Assembly: GCF_031769215.1 (NCBI RefSeq)
Contig: NW_026782051.1
Span: 1,116,001 to 1,180,000 of the forward strand
Length of the DNA: 64,000 nucleotides
Origin: Ylistrum balloti
Lineage: Eukaryota
Reading direction: 5' to 3'
Below the pieces are notes generated by a model that did no database searches, had not been told where the DNA came from, and was given only the letters and a program-made list of their open reading frames with translations. The translations under genes and the position numbers were made by a program. Positions 1 through 64,000 of this stretch are shown piece by piece; positions within the stretch are counted from its first letter, which is position 1; every line of letters begins with the position of its first letter.

Positions 1-304
1 CTTTCAATTGATATCTATGCATTCCTTTGGAAGAAAACAGCATATGAATATTCCAAAACCTAGCATAACGACAAACATGCAAGTAAAAAACTTCTCCTTG
101 CCGTTTCGTTTTGAGCGGAAGTCAACAGACTTTCCTAATTCACGATAGTCGCAATAAACACTAAAACCAATCCGGTGTTATTATAACTATGCTTGAAGAA
201 TTAAGTAACATATCAACTAATAAGTATATCTTTTCACAAAATGATTAGTTTTGTTCTAATTTGTATTTTCTATAAGTCGTAAAATTCTTTACCGTCCAGT
301 AACC

Positions 305-312
305 ACTTCCGG
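305..312 (-). promoter_or_regulatory. ETS/GABP-type motif (CCGGAAGT) about 120 bp upstream of the CCDC89-like start codon
   Basis: ACTTCCGG at 305-312 in a locally CpG-richer stretch just upstream of ATG 431. An 8-mer match alone is weak evidence. Confidence 0.3.
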
Positions 313-430
313 CGTCATGTTTCTATGCGAAGCTTTTAGTTTTCGGACGGGATAGGCATATCTTTATCTAAAATCTTGTGCGATTGTGTCACCTCTTCAA
401 CGCCATTCGACAACTCATTATGCGATAACC

Positions 431-3400
431 ATGGCGTCAAATACAAGAAATCCAAAGGACATCCGATCTATTGTCGAGGACAGTGATAAGGTGACATCAA
501 AAAGGCCTTTACTCTGGGTATGACTGTGGGAGGACGGTCCCCTCATTTCCTGCTCTAGTGGTTTGAAGTTACGGATGTCAGCTTAAAAAAGATTAGATAG
601 AATGATTTGCTTTTACATCGGCTTATAGCATGTACCACGCTGACCATTTTACAGTAATCGTCAGCATTTAGATGAAATTTTAGAAAAGTAAACTTTAAAA
701 AAAGACCATTTATATGATATAACAACAGGGGATGGAGGCCCAACGTCCCTGCAGGGTATTCAGTTCCATATAGTGGCGGTTGGGATCCAAGGGTGGGTAC
801 TCAAGTATTCAGCAGTGCTCATCAGGGAAGAATAAATAAAAGTAGAAAGTTTGCAAGCAATTTTACAAGCGTATCCATGTGTGTTGTGCCTTATCCTTTC
901 TACTTTTATTTATATGATATGATTATTATTATTTATATGATTGCTCCTACACAAATATTAAAGATTTAGACAGGTGTAGATAGGTGTAGAGTTTGTTCCA
1001 TAACTTATATTCCTATTTTCAAAAGTATTTGGTTAGCTGTGTGACAGACACTGTAATTAATATTTCTATATGTCCATGTCATACTAACCTACTACTTCCA
1101 TGCTACTTCCCTTGGTTTTTCTTGAGAGTTCCTTAATCTCAAACCAATTAAGACCATAATGGGAAAATTCACGCCATAGGTGAGGTCTAGGGACCTTTTC
1201 CCAAGGGTTCAGATCCCAATATCTCATCAAGAATGGTTACCATTCTCTTACATGTGGTTGACCTTCATAAGGTAAGCTTTCATTTGTCTCTGTGCTTTGC
1301 ATATTGACATGACATTGTAGATATGAAAGAGAGATTCCTCTGTCTCAACCATACAATGAGACAAGCATGGATACACTTGTTCAGTGTAAGAGAACATTAA
1401 TTCTCCAATCCATGGGATTTCTTTGGGTGCCAATGTGGAAGAAATGAGGGAAACACATTATTGTCGATTGCCTTGACAAAAATGGAACTAAAGTCTAAAT
1501 CCTGATGTCGCATGGCTCTACAATTTGATCCAATCAAGCATGCTCTATCTGTCAGCTGAATGACAGAAATGATAATTAACATATTAATGCATTATTTACG
1601 AATACATTGGTGCCTCTTTCTTGTATCAAATCCTACCTGCTTCTTGCCTGATAATAGAATTTACTCATTTTGTGTTCTGCTCTCTCATGATACATGCTAT
1701 TTGATTTTGATCCACATGGATCAGAATGGTAGAATCTAATGGTGAAAAATACATTGTCTGTTCAGGTGGCTTGTTGAATGTCATTTTTGCAAACAACCTC
1801 AGTACTGTACTAGATAAGTACAAAGTTGACTCTTTTCACTACCACATCCTCCCCTCTATAATCTATCTTTCATTTTTGCAGAGAATTAGGTCAAGAATTA
1901 AAAAAGTAAAACAAAATAGATTTTAAGCTAAAAAAGTATGTAATGGTACATATTTTTGTACTCATACAAATCATAATTTCAATAATTATTGATTACAAAG
2001 GCATCAATTAAAAGTATTTTCCTTAGAATATCTAATTAATGTTTAGAATGTGTTATGAAAAATGACAGTATCAAACCTCAACATATCTTTGGTGTGTCGG
2101 ATGTGCTTATGGCTAATGCTGTAGTTGACAGTTTAAAGCAGAAGATCTTCAATGTTTGCTGTAGTGTAGAACTTATTGTATCCTTAATTCAAAGTTTATT
2201 GAAAACTCCTGAAAAATGACTTCTTTATAATAAATGTATATTTCTTCTCTTTCATTGTTCCCTTTTACCCATGAAGATGGGTAAAAAAACCTAAAATTGG
2301 ATAAATTCTAATCTTGTTCCCAGAGTTTTCAAGGAATTACTATAAAATACATTGTTAGGGGTATTATCGTGTACCCTTAGTTTCAAAATACAATGGGTAG
2401 CATTATTTGACTCTGAAACATTTATAGCAATTGATGTTTCATTGTGATTTGTAAAGTTTTAAAAATAATTTTCTTTGATGTAGGATATGTCCGACATGCA
2501 GCAGAATTTGTCCAAGTTGAAGGGGCTATCAGCTGATGATAAGACTGAAAAAGCTATGCTTCGCTCTCGTATTGATGAACAGTCTCAGTTGATCATGATT
2601 TTGAAACAGCGTGCAGATGAAGTTGCAAACAAAACAAAGTCGGTTGACAGAATTAATGAAGAACTGATCAGCTTCAGAGATTCGGCTAAAGACATGTTAG
2701 ATGGAGAAATCAGGAAGTACAACATACTCAATTCTAGGTTTGATGACTTGGCAGCCAATCATCAAGAAATGATAAAAATAAAAGACGAATATAAAAGAGC
2801 AAATAAAGATCTACGAGAAGAAAATTCACGGTTAAGGGATGAAAATGCTCGTATATTTTCTGGTGCTATTGCTGAAAAGGATGAACAAATAAGTGAACTG
2901 GCGAAAAAGCTTGGAAGTCTCAAAGAACAGTGTAATACACTGGAACATCGCAACAGGTATCTAGCATTATAATGTGAGAACTTTTACAAAAGGTATTTAG
3001 TACCTTATCAGTTGCATGCATCTACAATAACTTTGTTTTTGTTCTTCTATCATTTTCGATTCTATGAATATTCAAAAGAAAAAAAATTTCATTACCTAAA
3101 ATTGGAAATGAATTGTTGGAAAATCATAACATTGGTACAATGTTTGTTTGTCAATGTCTGATTTGTGATAATTTTTTTGTGGAAAAGCTAGTATTATTAC
3201 AAGATGTCTCATTAACCCACAGCATTAATTCATATTCACATCATAGCATCAGTCGTCCAATGTCTACCCCTGTTTAGATTTTGGCAGTGATGGTTGATCA
3301 AGGTTAAAAGTCAAAAGATCACCATTTTCAGCTTTAATCTTGTGTACAAGATATCTTACAAACCTATAGATAAATGTAGTCCATATTTAGACCATATCAT

Positions 3401-6400
3401 TACCCCCAACATAGTCTACACCTGATTAGATTTTTGTGGTCAGAATATTGATGTTTGTTTGTGAGACAATAACGAGAGGAGTTGCGGAGACGGAAAACCT
3501 GTAACTAACTTTGCGATCATTGTTTAAGGTCATCCTTGATCACATTTTTGTTTAAACCTTGTGTGATCCCTTCATACATTAAACCCTTAATAGATTTAGA
3601 TCAAAAGAAAATGATGATGGGATGGGGTATATCTATGTGAGCAGCCCCACTCACTTTTGTTTTGTATTTGACTTGCTGTTGAGACTAGCTGTTTATTTTA
3701 GACATAACACACAGGAGTTTCGTATGAAGGAAGAGGCTTTACAGGGTGATATCAGGGCATTACAGGACCAGCACAAAAAGGATGTGAAGTCTCTACAGGC
3801 CAAATTACACGAGGCAGAGGAGAGGTTAAAAAGTAGGTCATGTACCTCATGAAAACCCAGGGTATTTAATACTTTACTAAAAAAATAAATGATAAATACA
3901 TTGTACAAGGTTTTCAGAGGAGTCGAAGAGAATTTAAAAAGTTGCCAAATTACATTGATTAAGATTACCAATTAATAGTTATTAACCTGTTAAAAATGTG
4001 ATTTTGACCTTTTTTAACACACAAAAGTTGTATTTTTAGATAAAGTTTTTCCATAATTTAGCATATGTATTTAATATACATGTGTATGTGTTTGCTTGTA
4101 GGTGCAAACTACAAGCTACAGAATCAGGCTGACTCTAAGAAAACCTTGGATGCTGAGACTCAGCAGAAGATTCTGCAACTTACCAAGGAGAAGGATGAAC
4201 TGCTTGATCTGGCAATGCAGCGAGGAAAAATTGTACATGTATGTTATCTATTGGGCTCTGTATTTTCTTACAGAACTTGACTTTGAAGTGTGTAAATGTT
4301 AGGTAATATAGTTGGCTATCAGGCCTAAAGTGTGAGAGACACCCCCAGGGCGAGGTGGTAGAGGGGAGAGATTGTGGCAATAAATTTGGTGTTTGGTATA
4401 CTAGCTGCACTATTACAATTTAAAATTTCATCTTGTATTTTAATCCACAATATATCTGAAAATGAGAATAGATTTTCTATTTTCTGCAGAAAGAACAGAC
4501 AGAGAATAAGAAGTTACAACAGAGGATAGGGGAAATGGAAAAGGCTGTGAGGAATATGGAGGAAAAGTTTGAGTAAGTTTCTCAACCATCATAAAACATA
4601 CAGCTGATGTTTTATAGAAATTCATTTCTCACAATGAATGATATTTGATACTGAAAGTATTGGTGCCTGTGTATAATTAAGTAATATGTTCTACCAGAGG
4701 AACAACAATCTGATAAAGATATCTATAAAGATTTTAAGCAATACTGTTTTGCTTTTAATGTAAAAAAAATAACAGACTAATGAATGTCTTTGTGCTACAA
4801 ATGTATTTTTGTTTAACAATAAGGTAAATTTGGCTTTACATGTTTAGACTGATTCGCGATTACTCAACAAAATATTTGTAATGATGTAATGGTGTCATGG
4901 TTAAGCATTAAGACGTAAAATTTTCCATTTCTTTGTTGTCACATTAGCTGCTGCAAGGACCAGTTCGGTATATTTGTTTATAATTGGCACCATTATGTGA
5001 ACATGTACAATCTTGTTACCAATGTTTATCACCAAAAATGATCACAATCTACTTTTACATGTATTAATGCTGATTGCATGTTAAAAATTTGTTAATATTC
5101 ATGATATTATACAAAGAGAGAAAGACACTGATGATTTAATTTGGAATCTTTATAAAATGTCTCGCATGAATTGTATTGTAAAACTTGTTGTATTGGATGA
5201 ATATCAGAATAGTTGCACTTCATTCTGTCATCATTACAGATAACTTATTTCACTGTATAGAAAAGCTTTACCACAGATCTGTAAAAAAGATATCTCACAA
5301 CTTTTAGTTTATTGAAATATTATCGGAAAAGTGTATACATATTGACATCAATTAATTCAAACCATGTCACCAACACTATTCCTGTTCTCTAGGTGTTATC
5401 AAGATATTTATCTAAACTTGGGAGATTTTGTTAATATCTAATTGAAATATTCTGCTTTTGATTGTTTTTTTTTCTTTAATTATTTGTAAGTTACTGTATA
5501 TATCAAAGTGTTTTTTTCATCCATCCATCCATCGGTTTATCAATCCATCTGTCCATCGGTTTATCAATCCGTCTGTCCATCGGTTGAAGATTAATTATTT
5601 GATCATCTATGAATAGATTCTATATGGCACATGGGAGTAATAGGATACAAGGCAAAACAATCCTTTAGTTTTATCATTCGATTACATTGAATACATTTAA
5701 AACAATTTTGTTTTGATAAATATGACCTTGACCCACTGTTTACATATTACTTACAACGCTTTTGATAACAGATAAGTAGAACTGAAGTCTCATTGTTGTA
5801 TCTTCCTATATTGATGTATATTTTTAGCTTTCACTATCTAATATCTATAAAATGTTGTGTAGCTGGTCAGTGCCATCCCATAAATTGCCAGCATTGTGTA
5901 AACCTGTATCATAAGTAGATGAATTTTTGAACATATAGTATCAATTGCTGTATATGAAATTATATTTTTTCTTTATTGATTTTATTGAATTGTTAAGTAA
6001 GTAATAATGAGTATTCTGAAAGGTGGACATTTCATAAAAACTACAACAAAAAATCACAGTTACACAGAAAAGCAAGCACTGTTGATATAAGTCTAGTTAA
6101 GAGAAGTTTCCTTTGATGCATGTACCTTCATAAAGTGCATTAACTCTATATGCCTCTTTGTCTATTTACTATGATAGTTTACTTCTAATGTGATTGTAGT
6201 CGAGAGGCAGCTGCTGTGAATTCCAACCTCCAGGTGAGGCGTCTCCGAGAAGATCTAGAAGATTCATCTGTCAGAAACAAGGAAATACAGAGTGTAAGTT
6301 TTATACTAACCATTGCCAGATCACCTGGCTGAAAGTCATACTACTAGAAAGTACATGTAAATATGGTGTTTTGTTCATCTTTTTATCAACTTTTTTACTT

Positions 6401-8138
6401 CAGACACTTATACTAATAACCAGTAATTGTAATAATATCTTGTATTTTTGGAAGAAGATTGATCTGAGTTCAATTCATATACTGAAAGGATAAAGAAAAG
6501 CAAGGTAATATTTATTCCGATATTTTGAAAACGCGTTCTCCAAATAAAGTGAAACTTTGTGGATTGAGTAATTAGGTCATATTACACCTTGTCATGTATC
6601 GAAAATTTAGTCACGGTACAGTGCGCAGCTCTGGTAAATAGAGGAAGGAAAAACAAGAATCTCGTGCACCGTGTTCTTCTGGTCTCATGCAGCGTTGGTC
6701 AAGTCACTCTTCGTTAGTCTTTATACAGACCAACTGCTTCCCTAAAATTAATTGAGAATTTGATTCGTTTTAAGAATGGCACGACTCACAGAAGTTCAGA
6801 GGGGTCAGGCCATTCAGATGCTGATGCAAAGACAGCTGCAAAATCAGGTTGCTAGGCATTTGGTGTTAATGTTTCCACCATAGAACGTCTTGTAAGACGT
6901 CTTCGGGAAACTGAGCGATTGGCCGATCGACCTAGGTCAGGACGTCTGCACATAACGTCACGACGCCAGGATCGCTATATCGTCATCTCTCATGTGCGTA
7001 ATCGGCGCCTTACTGCCATTGAGAGTGCACTTAATGTTCGTGGAAATCATGGGCATCCTATAAGTTCAAAAACTGTAAGGAATCGATTACGAGAAGTTGG
7101 TGTAAGAGCATGTCGCCCCTACGTATGTCCACATCTTACCCTGCTCAACGTCAGCGTCGTATGGCCTGGGTCGCTGCACATGCTCCATGACGGTATCCAC
7201 TGAGGCAGTTGAGACAAGTTTTCTTCACGGACGAGTCTTGATTCTGTCTTTATCAATCTGACGGCCGTCAACGTGTCTACCAACATCGTGGCGAACGTTT
7301 TACGGATGCTTGCGTTGTAGAGAGGGATAGGTTTGGGGGTGGTTCAGTAATGGTGTGGGGAAGAATCTCACACGGATTAAAATCACAATTGGTTGTTATT
7401 GATGGCAATTTAACAGCAGCTAAGTATAGAGATGAGATCTTCCGACCCCATGTTATCCCTTTCTTACAGCAGCATAATCTAACCCTCCAGCAGGATAATG
7501 CTAGGCCCCATGTAGCAAGGATTTCCTAAGTCTTTTTGGCCAACAACAACATTCAACCACTAGCTTGGCTGCCATATAGCCCTGATTTGTCCCCGATCGA
7601 GCATCTTTGGGACCAGTTGGATAGACAGGTTCGAAAGCGCCAGCCACCCCCTGCTACTTGAGAGCAGTTGACCAGAGCTCTGATTGAAGAGTGGGACTAC
7701 ATCCCCATAAGACGGATTAACGCTCTCATGAACTCTATGACCAGAAGAATAAGGGCCGTGACCACAGCAAACGGCAGACACACAAGATATTGATGACTCA
7801 GTTCAATTTCAATTTCAAAATCCTATGGGTCCATTCAATTTAATCGTTAGTACCTCTAAACCAATTGTCAGATGCAAAATACAGACTTTGGAAATTTTTG
7901 AGCTTTAATTTATCTGTAAGTATACAAAATTTCATTTTAAATGAAGCCCAATATCATTCTTAATTTCTGGTTGAAAGTTCACCCTGCGTTTCTTTATCCT
8001 TTTAGTATACATATAAGGTCATTGATTCATTTCATTTGTTTGTTCTAACAGGAATTTGAGGCCTATAAGAAACACACAAATGCCCTGCTGCAGAGAGAGC
8101 GGGATATTAATGAGAAATTACGAAACTTAGCCGGATGA
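431..8138 (+). CDS. CCDC89: Coiled-coil domain-containing protein 89-like, 7 coding exons, about 354 aa
   Basis: Exons 431-490, 2484-2956, 3702-3832, 4102-4238, 4490-4572, 6200-6293 and 8052-8138 all have GT-AG borders and compatible phases, totalling 1065 nt and ending in TGA 8136-8138. Motifs MLRSRIDEQSQLIMILKQRADE, LAANHQEMIKIKDEYK, REAAAVNSNLQVRRL and FEAYKKHTNALLQRERDINEKLR match my recollection of vertebrate CCDC89. Confidence 0.85.
6480..8007 (+). mobile_element. Tc1-like (DD34E) DNA transposon, non-functional, in CCDC89 intron 6
   Basis: Imperfect TIRs: TACTGAAAGGATAAAGAAAAGCAAGGT at the left end and reverse-complement TACTAAAAGGATAAAGAAACGCAGGGT at the right end. TA target duplication at 6478-6479 and 8008-8009. 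Transposase remnant 6776-7793 (MARLTEVQRGQAI..., FTDES, QDNARPH-x-SPDLSPIEHLWD with D34E spacing) has frameshifts and stops. Confidence 0.93.
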
Positions 8139-8990
8139 TCAGGATCAAGGGAAGATAACTCTTATATTGGAGGACAACAACACCTTTTGAGATACTTTAT
8201 CTTAATAATCCATTTGTTAAGATAAGAATTATACTTACATTGATATATATATGTGATATGTGTTTTCAAATGGGAGAATGAAATATCACTATTACCTTAA
8301 GTTCATAATGGACATTTTATGAGCAATTTCAATATTTTAGGCTCAGAATTGCAAAGACTGTTAAATATGAGTTGAATATCAATACAATTAAGTATTAATC
8401 CCCCAAACAGAACTTTGGTGGGGGTGAGGGGGGTATAGCTTTACTTTGTGTTTTTCCATCCTTCCATCTTTCTCTCCTTCTGTCTTTGTACATTTCCGTC
8501 CTTCTGTCTTACTGTCTGTCCTTCCGCTATCTGGTCCTAGCTCTATTTCTGAAACTACAAGTCACTGGAACTTTATTCGTGGAGTATAGGTTCAGGTTGG
8601 TGAGATGTGTTCTGTGTGTCCAAAGTAAGTCACAAAGGAAAGTTTTGTCCAGACTCCATCTCTTACACTACTTGTCAGTAGAACTTCTTACTTGGGGCAT
8701 GGATTCACATGCAGTGCATTATTGGCTTATAATTTCACATTAGGAGGAGGGCAGTAATTTGCCAAATTGCCTTGCTGTTTCAGAGTTTTCTTGCAAATTT
8801 CATCTCTTTTTTAATAATAAATTTTTGACAGATTGAAACTCACCGATTCTCTTAGGCTACTAAATTACAATAACATCCAGCTTTTCAATCTGTTATTTTC
8901 CACTGATTGGTGAAAAGACAAAACAGGAAAAGCTAAACTGTGGCAAAAGTTTCACAGTATTAATAGTCTTAATTTTGTTATGGTAAAGAG

Positions 8991-9563
8991 GCAACAGGAG
9001 TCTTAACTTCTGAAAGGTGGCAACAGTAGTCTTAACTTCTGAAAGGTGGCAAAAGGAGTCTAAACTTCTGAAAAGTGGCAACAGTAGTCTTAACTTCTGA
9101 AAGGTGGTAAGTCTTAACTTCTGAAAGGTGGCAAAAGGAGTCTAAGCTTCTGAAAAGTGGCAACAGTAGTCTTAACTTCTGAAAGGTGGCAAAAGGAGTC
9201 TGAACTTTTGAAAGGTGGCAACAGTAGTCTTAACTTCTGAAAGGTGGCAACAGTAGTCTTAACTTCTGAAAGGTGGCAAAAGGAGTCTAAACTTCTGAAA
9301 AGTGGCAACAGTAGTCTTAACTTCTGAAAGGTGGCAACATGAGTCAACTTCTGAAAGGTGGCAAAAGGGGTCTAAACTTCTGAAAAGTGGCAACAGTACT
9401 CTTAACTTCTGAAAGGTGGCAACATGAGTCTTAACTTCTTTAAGGTGGCAACAGGAGTCTTAACTTCCTAAAGGTGGCAACAGGAGTCTTAACTTCTGAA
9501 AGTTGGCAATAGGAGTCTTAAATTCTGAAAGGTGGCAACATGAATCTTAACTTCTGAAAGGTG
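8991..9563. repeat. 29-bp minisatellite, about 19-20 copies
   Basis: Units CAGTAGTCTTAACTTCTGAAAGGTGGCAA and variant AAGGAGTCTAAACTTCTGAAAAGTGGCAA. Period 29 (TCTTAAC at 9001 and 9030). Confidence 0.95.
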
Positions 9564-10602
9564 GTTCAGATTTTAAATATAAGAAAGGGGGTGTCAGGGT
9601 CTAGGGTTTAGAAAGGGACTACAAAAGGGATCTAAATTTAAAAAGAGGGGTGGGTGAGGGGCTTCCTGAGAGAGCAACACAGACTGAATATTGGGTAGAA
9701 GTAGAGGCACTCGGAATTCACTTGTCCAGAAATGGAATCACCACACACTATACTTAGCCAGATTGTTACGGTCATTTTTAGTGCAATTCTTACAGACAGC
9801 ATAGTATTGAGTATATACAGATGTTTATTATTCAGTATTAGATATAATAGAGACTGCTGATATATCCTTAATAGAGGAATTCTTATTATTGATAAATTAT
9901 ATATTGTAATGTGTAATCATGATTGAAGTGCTTCTTACAAACATATATATATTACTGAATAGAAATATTATATAAGGTAAAGGTAAGAGGTTTTTCATAC
10001 AAGGTGCCACTTGCATATGTTTTCAGACATGTTGTTTAAAATGTGTACATTGTTTATATATATTAATTTATTTATCAATAGCCTTCATCAGAATCGTGCC
10101 TAGATTGTCCAGCATTATTTTTATCTCAGTTTCCCACAGGATATGTGAATATTTGTAAGTACTGTTAAAAGTATAATATTTAATGAAAAATCATTCAGGA
10201 AAAGGTCAGGAGTTGTTTGTTTGTGATTGAAATGTTGAATTTCTTGACTTTAAATGTTGGATGTAATGTTGGCTAGATTTGTAGTGTTGCCTAATGAGGA
10301 GCACTGTCTGTATGATATTGTATATGAAGTTTTGTGTTATGTATATATCCAAAATTCAGCCGTCCATATTGCAAGCTTTTAAATGTAAATTTTGATTGTT
10401 ATATTGTGTGGTACATGTGCCTTCTCTCAAAGAAACAGAACAAAAGTCCACATCACTTTCTCACAATATTTAGTCCAGTATAAGGTATATATTGTTAAAT
10501 TAAAGCCAAAGTAACATTGTATGTATGTTAGAATTTTGATTGTACGAGTATAACAATACAAAAGTGTTTCTTATTGGAAATAAAATCTTAGTCCAATAAT
10601 GT

Positions 10603-12868
10603 ACAGGTCAGTACCAGGACTGTTACATGTCACAACTAGTGATTACACTAACATACAGGTCAGTTCCAGGACTGTTACATGTCACAACTAGTGAGTACAC
10701 TAACATACAGGTCAGTTCCAGGACTGTTACATGTCACAACTAGTGAGTACACTAACATACAGGTCAGTTCCAGGACTGTTACATGTCACAACTAGTGAGT
10801 ACACTAACATACAGGTCAGTTCCAGGACTGTTACATGTCACAACTAGTGATTACACTAACATACAGGTCAGTACCAGGACTGTTACATGTCACAACTAGT
10901 GAGTACACTAACATACAGGTCAGTTCCAGGACTGTTACATGTCACAACTAGTGATTACACTAACATACAGGTCAGTACCAGGACTGTTACATGTCACAAC
11001 TAGTGAGTACACTAACATACAGGTCAGTTCCAGGACTGTTACATGTCACAACTAGTGAGTACACTAACATACAGGTCAGTACCAGGACTGTTACATGTCA
11101 CAACTAGTGAGTACACTAACATACAGGTCAGTTCCAGGACTGTTACATGTCACAACTAGTGAGTACACTAACATACAGGTCAGTTCCAGGACTGTTACAT
11201 GTCACAACTAGTGAGTACACTAACATACAGGTCAGTTCCAGGACTGTTACATGTCACAACTAGTGATTACACTAACATACAGGTCAGTACCAGGACTGTT
11301 ACATGTCACAACTAGTGAGTACACTAACATACAGGTCAGTTCCAGGACTGTTACATGTCACAACTAGTGATTACACTAACATACAGGTCAGTACCAGGAC
11401 TGTTACATGTCACAACTAGTGAGTACACTAACATACAGGTCAGTTCCAGGACTGTTACATGTCACAACTAGTGAGTACACTAACATACAGGTCAGTTCCA
11501 GGACTGTTACATGTCACAACTAGTGAGTACACTAACATACAGGTCAGTTCCAGGACTGTTACATGTCACAACTAATGAGTACACTAACATACAAGTCAAT
11601 ACCAGGACTGGTACATGTCATAACTAGTGAGTACAGTGACACACAGGTCAGTACCAGGACTGGTACATGTCACAACTAGTGAGTACAGTGACACACAGGT
11701 CAGTACCAAGACTGGTACAGGTCATTACTAGTAGGCACAGCGATGTACAGGTCAGTACCAGGACTGTTACATGTCACAACTAATGAGTACACTAACATAC
11801 AAGTCAATACCAGGACTGGTACATGTCACAACTAATGAGTACACTAACATACAGGTCAGTACCAGGACTGTTACATGTCACAACTAGTGATTACACTAAC
11901 ATACAGGTCAGTACCAGGACTGTTACATGTCACAACTAGTGAGTACACTAACATACAGGTCAGTTCCAGGACTGTTACATGTCACAACTAATGAGTACAC
12001 TAACATACAGGTTAGTTCCAGGACTGTTACATGTCACAACTAGTGAGTACACTAACATACAGGTCAGTTCCAGGACTGTTACATGTCACAACTAATGAGT
12101 ACACTAACATACAAGTCAATACCAGGACTGGTACATGTCACAACTAATGAGTACACTAACATACAGGTCAGTACCAGGACTGTTACATGTCACAACTAGT
12201 GAGTACACTAACATACAGGTCAGTTCCAGGACTGTTACATGTCACAACTAATGAGTACACTAACATACAAGTCAATACCAGGACTGGTACATGTCATAAC
12301 TAGTGAGTACAGTGACACACAGGTCAGTACCAGGACTGGTACATGTCACAACTAGTGAGTACAGTGACACACAGGTCAGTACCAAGACTGGTACAGGTCA
12401 TTACTAGTAGGCAGGGCGATGTACAGGTCAGTACCAGGACTGGTACAGGTCATTACTAGTAGGCTCAGTGACGTACAGGTCAGTACAAAGACTGGTACAG
12501 GTCATTACTAGTAGGCACAGCGACGTACAGGTCATTACTAGTAGGTACAGTGATGCACAAGTCAGTACCAGGACTGTTACAGGTCATTACTAGTAGGTAC
12601 AGTGATGCACAGGTCAGTACCAGGACTGGTACAGGTCATTACTAGTAGGCTCAGTGACGTACAGGTCAATACCAGGACAGGTACAGGTCATTACTAGTAG
12701 GTACAGTGACACACAGGTCAGTACCAGGACTGGTACAGGTCATTACTAGTAGGTACAGTGACACACAGGTCAGTACCAAGACTGGTACAGGTCATTACTA
12801 GTAGGCACAGTGATGTACAGGTCATTACTAGTAGGTACAGTGACACACAGTTCAGTACCAGGACTGGT
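10603..12868. repeat. 52-bp tandem repeat, about 43 copies
   Basis: Unit ACAGGTCAGTTCCAGGACTGTTACATGTCACAACTAGTGAGTACACTAACAT (starts 10603, 10655, ...). It drifts to a second variant towards 12300-12868. Confidence 0.97.
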
Positions 12869-14759
12869 TGCTGATGGATCCAACATTAGTCATGATATGA
12901 CATCAGTCACTGGACATTCCCAGATTTAGATTTGCTGGGTCAGTATTATAATAGTGACAACTTTTCCCGATTGAATATGTGTGGTAATCTTTTCTTAAGG
13001 CTCTAATTTGTTGAATACTCATTGATATATCTATAGTTTCTGCAATTTTTACTTGCAGCATAATGCTATATTTGTTTATCTATTCAATGAATTTAACATA
13101 CACTTTATGTATTATGGTCTTGCTGTCTTGAAGAAAATGAGTAGAGAGGGAATAGTATAATAATGATATACAATTGCATATGTTTATATAATTATGTAAA
13201 ATAGATAAATTCATTTGACCATATTATATAATTTTATGTCAGCATTTTTCTTTCAGCTGACAGGATAAGAAATTGTCATGTACATGTTGATATCTAACAG
13301 AATGATGTTTTTATATTTAGAACAGCTAGACCATATGGGCACCAGAATATGATATAATTGTCATATTAGACAATAATTTGGATATTCAAATTAGTCATTT
13401 CATAAATTTATGATCAGATTTTAAAGTATTTGTATTCTGTGAAGGTAATAAATACATTTGTAGATTATTATGTATCTGTGTAAATGTTTAATTTTAAGAC
13501 AATACTTTTTATATGTTTCTGTTTAGTTATTTATTCATCATTTTAATTTTTTTTCCCCTCCAGTGCTTTGATGATAAGAATGAGATCAATAACATGCATA
13601 AAATTATTTAATTCTTGATTGCCAAAGTGGTTTGGAAAAAATAGTAATTGAATAGCAGATACATTACATATTCTATTTAGTACCATTGCAAGTAAGATGT
13701 GTTGGGAATAGTCCTGGTACCTATTATTTACTTGTGATAATTGATGGAGGGTCTACAGATGTTGGTGTTACCCTGTATACAAATAAAATGTAAATTACCC
13801 ATCAAGTCTTTTATCTTTTATTGATCCAAACAATTTGAAATATATTAACTAAAGTATAGTATAAATCTGTTAAAAAAAATGTTTTAACATTAAATGTAAA
13901 CAAGGAATAATGTAGAGAATGACCAAAAGGCTTAACCTAACTAAAGCATTTGCTCAATACACTGGCTTGTAAAACACCAGTCCACTACTCACGGGTCTCC
14001 TTTGACTTATCTCCCTTGATATGTAAAAAACAATTCACCCACAATTCCTGTGGAAATCCAGACAGAGAGTAGCAGCGAAAATAAGGTTTACCTGCAGCTC
14101 AATCAACTGTATAATATCACCATACATTACATGTTTTGTTTGTAGGTATGGTTATCATTAATCAAGGTTGTGAAATCTCCAGGTTTCTATTTCTTTCTAC
14201 TTTTGACAACAGAATAAGATTACACAAGAAAAGAAGAGAAGAAAAAAATTTAAAAAAAAACAAGTTAATTGAAGAAAACCATCCTTGTCTTTAATGAAAC
14301 CTTTTAATTTCAATTCATTGAAAGAAAGCACCTTAACAGTATTCCCAGTGAATTTCACGAGAGGAAGAATATTTTTCTGATTTTGAATATTTCAAACACT
14401 TCTCTACTTTTAAGAATAAGTCATTTGTAAAGTTAATTTTTCATGGAAGTCCATTCAAAATGTATTGTGTACCATAGAGCAATCTTCGTATACCCACACA
14501 TATACCGGTATACATTTCACAATATGATACTACATAAGTACTACTGCTACAGAAATATTGTTCTTTCATCACTAACAGTGTAATGGACACTCATAAACAA
14601 TGAAAGTTAATGCCTGAAATCAATAACTTTGATTTTGCTGTAAAATTGTATGTCCTGGACTGATACAGTTTTTTTTTTATACTTTCGGTAACTCTCAGGA
14701 ACACTGTCACACTATATTTCTGTTATTTAGAATGGTCATCTGGAACACAAGTCTATCAA

Positions 14760-17700
14760 TCACCTTTCCTCTGCAAGCAGCTGAACCTGTCCAAGTACAA
14801 ACCAAGATCACAAAATGTAATAACAAATTATAGTATGCATATGTATAATGTTTGTTATTTACATATAGAAAAAGGACATTTATGTTAACCGGTAAAATAA
14901 AGAGTGCCTGATGTGTTAGTGAGCTGAATGATCTTAATAATACCTGATACACTTTCAGACAACACTTAGCACTATTAGCACAATTGTACATACCTTCTCT
15001 ATATCCATCGTTAGACTGTTTTGAGGGTTTTGATACACATTGACCTATATATACTCTCTCTATATCCATCGTTAGACTGTTATGAGGGTTTTGATACACA
15101 GTAACCTATACATACCTTCTCTATATCCAGTGTTAGACTGTTATGAGGGTTTTGATACACAGTGACTGATACATACTTTCTCTATATCCAGTGTTAGACT
15201 GTTATGAGGGTTTTGATACACAGTGACTGATACATACATTCCCTATCTCCAGTGTTAGACTGTTATGAGGGTTTTGATACACAGTGACTGATACATACCT
15301 TCTCTATATCCAGTGTTAGACTGTTATGAGGGTTTTGATACACAGTGACTGATACATACATTCCCTATATCCATCGTTAGACTGTTATGAGGGTTTTGAT
15401 ACACAGTAACCTATACATACATTCTCTATATCCAGTGTTAGACTGTTATGAGGGTTTTGATACACAGTGACTGATACATACATTCCCTATCTCCAGTGTT
15501 AGACTGTTATGAGGGTTTTGATACACATTGACCTATATATACTTTCTCTACATCCATCGTTAGACTGTTATGAGGGTTTTGATACACATTGACCTATACA
15601 TACATTCCCTATCTCCAGTATTAGACTGTTATGAGGGTTTTGATACACAGTGACTGATACATACCTTCTCTATCTCTATTTCCAGTGTTAAAAGTGTTTC
15701 CTTTATTAGATTCAGTCTGTTGGCTTCAGAGTTGTACTTTCCCTGAAGCTGATCCTGTTCCTGGGAATATGCCTCCCTGTGTGATGTCAGCTGTTGTAAC
15801 TTGTCTTCTAACTCTTTTATCTGCTTTCTTATCTTAGTTTCTTCCTGGGAAATACTTTGTACCTGTCGCTGTTGCCTATGTATTTGATCTGATAGTTTTT
15901 CCATTTTGCCTTTTATGCTTTCAGCCTCGGTTAGCATCACATCCTGTCGGGCTATCAAGTTCTCCTGCTGTTCTCTGTATGATTTAGAACTCACTTTGAA
16001 AAAAAAAAGAAAACAAAAACTTACTTAGTTTTAATATATATATATATCTAGTGTAACTACATCTCACTCATTAAGATATATATGTAAATACATGTTCCCT
16101 GATAAGATATTTATGTAATTACATGATACCTGATAAGATGTATGTAATTACATGATACCTGATCAAACGTATGTATTTACCCAGAATTTGTTGTCCAGTA
16201 AGATACATGTAATTACATATTACTCAATAAGATGTAAGAAATTACCTGTTACTGATAAGATATATGTAATTGTATGTTATCCAATAAAATATATGTACTT
16301 ACATGTTACCCAATGAGATTTATTTAACTTCATGTTGTTCAATAATATTCATGTGTATGCAAAGGCATGTTACTTGATAATAGACCTGAAATTATATGTA
16401 TTACACAAATGGTAATTTGGATATAGCAGATCACAACATAGGTTATGTTAGTTCAGTGTGAAAGATGGAATCTAGTAAGTAATATCAACAGTACTTTCAG
16501 TATTGGTACTGTATGTATATTACTGTGTTGTGCTCCAGTATATCCATACTATTGTTTGCCTGTTATTTCTGTCTACTTTGTTTCTGTCTTTGTTTGTGCC
16601 CATATTGTCCCTACTATTTTCGTTTAGGTTTTACTTTAGAACTTTGTGTTTCTTTTATGTTCTATGTTTATGATACAATTCATGTAATATTTGTATCTTG
16701 ATAAAGAGGCAGACTGCCTCAAAAATTCCACAATTCATGTGTTCGTATTTTTGTTATTATTTCCTTGATAGTATATAAGTAGACATATATACACAAAGAA
16801 TACAGGTACTTATACCTTCAATTTTACCAAACATAAGGCACTGAAATCAAAATTAGAGAATGAAACCAAAGTCGGTGATGTGAATTGTTTGCAGTCATTT
16901 TGTAAAAACAAAAGTATAAACATCTGGATATTTATAAATAAGTCATAATCTAATACTGAGAACCATTTAAAACATATCATCGTCTTCATTCTTGAAATTC
17001 CAGGAGTGATGATTTTAAGGATGCACAGACAAGGATTACCTTTACTAGTCAGCAGCTTTTTCAGTGAAAGAAGCCAGGAATGTCATATTCAAATTTGGAT
17101 GAAATTAAGAAATGGTTTGGCTTTTGTTATCAGATAGACATATGGCAGACACAAAAAAACATTACCTTTATTTCTTTATAAAAAAAGTTTGTCTTAAATG
17201 ATTAAAATGTCTGTATGAGACCCATTAACAACCAAAAGAATTGACATTGAATTAAAAAATAAAATTGTTTGAACTTAATCTGAAAAGTATTGAAAGGCTT
17301 CTGTTTTGTGTCCATCATCATTGGACAGTCCCAGTCAATCATGTATTGAAGAAGGTACTATGACATATCATTAATATAACTTTGACAGAAAGTTGCCAAT
17401 ACCATTATTAGTGTTAAATTGATGGGTTACATTATATAATGAAATAAAAAGCTGTTATATACTTACAAGAATGTTTCTCATTGTAGTTCTCTGGACTGTA
17501 TGACTTTGTTGCATGATTGAGCTCATTTCTTCTAGACTTTTCCTTGTGGTATCCTTGAATAATCTGTAGCAGCATTAAGTTACATGTCTTTGTGGTCACA
17601 TGACAATGACATGATGGACAGAGCTCAGTCCTCTCACAACATTTCTCACAGACACTATGGCCACATGGGATGTTGATTAAGGGTGCATTACTTGGTGGCA

Positions 17701-19659
17701 ACTGTAAGGAAATATACATCATGTGAACCTTTGTGATTTCATTCATTACCAGTAATGATAAATATTTCTTTACCTGTTATTGAAATGCTCAGATGTCCAG
17801 AAACTGTCAAGTCTTATCAGGGGAAAAAAAAAAAAAAAAAAACCAACAAAAAACATTAAAAAAAATCCTACAACTGAACAACTTAATGGAACAGCTGAAT
17901 ATTTGAAAACAAAATGCATTTTTTGTATGCAGAGAGTGAATGAGTGAATGTATTTATTCCGCAATACTGCAGATAATTTCTATTCAAGTTATATCAATAT
18001 GTCTGTTGTAATGCAGTGCAGATAAAATTGATATCTACCATCAGATGTCGACAACAAGGGCAGTGATGACTTGATGTATCAACATCTTTATGAACATTTC
18101 TATCTCTTGTTTTGGCCTCTCTGTGACCTTTTAGGCCCCTGTTCTGGACAGATGATTGCGTAGGAGTTATGCCTTTTGGCCAGACATGTGTATCCTCTCC
18201 AGAACGACTGTCCATGTTAATACCCTGTCTGACCCTGGCTACAATACTGTCTGCTAGAGCATCAAAATCCTGGTGGGACATCAACGTATTCATGGCTTCC
18301 CTCCCTGTCCTCTCACTAAAAGTCCTGTATGGTTCTCCCTGTGAGGAACCTGTGGTCCTTGGATTGTCATAGTAATCAGACTCTGGACTAGCAAATTCAG
18401 GGCTTCTGGAACTGGATACTCTTAGAATATTAACAGATTCTCTGTTCTCATCCAACTCTTCATCTTTTCCTTTCTTCAACTCTCTGGCTTCTAACCAGTG
18501 TTTGAATTTCCCCTTAGGTTGTACTCTACTACCTAATGCAGCAACAGATTTCTCAGATACTCTTGGTTTATCTTGAAGATGAAATTCACCTGTTCCAGTT
18601 CTACTTTTAGTCGAAAGATTTTGATCCTCCTTCTTGGATGTTCCTGAAATAATAATAGTCATACCAGTTTACAGTTGATATGCATAAGATAAAAAGAAAA
18701 GAAGAATCAATACAAGTTTATACAGAACAGCAATTACTACACAATTACACATACATTTCACATATACATATATCATGTGCAAATTACTTTCTCATCAAAC
18801 AGCTGTTTTTCTTTTTTTGTTTGTTTATTTATTTTTTTTTTTTTGCCATTTGTTCACCGAAATATGAAAAAAACACAAAAGGCACTTAATTTGTTACAGT
18901 TTTGTCAGTATTGATACAAGCACAATTTGAAAGATTTATTACATGCGCATTTATGTAGAACAACACATGTTCATGTGATTTTCTACAATTATTATAGCCA
19001 CTCATCCACCGTATGGAACGGAATACTACACAGACATGTTTGAAATCTAAAATTTTACTCAAACTTACTATTGTCGGTTAGGTCTTTGACAGGAGGAGAG
19101 TTCCTTTTTCCTTCCAAATGTGCTTCACGTTCTTTAAACCAGTTTTTCTGTCGCATTTGTATCTCTTTTACCTGCTCACAGGAAATGTTTGTATATTTTT
19201 GTAAATTACATTATTAGTTATCAATGTCGCATTTGTATCTCTTTTACCTGCTCACAGGAAATGTTTGTATATTTTTGTAAATTACATTATTAGTTATCAA
19301 TGTCGCATTTGTATCTCTCACAGGAAATGTTTGTATATTTTTGTAAATTACATTATTAGTTATCAATGTCGCATTTGTATCTCTTTTACCTGCTCACAGG
19401 AAATGTTTGTATATTTTTGTAAATTACATTATTAGTTATCAAAATTAAAGTTTGTTAGAAAGTTTAAGACTTGAACTGTTGAATATGATCCTGAATCGTT
19501 TATCGTCCAATAACTAAATAAACCCTCTGAACTCGAATATTTCATATATACCAATCATCTGACTTGAAGCCATAGCAATGTAATTTTTCATATAGTGAAT
19601 GAGGTTTCTACCTTCTCTGCAAGCTCAGTCTTTTTCGCTCGATCGTTTTTACGTGACAT
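14760..19659 (-). CDS. Uncharacterised RING-HC (C3HC4) finger plus C-terminal coiled-coil protein, putative E3 ligase, 6 exons, about 448 aa
   Basis: Exons 19659-19612, 19171-19069, 18643-18039, 17701-17467, 15993-15665 and 14786-14760 have GT-AG borders and matching phases (1347 nt). RING CPCC-x16-CGHSVCEKC-x6-CPSC spans the exon 3/4 junction. Exon 5 is a Q/E/K-rich heptad coiled coil. The last exon (VQLLAEER*) is the least certain part. Confidence 0.75.
14988..15690. repeat. 61-bp tandem repeat, about 11 copies, each containing the exon-5 3' end and splice donor of the RING gene
   Basis: TAT(A/C)TCC-like anchor recurs every 61 bp from 15000 (15000, 15061, 15122, ...). On the minus strand each unit reads ...AACACTGGATATAGAGAAG/GTATGTATCAGTCAC.... 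Confidence 0.93.
19149..19442. repeat. 76-bp tandem repeat, 4 copies (third copy has a 10-bp deletion), containing the exon-2 splice acceptor of the RING gene
   Basis: Copies start at 19149, 19225, 19301 and 19367. The minus strand reads ...CTGTGAGCAG/GTAAAAGAGATACAAATGCGACA. Confidence 0.95.
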
Positions 19660-20940
19660 GTTTCAGCTTATGGTATGCACCGGATGTGAAGGGAAACCAT
19701 ATATAAACAAAACATGTTGCTAAGGCGCTTAAGTTACACATGTTTCTTTTTACTTTCGATTCAAGCGTATACGTGATTATGAGTTGCAGACGATTCGCCC
19801 AAAATCCTGCGTTGCTCCCAAATCATAGTTAAATCGTTTCAACCATTTCGCCCAAGAATTCAATATTGAGATACCAGCATCGTCATTTATTCTAGAATTT
19901 GCATGAAAGGTCTTTTGAAATTTTAGAGAAAAATACAACTGAATATATCATAGACTTTACCGACCGAAAATTAATTTGTCCGAAGGAATCAGACGTTCCT
20001 AATTTTGTAGTATTGCCAAATAGTTATGTTTCACTTCCAATTCTTGCTCTTTGTAATGAAATACTAGGGTCGTATCCATGCATGTATAATCGCGGACTTG
20101 TATATCTTTTTAATGTCCATGATGCCATAGAAGGGTGCATCATCTATGAGAAAAAAAATCGAGCTCACACTCTGACCTCTTAAATGTTCGTATTTAAAGA
20201 CATCCACCCTCTCCTCACTTAGCCTCTTCACAGACAGGGGCGGAAAATATTCTAACATCGTCTATAACCCACGGTCCGCACGTGAGCGTCAGGACCGTGG
20301 CGGGTTACCGACGATGACACTTTTCTGGATGATATACCACTTGAAATTGTTTTAAGATATCGCATTTCCCCCCAGCAGCCAGTTTCCACAACGAAAGAGA
20401 CATAGAACATTGTGATAAAGTTTTGACTGTAATATCAATGTTTTAAAAAAAAACAACCCCAAAAAACACTTCTTCGAAAAAAAATACCACCACTAGGGAC
20501 ATAATTTGCCAGCGTCAAGTTAAGCATGAGCATTAGTTATTCTCATTCTTTTCCAGGTGTCTCTGTGTAAATCTTTATTTTTTGTTCGTAGTTTGCCTTG
20601 TTTTATGGAATTTGAATCTACATTATGATTATGTTGGATAGAGCCGAAATTAAGTGAAATCCTGTGATAACTTACAAACCAATTTCCATACATCCCCTCC
20701 GACCATATGAAAGCTGGACAGAGTAAGAATTTTTTTTAAGTCTTATGTTATAACACACATCAGCAAGAAACGAGGTAAACATCGGGTGCTGTCTTACTTT
20801 TTAATCTGGCAATATCATTAAATCAAGTAGGTATTCACCTATAGAGTTGGTGAATCTACAAGGAACTTGCGTGAGATAGAAAGTGCTGCAAAAACACTTG
20901 TAATATTTAAACAGCTTAGCTAGGAATAAGAGAAAGCAAT

Positions 20941-21060
20941 AAGTATCAACCAAGGCCGTGATTCAACCAGTATCAACCATGGCCGTGATTCAACAAGTAT
21001 CAACCAAGGTCATGTATCAACAAGTATCAACCAAAGCCGTGTATCATCAAGTAACTACCA
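20941..21060. repeat. Degenerate 27-bp tandem repeat, about 4 copies
   Basis: AAGTATCAACCAAGGCCGTGATTCAAC and variants. Confidence 0.8.
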
Positions 21061-21459
21061 AATAAATGATTATTGTTAAAAGACCCGTTGTCATGGCGCC
21101 GATTCCGCGTTCTTTCGTCCAAGTAGCAACATGGCGTTTGGTTAATTGATGTATATTTACGACATGATGACCACGATCTGACACGATATGTTGTTAGAAC
21201 GTTTGCAACATAGAGAGACGTATCTAGATACTGGGAACTGATTAATCCTGCACTGAATAATTAGGATTGCTTGTTAAGAGGATTTTCTTTTTTGATTGTA
21301 TGTCTTATTATTATTTAGGTAGTTACCATCAGTGTCAATAAATGTTACTGATGTTTACAAGACGACGATTTATTTGAACTAGAAAATATAATAAACCATC
21401 GTTGCCATTGTGTTTGAATGTCACTGCTTTATTTTTTATGGAGGATAAAGACGAAGATA

Positions 21460-23471
21460 TTATTTGCCAATAACACCCCCAGGCTCTTGGATATGGACTA
21501 ACTTTGGCAGTCTCTGTAGCCATAGACTGGTCGAATCTCTGTACAAATGTTGACCTAAAGTGATCGTCGTATTTAGATCAACATAACCTTGTTGTACTGC
21601 GTCATAACCACTCCACACCGGGACATCATTAGAGTTCGGATCCCTGAAAAATATACCAGAAAGATGTTTGATATTAGAATATCACTAGCAGCTTTGCAAT
21701 GAAAACGGTTACTACTGCCAATCTAAGATGACAACCCAAACGTTAGGTAAATGATCGCCTCCGATTTACAATACATGTATAGACGTTAGGCATACAACTG
21801 CATCAGCGATGTCTAATATCTAAACACACATATAAATGTTAGCTTTCTAATTATCACTAGAATCTTGAGTGAAAGGATATATATTCTGTATTCTATTTGA
21901 ATCAGTTAAAATAATTACCCAGTTTTGGCGAAGTTTGTCCAATACTTCAGCATGGTTTTCGAGAGGATGACATCATTGGGACTCACGGTTGTGTTAAATT
22001 TGGTTTGAAAATCTTCAAGACCGAACAAAAATGAAATTTCAGAGGCATGAACTGAAGAGTCGTTTCGCCACCATGGCAAATATATTCGGAGCAATGGGTC
22101 AGGAGATGGACGTTTGAATATGTACTGATACGTTGATGTTCGGGTATTGCCTTCCGCGTGTGCCATGAGTGCTTTTATTGCTGGCGTTAGGAAAAATGCA
22201 TCTGAAAAGGCGTCAATGGCATTGTAACCTGGACTTTCCGACGAAGACCTATAAAATGAACATACCAGATCACTCGGAAGAGTGCTGTTAACTTGAGAGC
22301 CGAAATAAGAAGATACAAAAACCGGAACGATGTAGTTACAGAACACATCGGTAGGGACCCCAACATTTAAGTCGAATTTTTTATATTTAGACATCAGTGT
22401 TAAAATATTTAGAAGAACAGAGCCTTCTGCATTAACATTTCCGGTCATAAAGTCGAGGTTTTGGAAAAACTGAAAACCTGGAGACGTCCTGTTTGTCAGT
22501 ACCTCTGCTGGCGAGTAGTGGAGAAAGTCATTGTCAATGACTGGTCCAAATACGCCATCAATTGTGAGAGGCGGAAGAGTGGGAATAAGCAATATATTCT
22601 GTGCCGCTAGTAAATCACCTGCAGATTTCTCACGCATGCACCTTGTATATGTTAAGGGAATACCGGAAGTGTTTGCACATCCAACTTGAATACCAAGGCG
22701 CTTTGCGGTTGAATGCATTGTACTCGCACCGATATAAGTCAGCGTCGAGAGAGCAATTCCGCTCTGTGCAATGACTCGCTGAAACAGTCCTTGATTGTGA
22801 GGCATTATTGCTTGTAAAGAAACACTAAAGCCCCCAGCAGACTCCCCAAATATGGTAACAGAATTCGGATCTCCACCATAATCGTCTATATTGTCCTTCA
22901 CCCATTGAAGTGCCAAGCGTTGATCCCAGAGGCCATAATTCCCGTGAAGTTCACCCGTGTAAGGTGTGCTGAGGAATCCAAACAGCCCCAGTCGATAGTT
23001 GATTGTTACCACGACAACGTCACCGGTCAAGGCCAGGTATGACCCGTCATAAAACATACCTTGGCCAAAGACATAGCCACCTCCATGAATCCATACCATC
23101 ACAGATTTGCTACTGTTAGAAGTAACATCGCGTGGTACGTAAATATTTAAAATCAAGCAGTCCTCTGATTGGATTAAATTTGGCAGATTTTTTTGAAAAG
23201 CTGGTTGCATCGATTGCATACACGATGGTCCATATTGCGTTGCATTTAGGATACCAGTCCATGGACCTCTTGATTCTGGTTTCGCGAACCTCAACTCACC
23301 GACGGGTGGCTTTGCATATGGAACATTCCGGAATTGGTATACTTTCTCATTTCGAATTTGTTCGACGACACCAACAATGCCCCCGAGCTTTGTGTGTATA
23401 TGTTGCACCTCTATTCCTTGTGTCGTGGAAATAATGGTAAGTAACAGAAGTGCAAGTCGACCAGGTTCCAT
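21460..23471 (-). CDS. Type-B carboxylesterase/cholinesterase-fold enzyme, copy A (about 578 aa, secreted)
   Basis: Exon 23471-21919 plus exon 21643-21460. Signal peptide, SEDCL, WIHGGGY, catalytic FGESAG, NAEG (Glu), HASE (His), YWTNFAKTG/DPN. Confidence 0.93.
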
Positions 23472-24334
23472 GCTTCAAGGAAGATAAATTAGAACTTGTA
23501 AATTACATTATTCAAATATTTGGTACTGAATCTAGAATTTTTACAAAATGAAAAGAATTGATTCCACTATACAGTATTAAGAGATAAATAAAGCTACCGA
23601 TATTAAAATACTCTTGTGTATCTAATACGTATTGCAAAACATTAATCCACCACGGTTATTATAGACTATAAAGGTTCCAGATCAGTCTATCGACAATTAC
23701 AGATACATAAATATGATGTTATATACAGCTACTGGTGTAATTGACTATACAGCATGTGAAATGTTCATTATCGTCACATAACTATGAAACCTCCGCTTAT
23801 ATTGGTGTCCTAAGATCTCAAGAATCCATACAAACTGAATTTCATCGCTGGTTGATCTAGTTGTGTTACCGAAGCTTTATTAACTTCTTTCTTAACTTTA
23901 ACGAAATATCAGATACCGTTATGTTAACGGAATCACAATAGTCATTATATTGATACTAACTAAAAAGAAATAATTAAGGTTACTTTTTATGAAATATCAT
24001 TACAATGAGCAGATATTGTTGAAATTATTTATATGTTTATAGTTCATAAACGACAAAAGCAATTTGATATGTTATATGTTTTTATTAATTTCCCGATTTA
24101 TTTTGACTGACCAATTGGAATTAAGACAAATGCTTAAATAAAATGGAAATGTGATTATTTTGAAATTTGGAAACCTATGAAGTAATCAGATCTTCTTAAA
24201 CGTGGCAAAAGTTACAGGTGTTCCTCGGATATTACTGTTTCGTAAAGTTCCTTGATATTTTATTAGTACGTACTTTATTAATCAAATTCATTTCGAATTA
24301 TTGAACCGATTATTTGTTAAAGAGTATCGCTTAC

Positions 24335-24370
24335 CTTTGTCTCCGCTCTCAGGTCATAGCATTGCTAGCA
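24335..24370 (-). other. Putative non-coding 5'-UTR exon end conserved upstream of the intact esterase copies
   Basis: Donor ...ACAAAG/GT recurs upstream of each intact ATG (exon ends at 24335, 34442, 40178, 50873). An AG acceptor lies a few nt before the ATG of A and D. Confidence 0.5.
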
Positions 24371-24881
24371 AACTGGTGTTAGACCATTATGATAAGAATG
24401 GATTGTCCAATGAGATAAGTTGAACACTGAACGTTTTCAAAGATAAAATGATCTTTAGTTGACTTGTAATTCCAACAGCAGTAAGAAACAACGAAGTGAG
24501 ACAAAATTAAAAGACATTCCACACGATAGGAGACATTTTTATTATATGTCACGTCAAATACTCAATAGTTTATCGGAACATATCGAATTTTGTTTGATAC
24601 CTTGACACGTATGTACGATAAAGGTTGATATATTTTATTTCATAACGGATTGCAGATTTTCTTTTTTAATTGTTATAATATAGTGACAACCTTCAACAGT
24701 ATGTGTCATTAGTAATTATGTTCAGATATATAACTTTTGTGACATGACATGGGTATCCAAAAGGATAATGGAAGTGTGACATCCAAATAAAGAGAGTTCA
24801 ACAATCACATTATATGCAGTATTGTCGTTACTTAGAGTTATCATTGATTAATGATAAGATGTATGACATGCTATATATATA

Positions 24882-26443
24882 TACTGGACAAAATAAGTTA
24901 AGGATCATAAATTGTGACCATAATATCTTTAAAAATTCAAATCATGTATTGCCGGTAATTGCACTCGTAGTTTCTCCAATATGTACCTAAAGTCATGTCA
25001 AAGGTGAAAGCACGTGCATCTGAAGGTCTTGCCGTTCCGCTCTAGTTAACTATGGTGGTGTGAAAAACTGACTGGTCTATTACTACAGAGGAATCTTGCA
25101 GGTTTTGATTCTGTTACTTCTAAGCTAAAAAAAGTTGAATTTGGAAACATTTAATCAATTTGTAACGAAAACTTGAAAAACTAATCATGCGAAGACATTT
25201 AAATGATATGGAAGCCGCGCGAGCTATAGGGCTCCTTCAAGCTGGTCAAACTCAACGAAATGTGGCGGCACAGCTTCATGTTTCTCAGAGCGTGATTAGT
25301 AGGCTATGGAATCGCTATCAACAGACAAATAACGTCCGTCAACGCCCCAGATCTGGACGACCACGCTGTACGACAGCCCGACAGGACAGATTCATTTGCA
25401 TCACGGCACGACGTCAGCGGTTTTTGAGTGCTCCTGTCTTGAATCTTCAGTTTCAGCGTGCTACAAATCTAAGGATTTCATCCCAGACAATCAGAAACAG
25501 ACTCCATGCCTCTAATTTACGAGCTTCCGACCAATTTTATCCAGAGGTCATCGACAATCCAGACATCAATGGGCCACTCATCATTTGAATTGGCAATTAC
25601 GTCATTGGAGAAATGTTATGTTCACAGATATAGGTTTTGTGTTGACTTCCATGACGGTAGGAGGAGGGTATGGAGAACCCAAGGAGAGCGCTATGCAGAC
25701 TGCTGTGTTGTCCAGCATGATCGCTTTGGTGGTGGGTCAGTGATGGTTTGGGCAGGGATCAGTGTTGACTTCCATACAGACCTCTACATCATAGACAATG
25801 GATCTTTAACAGCTGTTCGATACAGGGACGAGATTTACACCCTATAGTAAGGCCCATTGCAGGAGTTGTTGGCCATGATTTTATACTGATGGATGATAAT
25901 GCTCGTCCTCACCGTGCTCGTGTGGTCAACGACTATCTTCAACGTGAAGCAATCGTTCGCATGGACTGGCCAAGTCGTTCTCCTGATCTGAACCCTATCG
26001 AGCATGCTTGGGACACCTTGCAACGCCGGGTTTCAGCTCGACCTAATCTGCCACAGAACCGCCAACAGCTTATGATTGCTCTGCAAGAGGAATGGCAGCG
26101 CATCCCACAGATCAGCCACCCATAAAGGAGCATGTGCAGACGTTGCAGGGCAGTTATTGATGTCAACGGAGGTCATACTGCCTATTAAACTGCCAATTGC
26201 AGTTTGATGAGTTTTCCTTGACATGATTAACTTGCTCTACTTCCTCTTACACTTTGATTTCAAGGGTGCTGTTACTCAGGGTTATCTGCTCTTGGTAGCA
26301 ATTACCATAAATGAATTTGTTTTGTGTAATTAAAGACTAAAATGAATGTTCTGTCATTAAAATTTAAAATATAATCATATTATTATTTGTATGTAAAACT
26401 GCACTGTTTCAAGTTTATGATCCTTAACTTATTTTGTTCAGTA
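24882..26443 (+). mobile_element. Tc1-like (DD34E) DNA transposon, non-functional
   Basis: TIR TACTG(G/A)ACAAAATAAGTTAAGGATCATAAA at both ends with TA duplication. Frameshifted transposase 25187-26188 (MRRHLNDMEAARAIGLLQAG..., [20 protein letters not shown]...[13 protein letters not shown]34E). Confidence 0.95.
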
Positions 26444-26958
26444 TATGTACATCACCAGGACAAACGGACGATATTGTGCATTCCTTAAGTTTGGTCGGCA
26501 TTACTCAGGGTTATCTGCTCTTGGTAGCAATTACCATAAATGAATTTGTTTTGTGTAATTAAAGACTAAAATGAATGTTCTGTCATTAAAATTTAAAATA
26601 TAATCATATTATTATTTGTATGTAAAACTGCACTGTTTCAAGTTTATGATCCTTAACTTATTTTGTTCAGTATATGTACATCACCAGGACAAACGGACGA
26701 TATTGTGCATTCCTTAAGTTTGGTCGGCATTACTCAGGGTTATCTGCTCTTGGTAGCAATTACCATAAATGAATTTGTTTTGTGTAATTAAAGACTAAAA
26801 TGAATGTTCTGTCATTAAAATTTAAAATATAATCATATTATTATTTGTATGTAAAACTGCACTGTTTCAAGTTTATGATCCTTAACTTATTTTGTTCAGT
26901 ATATGTACATCACCAGGACAAACGGACGATATTGTGCATTCCTTAAGTTTGGTCGGCA
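26272..26958. repeat. Exact 3 x 229-bp tandem triplication spanning the Tc1 right end and host flank
   Basis: Units start at 26272, 26501 and 26730. Each contains the right TIR, the TA and about 55 bp of flanking DNA. Confidence 0.95.
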
Positions 26959-28281
26959 ATTCAAATAAACAGAAAATTCCCTACAGTTACACATTTCAAT
27001 TTATTCACAGTACTAAAGTATGAGATGATATCACTACTTTTATCACGGACTTTGATAAAATATTGCCATAATTGTAGTTTTCTCGAAAATATAAAAGACT
27101 TTAGAGATTACACGTTTTTCTTATGATACATTTGATATACATAAGTCATGATTTAGCATCTTGGTTCACTAATGAAATTATCTCAATCCATCTTCCTTCA
27201 CGTGTAGTTGTGACCTTTGTGTACAGGTTAATAACGCAAAGCACATTTGTATCACGTGCTGTCACGTTAAGAGCCCACCATACACCTTTATACCTGTGTC
27301 AAGGTATGCCATAAATAGAGTGTCAGTGTGGCAAATGGTAACCTGAACTTATGGTATTTACATGTCACAGTTGATTCGATATTTAACGGCCTGTTACCAT
27401 TATTACGGTTTTCGTGGAAAAAAATCGTCCACGGACGGATTAACTCGTTGCATAAGTTTTCAGCAGGTTCGGATTGAAGAAAATTATGGGGAAGTTTTTA
27501 TGGTCGTCATTGTGATCTCTTTTTCTTTGCGAGATATGAAGCTTAACGTGTTTAATGCGCATTAGTTTGCCTGTTGGTTCCATTAATGTATATCTATTTC
27601 TCATTCGAGAAGGTGACGTTACTAACTTAAATTGACCAAGGTTTATCTGGCTAGTGTCGTCGATCAAGCTAAAGACGCTCACTCTTCCTGAACACCTGGT
27701 AATATTCTTAGTACTTTTTCAGAAGTTTCTGTTTTAATCATTTTTGAATTTCGGTTAGGATTTTAATATGTTAGTACTTTTCTGTATTTTTTCTTTGTGA
27801 TGATCAGCACAAAGCAAAAAACAGGAGAGGATGCTTTGCTTTGAAATTAAGCTGAGATCGGCTTCATGAATGTACATGTTAGTATTTTCTTGTTGGTTTT
27901 CGGTGTGACTGTTCAAACTGTAATCTCTAACGTAGTAATTTAGAAGAATAATGAAACATAGCCCATGACAACATGACTATATCAATATCGCTGAGCATTA
28001 ATTTCTTTTAATAAGGGAAAAATCTAATCAACAAAAATATGAGCTTTGACCATGGAACTGCATTTATACTGTATACCAGAACATTTTATTTGGCGCTTCA
28101 CCGATTATCAGCACTATGTTATAGGTCTATGAACTTTAGAGACAATAGGGAAATCTTCTCCAACATGTACATGATCGTAATGGTATTTTTTGCACTAGTG
28201 TACGATACAAACCAAAACTCGTTATTTTCATTGTTTGTGAGAAAGCGTTTGCTTTAGTTTTTGTCTAGAACAACGTAGACA

Positions 28282-29236
28282 TTATTTCCCCATGGCACCA
28301 CCTGGTTATTAACCGTAGAGTAACTTTAGCAGTCGGTCTAACCACAGATTGAATCTCGAATCTCCGTAATGAGGTGTTTGTAGCATCAATATCTATATTA
28401 CTCTGGTGTACTCATATCCACTCCATATCCGGACGTCATTGAAATCAAACTGTTTATATTTTGATAAGTGTTAATATACCTAAATAAATGGAATTTTCCG
28501 CATTTTCAAATCCGGTCGAGATTTTGGAAAAACTGAAAGATTGGATACGTCCTGTTGTTCAGAACCGGATTTGGCGACGAATGAAGATAGTTTCAGTCAT
28601 TGTGAGAGATGGAAGAGTAGGCATTGTCAATATATTCTGTGTCGCTAGTAAATCATTTGCTGATTTCCAAGGCTTGCACCTTGCTTATGTCACTTCAACA
28701 TTTGTACCCAGTCGCTTTCCAGTCGTGAGCATATTAGTTATACCAAAGTAAGACAACTATGAGAGAACTCTTCCGCTCTGTGCAATGACTCGCTGAAACA
28801 GTCCTTGATTATGTGACTTATTATTGCTTATGAGAAACCCATTGAAGTGCCAAGCGTTGATCCCAGAGGCAATGTAAACAGCCCCAGTCGATAGTTGATT
28901 GTTACCAAGACAACATTATCTGTCAAGACCAGGCATGCCCCGTCATAAAACATACCTTGCCCAGTTACATAACTACCGCCCTGCATCCATTCCATTCAAT
29001 ATTTGGTATTAGTCCAATTTGCGTCTCTTTAGGGTACCAGACCATGGACCACTTAATTCTGGTTTGCTAAATCACAGAACACCAATGGATGCTTTTGCGT
29101 ATGGTATGTTCCGAGTCTGGTATATTTTCTCATTACGAACTTGTCCCCAACCTTATTGCGTATATGCTGCACCTTTATCTCGTGTGTTGGGGGAAATAAA
29201 TACCAGTGAAAGAAGTGCGAGGATATACCCCATCAT
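28282..29236 (-). pseudogene. Carboxylesterase pseudogene, copy B (D-like)
   Basis: Patches homologous to copy D (GGSYVTGQGM, TCAAACTGTT.ATATTTTGATAA). Multiple deletions remove the GESAG serine and join exon 1 to exon 2. In-frame stops are present. Confidence 0.88.
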
Positions 29237-29825
29237 GCCGCAAAGATATTTATGCATATTAGACCTTGAAATATGATTATGAGATTTGACCAATGACACA
29301 TTCTCATATTCTGAGGTTTTTGTTTTATTTGTGACCTATCACACCTACCACGGTCAGTGTTGTTGAATTTTGGTGACATTATATCAATATCTAATCTGGA
29401 ATGTTTACAAAATCATGAACATTAATTTTACTATAAAATTTTCAAAGAATGATAATGCAAACAAATTGATGCTCTGTATCTGACACATGTTTCAAATACT
29501 GTATTTTTTTAAAAAAAATTAAGTATCTGTGCAACAATTTTTTGACAGTGGTTTTATCTATTTTTCAATTTGCGAAACTATGATGATATCCCCGTGAATA
29601 TGAAACGCTACCTACACATCTAATCTTTTTCATGACTAAATAATCGCTAATTATTCTAGATAGATTTTTCGCATAATTTAGAATCCTAAGCTTCTGAAGA
29701 ATTCATACGTTATTTGTTTGCTGGTTGGTCTAGTTGTGCACATAATACATTATCCAAACTTCTTTCTTAACTTAAACAAAACAGCGATACTTTCTCCTAA
29801 CTATCCCTTCCAGTCATTGTGACGC

Positions 29826-30050
29826 TTATGTCGAACATTTATTAGATCAAAACTTGACTATAGTTCCATAGTATATGGGTCAGTAGGCCAATCGAAACTT
29901 AAGAAGCTGGTCCTAACCACAATTAAAGTCTGCAACTGGCATAGGACGTTTTTTGAACGACACCAGTGATCATTTATGTAAAATTCATCGAACCATATAT
30001 CTAGAGAAAAGCTCTCTACAGTTCGTTGTCCGTGGTTAAGGAAAGAACGG
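29826..30050 (+). mobile_element. LINE reverse-transcriptase C-terminal fragment (I/Jockey-group-like)
   Basis: Translates LCRTFIRSKLDYSSIVYGS...KL then, after a frameshift, HN*SLQLA..F*TTPV..YV..EP. This matches the RSKLDYG...GAFRTSPVESLYVE pattern of I-group LINEs. Confidence 0.7.
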
Positions 30051-31504
30051 GAATATGTATAACTGTAGATACAATTGAGACGATAGCAAGGAGCATTTGC
30101 TACTCGTTCCAATCACAATTGCAACAAGTCTGTTAGAATATGCTTTTATTGATACTGATATCCTGGATGTTCCCGCCGAAGTGTCAAGGTGATATGGCCT
30201 ACTAACTTATGACCATTTTTTTCTTTCGTTCCACTCTACCATGTAAGATTGTAAAGTATTTGTGAACGACTGAGATTTTCTTGTATCATTATATTTATAA
30301 GTGTAATGTTTCCAACATGAGCTAAGCATCAAGTCGGCGTTATGAACAATCATTTTAGGAATCCAGCGACATATTTCACATTCTTCGCGTCAACAAAAGA
30401 TATACAAAGCATCGATAAACCCAGTTTATAAACTATGTAAGTAAGAAAGGAAAGCTTTTTCTTTGTTCGATATCAATGTTCAACCATTTAAAACATTCAT
30501 GGTATGAAACCATCCTATCTGGACTATATAATAAATATTTTTCACGCTTGACACAAGTGTAAAGTACATTGATGGAAAAATGAAGGTTGTAATTAAACTG
30601 AAATGTAAGAAAATATCTATTGGCTGTAGGGTTACCCACAGATAAGATAGTAGGAAACAGTTAAGTTTGCCTATTCCACAAAATTATAGATAACATATTA
30701 GTAGCACTGTTTTCAGAAAAGTTTAAGTACATAATGGATTTCGTGAATGCCCTAGGTAGGAAATAATGTAAACACAGACAGCTATACATACTGGAAGTAC
30801 GTACAACTAAACAGAGGTACCAGATAATCGTGACTGAAGAAAACATCTGAGTAGATTAGTAGAATATAGCTACAACTGAGATCAGCCAGGGAAGTGTCAT
30901 TTACCAACTTCTGTTCTGTGGAAAGATTTTAAATATGAATTTTGTTACCATATCGATATTTTCACTTTTGTTTGAGTTGAATATGTTAAACATTCGATGC
31001 TTTTATAATCTTAAAACTTTAATGTGGGCATACTTAATAGGTTTCCTTTTATTACAGCCATGAATGACACAGCTTTTCTTTTGTTCTACACGGTTTAGAT
31101 TAAGGCGGCGTATTTCCAAATTTTTATCTTTAATTCGGCCCTGATTCGCCGTTTTTCTTCCGTGTACGTGTAGGGATAAAGTCATTGGAATTCATATAGT
31201 TTCATGACATTATAATGAAGATTTAGCACCAGATTCAATGATAATAAATTAAGCAAAATTATTATGAACGAGATTTCATATCTGTTTAAATTATTAATTA
31301 AATATCTAGTTTCCGTCATTGAAATAAAATATATACGTATTACATTAAAATATACCATGAATGTCATCATTGACGATGATTGATCTGACACTTGTAATTA
31401 ATGTATATTCTTTGTAGGGTGTTTCAATGTGTGTATGAGACAAACATCAACTATTATTGTGATAAAGTTTGAATGTTTTTTAATAGACGTTAACGATGTA
31501 GATT

Positions 31505-33505
31505 TCATTTGCCAATAGCACCATCGGGTTCTTGAGTGTGCAGTAATTTTGGCAGCTGATCTAACCACAGACTGGTCGAATCTCCATACAGGTGTTGTCC
31601 AGAGGTGATCTTAGCATCAAGATCGATATAACTCTGGTTTACTGCGTCATAACCACTCCACATCGGGACGTCATTTGAGTTTGGATTCCTGGAATATATT
31701 GCAAACAGCTCCTTAATGGTTTAATATCATTACCAGTTTTTGCATTGACAAAAAAAAAAAAAAAAAAAAGAAAAAAATCTCCCTCGAGTATTGACCTAAT
31801 CAGTCAAATGTCGTTATCTTACTAAATTAATTACCTTTGACGTTTAAGATTTACATATATATACCTCATTATAATTTGCAAATGCAGTAATATATCTTTA
31901 AGAGGAAAAAAACATTCCAATATTCAGTTACATAAGAAATAACTACCCAGTTTTGGCGAAGTTTGTCCAGTATTTCTGCATGCTTTTTGAGAAGCTGATA
32001 TCATCGAGTCCCACGCTCATGTTAAATTTACTAGGAAAATCTTCAATATTGAACAAGAAAAAGAGTTCGGAGCCATGAGCTGAAAAGTCGTTTCGCCACC
32101 AAGTCGGGTAATCTAGGAAGGACATATCAAGTGCTTTTCGTTTGAATATGTACTGATACGTTGATGCTCGGGCGTTGTCGTCAGAATGAGCTATGAGTGC
32201 CTTTATCGCTGGGACTATAAAAAACACATCTGAGAAGACGCCAATGACATTGTTGTCTACGTGGCCGCGCGACGAGGTTCCATACAAGGAACAAATTAGA
32301 TCACTCGGAAGAGTGCTATTGATCTGAGAGCTGAAATAAGAAGATAATAAAACAGGTACGATGTAGCTACAGAACACATCGGAAGGGACGCCAACATTTA
32401 AGTCGAATTTTTTATATTTCGATATCATTGTTAAAATATTAAAAAAAACAGAGCCTTCTGCATTAACATTTCCAGTCATAAAGTCGAGGTTTTTGAAGAA
32501 TTGAAAACCTGCAGACGTCCTGTCTTTCATAATCTCTTCGGGTGATGAGTGAAGAAAGTCATTGTCAATGACTGGCCCTATCATTTCATCAATGTTGAGC
32601 GGTGAAACAGTGGGCGTAGTCACTATATTCTGTGCCGCAAGTAAATCGTCTGTAGATTTCCCACGCATGCACTCTGCATATGATGTCGGAATACCGGAAG
32701 TGTTTGCACAACCAAGTTTTATACCGAGCAGCTTTGCAGTGGTATGCATATTACTGCTACTAACGTAAGAATAGCTTGACAAGGCACTTCCGCTCTGTGA
32801 AATGACTCTTTGAAACAGTCCTTGATTCTGTGGTACTATTGCTTGTAATGAAACGCAAAAGCCCCCAGCAGACTCTCCAAATATAGTTACTGAATTGGAA
32901 TCCCCTCCATAGTCGTCTATATTGTCCTTCACCCACTGCAGTGCCAGGTGTTGATCCCAGAGCCCATAATTCCCGTTCAATTCACCTGTGTGAGGTGTAC
33001 TGAGGAATCCAAACAGGCCCAGCCGATAATTGATAGTTACCACAACAACATCACCCGTTAAGGCAAGGTATGACCCGTCATAATACATACCTTGTCCTAA
33101 GACATAGTCACCTCCATGTATCCACAACATTACCGACTTCCTAGTATTCGGAGATATATCACGTGGTACATATATATTCAAAATAAGACAGTCCTCTGAT
33201 TGGTTTAAATTTGGCAAGTATTTATTATAAGGGGGTGGTAACATCGGTTGGATACAAGATGGTCCAAATTGTGTGGCATTTAGTGTACCAGCCCAAGGAC
33301 CGCTCAATTCAGGTTTGGTGAATCTCCGACTTCCGACGGGTGGTTTGGCGTATGGAATGTTCCGGAACTGGTATACTTTCTCATTCCGAACTTGTTCGAC
33401 AACACCAACAATGTCCCCGAGCTTTGTGTGCATATTCTGCACATCGATTCCGCGTGACACCGAAAGAATGGCCAGTATCAGAAGAACATTTCGGCAGGGC
33501 CCCAT
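31505..33505 (-). CDS. Type-B carboxylesterase, copy C (about 580 aa; oxyanion loop HGGD)
   Basis: Exon 33505-31947 plus exon 31688-31505, intact frame. Signal peptide, SEDCL, WIHGGDY, FGESAG, NAEG, HGSE. Confidence 0.93.
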
Positions 33506-34761
33506 TCTGGAATGATGTATCTACAAATAAGAACGTCTTTGTGAAAGTAATCTATTTTCGGTTTAATGGTACAAAGCAATAGTGTGGATTTGGAGTAACT
33601 TAAGCGTTGGTGTTGTATGACCTGACTTTGAAACCTTATGGCTTGTAAGCTCGGTGAAAAATTCAGGATTTATAGGTTGACGTAAGAACATTCTTTCGAC
33701 AATGCGTTTCATCGTGCTGACCCTTATAAACCATTTTACATAAAAAAACAAACAAGCTGTAAATTCGCGAAATTGCAGTACACTTCAGCCATACAAGTAA
33801 ACAACATTTCGAAGGTATCAAATATGAAATTTTACGTAGTAGGTTCAATGAAACAATTGAACTTTGTAATTAATCACTTACTCTAATTCATGGGGGTATA
33901 AATGTGTACTTTATCTAAAGTTGTTCTTATAGATAAATTAAGATCGCTCATTATGACTTCAATAGAAAATTTGCTTGTTGACTAAATTTTATGACGGCTA
34001 TGCGACATCAGGATTCAGTTTCAGCGCCTTTCTGTTGCTACGATAAATCTTTACTGAAAATATTACTCCGAAAGTCTTGGGTAGAATTCAGTCAAAGATG
34101 TCATGAATTATCGTCACATATCACAAATTTAGTGTCTCGATCTTTGAAAAATATTTTGCTTTTGTGAAAATTGCGAAAATTCAAACACCGCGACGAAAAT
34201 GAATTAATGAATATTTCTTATTACGCATATTCTGAAGACGCCTCCTAGACTTCAAAATTTAGGCTTTTCGTGTCATTGACGAGTCCTAAAATTTCATACT
34301 TGGTGCGTTACTGTATCTAACTCTAAATTTGTATTAAAAGGAGTTATTTACGTGTGCGTCTTTTGTACGGCTTCCATCTCTAACGTTTCAAAAAATCATC
34401 ACCGATACAAAAAAGTCTATTATTGTTAAAGGACGATTTACCTTTGTCTGCCTTCAAACGCAGGCCATAGAAGTACTTACAAACCGATGTTCGACCTTTT
34501 ACGACATGAATGTATTATTTGATAAGATAAGCAGATAGGTTACCTTTGCAAGGTCACCTAGAGTGAAATGAATGCATGCATGCTCTATTTCAGGAATGTT
34601 GGTGATAAAGAAATCGTAAGCTGAAACAGAAGCTTTGATACCAATTTTAACAGAAATTCACTTCAAGTGTCCTTCTTTAAAGACTTGAATAGAATGATTG
34701 GTAAAGAATTACTTAGGTGTGGTTATTGGTTAACGCTTGATATATATACATAAGTATAATA

Positions 34762-35075
34762 TATATGTGTTACACCACATAACACCAGATATATATATTA
34801 TGTTTAACCACATAACGCCAAATATATATACTGTGTTACACCACATAACACAAATTATTTATGTTTTGTTTAACCACATAACAACAAATGTATATACTGT
34901 GTAACACTACATAATGCTATATATATATATATATATATATAATGTTTAACCACATAACACCAAAACTATATATTATGATTAACAACCTCACAACAAATAT
35001 ATATACTGTGTTGCACCACATAACACCAAAAATATATTATGTTTAACCACATAACAACAAATATATATATATATA
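34762..35075. repeat. AT-rich degenerate minisatellite (about 30-35 bp, ACCACATAAC core)
   Basis: Alternating TGTGTTACACCACATAAC and TGTTTAACCACATAAC units separated by (TA)n. One more unit lies at about 37211-37235. Confidence 0.8.
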
Positions 35076-37205
35076 GATATTACACAACGAATGGTTGTTG
35101 GATACGACGTTTATTTCACTCGAGTTCATTCATATTTCGAGATCACAGGCGGTAGGCTAAGACCAACACATGTATACGTTTGTAAACAATTTGCTGACAT
35201 ATGCAAATATGGCGTAGAGATATCATTCGGAGTGAAAAGGCTCCATTAAACATTAAAAAATATTATGATAAATAATTTATTTCTTTATTATTTTCACAAT
35301 TTTAAAGTTTACACATAATAAAACAATGACGATTAATTGTCTACATAATCGTAGAAAATCGCGGACTATACTAGGCGCGCTTTTATACAGTCACATATAG
35401 TGGTGTCTTCTGGTTCCAGCCGGAAACTTCAAACTCAATCACTGTCAGAATCAGAGTACAGCACCCTTGGTCTGGGACGTTTATAGACGTTTGTGTTGTT
35501 AATGTTTATTGTGAATGAACCACCGTGAATAGGACCTGCAAATACTGAAGTAAGGGTACCGGTGGGATTTGCAGACACAGTTGATTCAGGATTTGGAGGT
35601 CTGACGATGACGCTTGCACTAGATGTGCTATTAGCTTTAGTGAAAGGCCTGTCACCAAAATGATCCAAGCATGACAATATCGCTCTTGAAATCATCCGGT
35701 GCTGGTTGGTGTTTAAAGTTGAGTAACTGTTGATACTCTGGATATTCTTGTGCCCGGAAATCTTGAGGATGCAGGGAATTACATAATTAGGCAACGCTTT
35801 ATAGGACCAATGGAAGTAGAGATCTAGTCATTGTCTTCTCTAAGCCAGACAGTGATGCATTGCCCTGTATTATGAAAGCAGGAGATTTTTTTTTTTATAA
35901 ATTTATATTAGTGTTAAACTGTTTGGGATTTAATTTCTTTAAACAAGGTAAGTGTCCATTTACTCGTAACGATTGTAGACCCTAATGATCAAGTTGAGAT
36001 ATTTCAATGTGAAAATTGTTTGTACCTGAATAATCTGATTTGGGGGTTATCCTTTGTCATTGAGTTTTTGTACAAGGTACTTCCTGGCACTGTGTTTTGT
36101 CTTTTTCCGTTATCGTTACTCCCAGACTTGTTGATCAGACCTGGTTATATAAAAAACAGGCATAAATCTAAACTCCGAATATGAACTGAATAAATAACAA
36201 GCAATTTAATCTAGGCCTATATATGCACCATTGCGACATCCGAAATAATTAAAGAAATTTATTACTTTGGACTGGAATTATGCTCAAAAGATTAATTTTG
36301 ACTTCAATCGACTAAAATTATGGAAAGGCTACAATGTTAGGCCTAGGTGTAAGCAAGTGCACTGTACAACAATGTATAAATGACGTAAGTTGACGTAAAA
36401 GGGGTGGAGTATAGGATTTGTAAACATACACTGGGTTTTGTTTACATTCCAGTCTCATTTATCTGCATTCTCTGCCATAGTCTTCATAAAAGTCCCTAGT
36501 TTGTTAACGCCAACTGGTTGAGACTTGTACCACTTGCTTGATTTGTCACAGTTTGTATTAGTTACGATATAGTAGGGGGCTTCAGGGTTACGGTACGTAA
36601 GCGGGCGATTTACTTGGTAGGGTTTATAAGTTGCGACAGAGCATCGTGATGGGTTGTCGGGGGTAGCCCAGGCATGCGGAGGAACTTCTCTAACATATTT
36701 GGGGTTGGAACCCGGTCTAGTTTTAGTCTGACGCTCTCGGAACTCAAGATATTCATTACTTTCAGAATCTTTACATAATTTCACATCACCCCATGTCTCG
36801 GTTTCGGTAACATTCCAAAATATACCGTATTGTTCAACCAAATTGTTCTAAGCAAACTTTCGGCATTTATACAGCCTTTCTGTCCAGATTCGTATAATTT
36901 GTCGATCTCGTCATCGGATATAGCATCAGCCGTGTTTTCACGATTCCCTTTGCCCTCACGTTTCAGGTTTTTTTATTGTTTAGATCGGATAACATCCATA
37001 ACATTCACCTAAAGCCTATTCAGTTCAGCCATGTTGACAGCAGACGATATCAAACAAATCGCACGTGGAACAAATCACATGAGTGAAAAAAGTAGTTCTG
37101 GTCAAAGTTCACCAATCATGTATCCGGAAGGCCATATACCACTAGTGGAATATCACTTATATTTATCCAACACCCTGAGAGTGGAATAAATTAAAGTAGA
37201 ATGTT
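35076..37205 (-). mobile_element. Crypton-type (DUF3504/KCTD1-ZMYM-related) tyrosine-recombinase element, degenerate
   Basis: Minus-strand pieces: LKREGKGNRENTADAISDDEIDKLY...TIWLNNTVYFG; WGDVKL...ERQTKTRPG...RC..TYK...WYKSQPVGVNKL..MA; KHSARKYLVQKL; ISGHKNIQSINSYS. These supply the K, HxxR, H and Y residues of a tyrosine recombinase. Frameshifts and a stop are present. Imperfect subterminal inverted motifs (GTTGGATA...ATTTCACTCG) occur at both ends. End coordinates are approximate. Confidence 0.8.
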
Positions 37206-37606
37206 GGGAACTGTGTTACACCACATAACGCCAAATATGCCTCTGGTGTTTTCGTTGTTGAAAACATGGTTCTAATTTGAAGTCTGATACTATTGACTGA
37301 AATTTACATGTGTTTATGTAGAAGAATTTTGCCGTTCTCCGATTTTATTTTTCCTGAGTTTTTTTAACGTAAGTAAACCATCCCGTTTTTGCTTTCGTTC
37401 ATCAATGTCCAGAATGAATTTAGATGTTGTCCGCGTTTTTGATTGTATGTCTTATTATTATTCAGGTAATCACCATTTGTGTCAATAAATGTTATTGCTG
37501 TTTATAAGACGAAGATTTATTTTAACTAGAAAATATAATAAATCATCATTGCCCTTGCATTTGAATGCCACTGCTTTATTTTTTATAGAGGATAACAACT
37601 AAAAAA

Positions 37607-39571
37607 TTATTTGCCAATACCACATCCAGGCTCTTGGGTATTGATTAACTTTGGCAGTCTCTTTAGCCATAGACTGGTCGAATCTTCATACAGATGTTGA
37701 CCTAAGGTGATCGTAGCATCAAGATCGATATAACTCTGGTGTACTGCGTCATAACCACTCCACATCGGGACATCATCAGAGTTCGGATTCCTGGAAAATT
37801 TGGCAAACAGCTTCTTAATGGTTTAATATCATTAGGAACAGTGTAAATACAGAGTAGCCTATGGCATGATGTTGTTATTAGATAAGTGATTGACTCACAA
37901 CTACACCTGCTACGTCTCGTTGATATCTTTAAACACATACATTAATTAGCTAAATATTACCAATCTAATGTCTTAGGAAATACAGCCTCCTTATCCTTTC
38001 TGCAAAAGATAAAATAATTACCCAGTTTTGGCGAAGTTGGTCCAATACTTCTGCATTATTTTTGAGAGGCTTACATCAGCGGAACTCACGCTTATGTTAA
38101 ATTTGGTTTGAAAATCTTCAAGACCGAACAAGAAGAAGAGATCGGAAGCATGAGCTGAAGAGTTGTTTCGCCACCATGGCGGGTGTTCTTTAACTGGAGG
38201 GATAGGCGATGGACGTTTGAATATGTACTGATACGTTGATGTTCGGGTATTGCCTTCCGCGTGTGCCATGAGTGCTTTTATTGCTGGCGTTGTGAAAAAT
38301 GCATCTGAAAAGGCGTCAATGGCATTGTAACCTGGGCTTTCCAACGAGGACGTATAAAATGAACATACCAGATAGCTCGGTGTAGTGCTGTTAACTTGAG
38401 AGCCAAAATAAAAATTTACAAAAACCGGGACGATGTAGTTACAGAACACATTGGTAGGGATGCCAACATTGAAATCAAACTGTTCATATTTTGATAAAAG
38501 TGTTAATATATTTAGATAAATAGAACCTTCTGCATTAACATTTCCGGTCATAAAATCGAGGTTTTGGAAAAACTGAAAGCTTGAAGACGTCCTGTTTACC
38601 AGGATCTGTTCTGGTGACGAGTGAAGAAAGTCATAGTCAATGACTGGTCCAAAAGCGCCATCATATGTGAGAGATGGCAGAGTAGGCATAGTCAATATAT
38701 TCTGTGCCGCTAGTAAATCATCTGCAGATTTCCCACGCATGCATCTTGTATAAGTTACGGGAATACCGGAAGCATTTGCACATCCAACATATGTACCCAA
38801 GCGCTTTGCAGTCATATGCATATTAATCATGCCAACGTATGACAACTTTGAGAAAACACTTCCGCTCTGTGCAATGACCCGCTGAAACAGACCTTCATTA
38901 CGTGGCATTATTGCTTGTGATGAAACACTAAAGCCCCCGGCAGACTCTCCAAATATGGTAACAGAATTTGGATTTCCACCATAATCGTCTATATTGTCCT
39001 TCACCCATTGAAGTGCCAAACGTTGATCCCAGAGGCCATAGTTCCCATGTAATCCACCCGCGTAAGGTGTGCTGAGGAATCCAAACAGCCCCAGTCGATA
39101 GTTGATTGTTACCACGACAACGTCACCGGTCAAGGCCATGTATGACCCGTCATAAAACATACCTTGCCCTGTTACATAACTTCCTCCATGAATCCATACC
39201 ATTACAGATTTGTTATTGTTGAAGGAAATATCGCGCGGAACGTAAATATTCAAAATTAAACAATCCTCAGATTTATTTAAATTTGGCAAAAAATTCTGAA
39301 ATGAAGTTTGTATAGGTTGCATACACGATGGTCCAAATTTGGTCGCATTTAAGGTACCAGACCAAGGACCATTTGATTCCGGTTTTCTGAATCTCAGAGC
39401 TCCAATCGGTGGTTTAGCGTATAGTATGTTCCGGAACTGATATACTTTCTCATTACGAACTTGTTCGACAACACCTACAATGTCCCCGAGTTTAGTGAGT
39501 ATATGTTGCACCTCTATCCCGCGTGTCGTGGAAATAATGACAAGTAGAAATAGTGCTAACCGACCCACCAT
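37607..39571 (-). CDS. Type-B carboxylesterase, copy D (about 577 aa; oxyanion loop HGGS)
   Basis: Exon 39571-38022 plus exon 37790-37607, intact frame. SEDCL, WIHGGSY, FGESAG, NAEG, HASD. Confidence 0.93.
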
Positions 39572-40639
39572 GATGCTGCAAAGAGATATTAGACTTTAAC
39601 AAGTATGATTTTAACTACTTTGTGTCGAGTATAGAAAACATTCAAAATGATAAGAGATTCGACCAAAGCTATTGCATTGTATTCTGAGGTATTTTTCTAT
39701 TTGTGGCCTATCGAAACTATCATTGTCAATGTAGATGAAATTCGGTAACGTCGACAGTCCCAACGCTGTAAATGATATATCAAGAAAAGTACATTATATC
39801 AATATCTAACCTGGAATGTTTACAAAATTATGGCAATTCATTTACTATACATTAATTAAAGAAAGATAATGCAAACAAATTTTATCTCTGTATTTGACAT
39901 ATATTTCAATTTTGTTCAAATTAATCTGTGCGACAATATTCTGGCAAATTTTGGAGATCTGATCTTTTGAAGAATTCAAACTTTGCTTGATGACTGGTTG
40001 GTTTAGTTTCATGCAATATACCATTTTTGTAGGTTATGATATTATGTTGATATTTTTTCTCAATTTATTGTGACTGAAATGAGTTATTATTATCACTTGA
40101 ACATATCGAAATTTACAAACGTTATTCAATGTGTTATGTCACCAGCAAAGCGAATATTGGTAAGGAGTATAGCTTACCTTTGTCTGCATTTGAACACAGG
40201 AGAGAAGCCTGGAATAAGTTGGCATTGTTTAACAAGATAAACGGAACCATGCAAATTTGCAGAGGTCATTGAAATGACTTTCAATTCTATTTTTGTAAGG
40301 TTTTCTGATAAAAAAAAATCCAATAGTGTAAAGAACTAAGGCTGTGCGTGAAACATGACATAACGATATGCTCTTTACACTTCCTTCCTAAAATTGCATT
40401 TAATAATGATAACCTGAGCGATCTCCTTATTCAGCTTCCCGCACCTTATATCATTCTCTATAACGGAACACTTTGTGACAGTGTTTTTTTGACGCGATCT
40501 TATGATACCACTTCGCAGAATTTGTTGTATCACATGTGGTAAAGCTGACAATGCAAGTTTCCATGTTAAGTTATATATTTTCAAGAATGCTTTCGAGACT
40601 TTCCCCTAAGCTAACTATATCTTCCGGTCATCGTGACCC

Positions 40640-40812
40640 TTTTATCGGACATTCATTACATCCAAACTTGACTTTGGTTCCATAGTATATGGGTCAGTAG
40701 GCCAATCGAAACTTCAGAAGCTGGTCCTAACCACAATTTAAGTCTGCAACTGGCATCAGACGTTTTTTGAACGACGCCATTGAACATTTATGTAGAATCC
40801 AACAAACCATAT
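40640..40812 (+). mobile_element. Paralogous copy of the LINE RT fragment at 29826-30050
   Basis: Near-identical CCATAGTATATGGGTCAGTAGGCCAATCGAAACTT.AGAAGCTGGTCCTAACCACAATT; runs into the gap. Confidence 0.75.
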
Positions 40813-40974
40813 NNNNNNNNNNNNNNNNNNNNNNNNNNNNNNNNNNNNNNNNNNNNNNNNNNNNNNNNNNNNNNNNNNNNNNNNNNNNNNNNNNNNNNNN
40901 NNNNNNNNNNNNNNNNNNNNNNNNNNNNNNNNNNNNNNNNNNNNNNNNNNNNNNNNNNNNNNNNNNNNNNNNNC
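40813..40974. other. Assembly gap (162 N)
   Basis: Run of n characters. Confidence 1.
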
Positions 40975-42079
40975 TGAGAAAATAACAAGAAGTATTTACT
41001 ACAATTACAATTGCTACCAGTATGTTCTTCCGTTCCAATCTGTTATGTACGATTGTGAAATATCGGTGAATGGCCGATATTGTATTGTCTCATTGTATGT
41101 ATAAGTGTAATGTTTCCAACATGAGGTAAACATCTACAAAAGATAGGTGTAACATCGCTGATCCCTAATGATAAATTATGTAGGTAAGAAAGGAAGTTTT
41201 GTTTTTCTTTTTTCGGTATCAATGTTTAACCATATTAAACATTCATGGTATGAAACCATCCTACCTAGACTATAAAATAAATACTTCTTATGGCTTGACG
41301 TCAGTGAAAATACATATCGAATACAACGAAAATTACATTGCATGTAGCATTACTGATATTTCAGAGCATATCTTTATTTATCAATGAAAACTGTACTGTT
41401 TTCGGAAAAGGGTAGGGACATAATGGATTTCATGAATACCTCAAATAGGAAATACTGTAAACACAGACAGCTATTTATGCTGGAAGTGCTTTTAAACCAC
41501 AACTTAAATTAAATCCAGCTGACAGTTTGGAAGTGTCTTTAACCAACTTTTGTAAAGATTATACCTATGAATTTTGTTACCTTGTTGGTCAATTCTAGTT
41601 AGAATTGAATATTTTAAACAATGCAAATTGTCATTATTGTCATAATTGTCACGGCTTTTCTTCACGTTTTAAATCATGGCAATCTTGTTTTGCTTCTTTT
41701 CTCTTTTTTGTTTCAATTTTAAAACCCCGTTGGCATGGCGTCAATTCGCCGTCAGGGTCACCAGGTCATTTAAATTGGTATATTTTTATGACATTAAAGA
41801 ACTGCCACATGTTTCAGTGAAAATAATTTAGGCAAAAGTATCATGAATGGGATTTCATCGCTGTTTTAATTACTAGTTAATCATTTAGTTTCCGTCCTTG
41901 AAAAAAGTATGTATTACGTAAACAAACATCAAGAATGTCATCATTGTCGATAATCGAACTGACACTTTCAATTAAAATATACTCATTGTAGTGTGTTTCA
42001 ATGTGTGTATCAGACAAACATTAAATAGGATTGTGATAACGTATGAATGTTTTTTGAATAAACGATAACAATGTAGATA

Positions 42080-43317
42080 TCATTTGCCAATAGCACCGCC
42101 GGGTTCTTGAGTGTGCAGTAATTTTGGCAGCCGATCTAACCACAGACTGGTCGAATCTCTATACAGGTGTTTTCCAGAGGTGATCGTAGCATCAAGATCG
42201 ACATAACTCTGGTTTAACTGCGTCATAGCTACTCCAAATCGTGACGTCATTTGAGTTTGGATTCCTGGAAAATATGAAAAACAGCTTCTTAATGGTTTAA
42301 TATCATTACCAGTTTTTGCACGGACAAAAACGAAATATCTTCCTCAAGTATTTAACCAATCAAATGTCTTTATCTAATAGGTAGTTAATTATCTTTTACG
42401 TCGCACGTTTACATATCTGCCCAGTTTTGGCGAAGTTTGTCCAGTATTTCTGCATGTTTTTTGAGAAGCTGATATCATCGAGTCGCACGTTCATGTTACA
42501 TTTGGTAGGAAAATCTTAAATATTGAACAAGAAGAAGAGTTCTGAGCCACGAACTGAAGAGTCGTTTCGCCACCAAATCGGGTATTCTTGAAAGTTCGGC
42601 TCCAGTCCCTTACGTTTGAATATGTACTGATACCTTGATGTTCGAGCGTTGTCGTCAGAATGAGCTATGAATGCCTTTATCGTTGTGGTTATAAAAAGCA
42701 CATTTGAGAAGACGTCAGGTTTTGGAAGAATTGAAAACCTGCAGACGTCCTGTCTTTCATAACATATTCTAGTGATAAGTGAAGAAAGTCATAGTCAATG
42801 ACTGGTCTTATCATTTCATCAATGTTGAGAGGTGAAAGACTTTATTCAGTGCAGCAAGTAAATCGTCTGTATATTTTCCAAGCATGCATCCTGCATATGA
42901 TTTCGGAATACCGGGAGTGTTTGCACAACCAAGTTGAATACCGAGCAGCTTTGCATATCAGAATCTGAGCAGGCCCAGCCGATAATTGGTAGCTATCACA
43001 ACAACATCACCCGTTAAGGCCAGGCATGACCCGTCAAAATACATATCTTGGCCTAAGATATTTTATATTAGGCAGTTATGTGATTTGGTTAAATTTTACA
43101 AACAATTCTGAAACGGTGTTAGTTTCGGTTGCATACAGGATGGTCCAAATCACGCCGCAGTCAATGTTCCAGAACATGAACTAATTAATTTTGATTTGGC
43201 GAACCTCAGAGCGCCAATGGGTGGTTTAGCGTATGGAATGTTTGAATATTGCTCTTCTATCCTGCGTTTCGTTGAATAAATGTCCATTAAAGGAAGTGCG
43301 ATACGACAGACCTCCAT
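42080..43317 (-). pseudogene. Carboxylesterase pseudogene, copy E (3' part C-like, 5' part A/D-like)
   Basis: ATG remnant at 43317. Deletions remove the HGG loop and GESAG. The donor is mutated to GC and exon 2 (42264-42080) has a +1 insertion. Confidence 0.9.
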
Positions 43318-44318
43318 GCTCTTATGATATATTAGACTTTGAACAAGTATGGTTTTAAGAACTATTTTGTTTCTAGCCAACAACGCTTACAAAATCATAA
43401 TTGATCGATCACACTACATCATATTCAGATGTATTTATCATTTGATAAACTGTGTATCTGGTAAGTGTTAAAGCATGTCAAACCAATCACGGTTCCATAT
43501 CATCCTTTTACTGTGACAATCATCTTTCGGTTGTTTTTATTCTCTCAGTTTTGACACTATGACATTATATTCAGTCACCCTTGTTTTTTACTTTTTCTCA
43601 TTAGACATCAATAATGATAGTCCCTCCCAAGGCCGTATAAACTATTATTACATACCTTCATGGTAGAGATGTCCATGTCTATTAAAAAAGGAAAGGAAAA
43701 GAACGGTGATACAGTATAATGGTTGTATTTTGTTTTTGAAAAACACGCAAATGCGGTAATCTAATTGGTTTTGTTTTTGATTTTTTTTTTCATTTTCCCA
43801 ACAGACAGTCTAGACAGCATACATACTTGCTTTCATACACGATAAAATATACGCACATAAGGATATATTTACATTTTGACTTCGCTCCGCCTCAATGAAA
43901 CTAGTAATGTCACTTCGTTGCATTTCCCAATGAAAGAAGTGGGTCGCGTGCTTTTTTCTGAGCGACGAATCACTTTCTGTCGGCGTAGGAATACATTGTT
44001 TACTCTTGAGATCTGTTTTTATACCGTCTACACGTTTGTAGGTCACGTAGGTACGAGACAATACCTGTGTGTCATTACATCAATGAAAATATTATTCTGA
44101 TTGTTTGTGTTGCTTTTACACCTTTTAACATCATATAATCTGTATATCCTCAATATTGAACAAAGAATTAATACAGTTGCAGCCGCTGTATCTATCATCG
44201 GTCGTCTGCTCAATCATGGGGGATTACAGCGACAGCTCAGATATTTCTTCCGATATAGAATCAACCGAGTTAGGAGAATTTGCTGTCCAGTTACCTGAGA
44301 TTTTACTCAGCCCTGGTA

Positions 44319-44473
44319 AGGATTGATTGTATAATTTGTTGCTTGCATGGACTGATGAAGGGAAGTGAACCTCCTGCAAATGGTACATGAAGTGCTTCGC
44401 AGTTCACTTCATTTGCACGAGGTTCACTTCCCTTCATCAGTCCATGCAAGCAACAAAATAGACAATCAATCCT
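44319..44473. mobile_element. 155-bp fold-back MITE with TA target duplication
   Basis: Ends AGGATTGATTGT...ACAATCAATCCT flanked by TA at 44317-44318 and 44474-44475. It includes a perfect 38-bp inverted repeat (TTGTTGCTTGCATGGACTGATGAAGGGAAGTGAACCTC). Confidence 0.8.
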
Positions 44474-44699
44474 TAAATGTAACATGCATCATCGTCATCA
44501 TCATCATCATAGCATAAATACAAGAATATCCCATCCATGAACAAGTCATCCAGATCATCATCATCTAATTGATTGTTATGATTGGGGGTATGATTCTCAA
44601 AAGAAATGCAACCTTCAATAATTTTATCAGGTTTATTGAAATGTATACCGTTTCAATCCTACAACCATTTGAAGATACAGATCTATTCTAGTAAATAAC

Positions 44700-45309
44700 A
44701 CAGTGCAGCCATTGAAAGTATGTCCTCGTTAGCATTTGTTATGGTTCGAATTCTGCTATGCGTAAAGTTTACTGCACAGTGAATTTCGCACGTTCAAGTT
44801 CGTCAATGGCATACGTATGTCCCACATATGGTCTGCTGGCTAGAGATAGGGAGTTTAGAGAGATCAAGTAATGCATAGACATTGATTTGGTGAAGATAGT
44901 CCATTGCACGTCACGCTGTATGACACCGAATATTAATCTTGTTGAAAAATACCATTAGAACTGAAGGATACACGAGAGGAGGTTAAGAGAAGAACATTGT
45001 TAGCGTATCATTGAGAGGTCAATGTGCGTTTTATGTCCCCCAAGCGTGTTTTGCGGCTCCTACAGATTCTACTCCTGACCATAATCCTAGCACTGAAGCA
45101 GTATCAGACGGTCTCCACCGAGAGTGGAAACTCATGATCGGCTGTTCCTGGGATGGTCGAATGTCGAAGCTGTTTCATTATAACTTTGCCTTGAATGAAA
45201 TTCCGTCTTTGGGCTGCACCAAAAAACCGTCTTGCAACTTCGCGTGCGTTGCGCCGACCTGGAGTATACCATCAGTCATTTCCCTGTCTTCTTTCGACAG
45301 ACGCGGCAT
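44700..45309 (-). mobile_element. Highly degraded Tc1-like transposase remnant
   Basis: Minus strand MPRLSKEDRE..GILQVG, SVETV, DHMWD and RIRTITNAN..HT pieces resemble the N- and C-termini of the other two Tc1 transposases. No clear TIRs found. Confidence 0.55.
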
Positions 45310-45709
45310 CTGTACAACTTAAAACCAAATGATGGATTTTCAACTGATAAATGTTTAAGATGCTGTATAAAGCGTTTTACGAAATTGAAATGAACAAGTA
45401 AAGTGAAGGAATTCGTTTTTTTTTCTGTGAGACAATCTTTGAATTTCATACCCGACTTATTGCACTACAAAATGTTATCCAGAGATTTCTACAAAATATA
45501 TTAGTAACTGAAATATATCTGTATAATCAGCCAGCGTTTGGTGAACGGGAGGGTAACTTGATAACCTTTATAGTTTTTTGTTTTTATATTTTTAAGAATA
45601 CAAGAACGCTATTGATTTTCTGCAGCAATCTAAAATGTTATATTTGGATTTTCTTTCAGTTAGTCGCATATTTATGTCAGATTCTAAATAGGATTTGTGA
45701 AACGGATTG

Positions 45710-45880
45710 AAGTACTTCAGAACTGTTCCTCCGGTCGGTAATATTGACAGAATAGAAGCTCTCATTACAAGAAGATTAGAAGATTGGAGTGAGAAGTTTT
45801 CAGGACTACCTAGTTACCTTCATCAAACAAATTTGATTTGTCTGATGAAAGTGACCGTGTAGTCATCGACGACCCCCCAG
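45710..45880. mobile_element. Penelope-like pseudo-LTR remnants in inverted arrangement
   Basis: Two degenerate copies of the TGATGAAGGTGAC-x6-GTCATCGAAAC motif point away from each other across about 45815-45860. The segment is homologous to 55870-55950 and 56555-56615. Confidence 0.5.
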
Positions 45881-48050
45881 CCATGTAAACCTTGGCCAAT
45901 CCAAGTAGATAATGTCATGTTATCGGATGAGAACAAAAAAACGGAATCAAACACCAAAGGTGTATGTCTCTTAATGAGGTGACTATGACGACCGCAACAC
46001 GTCCCCATATTTTTTATCAAACTGCATCTTTTAATTGATAACTTCAAATTGTGATAATGGGAACATGGCATTGAATGTCGAAACAACTACGACATGTATA
46101 CACTATAGGTTAGGGATGCAGGGATGTAACAATACAGAACTTTAAAACTCACAATAAGGAAACTGAACTACATTTATCATATAGCTTGATTGAAAGCTGT
46201 CCACGCTGGTTTCGATTTAGGAAAAAGATCGAGATAAGAGGCAGATGTAGAAGAGTCTGTCATATACTTGATTTCAAATACGGTTGGGTGTATACGACTA
46301 AATTATTTATTACTTTCAAATTGACAAAATCTGGATCAGCAATTAATAAAAATGTATCTATAAGTGACCCTGATAGTAAAAGTAATATGGTGACATATTT
46401 GTTTTATATGCTTATTGTCGTGTAAATAAATCCACCGTAAAACTAACAGTCACGTAATCGAGTTTTCATTGTCTGAAAAAATAAAATATCATAGGTTGGG
46501 AATGCAGGAAAGATCTATCCAGAAATGGAAAATTCACATTATAAAAACTGAAATCACATTTGAAGCTCAAACCGTATGATGATTACATCCGGGCCTACTG
46601 TGAAATATAAATTTATGTACTTTATTAAATATGATATATGCAAATAACTGATCATGTGCCGTCTTCCACAAAAGCTACACAACATGCCTTTATCATTAAT
46701 AGCTGTTACAAAACTACTAATACTGCTGGTTGTGTTGCTGTGTTGTTTTGATTCACAGAGAGATAAATTTTGAAATGACCGTCGAGCTCTTCTTCTTAAT
46801 GAAATAATGGAAACTATATTGCTTACGGGCAATTAATATACAGACTACGATTTAGCCAACATACATTCATCTTCAAACGAAACATAAGAACAAGAAGGTT
46901 TCCTGTTCACTGCAAGGCGCTTTACAATACTAGTATGCAGTTCAACGCTACTCATCTGATTCATTCTGTGATATATATATTTACTTTGCAATCTAAAAAT
47001 TCGGCATAGCACAAATGCAGGTTTCAGTCATGATACATTTATTTAAGATCGTAAAATAACTGCTAATAGGAAAGGTGAAATGTGGGGACTAGTAATCTCA
47101 TTGTATCTGTGATATGATAAGTCCCACAACAGCAGAGTGTCCGTCAAATCAGAGCCATTCTTTGCTTCTGTTCTGGCAAACGGTAGATGATGTTTATGAC
47201 TGAAAATATTAGTTCGAAAATCAATCGCTAAAACGGAAGATTAGAATACGTGTTTTCCAATATGAAAAAAGCATGTAATACCTCCTCAATATAGTATCAT
47301 GAAATAACTTCATATAATTATTTATGCATGTTTTTCAGTTTCTAACTTAACTTTCTACGATACACCAAAACAGGACATGGAAGTCCCACAGGAATGAATT
47401 CTAACCACAACTCTTTTCGATTTCTAAACTAACAGCTTTGTTCATTGTCTACACCAACAAGTTGATTGTTATTGGATGACAATTGTTTTCTCTGTTAAAA
47501 GTCAAGGACTATGCATACAATAGAGCGACAATTGCAACAATACTTAAATGAATTACAAAGGCGCCAAACGGCAATAGATTCTCAATATCTGAAACAATGT
47601 GCAAATAAATCAAAACACTATGTCGTTTACTTTATTCATAACGACAATTTATCCTCTATCGTTAATTAATTTTATTCTGTATCAATATCGCAGTCATTTA
47701 TGTTCTTTAAGGCTCTGAAAACCTTGCGGGTCTCATCCCACACAAACAAGAGGGCAGCCATGGAGATGCTTTTGTGTCTTCACCAAACTATTTAACGGCG
47801 GCTAAGTAAATGATTAGATCACAAGCAGCATAGATCACCAGTACTGAAGCGTTTTGTCTTTTGCTTTAATTACGAATGATATTAGAAATGGTTTAATACC
47901 TGCTCATGCTGTTCCTGTATGTGTGCCATGATGCATCATTATTGATGTTTCGCAATGTAGGCCAGTTATTTGAAATGCAATTTATTTCCAATCGTGTATT
48001 CAAACTAATAATAGAATGCCATGGAATTATTTTCGCTGAGACTAACAACA

Positions 48051-50010
48051 TTATTTCCCAATGGCACCACTAGGCTCTTGGGTGAGGAGTAGTTTTGGTA
48101 GTCGATCTAACCATAGACTGATCCATTCTCCATACAGGTGTTGACCTGAGGTGATAGTCGTATTTAGATCAACATAACCCTGTTGTGCTGCATTATAGGC
48201 ACTCCACATCGGAACGTCATTAGAGTTCGGATTTCTGAAAAGTGTAGAGATAAATAATGTAGAATTTTTGGGAACTCTGAACTTAAAAACGCGGTTAACA
48301 CAACAAAGATTAAGATATAACCCTTATATAGATGCCATTGTAAATCAGTTGTTATATTTATATGTGAAAGTTGAATATACAAATGTTTGATTTTCAATGT
48401 TTCAATGTGTTAAATAAACGTGCAATTCTTCTTTTTAGCTCAAATAATTACCCAGTTTTGGCGAAGTTTGTCCAATACTTCAGCATGATTTTCGAGAGTC
48501 TGATATCAGCGGGACTCACGCTCATGTTAAATTTGGTTTGGAAATCTTCAAGACCGAACAAGAATGATAGCTCGGAAGCATGAGCTGAAGAGTCGTTTCG
48601 CCACCAAGACAGGTGTACTTTAAAGTCTGGATCTGGCACCGGGCGTTTAAATATATATTGGTACGTTGATTTTCGGAGATTGCCTTCGGAATGTGCTATG
48701 AGGGATTTTATCGTAGGTGTAATGAAAAACGCATCTGAGAAGACGTCAATGGCGTTATCACCTTCTTGGCCTTCCGAAGAAGTTCCATAAAGGGAGCATA
48801 TTAAGTCACTTGGCAAAGTGCTGTTAACTTGAGAGCTGAAGAAGGTATTCACAAAAGTTGGTACGATTAAGTTACAAAATACTTCGGTAGGGATTCCGAT
48901 ATTCAGGTCGAATTTATCATATTTCGATATCTGTTTTAATAAACTCAGGAAAACTGAGCCTTCTGCATTTACATTTCCAGTCATAAAGTCGAGATTTTGG
49001 AAGAATTGAAATGTTTCCGATGACTTGTTTGTTAATAAGGTTTTGGGGAACGACTGAAGAATATCATAGTCAATTATCGGTCCAAAAACGCCATCAATAG
49101 TGAAAGGTGGGAGATTAGATGCAGTTACTGCCTCTTGTGCCGCAACTAAATCGTCTGCAGATTTTCTACGCATGCATCCAGCGTATGTAGTTGGGATACC
49201 GGAAGTGTTTGCACATCCAACATGAATGCCCACAAGCTTTGCAGTCGTATGCATATTACTACTATCAATGTAGGAAAGAGCTGAAAAGGCACTTCCGCTC
49301 TGTGCAATGACTCGCTGGAAAAGTCCCTGGTTTTGGGGTATTATCGCTTGTAAAGAAACACTAAATCCTCCAGCAGACTCCCCAAATATGGTTACAGAAT
49401 TTGGGTCCCCACCATAGTTGTCTATATTTTCCTTCACCCATTGCAGTGCCAGGCGTTGGTCCCAGAGACCGTAGTTCCCTTTTAGCTCATTCGTATGAGG
49501 TGTGCTGAGGAATCCAAACAGCCCCAACCGATAATTGATAGTTACCACAACAACATCACCCGTTAAGGCCAGGTATGACGCGTCATAAAGCATACCTTGG
49601 CCAACGATATAAGCACCTCCATGTATCCATACCATCACCGACTTCCTGGTACTCGGAGATATATCACGTGGTACATATATATTCAAAATTAGGCAGTCCT
49701 CTGATTGGTTTAAATTTGGCAAGTATTTATGATAAGGGGGTGGTGACATCGGTTGGATACAAGATGGCCCAAACTGTGTGGCATTTAGGGTACCAGCCCA
49801 AGGACCGCTCAATTCCGGTTTGGTGAACCTCCGACTTCCGACGGGTGGTTTGGCGTATGGAATGTTCCGGAACTGGTATACTTTCTCATTCCGAACTTGT
49901 TCGACAACACCAACAATGTCCCCAAGCTTTGTGTGCATATGTTGCACTTCGATTCCGCCTGACATCGAAAGAATGGCCAGTATCTGAAGAACAATTCGAC
50001 AGGGCCCCAT
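48051..50010 (-). CDS. Type-B carboxylesterase, copy F (about 580 aa; oxyanion loop HGGA)
   Basis: Exon 50010-48452 plus exon 48234-48051, intact frame. SEDCL, WIHGGAY, FGESAG, NAEG, HASE. Confidence 0.93.
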
Positions 50011-53000
50011 TCCGAAATGATATATCTACAAATAAGAAAGTTGCAACAGAATGTCTCTGTGAAAGTAATTTATTTTCGGTTTAATGCTACATAGTAATAC
50101 TGTGGATTTGGAGTAGACGAAACTTCAGCTTTGGTGTTGTATGACCCGACTCTGAAACCACATGATTGGTAAGAATTTTGCTATATAGGTTGACGTAGGA
50201 ACATTCTTGAGGTTATGCGCAGTTCTGATTGGTTCCCGACATATAGCATTCCAATCGTTTCATCGTGCTGACCCTTATAAACCATTATACATTACAAAAC
50301 AAATCAAACAAGCTGTAAACAACATTTCTAATTAATCATAACGAGATGAAATTTGCATAGTAAATTCAATGAAACTATCGGACGTTTGCATAACGAGTCA
50401 TTAATCATTTTCTCTAATTCATGGAGGTATAAATGTGTCCTATATCTAAAGTTGTACCTATGGTCAAAAAAGAGCGCTCGGTACGACTTTGTAACAAGTT
50501 TACTTGTTTTACTAAATTTTGTGAAGACTTTTCTATTGCTATGGCAAACCTCTAATATATAACTCTGAAAGTCTTGGGTAGAATTCAACAAAGGTTGTCA
50601 TGACATACCGTCATATATCAAAGATGTTACGTCTTGATCTTGGAAAAATATTATGCTTTTGTGAAAATTGCGAAAATTCAAACACACCGACGTAAATGAA
50701 TAAAGGAGAATATTTCTTCTTGCGCATATCTAGAAGACGTCTGTTGCGCAATGAGAAGTGCAGCACTGCTAAATTTATATCGAAAGGCGTTATTCACGTA
50801 TGTGTCTTGTACAATTTTTGAAATAGCAGGTAGTACACACTATTGGTCTATTATTGTTGAAGAACGACTTACCTTTGTATGTCTTCAAACGCAGGCCATA
50901 GAAGTACTATCGAACCAATGTTCGACCTTTACGACATGTATGTATTATTTGATAAGATAAACAGAGCGGTTACCTTTTCGAGGTCACTGATTGTAAAATG
51001 AAGGTATGTTCTATTTCAGGAATGTTTGTGATAAAGAAATAGTAAGCTGAGACAGAAGCTTTGATACCTATTTGAACAAACATTCAGTTCAAGTGCCCTC
51101 CTGTTTCATTTTTTAAAGACCTGAACAGATTGATTGGTAAAGAATTACTTAAACATGGTCATGGGTTAATTTTTAGCGAAATGGCCACCGTTTTCAGTCT
51201 CCATACCATTCCTTAACGTCAAAACTGCCAATTAAATGACAACTCCATCCGTCTCATTTGTGTCCTCCTGTTTCACTACTACCATTAATATATAGATAAA
51301 TGTCTAAGTTCTTACAAGATGATTATTTTACGGAAACAATACAGAGCATGCATGTGGGTAAATTGTGATAGTAATCACAATATACATAACGGGTGGAAAT
51401 GGCATGGGCATTGTTGAAATTGCTATAGGATTCTAGAGGGATAAGTCCAGGTGTCCCTCATGATAAACGTTTTCTACTTCGTAAATGACACTCATCTTGT
51501 AAACCTGTGCAAGTCCAATAATTGTACTAAAGACAAAGAAGTGAATAACACTTTGCAGTACAAATTTGGAGTTTGATCATGTATAGCGAAATTAAGCTAC
51601 ATTATACAGCTTTTCGGTCCTTTCGTCCTTTTAGGAAGCTTTAGTGAAGCTAAAGGTCTAAATAATCGAAGCCTGTGAGGCAACTTAGTAACACCTGGGT
51701 TGTTAAAAAAATATATCAATGGATGCAGGGATGCACTTAACCCAAAACATAATCCCGTCAATATCGAACAATTTCAAACGAACGGTATGTATGTGTTTAG
51801 ATTCCATTCTATATTTCGTGTGAATTAAAACGTGGAATGCAGATTACAGCAACTACTGTCGAGTAGATGTCCGTCACCAGAATCCTCCCTTGCAATTACG
51901 AAGGGTTGCACAAGTAACATACTAATGAGTACCACCATTTAATTCAAATTTAAAATGAGATATAGTATTTTTGTTTTGTTTCTTTTTATCAGTTCCAAAA
52001 TCAATAGGCACATCTATGAACCAGTGGCAATCTTCGTATGATTTTGAGAAAGATCCGTCCAACATTTTCCAAGACACGGAGGTAATATTAAAACGGACAG
52101 AGGGACTGACTACGGACCACAGACCGCGGACGTAAGGCGATTTGTATAGCCAGCTATCTGATTATGATGCTGAGATTTAACTATATGTAATATATGTTTG
52201 AGATGAAATCATAGTAATGACATCACTAGCGACCACTAAACACGTCGAACGACAGACAGCATTGTGAAATAGAAAACCTCCCTATAAGATGAAGGCGAAA
52301 CAAACCTATAATCATCCATAATGTTTATACATCTGCGTCTCTCGAATAATCAGCGACATAGTTAACCGTAGATTGATATCAGGAAGACTACTACCAACAT
52401 ATAGAAACTTCTCAAACGAAGAATTGAAAAAAATCAAGGTTATCGTACAGCTTTTCAGAAGCTGTTTGCTATAAACATTGTAAGTAAATGTTACATAATG
52501 AAGGATTGATAGAAAAACGCTATCTCAGTAAATTTTAATTCACAGCAATAATAAATTGGTATTGAAGCTCGCCATTTTACGACAGAAAGTTTCTGTAACT
52601 GATGATAGACGCGTTCTTTCAAGTTTAGAGCGAAGTGTTTTAGTGTGCAGTGTCGGAAACAAGGCTCTTGGTAGTGAGAGGGGATATACATAAAACAACC
52701 ATCCTCTTCAACTATCTTCCTTTATCTCCTCCTAACACATGAGAGTTACAGCAGACAAGGAAGGCAATTATGTAATACAGTTATCGAAGTTACCTCCCCT
52801 TTGACCATCTGTGGATGGTTTACATACAGCTACCTATATGTGTATACATAACAGCAGAGTAGAAAAGAAAAGAAGAGGAACAAGTGTTTATGATTGGTGA
52901 AAAGCCATTTGGAGGTCTTTAGATCAATATTAATTATATAGTATATCACATCACAATAGACTGTAGATTTGATTTATAGGTAATGAGAGTAAGAGCTGAA

Positions 53001-54317
53001 GAGCTGGTTAAGATTAACAACTTTTCAAGTCTAAAAAAGTCGGGAACCAAATATTACGTATACAAGGCGTGTTCATATCCTGGTCATTAACTGGATCATT
53101 TTTATTTGTTTATTTATTTATTCAATTTTTTTTTCTAGTGGTCACCAAACCACACTATTTATGAAATAGGTCATCTTAATTACGAAAAAAACAAAAATCA
53201 GAAAATTAATTCAAGATTACTAAGTTCTCAACAATTCAAATTAAAATTGAAAGTTTTTATAGTCGTCACCTATAGTAACTGTTGCATGATATAGTTATCT
53301 GAATATACACATAGTTGATATCCTTCAAGTATAGTTATTTGATATTTTACAGGAAAGGGAGTCGATAGATACTCTACAGCTATAGAAAATTCAACTGAAT
53401 AAAAATCAGTATGTATGAATGTGTAACGTGTAAGAGTACAAGAGTAAATTATTTATGTAAATGAAGAAACTACGTCAAAAGGCATCTGCCTTATCCCTAA
53501 TATAAACACTTATCTGACTGCGAATACACTGTAAAAGGGAGCGCACTCCCAAATTTCAATAGACAGACCACGTTCGTGTTTGATCCTTTATACGCTCTAC
53601 GTGATAATGTACAGCTAACATCTCGCCTGTTTGTTGACTTCAAATCAATTTATTTCAAACATATTCTAACAACTTTTACAAATGGAAATTTAGTATTATT
53701 ACTGTTACCGCAGAGAAAATCTCGTTAGGGTTTCGCCACAAAAGTTTATGTGTATGTCATATAATCCTGTATATAGATATATCGAGGGGTACTTGCCACA
53801 TAGATTCAATATTTGTTTATACATTTCAATACGGAATGGTTTCCAAAGAACGTCATGACCATATATAGTAGCTTACGAGACGAACGTCCACAAGCAGTGT
53901 TTTCCAATTACCAGACATCACTTGAATATTTGAAAAGAAACCCAGTTATCTTAGTAGTCGTATTGAGCTCGAAAAAGCGACCGGTATATCGAAATAATTA
54001 TCATGTACTCAGCATTAAAATCAGTATTGTGTCAAATTAAGCATTTTAAATGTTATTTTTAGTTTTGTTTAATCTCATTGTTGTATTTCTGTTTCACTGG
54101 TAATGGAAACAAGTACAGAAAGTCACGTATTATCTAGGAACAGTAATCATACTAGTGTTCCTGAAACAATAGTATTGTTTCATTTCATATCGCTGTTCCC
54201 AGAGGTATCGTATACAACCACATACCTGCCAATGTAGACAATGTCGTGTTACAGAGTACGAATGTGATGTATTGTAAGCAAATACACACCACAGGGTTTT
54301 ATACACGGGCAATCTGA

Positions 54318-54420
54318 TGGCGCAGTGGTAAAGGGTTCGATTTCCCAAACGGATGTTGTGAGGGTTCACCTACCTAACCACATGTAGTTTCCTCCCACAG
54401 TAAGACCACTCGCGCGCTTC
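54318..54420 (+). mobile_element. Possible tRNA-headed SINE remnant
   Basis: A-box-like TGGCGCAGTGG, B-box-like GGTTCGATTTCC (abnormally close) and a GTTTCCTCCCACA motif resembling V-domain SINE cores. Confidence 0.35.
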
Positions 54421-55869
54421 AATTCGGGTTAGTAAGAGTGATCACTTTAAGATGGATAATTTGTTGTAAAAGTTGTAAAATAGATCAAGTTTATTTTTAT
54501 ACGCTAAGTGGGTATATATCTAAGTGTCTGTAGATGTGATAAGGAACGATTTTCAAATTCATCCGACAATACCTATGTTGATATCAAAATAGCAATTCAT
54601 TGCATTTTTCGGTATCGGTGGAAAGTGATTGTTTTGTCAAAAATATATATTTCAATAAGTGTATGTAATGGTTTTCAACTTTGCGCATCAGTACTTGACA
54701 TAATGTACATCTTTGATCTGTATTATAGATAGACTAGTTTGTAATATGACACTTAATCAACTGGAAACTATATCTATGGTAGGAAAGCAATATAAAATAT
54801 TCATGAAAATGTCTGTGACAAATTTTTTCGTCGATATCCATTGATTTCTCTAGACGCTGGTGTCAGTGCCAATCAACCTTGAACGACTCGATGCTATTAT
54901 TGGTACCATTGTGAAGGGATGACACGACGATTCTACACCTCGGTGAATCTCGCTCAGTACAGACTGGTTCTCATATCACTCGAGATTGGACGATTTTAAT
55001 ACACATCTCAATTTCTGAACTGAATAAGTATATTATTTAAGGATATTTTTGAGGGAATAGTTTAAAAGCCAAAATGCATGGAGTCTTGGAGGAAATATTC
55101 AAAAGTGTCTAATTTCACTTCATGACTACGGTAGGTATCTACTTGTTTGTCCGTGGTTGTAATTTGATACAACATTTCAATATATGTTAAACGATTTACA
55201 TGTATAAGTCTGTGAGAAACTGATTGCATTATGGTATTTCTGTGATTCTCTTAAAGACATTGTATATATTTCGTACATGCAACATTAAAATCCTTATGCT
55301 ACTGTTGGTGTCACACGGACTTGACATAATCTGTAATTAGTAGTATATGTGAGGAGATGTTGGGGTTGGAAACTTGTATCTCGTACTCGGGGGAAAAGGT
55401 TTAAACCATACGCTGTAAAACAGTCAAAATGGTTCTAACTTGCCATCCCCGCTAATAATAACAACAATGAAATTTTCGACATGTCAACTTGATCTTAACT
55501 CCATGTAGACCATTGAACAAGTACGAGGAGAAAATACCAGGAATTGCAGAAAATTTAGCATCTTCTGCTTCATTGATGACCCTTGATTAATCCAAGTAAG
55601 TAATGTCATGTTCCCGAACAAACGAGCATCAAACATGTCGATAACATACTTTAACACAAGGAAATAATATATTCTTTATTTGAACATCATGAAGACCAAA
55701 GCATTTCCCCATTATCTTAAGCAATTGGCATCCATCTGCCACTGTTGTCGACATACAAACGTGTAAACGTTATAGACTTGGGGATCCGAAGCAGGCATAT
55801 TTCTGTATAGAAATGGACAATACACAATAGACTGAGAAATACAAGAATAAAAATTTGGGAACATTCAGT

Positions 55870-56620
55870 TTGGTAATATTAATAGAATAGTTGTTACAGC
55901 ACAACCAGTAGAAGATGACAACATGGTCACCTTCATCAGACAAATGACCTATGTGAAGTTACTAGCACTGACGTACGTATACTTAGGTCGACAATAGTGT
56001 GACAGACATGGTTAACAGATTATGATTAAATATTACAGAAGATGGCAACAATGCACTGTAGTCAATCCAGCTACAACTGGCTTAACACTTGGTCACAAAG
56101 TGGCCTCGCCTGTCCCTGTTTAGTCAGTTTAGTCTGACAAGGTTGTTTTCCCTGTCTGCTATTCAAGAAATTTCCCAGTTAGTGATATGACTTTGGAATT
56201 TTGGAATTATCTGCAAGTGCCGATTTATTGATCTGAGACTGAGAATGCTTCCGCTCTGGTCGAGTGATTTATTATTATTTTTTTGTTTATTTTACATTCT
56301 TGAGATTCCGTATCTTTCTGATGTTCATGAAGACGGACTCCGAATTTCTTGTCTGTTTTTCCGATAAACAATGCGATGTTTCATGGCTGTTGCAATACCA
56401 TGGTCATAATGTGAGGGATTACTACTTGTCATTTTATTCTTTTCCTTGGTGTTTCGTCTCTTGGTGTTTAGTCGTTGTTAACTTTCTGGATTACCCAATC
56501 AGGGTATCCACATCTCGTACACTACATACGTTAATTCTAACACGCTTCACACTGGTCATTTGGAGTCTGATGAAGGTGACCGTGTAGTCATCGAAACGTC
56601 ACACTCTAATCTGTTGTGGC
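55870..56620 (+). mobile_element. Truncated Penelope-like retroelement remnant with inverted 5' pLTR fragment
   Basis: GGTCACCTTCATCAGAC near 55925-55941 is the exact reverse complement of GTCTGATGAAGGTGACC at 56565-56581. Weak GIY-YIG-like GILE...R..REC pieces lie near 56190-56250. Confidence 0.5.
56560..56609 (+). ncRNA. Minimal type-I hammerhead ribozyme motif (Penelope-type)
   Basis: TTGGAGT-CTGATGA-A-GGTGAC-cgtgta-GTCATC-GAAA-CGTC/-AC[AC]TCTAA shows the conserved core, 6-bp helix II, palindromic ACGT helix III and bulged 7-bp helix I. Predicted cleavage is after C56600. Confidence 0.65.
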
Positions 56621-57921
56621 CTTGTTTCCAATTCAGGTGGGTATACACGATGGACAATGTTGATAAAGTCGCTTGTTATTAAAAGACATTTTCCTAAAGG
56701 TATACATACCACCCGCCTCGCCGAATACATTGTTAGCCACAGCCAATGGAATTCGATTATTTTCACTATTTTCCCTACTTCATTGATGTTTATTTAAGTG
56801 ATAGGCATACATATGTACGTACTTGTTAAATTACATCACAGAGATTTGGGTCCATTTCTAAAACCTCGAATCATTTAGCACAAATCAAATAAATTGCTCT
56901 TGAAATATGATATTATAATTAAAGATGTTTATTATTGAGAGGGTATCAAGTTTAATGAAACCTGATGTCTGTCAATGCTGAATAGACTATATAAAGCCCA
57001 AGTGGTTTAATTCCATGTACATGGTGAAAGGGAAATAGCGGTCGACCGAAATTGTGATCGCGGATGGACAGTCAGAACCTTCTTGACTAGATATTCCTTA
57101 CCTGCATGAAAATCACCAGAAAAAAAATCAGTATAGTTTATTGTGATCTCGGATGAACGGTCAGAAGAACCCCGTTGACTAGATACTCTAGCCTTACCTG
57201 CATGACAATGACCAGGAAAAAATCAGGGCAATATTCTACTGGACATATTTTATTCATAATAGTTTTACTAGTCGTGGAACGTTTATAGCGGTGTCACAGA
57301 CCATTAGATGGGAAGCTCTACTTTACTCGCGTAAATACATGTTGTATCATCAATTCATTGTCTTCCAGAGGTGTGCTTTTCAACATTAAGGTAATTGTCT
57401 TGTCAAACATTCTTGTAAGTACACTAAAATTTAAAAAAATGTTGGTATAAAATCGTTTATATATCAAAAAGCTGAAGTTGACATGCAAGAGTTTTAACCC
57501 AAAATTTCTTAACGATTCTTATGTAGGTCGCGTGTATATTTGTATATTAATAATTTAACGTCTCCTTGACATATTGTACAATAGTTAGGTATTATGCACT
57601 GAAGAGACAAGCTTCAGTGGTTACAATAAACAACAGGTATAACACAGTTGTGATATGTTGTACCCCCTGACAACCCCAGGTGTATTTACTACCAGTGACA
57701 GGCGCTATTTATATCACACACAGGAATACCCTACACTTTTACGCCGTGGCAGTTCAATGTGATTGCATAGGAAGAGCGACCGGACATACCGATAATTAGA
57801 ATATTAATACCAGGCTAAAAAGGAAACATGATGAATTGTGGGTCAAGTCAGCTGCTAGGGAAGCGAAGATTCACGGTGTACAGACAGCGACTCCAACATG
57901 TATCGTCAGTATCTCGCTGAC

Positions 57922-60900
57922 ATGGGGTCGGGAGGCAGTAAGAAACCTGCGAAGGGAGCCCCAGCTGGAGGGTACGTATTACTATCTCAATCAGGTGCTG
58001 AATAGGGTATTATTACATGTGTATTAGGTTTACTGTCAATCTAAAGGAGATAGCGACAAGTGTTATTGTTGGTAACGGGGTACTCAGAGGGTAATTTCAG
58101 AACAGTCTCAGATTTTGTTTAAATACTATTAGGAATAATTTCTACTTCCTGTCATAAATGTACACTCTATAGATCCAGGGACGTATATATCACGTTAATA
58201 TACGTCCCTGATAGATCATATAAAAATGTAGATTGATTTAGAAAAAAATATTTATGAATGGGATAAGTTTTACTTCAGAATGAAATCTTAATTTCTGTTT
58301 GATTCTTGAGATCAGAGATGTCTCTGTTGTGATACATGCTACAAAAATATATATGTACACTAAACAATGATGTACATATATATTTGTATGCGATTAGCAT
58401 CTAAACCTCATACTTACATGGACTACATAACAAAACAGTGTAGCCCTATACAACTGCTGTATCATTTTCATGTTTTTTTTCCATTCTGATTGATTTTGGA
58501 ATTTTAGATATTATGAAACTTATCGATGACAATAACTGTAATATCGTATTGGAGTACCTGTTTGATGTTTATTGTACCTCAATAGCTTCTTGTGTCTTGT
58601 TATCACACTCTCCAGACAATACAGATAAGGTGGAGATATTGTCAGAAAGTTTCATCCCAAAGTCATACATGTGACCACATTCCAGAATAGGATAGAAGAT
58701 TAAATCAAACCTATGCAAGATTCATAATCTTAATCCAAACAGAAGTGAATCCAGAGAAACAAGAAAAAACGGACAACATGTATTTGCAAAGAGAGACAAT
58801 AGCTATGCATTGATGAAGGGAGACAATCCCTATTCATTAACAAAAGGAGACAATTCTTATACATGATGTTTGAATGATGAAGTAATCATGTACTGAAGAC
58901 TGAGTTACAAGTTTACTATGTATACCAGTGAACTCAGCTTCAAATTTCTCATACTAACATTTCATTTACCATAAAAGTGAACTCAGCTTCAAATTTATCA
59001 TCCACTGTTGTGAACACAACCTATTTTTAACAGAAACCCAATGATATTTTCTTTCTCGAGCAAATCTAAGATGTATTACTAGTAAAACTTCTCTATCTTT
59101 TAGAACTTAAAAATCCATTGTAAAATGTTTGTTTGTCAGATGAAGATCTAAGATAGTGCTTTTCTGTAGCTTGAATATTGAGTGGGCAGAAATTATTTGA
59201 AGTTGGTAAGAATATTAATTTTGTATACGTACAATATGATTGTGTAATTTTTGTGTTGATGTCACTAAATTTGCTCTTGAATAGTGAGTGATAAAAACAA
59301 GTTACAGCTAGGTAGACTATAAAATTTTATACCTCTGTATCTGTAGTACCTAGACCAAAACTTGTTTACGTTATTTGAAGACAAAAGCTTGTGTAGGATT
59401 AGATACATTTTCGTAAGATTTACTGTATCTATGTATCTATTAAGATCTACTACATATGTCTAGCAGTCAAAATATCAATCCTCATTAGTAAGACTGTCTA
59501 GTAATTACTTTGTGCATCAATCCATATTTGTATAATTTACTTTGTCCAGCAGTCAATTTATCAATCCTCATTTGTATAATTTACTTTGTCCAGCAGTCAA
59601 TTTATCAATCCTCATTTGTATAATTTACTTTGTCCAGCAGTCAATTTATCAATCCTCATTTGTATAATTTACTTTGTCCAGCAGTCAATTTATCAATCCT
59701 TATTTGTATGATTTACTTTGTCCAGCAGTCAATTTATCAATCCTCATTTGTATAATTTACTTTGTCCAGCAGTCAATTTATCAATCCTCATTTGTATGAT
59801 TTACTTTGTCCAGCAGTCAATTTATCAATCCTCATTTGTATGATTTACTTTGTCCAGCAGTCAATTTATCAATCCTCATTTGTATGATTTACTTTGTCCA
59901 GCAGTCAATTTATCAATCCTCATTTGTATGATTTACTTTGTCCAGCAGTCAATTTATCAATCCTCATTTGTATGATTTACTTTGTCCAGCAGTCAATTTA
60001 TCAATCCTCATTCATTTGTATAATTTACTTTGTCCAGCAGTCAATTTATCAATCCTCATTTGTATAATTTACTTTGTCCAGCAGTCAATTTATCAATCCT
60101 CATTTGTATAATTTACTTTGTCCAGCAGTCAATTTATCAATCCTCATTCATTTGTATAATTTACTTTGTCCAGTAGTCAATTCATCAATCCTCATTTATA
60201 AGATTGTCGAGTAGTTACTTACTACATCAATCCTCATTTTTAGAAATATTTTACAGGCGGCATGGCAAAACAACAAAAACCTCTGTAAACAGGTCATCGC
60301 GTGTACCTCTGGTTGTGAAAGAATGGTCTCCTCCGAAACCAGTAGTTGATAAAGATCGATCAACTAGTACACCTGCTGCCATGAAAAAGCAGCCAGTTCT
60401 TGAAACTGAACATATTAGTAATCGTACACCAAGGAGATCTGTAGGTTATAACAAACTGAAACCTAGTGCACCTGTGGCTGGTAAAGATAGGTTGTCTCTG
60501 TCACCTCGGTCACCTCAGGTACCTATTGTAATCAATGACAGATCACTTAAAGTACCTGTAGTAACCAAGGACAGTTCAAGACGAGCATCTGTAATCGCAA
60601 CTAGCAGTTCATTACGATTACCTTCGGTAACTAAGGACAGCTCACCACAATTACGTTTGGTAACTAAGGACAGCTCACCACAATATCCATTGGAAACTAA
60701 GAACAACTCGCTGCAATTACCTTTGGTAACAAAGGACAGCTCACCACAATTACCTTTGGTAACAAAGGACAGCTCACCACGATTGCATTCAATAAATTGG
60801 GATAGTAGTAGTTCGTCTGATGAATCTGTGGAGATTGAAGAACAACAGTCCATACCTACAGTCATTGTGGATAGGGCGCCACCTGTGCAGTTCAATATAG

Positions 60901-62329
60901 ACAGGTTTAACTACGGCACAATTTTTAACCTTTTAGATTTTTCTCTTTCCTATAGGATGTATTTTAGCCAATGTATTTATGAATTCTGTCTTAATTTTGT
61001 GTTGTGTTATTGATTACTGAATTTCTCATTTGATTTTTAAATCATTACAGTAAAGTGTCACCTCAGGCCTGTTCTATACATCATACAGCATTATATGTCT
61101 CCTGTTGTATCATTGCTTCTTCTGTCTTCTGATACCTGGCATTGATATTCCATATACATCACTCCTCTTATATATGATAAGTAAAACAAGAAATGCCATC
61201 TCTGAATATTATTTCTTGGAGATGGAGATAATCCTAATTTTCTTGCATGTTTTTTTTCTCTTTATCACACATTAACCATTAAACTCTCAGCACTGTATTT
61301 ATAAGGTTTGGCTATAACACATTGATGTTAAAAATATTCTTGAATTTCAGTTGGTTTCACTTGCAGATAATACTATATCACTTTAAGTATTTAGGTACAC
61401 CTGAAGATCAATTAACAGTATGCTAAAAATGATTAAGTGTATGTTTAATTGGGTAAGATATATTTTGAGGGATGTCGAACAGCTTTGAGCCTCACCCATA
61501 AAGAACAAGTTCTTTGGTTTTACATTGCTTTATTTTTCAACATAGTCCCCTTCCAACTCAACATACATGTTGGCCAGTAATTGATGTCTGATTAGTAGAT
61601 TCCAACATTTTTGTACCCTTAAACAACTCTTAACAGCAGTTACAAAAAATGTGCCTTATTTCACCTTCTTAAAAGAAAAAAAATTTGTGAGACTCCAAAC
61701 GTTTTGATATTCCCTAATATATATTGTTTTAACATGTATTTGGATCTGTTTCAAGTACGTGGTTGTACATTAACTTTCTAAAAATCATTCCTGTTAAGTG
61801 TTTAAGAAATTTTATCAAATTATAAATAATATCTGTAGATATTTAACTTTAAAATGCCTGAAGAATAAGGGGATGTTTGGTTCCTTGTTGAATGACATCA
61901 ATCCAAAGAAATTGATTATTTAGAAATTTCATCAGATTTCACTGCTAAAGGTAGTATGAGATACTGATATTGGTAAGATTTCCAAATTCTCGTATCTTTT
62001 TCTTTTTAGATGTAATTAATATAGATGTAACATGTATTTGTTGTGTAGTGGCCCTCCGGTAGGTGGGCGGGAGACCACCCCTGATGGCAAACGAAAACTT
62101 ACTGATGAAGAAAAGGCAAAGAGGCAGAAAATATTGGATGATTACAAGCTTTTGGAAAAAAAAATTGAAGAGACCATGAAGCTGCTGACAGTTAGAGAGA
62201 AAACACGAATGAATATGAAGAGGATAACAGATTCTGAACAAATCAGTCCTATTCTACAAGGGGATATATCAGTGGATGTACCTACCACTGCAAAAATTGT
62301 AAGAATCTTCACCAGCAGCACTTTTACAG
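57922..62329 (+). CDS. 5' part of a NACHT- and WD-repeat (NWD1/NWD2-like, DUF4062 N-terminal) gene; continues beyond the last identified exon
   Basis: Exons 57922-57971 (MGSGGSKKPAKGAPAG), 60257-60904 and 62049-62329 have compatible phases. The last exon ends KIVRIFTSSTFT-G/GTGAGT, giving the RIFTSSTFTD signature typical of invertebrate NWD-like proteins. NACHT and WD40 domains are not in the window, so the family call rests on that motif. Confidence 0.7.
59460..60230. repeat. 44-bp intronic tandem repeat, about 16 copies
   Basis: Unit ATTTGTAT(A/G)ATTTACTTTGTCCAGCAGTCAATTTATCAATCCTC (59526, 59570, ...). It ends about 25 nt before the acceptor at 60256. Confidence 0.95.
60528..60791 (+). repeat. 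33-bp (11-aa) coding repeat VTKDSSPQLPL, about 8 units
   Basis: GTAAC.AAGGACAG.TCA or variants at 60528, 60561, 60594, 60627, 60660, 60693, 60726 and 60759. Confidence 0.9.
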
Positions 62330-62807
62330 GTGAGTTATTTACTTTTTATCCTTATTCCTCTGACAGGTTCAGTAGAAATAGTTTTGGAATAAGCAATACT
62401 CAGCTCTGATTAAGAGAGGCTTTGTGAAATATTCTTAGTTTACTGACAATCGTCATCTGGCTTTAGTATAAAGTAATTGGTGTTTAGAAGGAAGAAATAC
62501 CTATATTTAAGGGTGGGGCTTGCTCAGAAATCTTGATTATTGGATGGTTGTAAAAAATGTGTTGAAAATTTCCATTGATGTGTGAGGATATGGCTATTCA
62601 AAAGTAGAAAAATGATTCAGCTTTCTTTACAAAACAGCTGATCTCGCCTTTCTGTTTGACTTATCTTGTGTTTACCTTGAATTACAAATCATCAGAAAGT
62701 GTCCTTGTGTAAAAGGTGTTTACATACATGTAAATTGCATTCAGTTGATGCAAATCAAACAAGCAAATTCCACACTTTAGTTGGCCTGGAGAAGACATGG
62801 GTCAAGG

Positions 62808-63202
62808 TGTAACAGAGGTCATTTCCCATCTCAATGCCTCCGCTAGGAATCGAACCCAGGACCCCTGGCTTACTAGTCTTATGCTCAACCAATTGAGCTA
62901 AAGAGAAGTTCTCTCTAGCCAAGTGGTATATTAAGGCTAGCATTTTACCAGGGTTACATACTCCCCCTCCAGGAAATAACTCGTCCTTGATTTACCAGGG
63001 GTCACAGCAATGCCGGTGGGGCATGGCTTAGTACTATTCTCGGGTCCCTACATGGACGCCAATGTAATAGAGGTCATATTTCATCTCAATGCCTCCTATA
63101 GGAATCGAACCCGGGACCCCTGGCTTACTAGTCCAATCGAGCTAAAGAGAAGTTCTCTCTAGCCAAGTGGTATATTGCGGCTAGCATTTTACCAGGTTTA
63201 CA
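62808..63202 (-). mobile_element. TRIM (non-autonomous mini LTR retrotransposon) with tRNA-like sequence in its LTRs, Helenus type
   Basis: LTRs at 63202-63063 (140 bp, 11-bp deletion) and 62958-62808 (151 bp), both TG...CA. PBS TGGCGTCCATGTAGGGA follows the 5' LTR and PPT GGAGGGGGAGTA precedes the 3' LTR. Internal part is 104 bp. The 4-bp TSD AAGG lies at 62804-62807 and 63203-63206. Confidence 0.9.
62835..62905 (-). pseudogene. tRNA-Thr(AGT)-like segment inside the TRIM LTR (Pol III A and B boxes)
   Basis: TAGCTCAATTGG (A box), CTAGTAA loop, GGTTCGATTCC (B box). Anticodon and acceptor stems pair poorly. Confidence 0.7.
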
Positions 63203-64000
63203 AAGGTACCATATCACTTGTAATAATGCATGTTTGTCTGTACTAGATATAAATCTTATCAGAGTTTGGTGACCATCAGTCAATGTTTTAGGTCAAAGGT
63301 CACCACTTTGCAACTAAAAAGCTGTTTGAGACCCTGCTCACTTTGTTTTTATTTACATTTCATGAACTTTTAAGAAAAAAATCTGATCTTTTGATCAATA
63401 TGATTAATTTCCGAACAAGATGATGTATTGATTAATTACAAATTAAAATATGTAGTGCATTTGGCAGGTATGTGTTTACTTGTATGTTAGTTATTGTCTC
63501 CAATTGTCCAGACATTATGTTTACTATCAGAGCGGGTGAGGTCTTCCGTTCTAGTTTTAAATGTCCTGGTTCACCATTGATTACCTTCATATTTCTTGTC
63601 ACCAATGTCAATAGACAACAAAACAAGAGTGTATTATTTCAATATTGATTGTAAAGCTAATACCTCCTGTAGATCTATACGTCTTGCTTTAGGTGTAGTG
63701 TCACATCAATGTCCCTGTTCATATACATCTTTAGACATGGTCTAGTTTTATTTGATTTAGAAGTTTATCACATAAAGTAAATAACATATTTTGTTTACCT
63801 GTAGGATAGTTTGTGATGACACATATTAAGTAAGACAAAGAAGTATATAGTTTGGTAACAAAGTCAATAAGACACTTCCTGTCACAAAGAAAACTGAGGT
63901 GTGACTCCCTGATTGTATAATTCTGAGGATGCACTTTAGTAGAGTATCCGCTATATTCATGGAAAATGCCTGCTATGTCCATGGAAAATATATCTGTTGT

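Follow-up and report, generated by a model that had tools for sequence, protein, structure and literature searches.

Organization of the esterase array

The window analysed here, a stretch of 64,000 nucleotides from the genome of Ylistrum balloti (assembly GCF_031769215.1, contig NW_026782051.1, positions 1,116,001 to 1,180,000), a saucer scallop of the family Pectinidae, contains an array of six copies of type-B carboxylesterase genes, all located on the minus strand. Four copies, termed A, C, D and F, are intact and two, B and E, are decayed. The first exons of the intact copies hold open reading frames of 517–520 amino acids, which share a pairwise identity of 72–80% in an alignment of the four. 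These frames end with the sequence NFAKTG, where the Pfam profile of the family reaches only position 472 of 515, and each of them is followed, behind a phase-2 GT-AG intron of 218–276 nt, by a second exon of 184 nt that was not mentioned in the original prediction. The second exons were located by searching with the C-terminus of the closest homologue, and their boundaries read GG/GT...AG. The full spliced coding sequences comprise 578 (A), 580 (C), 577 (D) and 580 codons (F), with the 1743 nt of copy C being intact and its splice sites canonical. Numbered from the first letter of the window, the features of the array are:

21460–21643, minus strand: copy A, exon 2
21919–23471, minus strand: copy A, exon 1, with codon 132 GGC (Gly) at 23076–23078
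28284–29218, minus strand: pseudogene B, D-like fragments with AGT (Ser) kept at the oxyanion site
31505–31688, minus strand: copy C, exon 2, last 60 codons and stop
31689–31946, minus strand: copy C, GT-AG intron, phase 2
31947–33505, minus strand: copy C, exon 1, from Met1 to the first two bases of Gly520, equal to residues 1–520 of XP_060067070.1
32075–32077, minus strand: copy C, His477 of the catalytic triad
32456–32458, minus strand: copy C, catalytic acid Glu350 (NAEGS)
32870–32872, minus strand: copy C, nucleophile Ser212 (GESAG)
33107–33109, minus strand: copy C, Asp133 codon GAC, third residue of the HGGx oxyanion motif
37607–37790, minus strand: copy D, exon 2
38022–39571, minus strand: copy D, exon 1, with codon 131 AGT (Ser) at 39179–39181
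42080–43374, minus strand: pseudogene E, C-like with 85–94% nucleotide identity and deletions, oxyanion codon lost
48051–48234, minus strand: copy F, exon 2
48452–50010, minus strand: copy F, exon 1, with codon 133 GCT (Ala) at 49612–49614

An exhaustive protein search identified the RefSeq entry XP_060067070.1 of Ylistrum balloti, a protein of 1139 residues named 'acetylcholinesterase-like', whose residues 1–560 are identical to spliced copy C and whose residues 562–1139 are identical to spliced copy A (578/578), which confirms the splice junctions. The entry fuses the neighbours C and A (21460–33505) by leaving C inside its second exon and skipping pseudogene B, and it reflects read-through transcription or else a wrongly merged gene model. 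Other elements are found between the genes. The region between A and pseudogene B (25187–26224) harbours open reading frames with Tc3/mariner-type transposase helix-turn-helix domains (PF01498 and relatives), probably a decayed transposon, and a frame on the minus strand between C and D (36455–36841) matches DUF3504 (E 5.6e-12) and probably belongs to a mobile element. Between D and pseudogene E lies a stretch of 161 N (40813–40973), reflecting an assembly gap or a mask.

Fold and family of the encoded proteins

The four intact copies match the COesterase profile PF00135 with 413–428 bits at a gathering cut-off of 27. All of them contain a complete Ser-Glu-His triad in the contexts GESAG, xEGS and H, and the disulfide cysteines are present. 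An AlphaFold2 model of exon 1 of copy C (mean pLDDT 93.6) superposes on butyrylcholinesterase (BChE), CES1, neuroligins and Torpedo acetylcholinesterase (TcAChE) with Foldseek TM scores of about 0.8 and VIA-align Z-scores of 47–50. In TcAChE, the choline-binding tryptophan W84 is part of the omega loop between the first disulfide cysteines. A Trp of this type is absent between Cys84 and Cys106 in A, C, D and F, which are thus not cholinesterases, despite the name of the RefSeq entry. Neuroligins provide the best sequence matches in the PDB but contain GSGAG where the alignment shows GESAG retained in the array copies, which are therefore not neuroligin-like. The array proteins stop 60 residues past the esterase domain, without the transmembrane segment and cytoplasmic tail of neuroligins. 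Since they start with a hydrophobic leader and carry no ER-retention tail at their C-terminus, we infer that they are secreted. Their closest relatives are bivalve esterases and not members of the dipteran alpha-esterase clade, and no alpha-E7 chain appeared among the best 60 sequence matches in the PDB or among the best 50 structural matches. The homologue search returned no transcript-derived protein that would be more than 68% identical to the array copies.

The residue at the oxyanion hole

The array had attracted attention by the proposal that its four intact members carry four different residues at a single position of the oxyanion hole. In copy C, the plus-strand positions 33107–33109 read gtc, which corresponds to GAC (Asp) on the minus strand, flanked by the codons GGA GGT for Gly-Gly and TAT for Tyr. 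The motif is WIHGGGY in A, WIHGGDY in C, WIHGGSY in D and WIHGGAY in F, and the recomputed coordinates of the variable codon, encoding G132, D133, S131 and A133, are identical to those given previously. The alignment equally bears out that the flanking residues and the Ser-Glu-His triad are conserved in all four copies. A canonical motif is found in A (GGG), D (GGS) and F (GGA), and is missing in copy C (GGD).

The predicted equivalence of the site with G119 of TcAChE and G137 of the blowfly esterase is supported by several alignments. HMMER pairs D133 of copy C with the Ser of the neuroligin HGGS motif, the Ala of the mouse Ces2e HGGA motif and Ala108 of the YGGA motif of bile-salt-activated lipase. 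The third residue of the motif has been assigned as A107 in the esterase pNBE, G117 in BChE and G137 in the blowfly enzyme (PMC4100338). The ranges of the alignment to Torpedo AChE place Ser212 of copy C on residue 200, which fits a placement of D133 on G119, and on the level of the fold, the AlphaFold2 model superposes on TcAChE (1amn) with a Z-score of 48.3.

Reality of the GAC codon

With the 5' third of C being 93–97% identical to F, a collapse of the two copies or a mis-assembled paralogue chimera, and with it an erroneous Asp codon, would be conceivable. A run search returned five further sequencing runs, all of which behave as DNA, with an even coverage of the intron and flanks. We have compared contigs from four of them, behind which stand five samples or labels, over positions 30800–34300. 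Contigs of all four span 33035–33177 and list no variant at 33107–33109, the sole difference listed in this interval being a third-position change at 33068, although such contigs can mask rare variants and five weakly supported variants, at undisplayed positions, lie somewhere in the 3.5 kb. The codon is thus no assembly error, and the corresponding codon of F reads GCT and not GAC. Consequently, we consider it extremely improbable that the Asp originates from faulty sequencing or assembly. In each of the four runs, the contig word depth between 33023 and 33490 reaches about double the flanking level, and contigs from the near-identical 5' part of F may have been placed here too.

Rarity of the Asp within the family

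Four different residues in the four copies are found in 8 of the 577 ungapped columns of the alignment. Among these, column 133 is the only one that is conserved in the family, with an entropy at the 29th percentile across 120 homologues compared to the 70th–95th percentile of the other seven. At this position, the 120 close homologues contain Gly in 77, Ala in 26, Ser in 15 and Arg and Asp in one case each. With Gly, Ala and Ser accounting for 118 of 120 sequences, the difference between the four copies is mostly ordinary variation. The initial emphasis on four distinct residues is therefore justified insofar as the residues are real and the Asp is rare, but Gly, Ser and Ala are the three normal states of the family. 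On a tree of 113 homologues, the site has changed its state at least 24 times. In a set of 150 more diverse representatives, about 8% of the domains carry another residue (including N, F, R, K and D), and most of these domains have lost the nucleophile.

Only one further homologue, P0091, was seen to combine the Asp with an intact Ser nucleophile. It is a 501-residue esterase from Logan SRR22034055 (L001:108-1613) with 29 cluster members and the motifs WIHDGDY and GHSAG. Like copy C, it contains the Asp at the same oxyanion position, but it is only 38% identical and has a second Asp inside the motif. A region-limited word search for further HGGD proteins yielded 19 candidates and no new Asp-bearing protein, and a literature search found no paper on bivalve esterases with a Gly-to-Asp exchange at this site. 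Judged from these sequences, an Asp as in copy C is rare (roughly 1% or less) without being unique.

History of the array and gene conversion

In the phylogenetic tree, A, C, D and F group together with 99% support, a monophyly that could be inflated by concerted evolution, and their sister is a lone Mizuhopecten gene with Ser at the site. This relative, the carboxylesterase 1C-like protein of Mizuhopecten yessoensis (P0001), is 68% identical and, with its 579 residues, has the same C-terminal exon content. Unlike copy C, it contains the ordinary WIHGGSY motif, and it is a single gene in the list of homologues rather than part of an array. With Ser in the nearest outgroup, the ancestor of the array need not have been Gly. 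In mosquito ace-1, the mutation G119S confers insecticide insensitivity. Copy D has a Ser at the same motif position, but it is not a cholinesterase and its Ser is a normal state in the scallop clade (P0001, P0008, P0009, P0012, P0013 and pseudogene B). Ser being the outgroup state, a G119S-like insensitivity change is ruled out for copy D.

Pairwise dN/dS values of 0.19–0.29 at dS values of 0.40–0.92 show that the four genes are under constraint. The same dS values, together with introns that cannot be aligned between copies and unrelated proximal flanks, identify the duplicates as old. Around the site, C reads GAC TAT GTC where A reads GGC TAT GTC, and a single transition from the Gly codon is thus sufficient to generate the Asp, compared to three changes from AGT and two from GCT. 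Pseudogene B keeps AGT as found in D, and pseudogene E is uninformative, its homology to C picking up again only at CDS nt 401, directly after the codon. Within the clade of the window, we count three state changes at the site over 0.75 substitutions per site, compared to 0.30 expected from the rate of the family (Poisson P 0.004), in a test that is post hoc and based on parsimony, which undercounts changes on long branches. The site looks to have changed about ten times faster in the array than in the family on average.

The genes are of mosaic composition, with 23 consecutive polymorphic sites shared by C and F and 32 by A and D (p < 0.0002 in each case). Two segments of copy C are relevant in this respect:

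33151–33418, minus strand: core of the C-F high-identity tract, CDS nt 88–355, about 97% identical
33095–33112, minus strand: oxyanion-loop patch, C codons 132–137, CDS nt 394–411, an island of A-D divergence within a conversion tract

Past the core, the identity of C and F drops stepwise from about 97% to about 78% over nt 355–515, and a single change point fits best at nt 515. A sharp chimera junction at the oxyanion loop is supported only in part, as the interval between nt 355 and 515 brackets the loop without pinning a junction there. No donor copy can be named for the loop of C either, which between nt 361 and 450 differs from A by 15 and from F by 14 positions. Within the homogenised A-D segment (nt 366–660), the loop (nt 394–411) contains 10 polymorphic sites, of which 8 differ between A and D, compared to 15 of 63 in the remainder (Fisher p 0.001). 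Both synonymous and nonsynonymous differences are kept in the loop, which thus looks more like a patch that was spared by, or withstood, conversion than like a site of many fresh mutations. Upstream of the genes, C and F (34778–36000 and 51352–52505, approximate) are alike only at a distance of about 1.3 to 2.5 kb, with 83% and 68% identity, and their proximal 1.27 kb are unrelated, though the first 355 nt of the coding sequence are 93–97% identical. The notion of a diversifying detoxification array, as it was initially put forward, is thus supported in its first part by a loop that looks unusually diversified, both in the three changes compared to 0.30 expected and in the A-D island. The role in detoxification is putative, and the proteins look secreted and not ER-retained.

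The terminal branch of copy C raises the question of whether its constraint is still in place. C has accumulated 27 unique nonsynonymous and 24 synonymous changes, the most nonsynonymous ones in the array, compared to 10/19, 16/24 and 25/38 in the other copies (51/81 pooled), and this higher ratio could reflect relaxed constraint, although the excess is not significant (p 0.096). The main rival to a functional hydrolase accordingly holds that the Asp is neutral or mildly damaging in a redundant paralogue, which would be a weakened enzyme, a stoichiometric binder or an incipient pseudogene. Such decay has already affected the sister copy E, the closest relative of C. It would also agree with the frequent nucleophile loss in homologues with residues other than Gly, Ala and Ser, and with two further peculiarities of C, namely an unpaired Cys217 (32855–32857) found in this copy alone, five residues past the nucleophile (GESAGGFC), and the loss of two N-glycosylation sequons that are kept by the paralogues (C residues 328 and 472–474). 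Conversely, the coding sequence of C with its splice sites is undamaged, its pairwise dN/dS of 0.23–0.26 resembles that of the other copies, its catalytic residues are complete, nearly all columns conserved in the family are preserved and the codon is identical in the contigs of all four further runs. In light of these features, we regard a relaxed constraint on copy C as unlikely.

Possible functional implications of the Asp in copy C

The replacement of Gly by Asp in the oxyanion hole is the textbook example of a single change that turns a carboxylesterase into an organophosphate hydrolase, as known from the mutation G137D in alpha-esterase 7 (E3) of Lucilia cuprina and its counterparts in Musca domestica and Cochliomyia hominivorax. 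The resemblance to copy C is close. In both cases, Asp replaces the last residue of the HGGG motif in a type-B carboxylesterase with a Ser-Glu-His triad, and in both a single G-to-A exchange in a GGN codon is sufficient. Different from the fly alleles, which are recent insecticide-selected polymorphisms of one gene, the Asp of C resides in one paralogue of an old array and is invariant in the samples seen. Moreover, copy C is not an orthologue of alpha-E7. A second comparison is offered by laboratory mutants of the same structural position, the engineered BChE variants G117H and G117D and the Bacillus subtilis pNBE variants A107H and A107D, and the model of C superposes on BChE, including the crystal structure of G117H (2xmb), with Z-scores of 47–50. 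In these enzymes, either Asp or His raises dephosphorylation (PMC4100338).

The consequences of the exchange depend on its context. G137D consistently lowers the kcat of the native esterase reaction, and its large gain in dephosphorylation is confined to blowfly-like contexts, where it depends on the second-shell residues Met308, Phe309 and Tyr457 of LcalphaE7, with little gain found in orthologues at 38–40% identity (PMC12956860). Activity was gained in one out of eight Helicoverpa esterases (PMC3812244). The variants pNBE A107D and BChE G117D showed gains, whereas G143H in hCE1 did not, and the equivalent change also failed in snake AChE (PMC4100338). Given this dependence, direction and size of any catalytic change in copy C are unpredictable.

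These results bear on the proposal that copy C would be a natural phosphotriesterase-like enzyme, in which Asp133 would act as general base to activate a water molecule and dephosphorylate Ser212, thus permitting organophosphate hydrolysis with multiple turnovers. The proposal is an analogy that draws on an intact triad, on a motif position and residue that are the same as in LcalphaE7 G137D and on the spontaneous reactivation that was raised by Asp in three unrelated scaffolds, alpha-E7, human BChE G117D and pNBE A107D (PMC4100338). It is weakened by the poor gain in alpha-E7 orthologues and the described second-shell requirement (PMC12956860), by the gain in just one of eight Helicoverpa esterases (PMC3812244) and by hCE1, where the equivalent His was without effect (PMC4100338). 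Further arguments against it are the lack of an obvious selective agent in the life of a marine scallop and the old age of the duplicates (dS 0.4–0.9), though the Asp itself may differ from them in age. We find it unlikely that copy C is such an enzyme, and hold the same reserved view of any measurable Asp-dependent turnover of organophosphates. The chance that this turnover would be the trait selected for in C is low.

We return to copy C as functional hydrolase, which offers the best reading of the data. In the explanation that we favour, if only by a narrow preference, the locus would be, in Ylistrum balloti, a lineage-specific tandem array of two-exon genes for secreted type-B carboxylesterases, composed of old duplicates that would be held by purifying selection and patchily homogenised by gene conversion, with the active-site oxyanion loop kept different between copies. 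Gly in A, Ser in D and Ala in F represent the three normal states of the family, and the Asp of C would be a derived state, with a codon that a single transition separates from the GGC found in A. From its sequence, copy C most likely continues to function as a serine hydrolase. What the data show are the sequences with their intact and constrained genes, the rarity of the Asp and the divergent loop island, and from there on the catalysis of C is a matter of inference. Judging from alpha-E7 G137D, BChE G117D and pNBE A107D, a carboxylate placed beside the oxyanion hole would lower the turnover of ordinary carboxyl esters and shift reactivity or substrate preference, and it may also speed the dephosphorylation of organophosphate adducts. 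A more far-reaching version would assign to copy C the role of a naturally evolved and long-maintained oxyanion-Asp serine hydrolase with truly different chemistry, whose loop is guarded from conversion by selection, which we judge to be distinctly unlikely. If true, its chemistry could be the hydrolysis of non-carboxyl esters, such as phosphoryl or carbamoyl esters, perhaps with metabolites of dietary algae as substrates, and copy C would be a natural non-insect counterpart of the neofunctionalisation of blowfly G137D.

Significance

The observation that motivated this study is correct and reflects a little more than chance, and the Asp, as a genuine and rare variant found in nature, deserves a test at the bench. 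To speak of a specificity switch or of an enzyme of detoxification would be premature. If the Asp turns out to be merely tolerated or damaging, the array would be one more expanded esterase family of bivalves. Its relevance lies in the fact that, in a lineage remote from flies, an intact paralogue carries the blowfly-type residue, which is invariant in the samples examined and accompanied by sisters with Gly, Ser and Ala. Copies A, C, D and F therewith constitute a natural panel for asking which contexts tolerate or use a carboxylate at this site, and the array could help in finding bivalve esterases with activity towards unusual esters from the diet or the environment.
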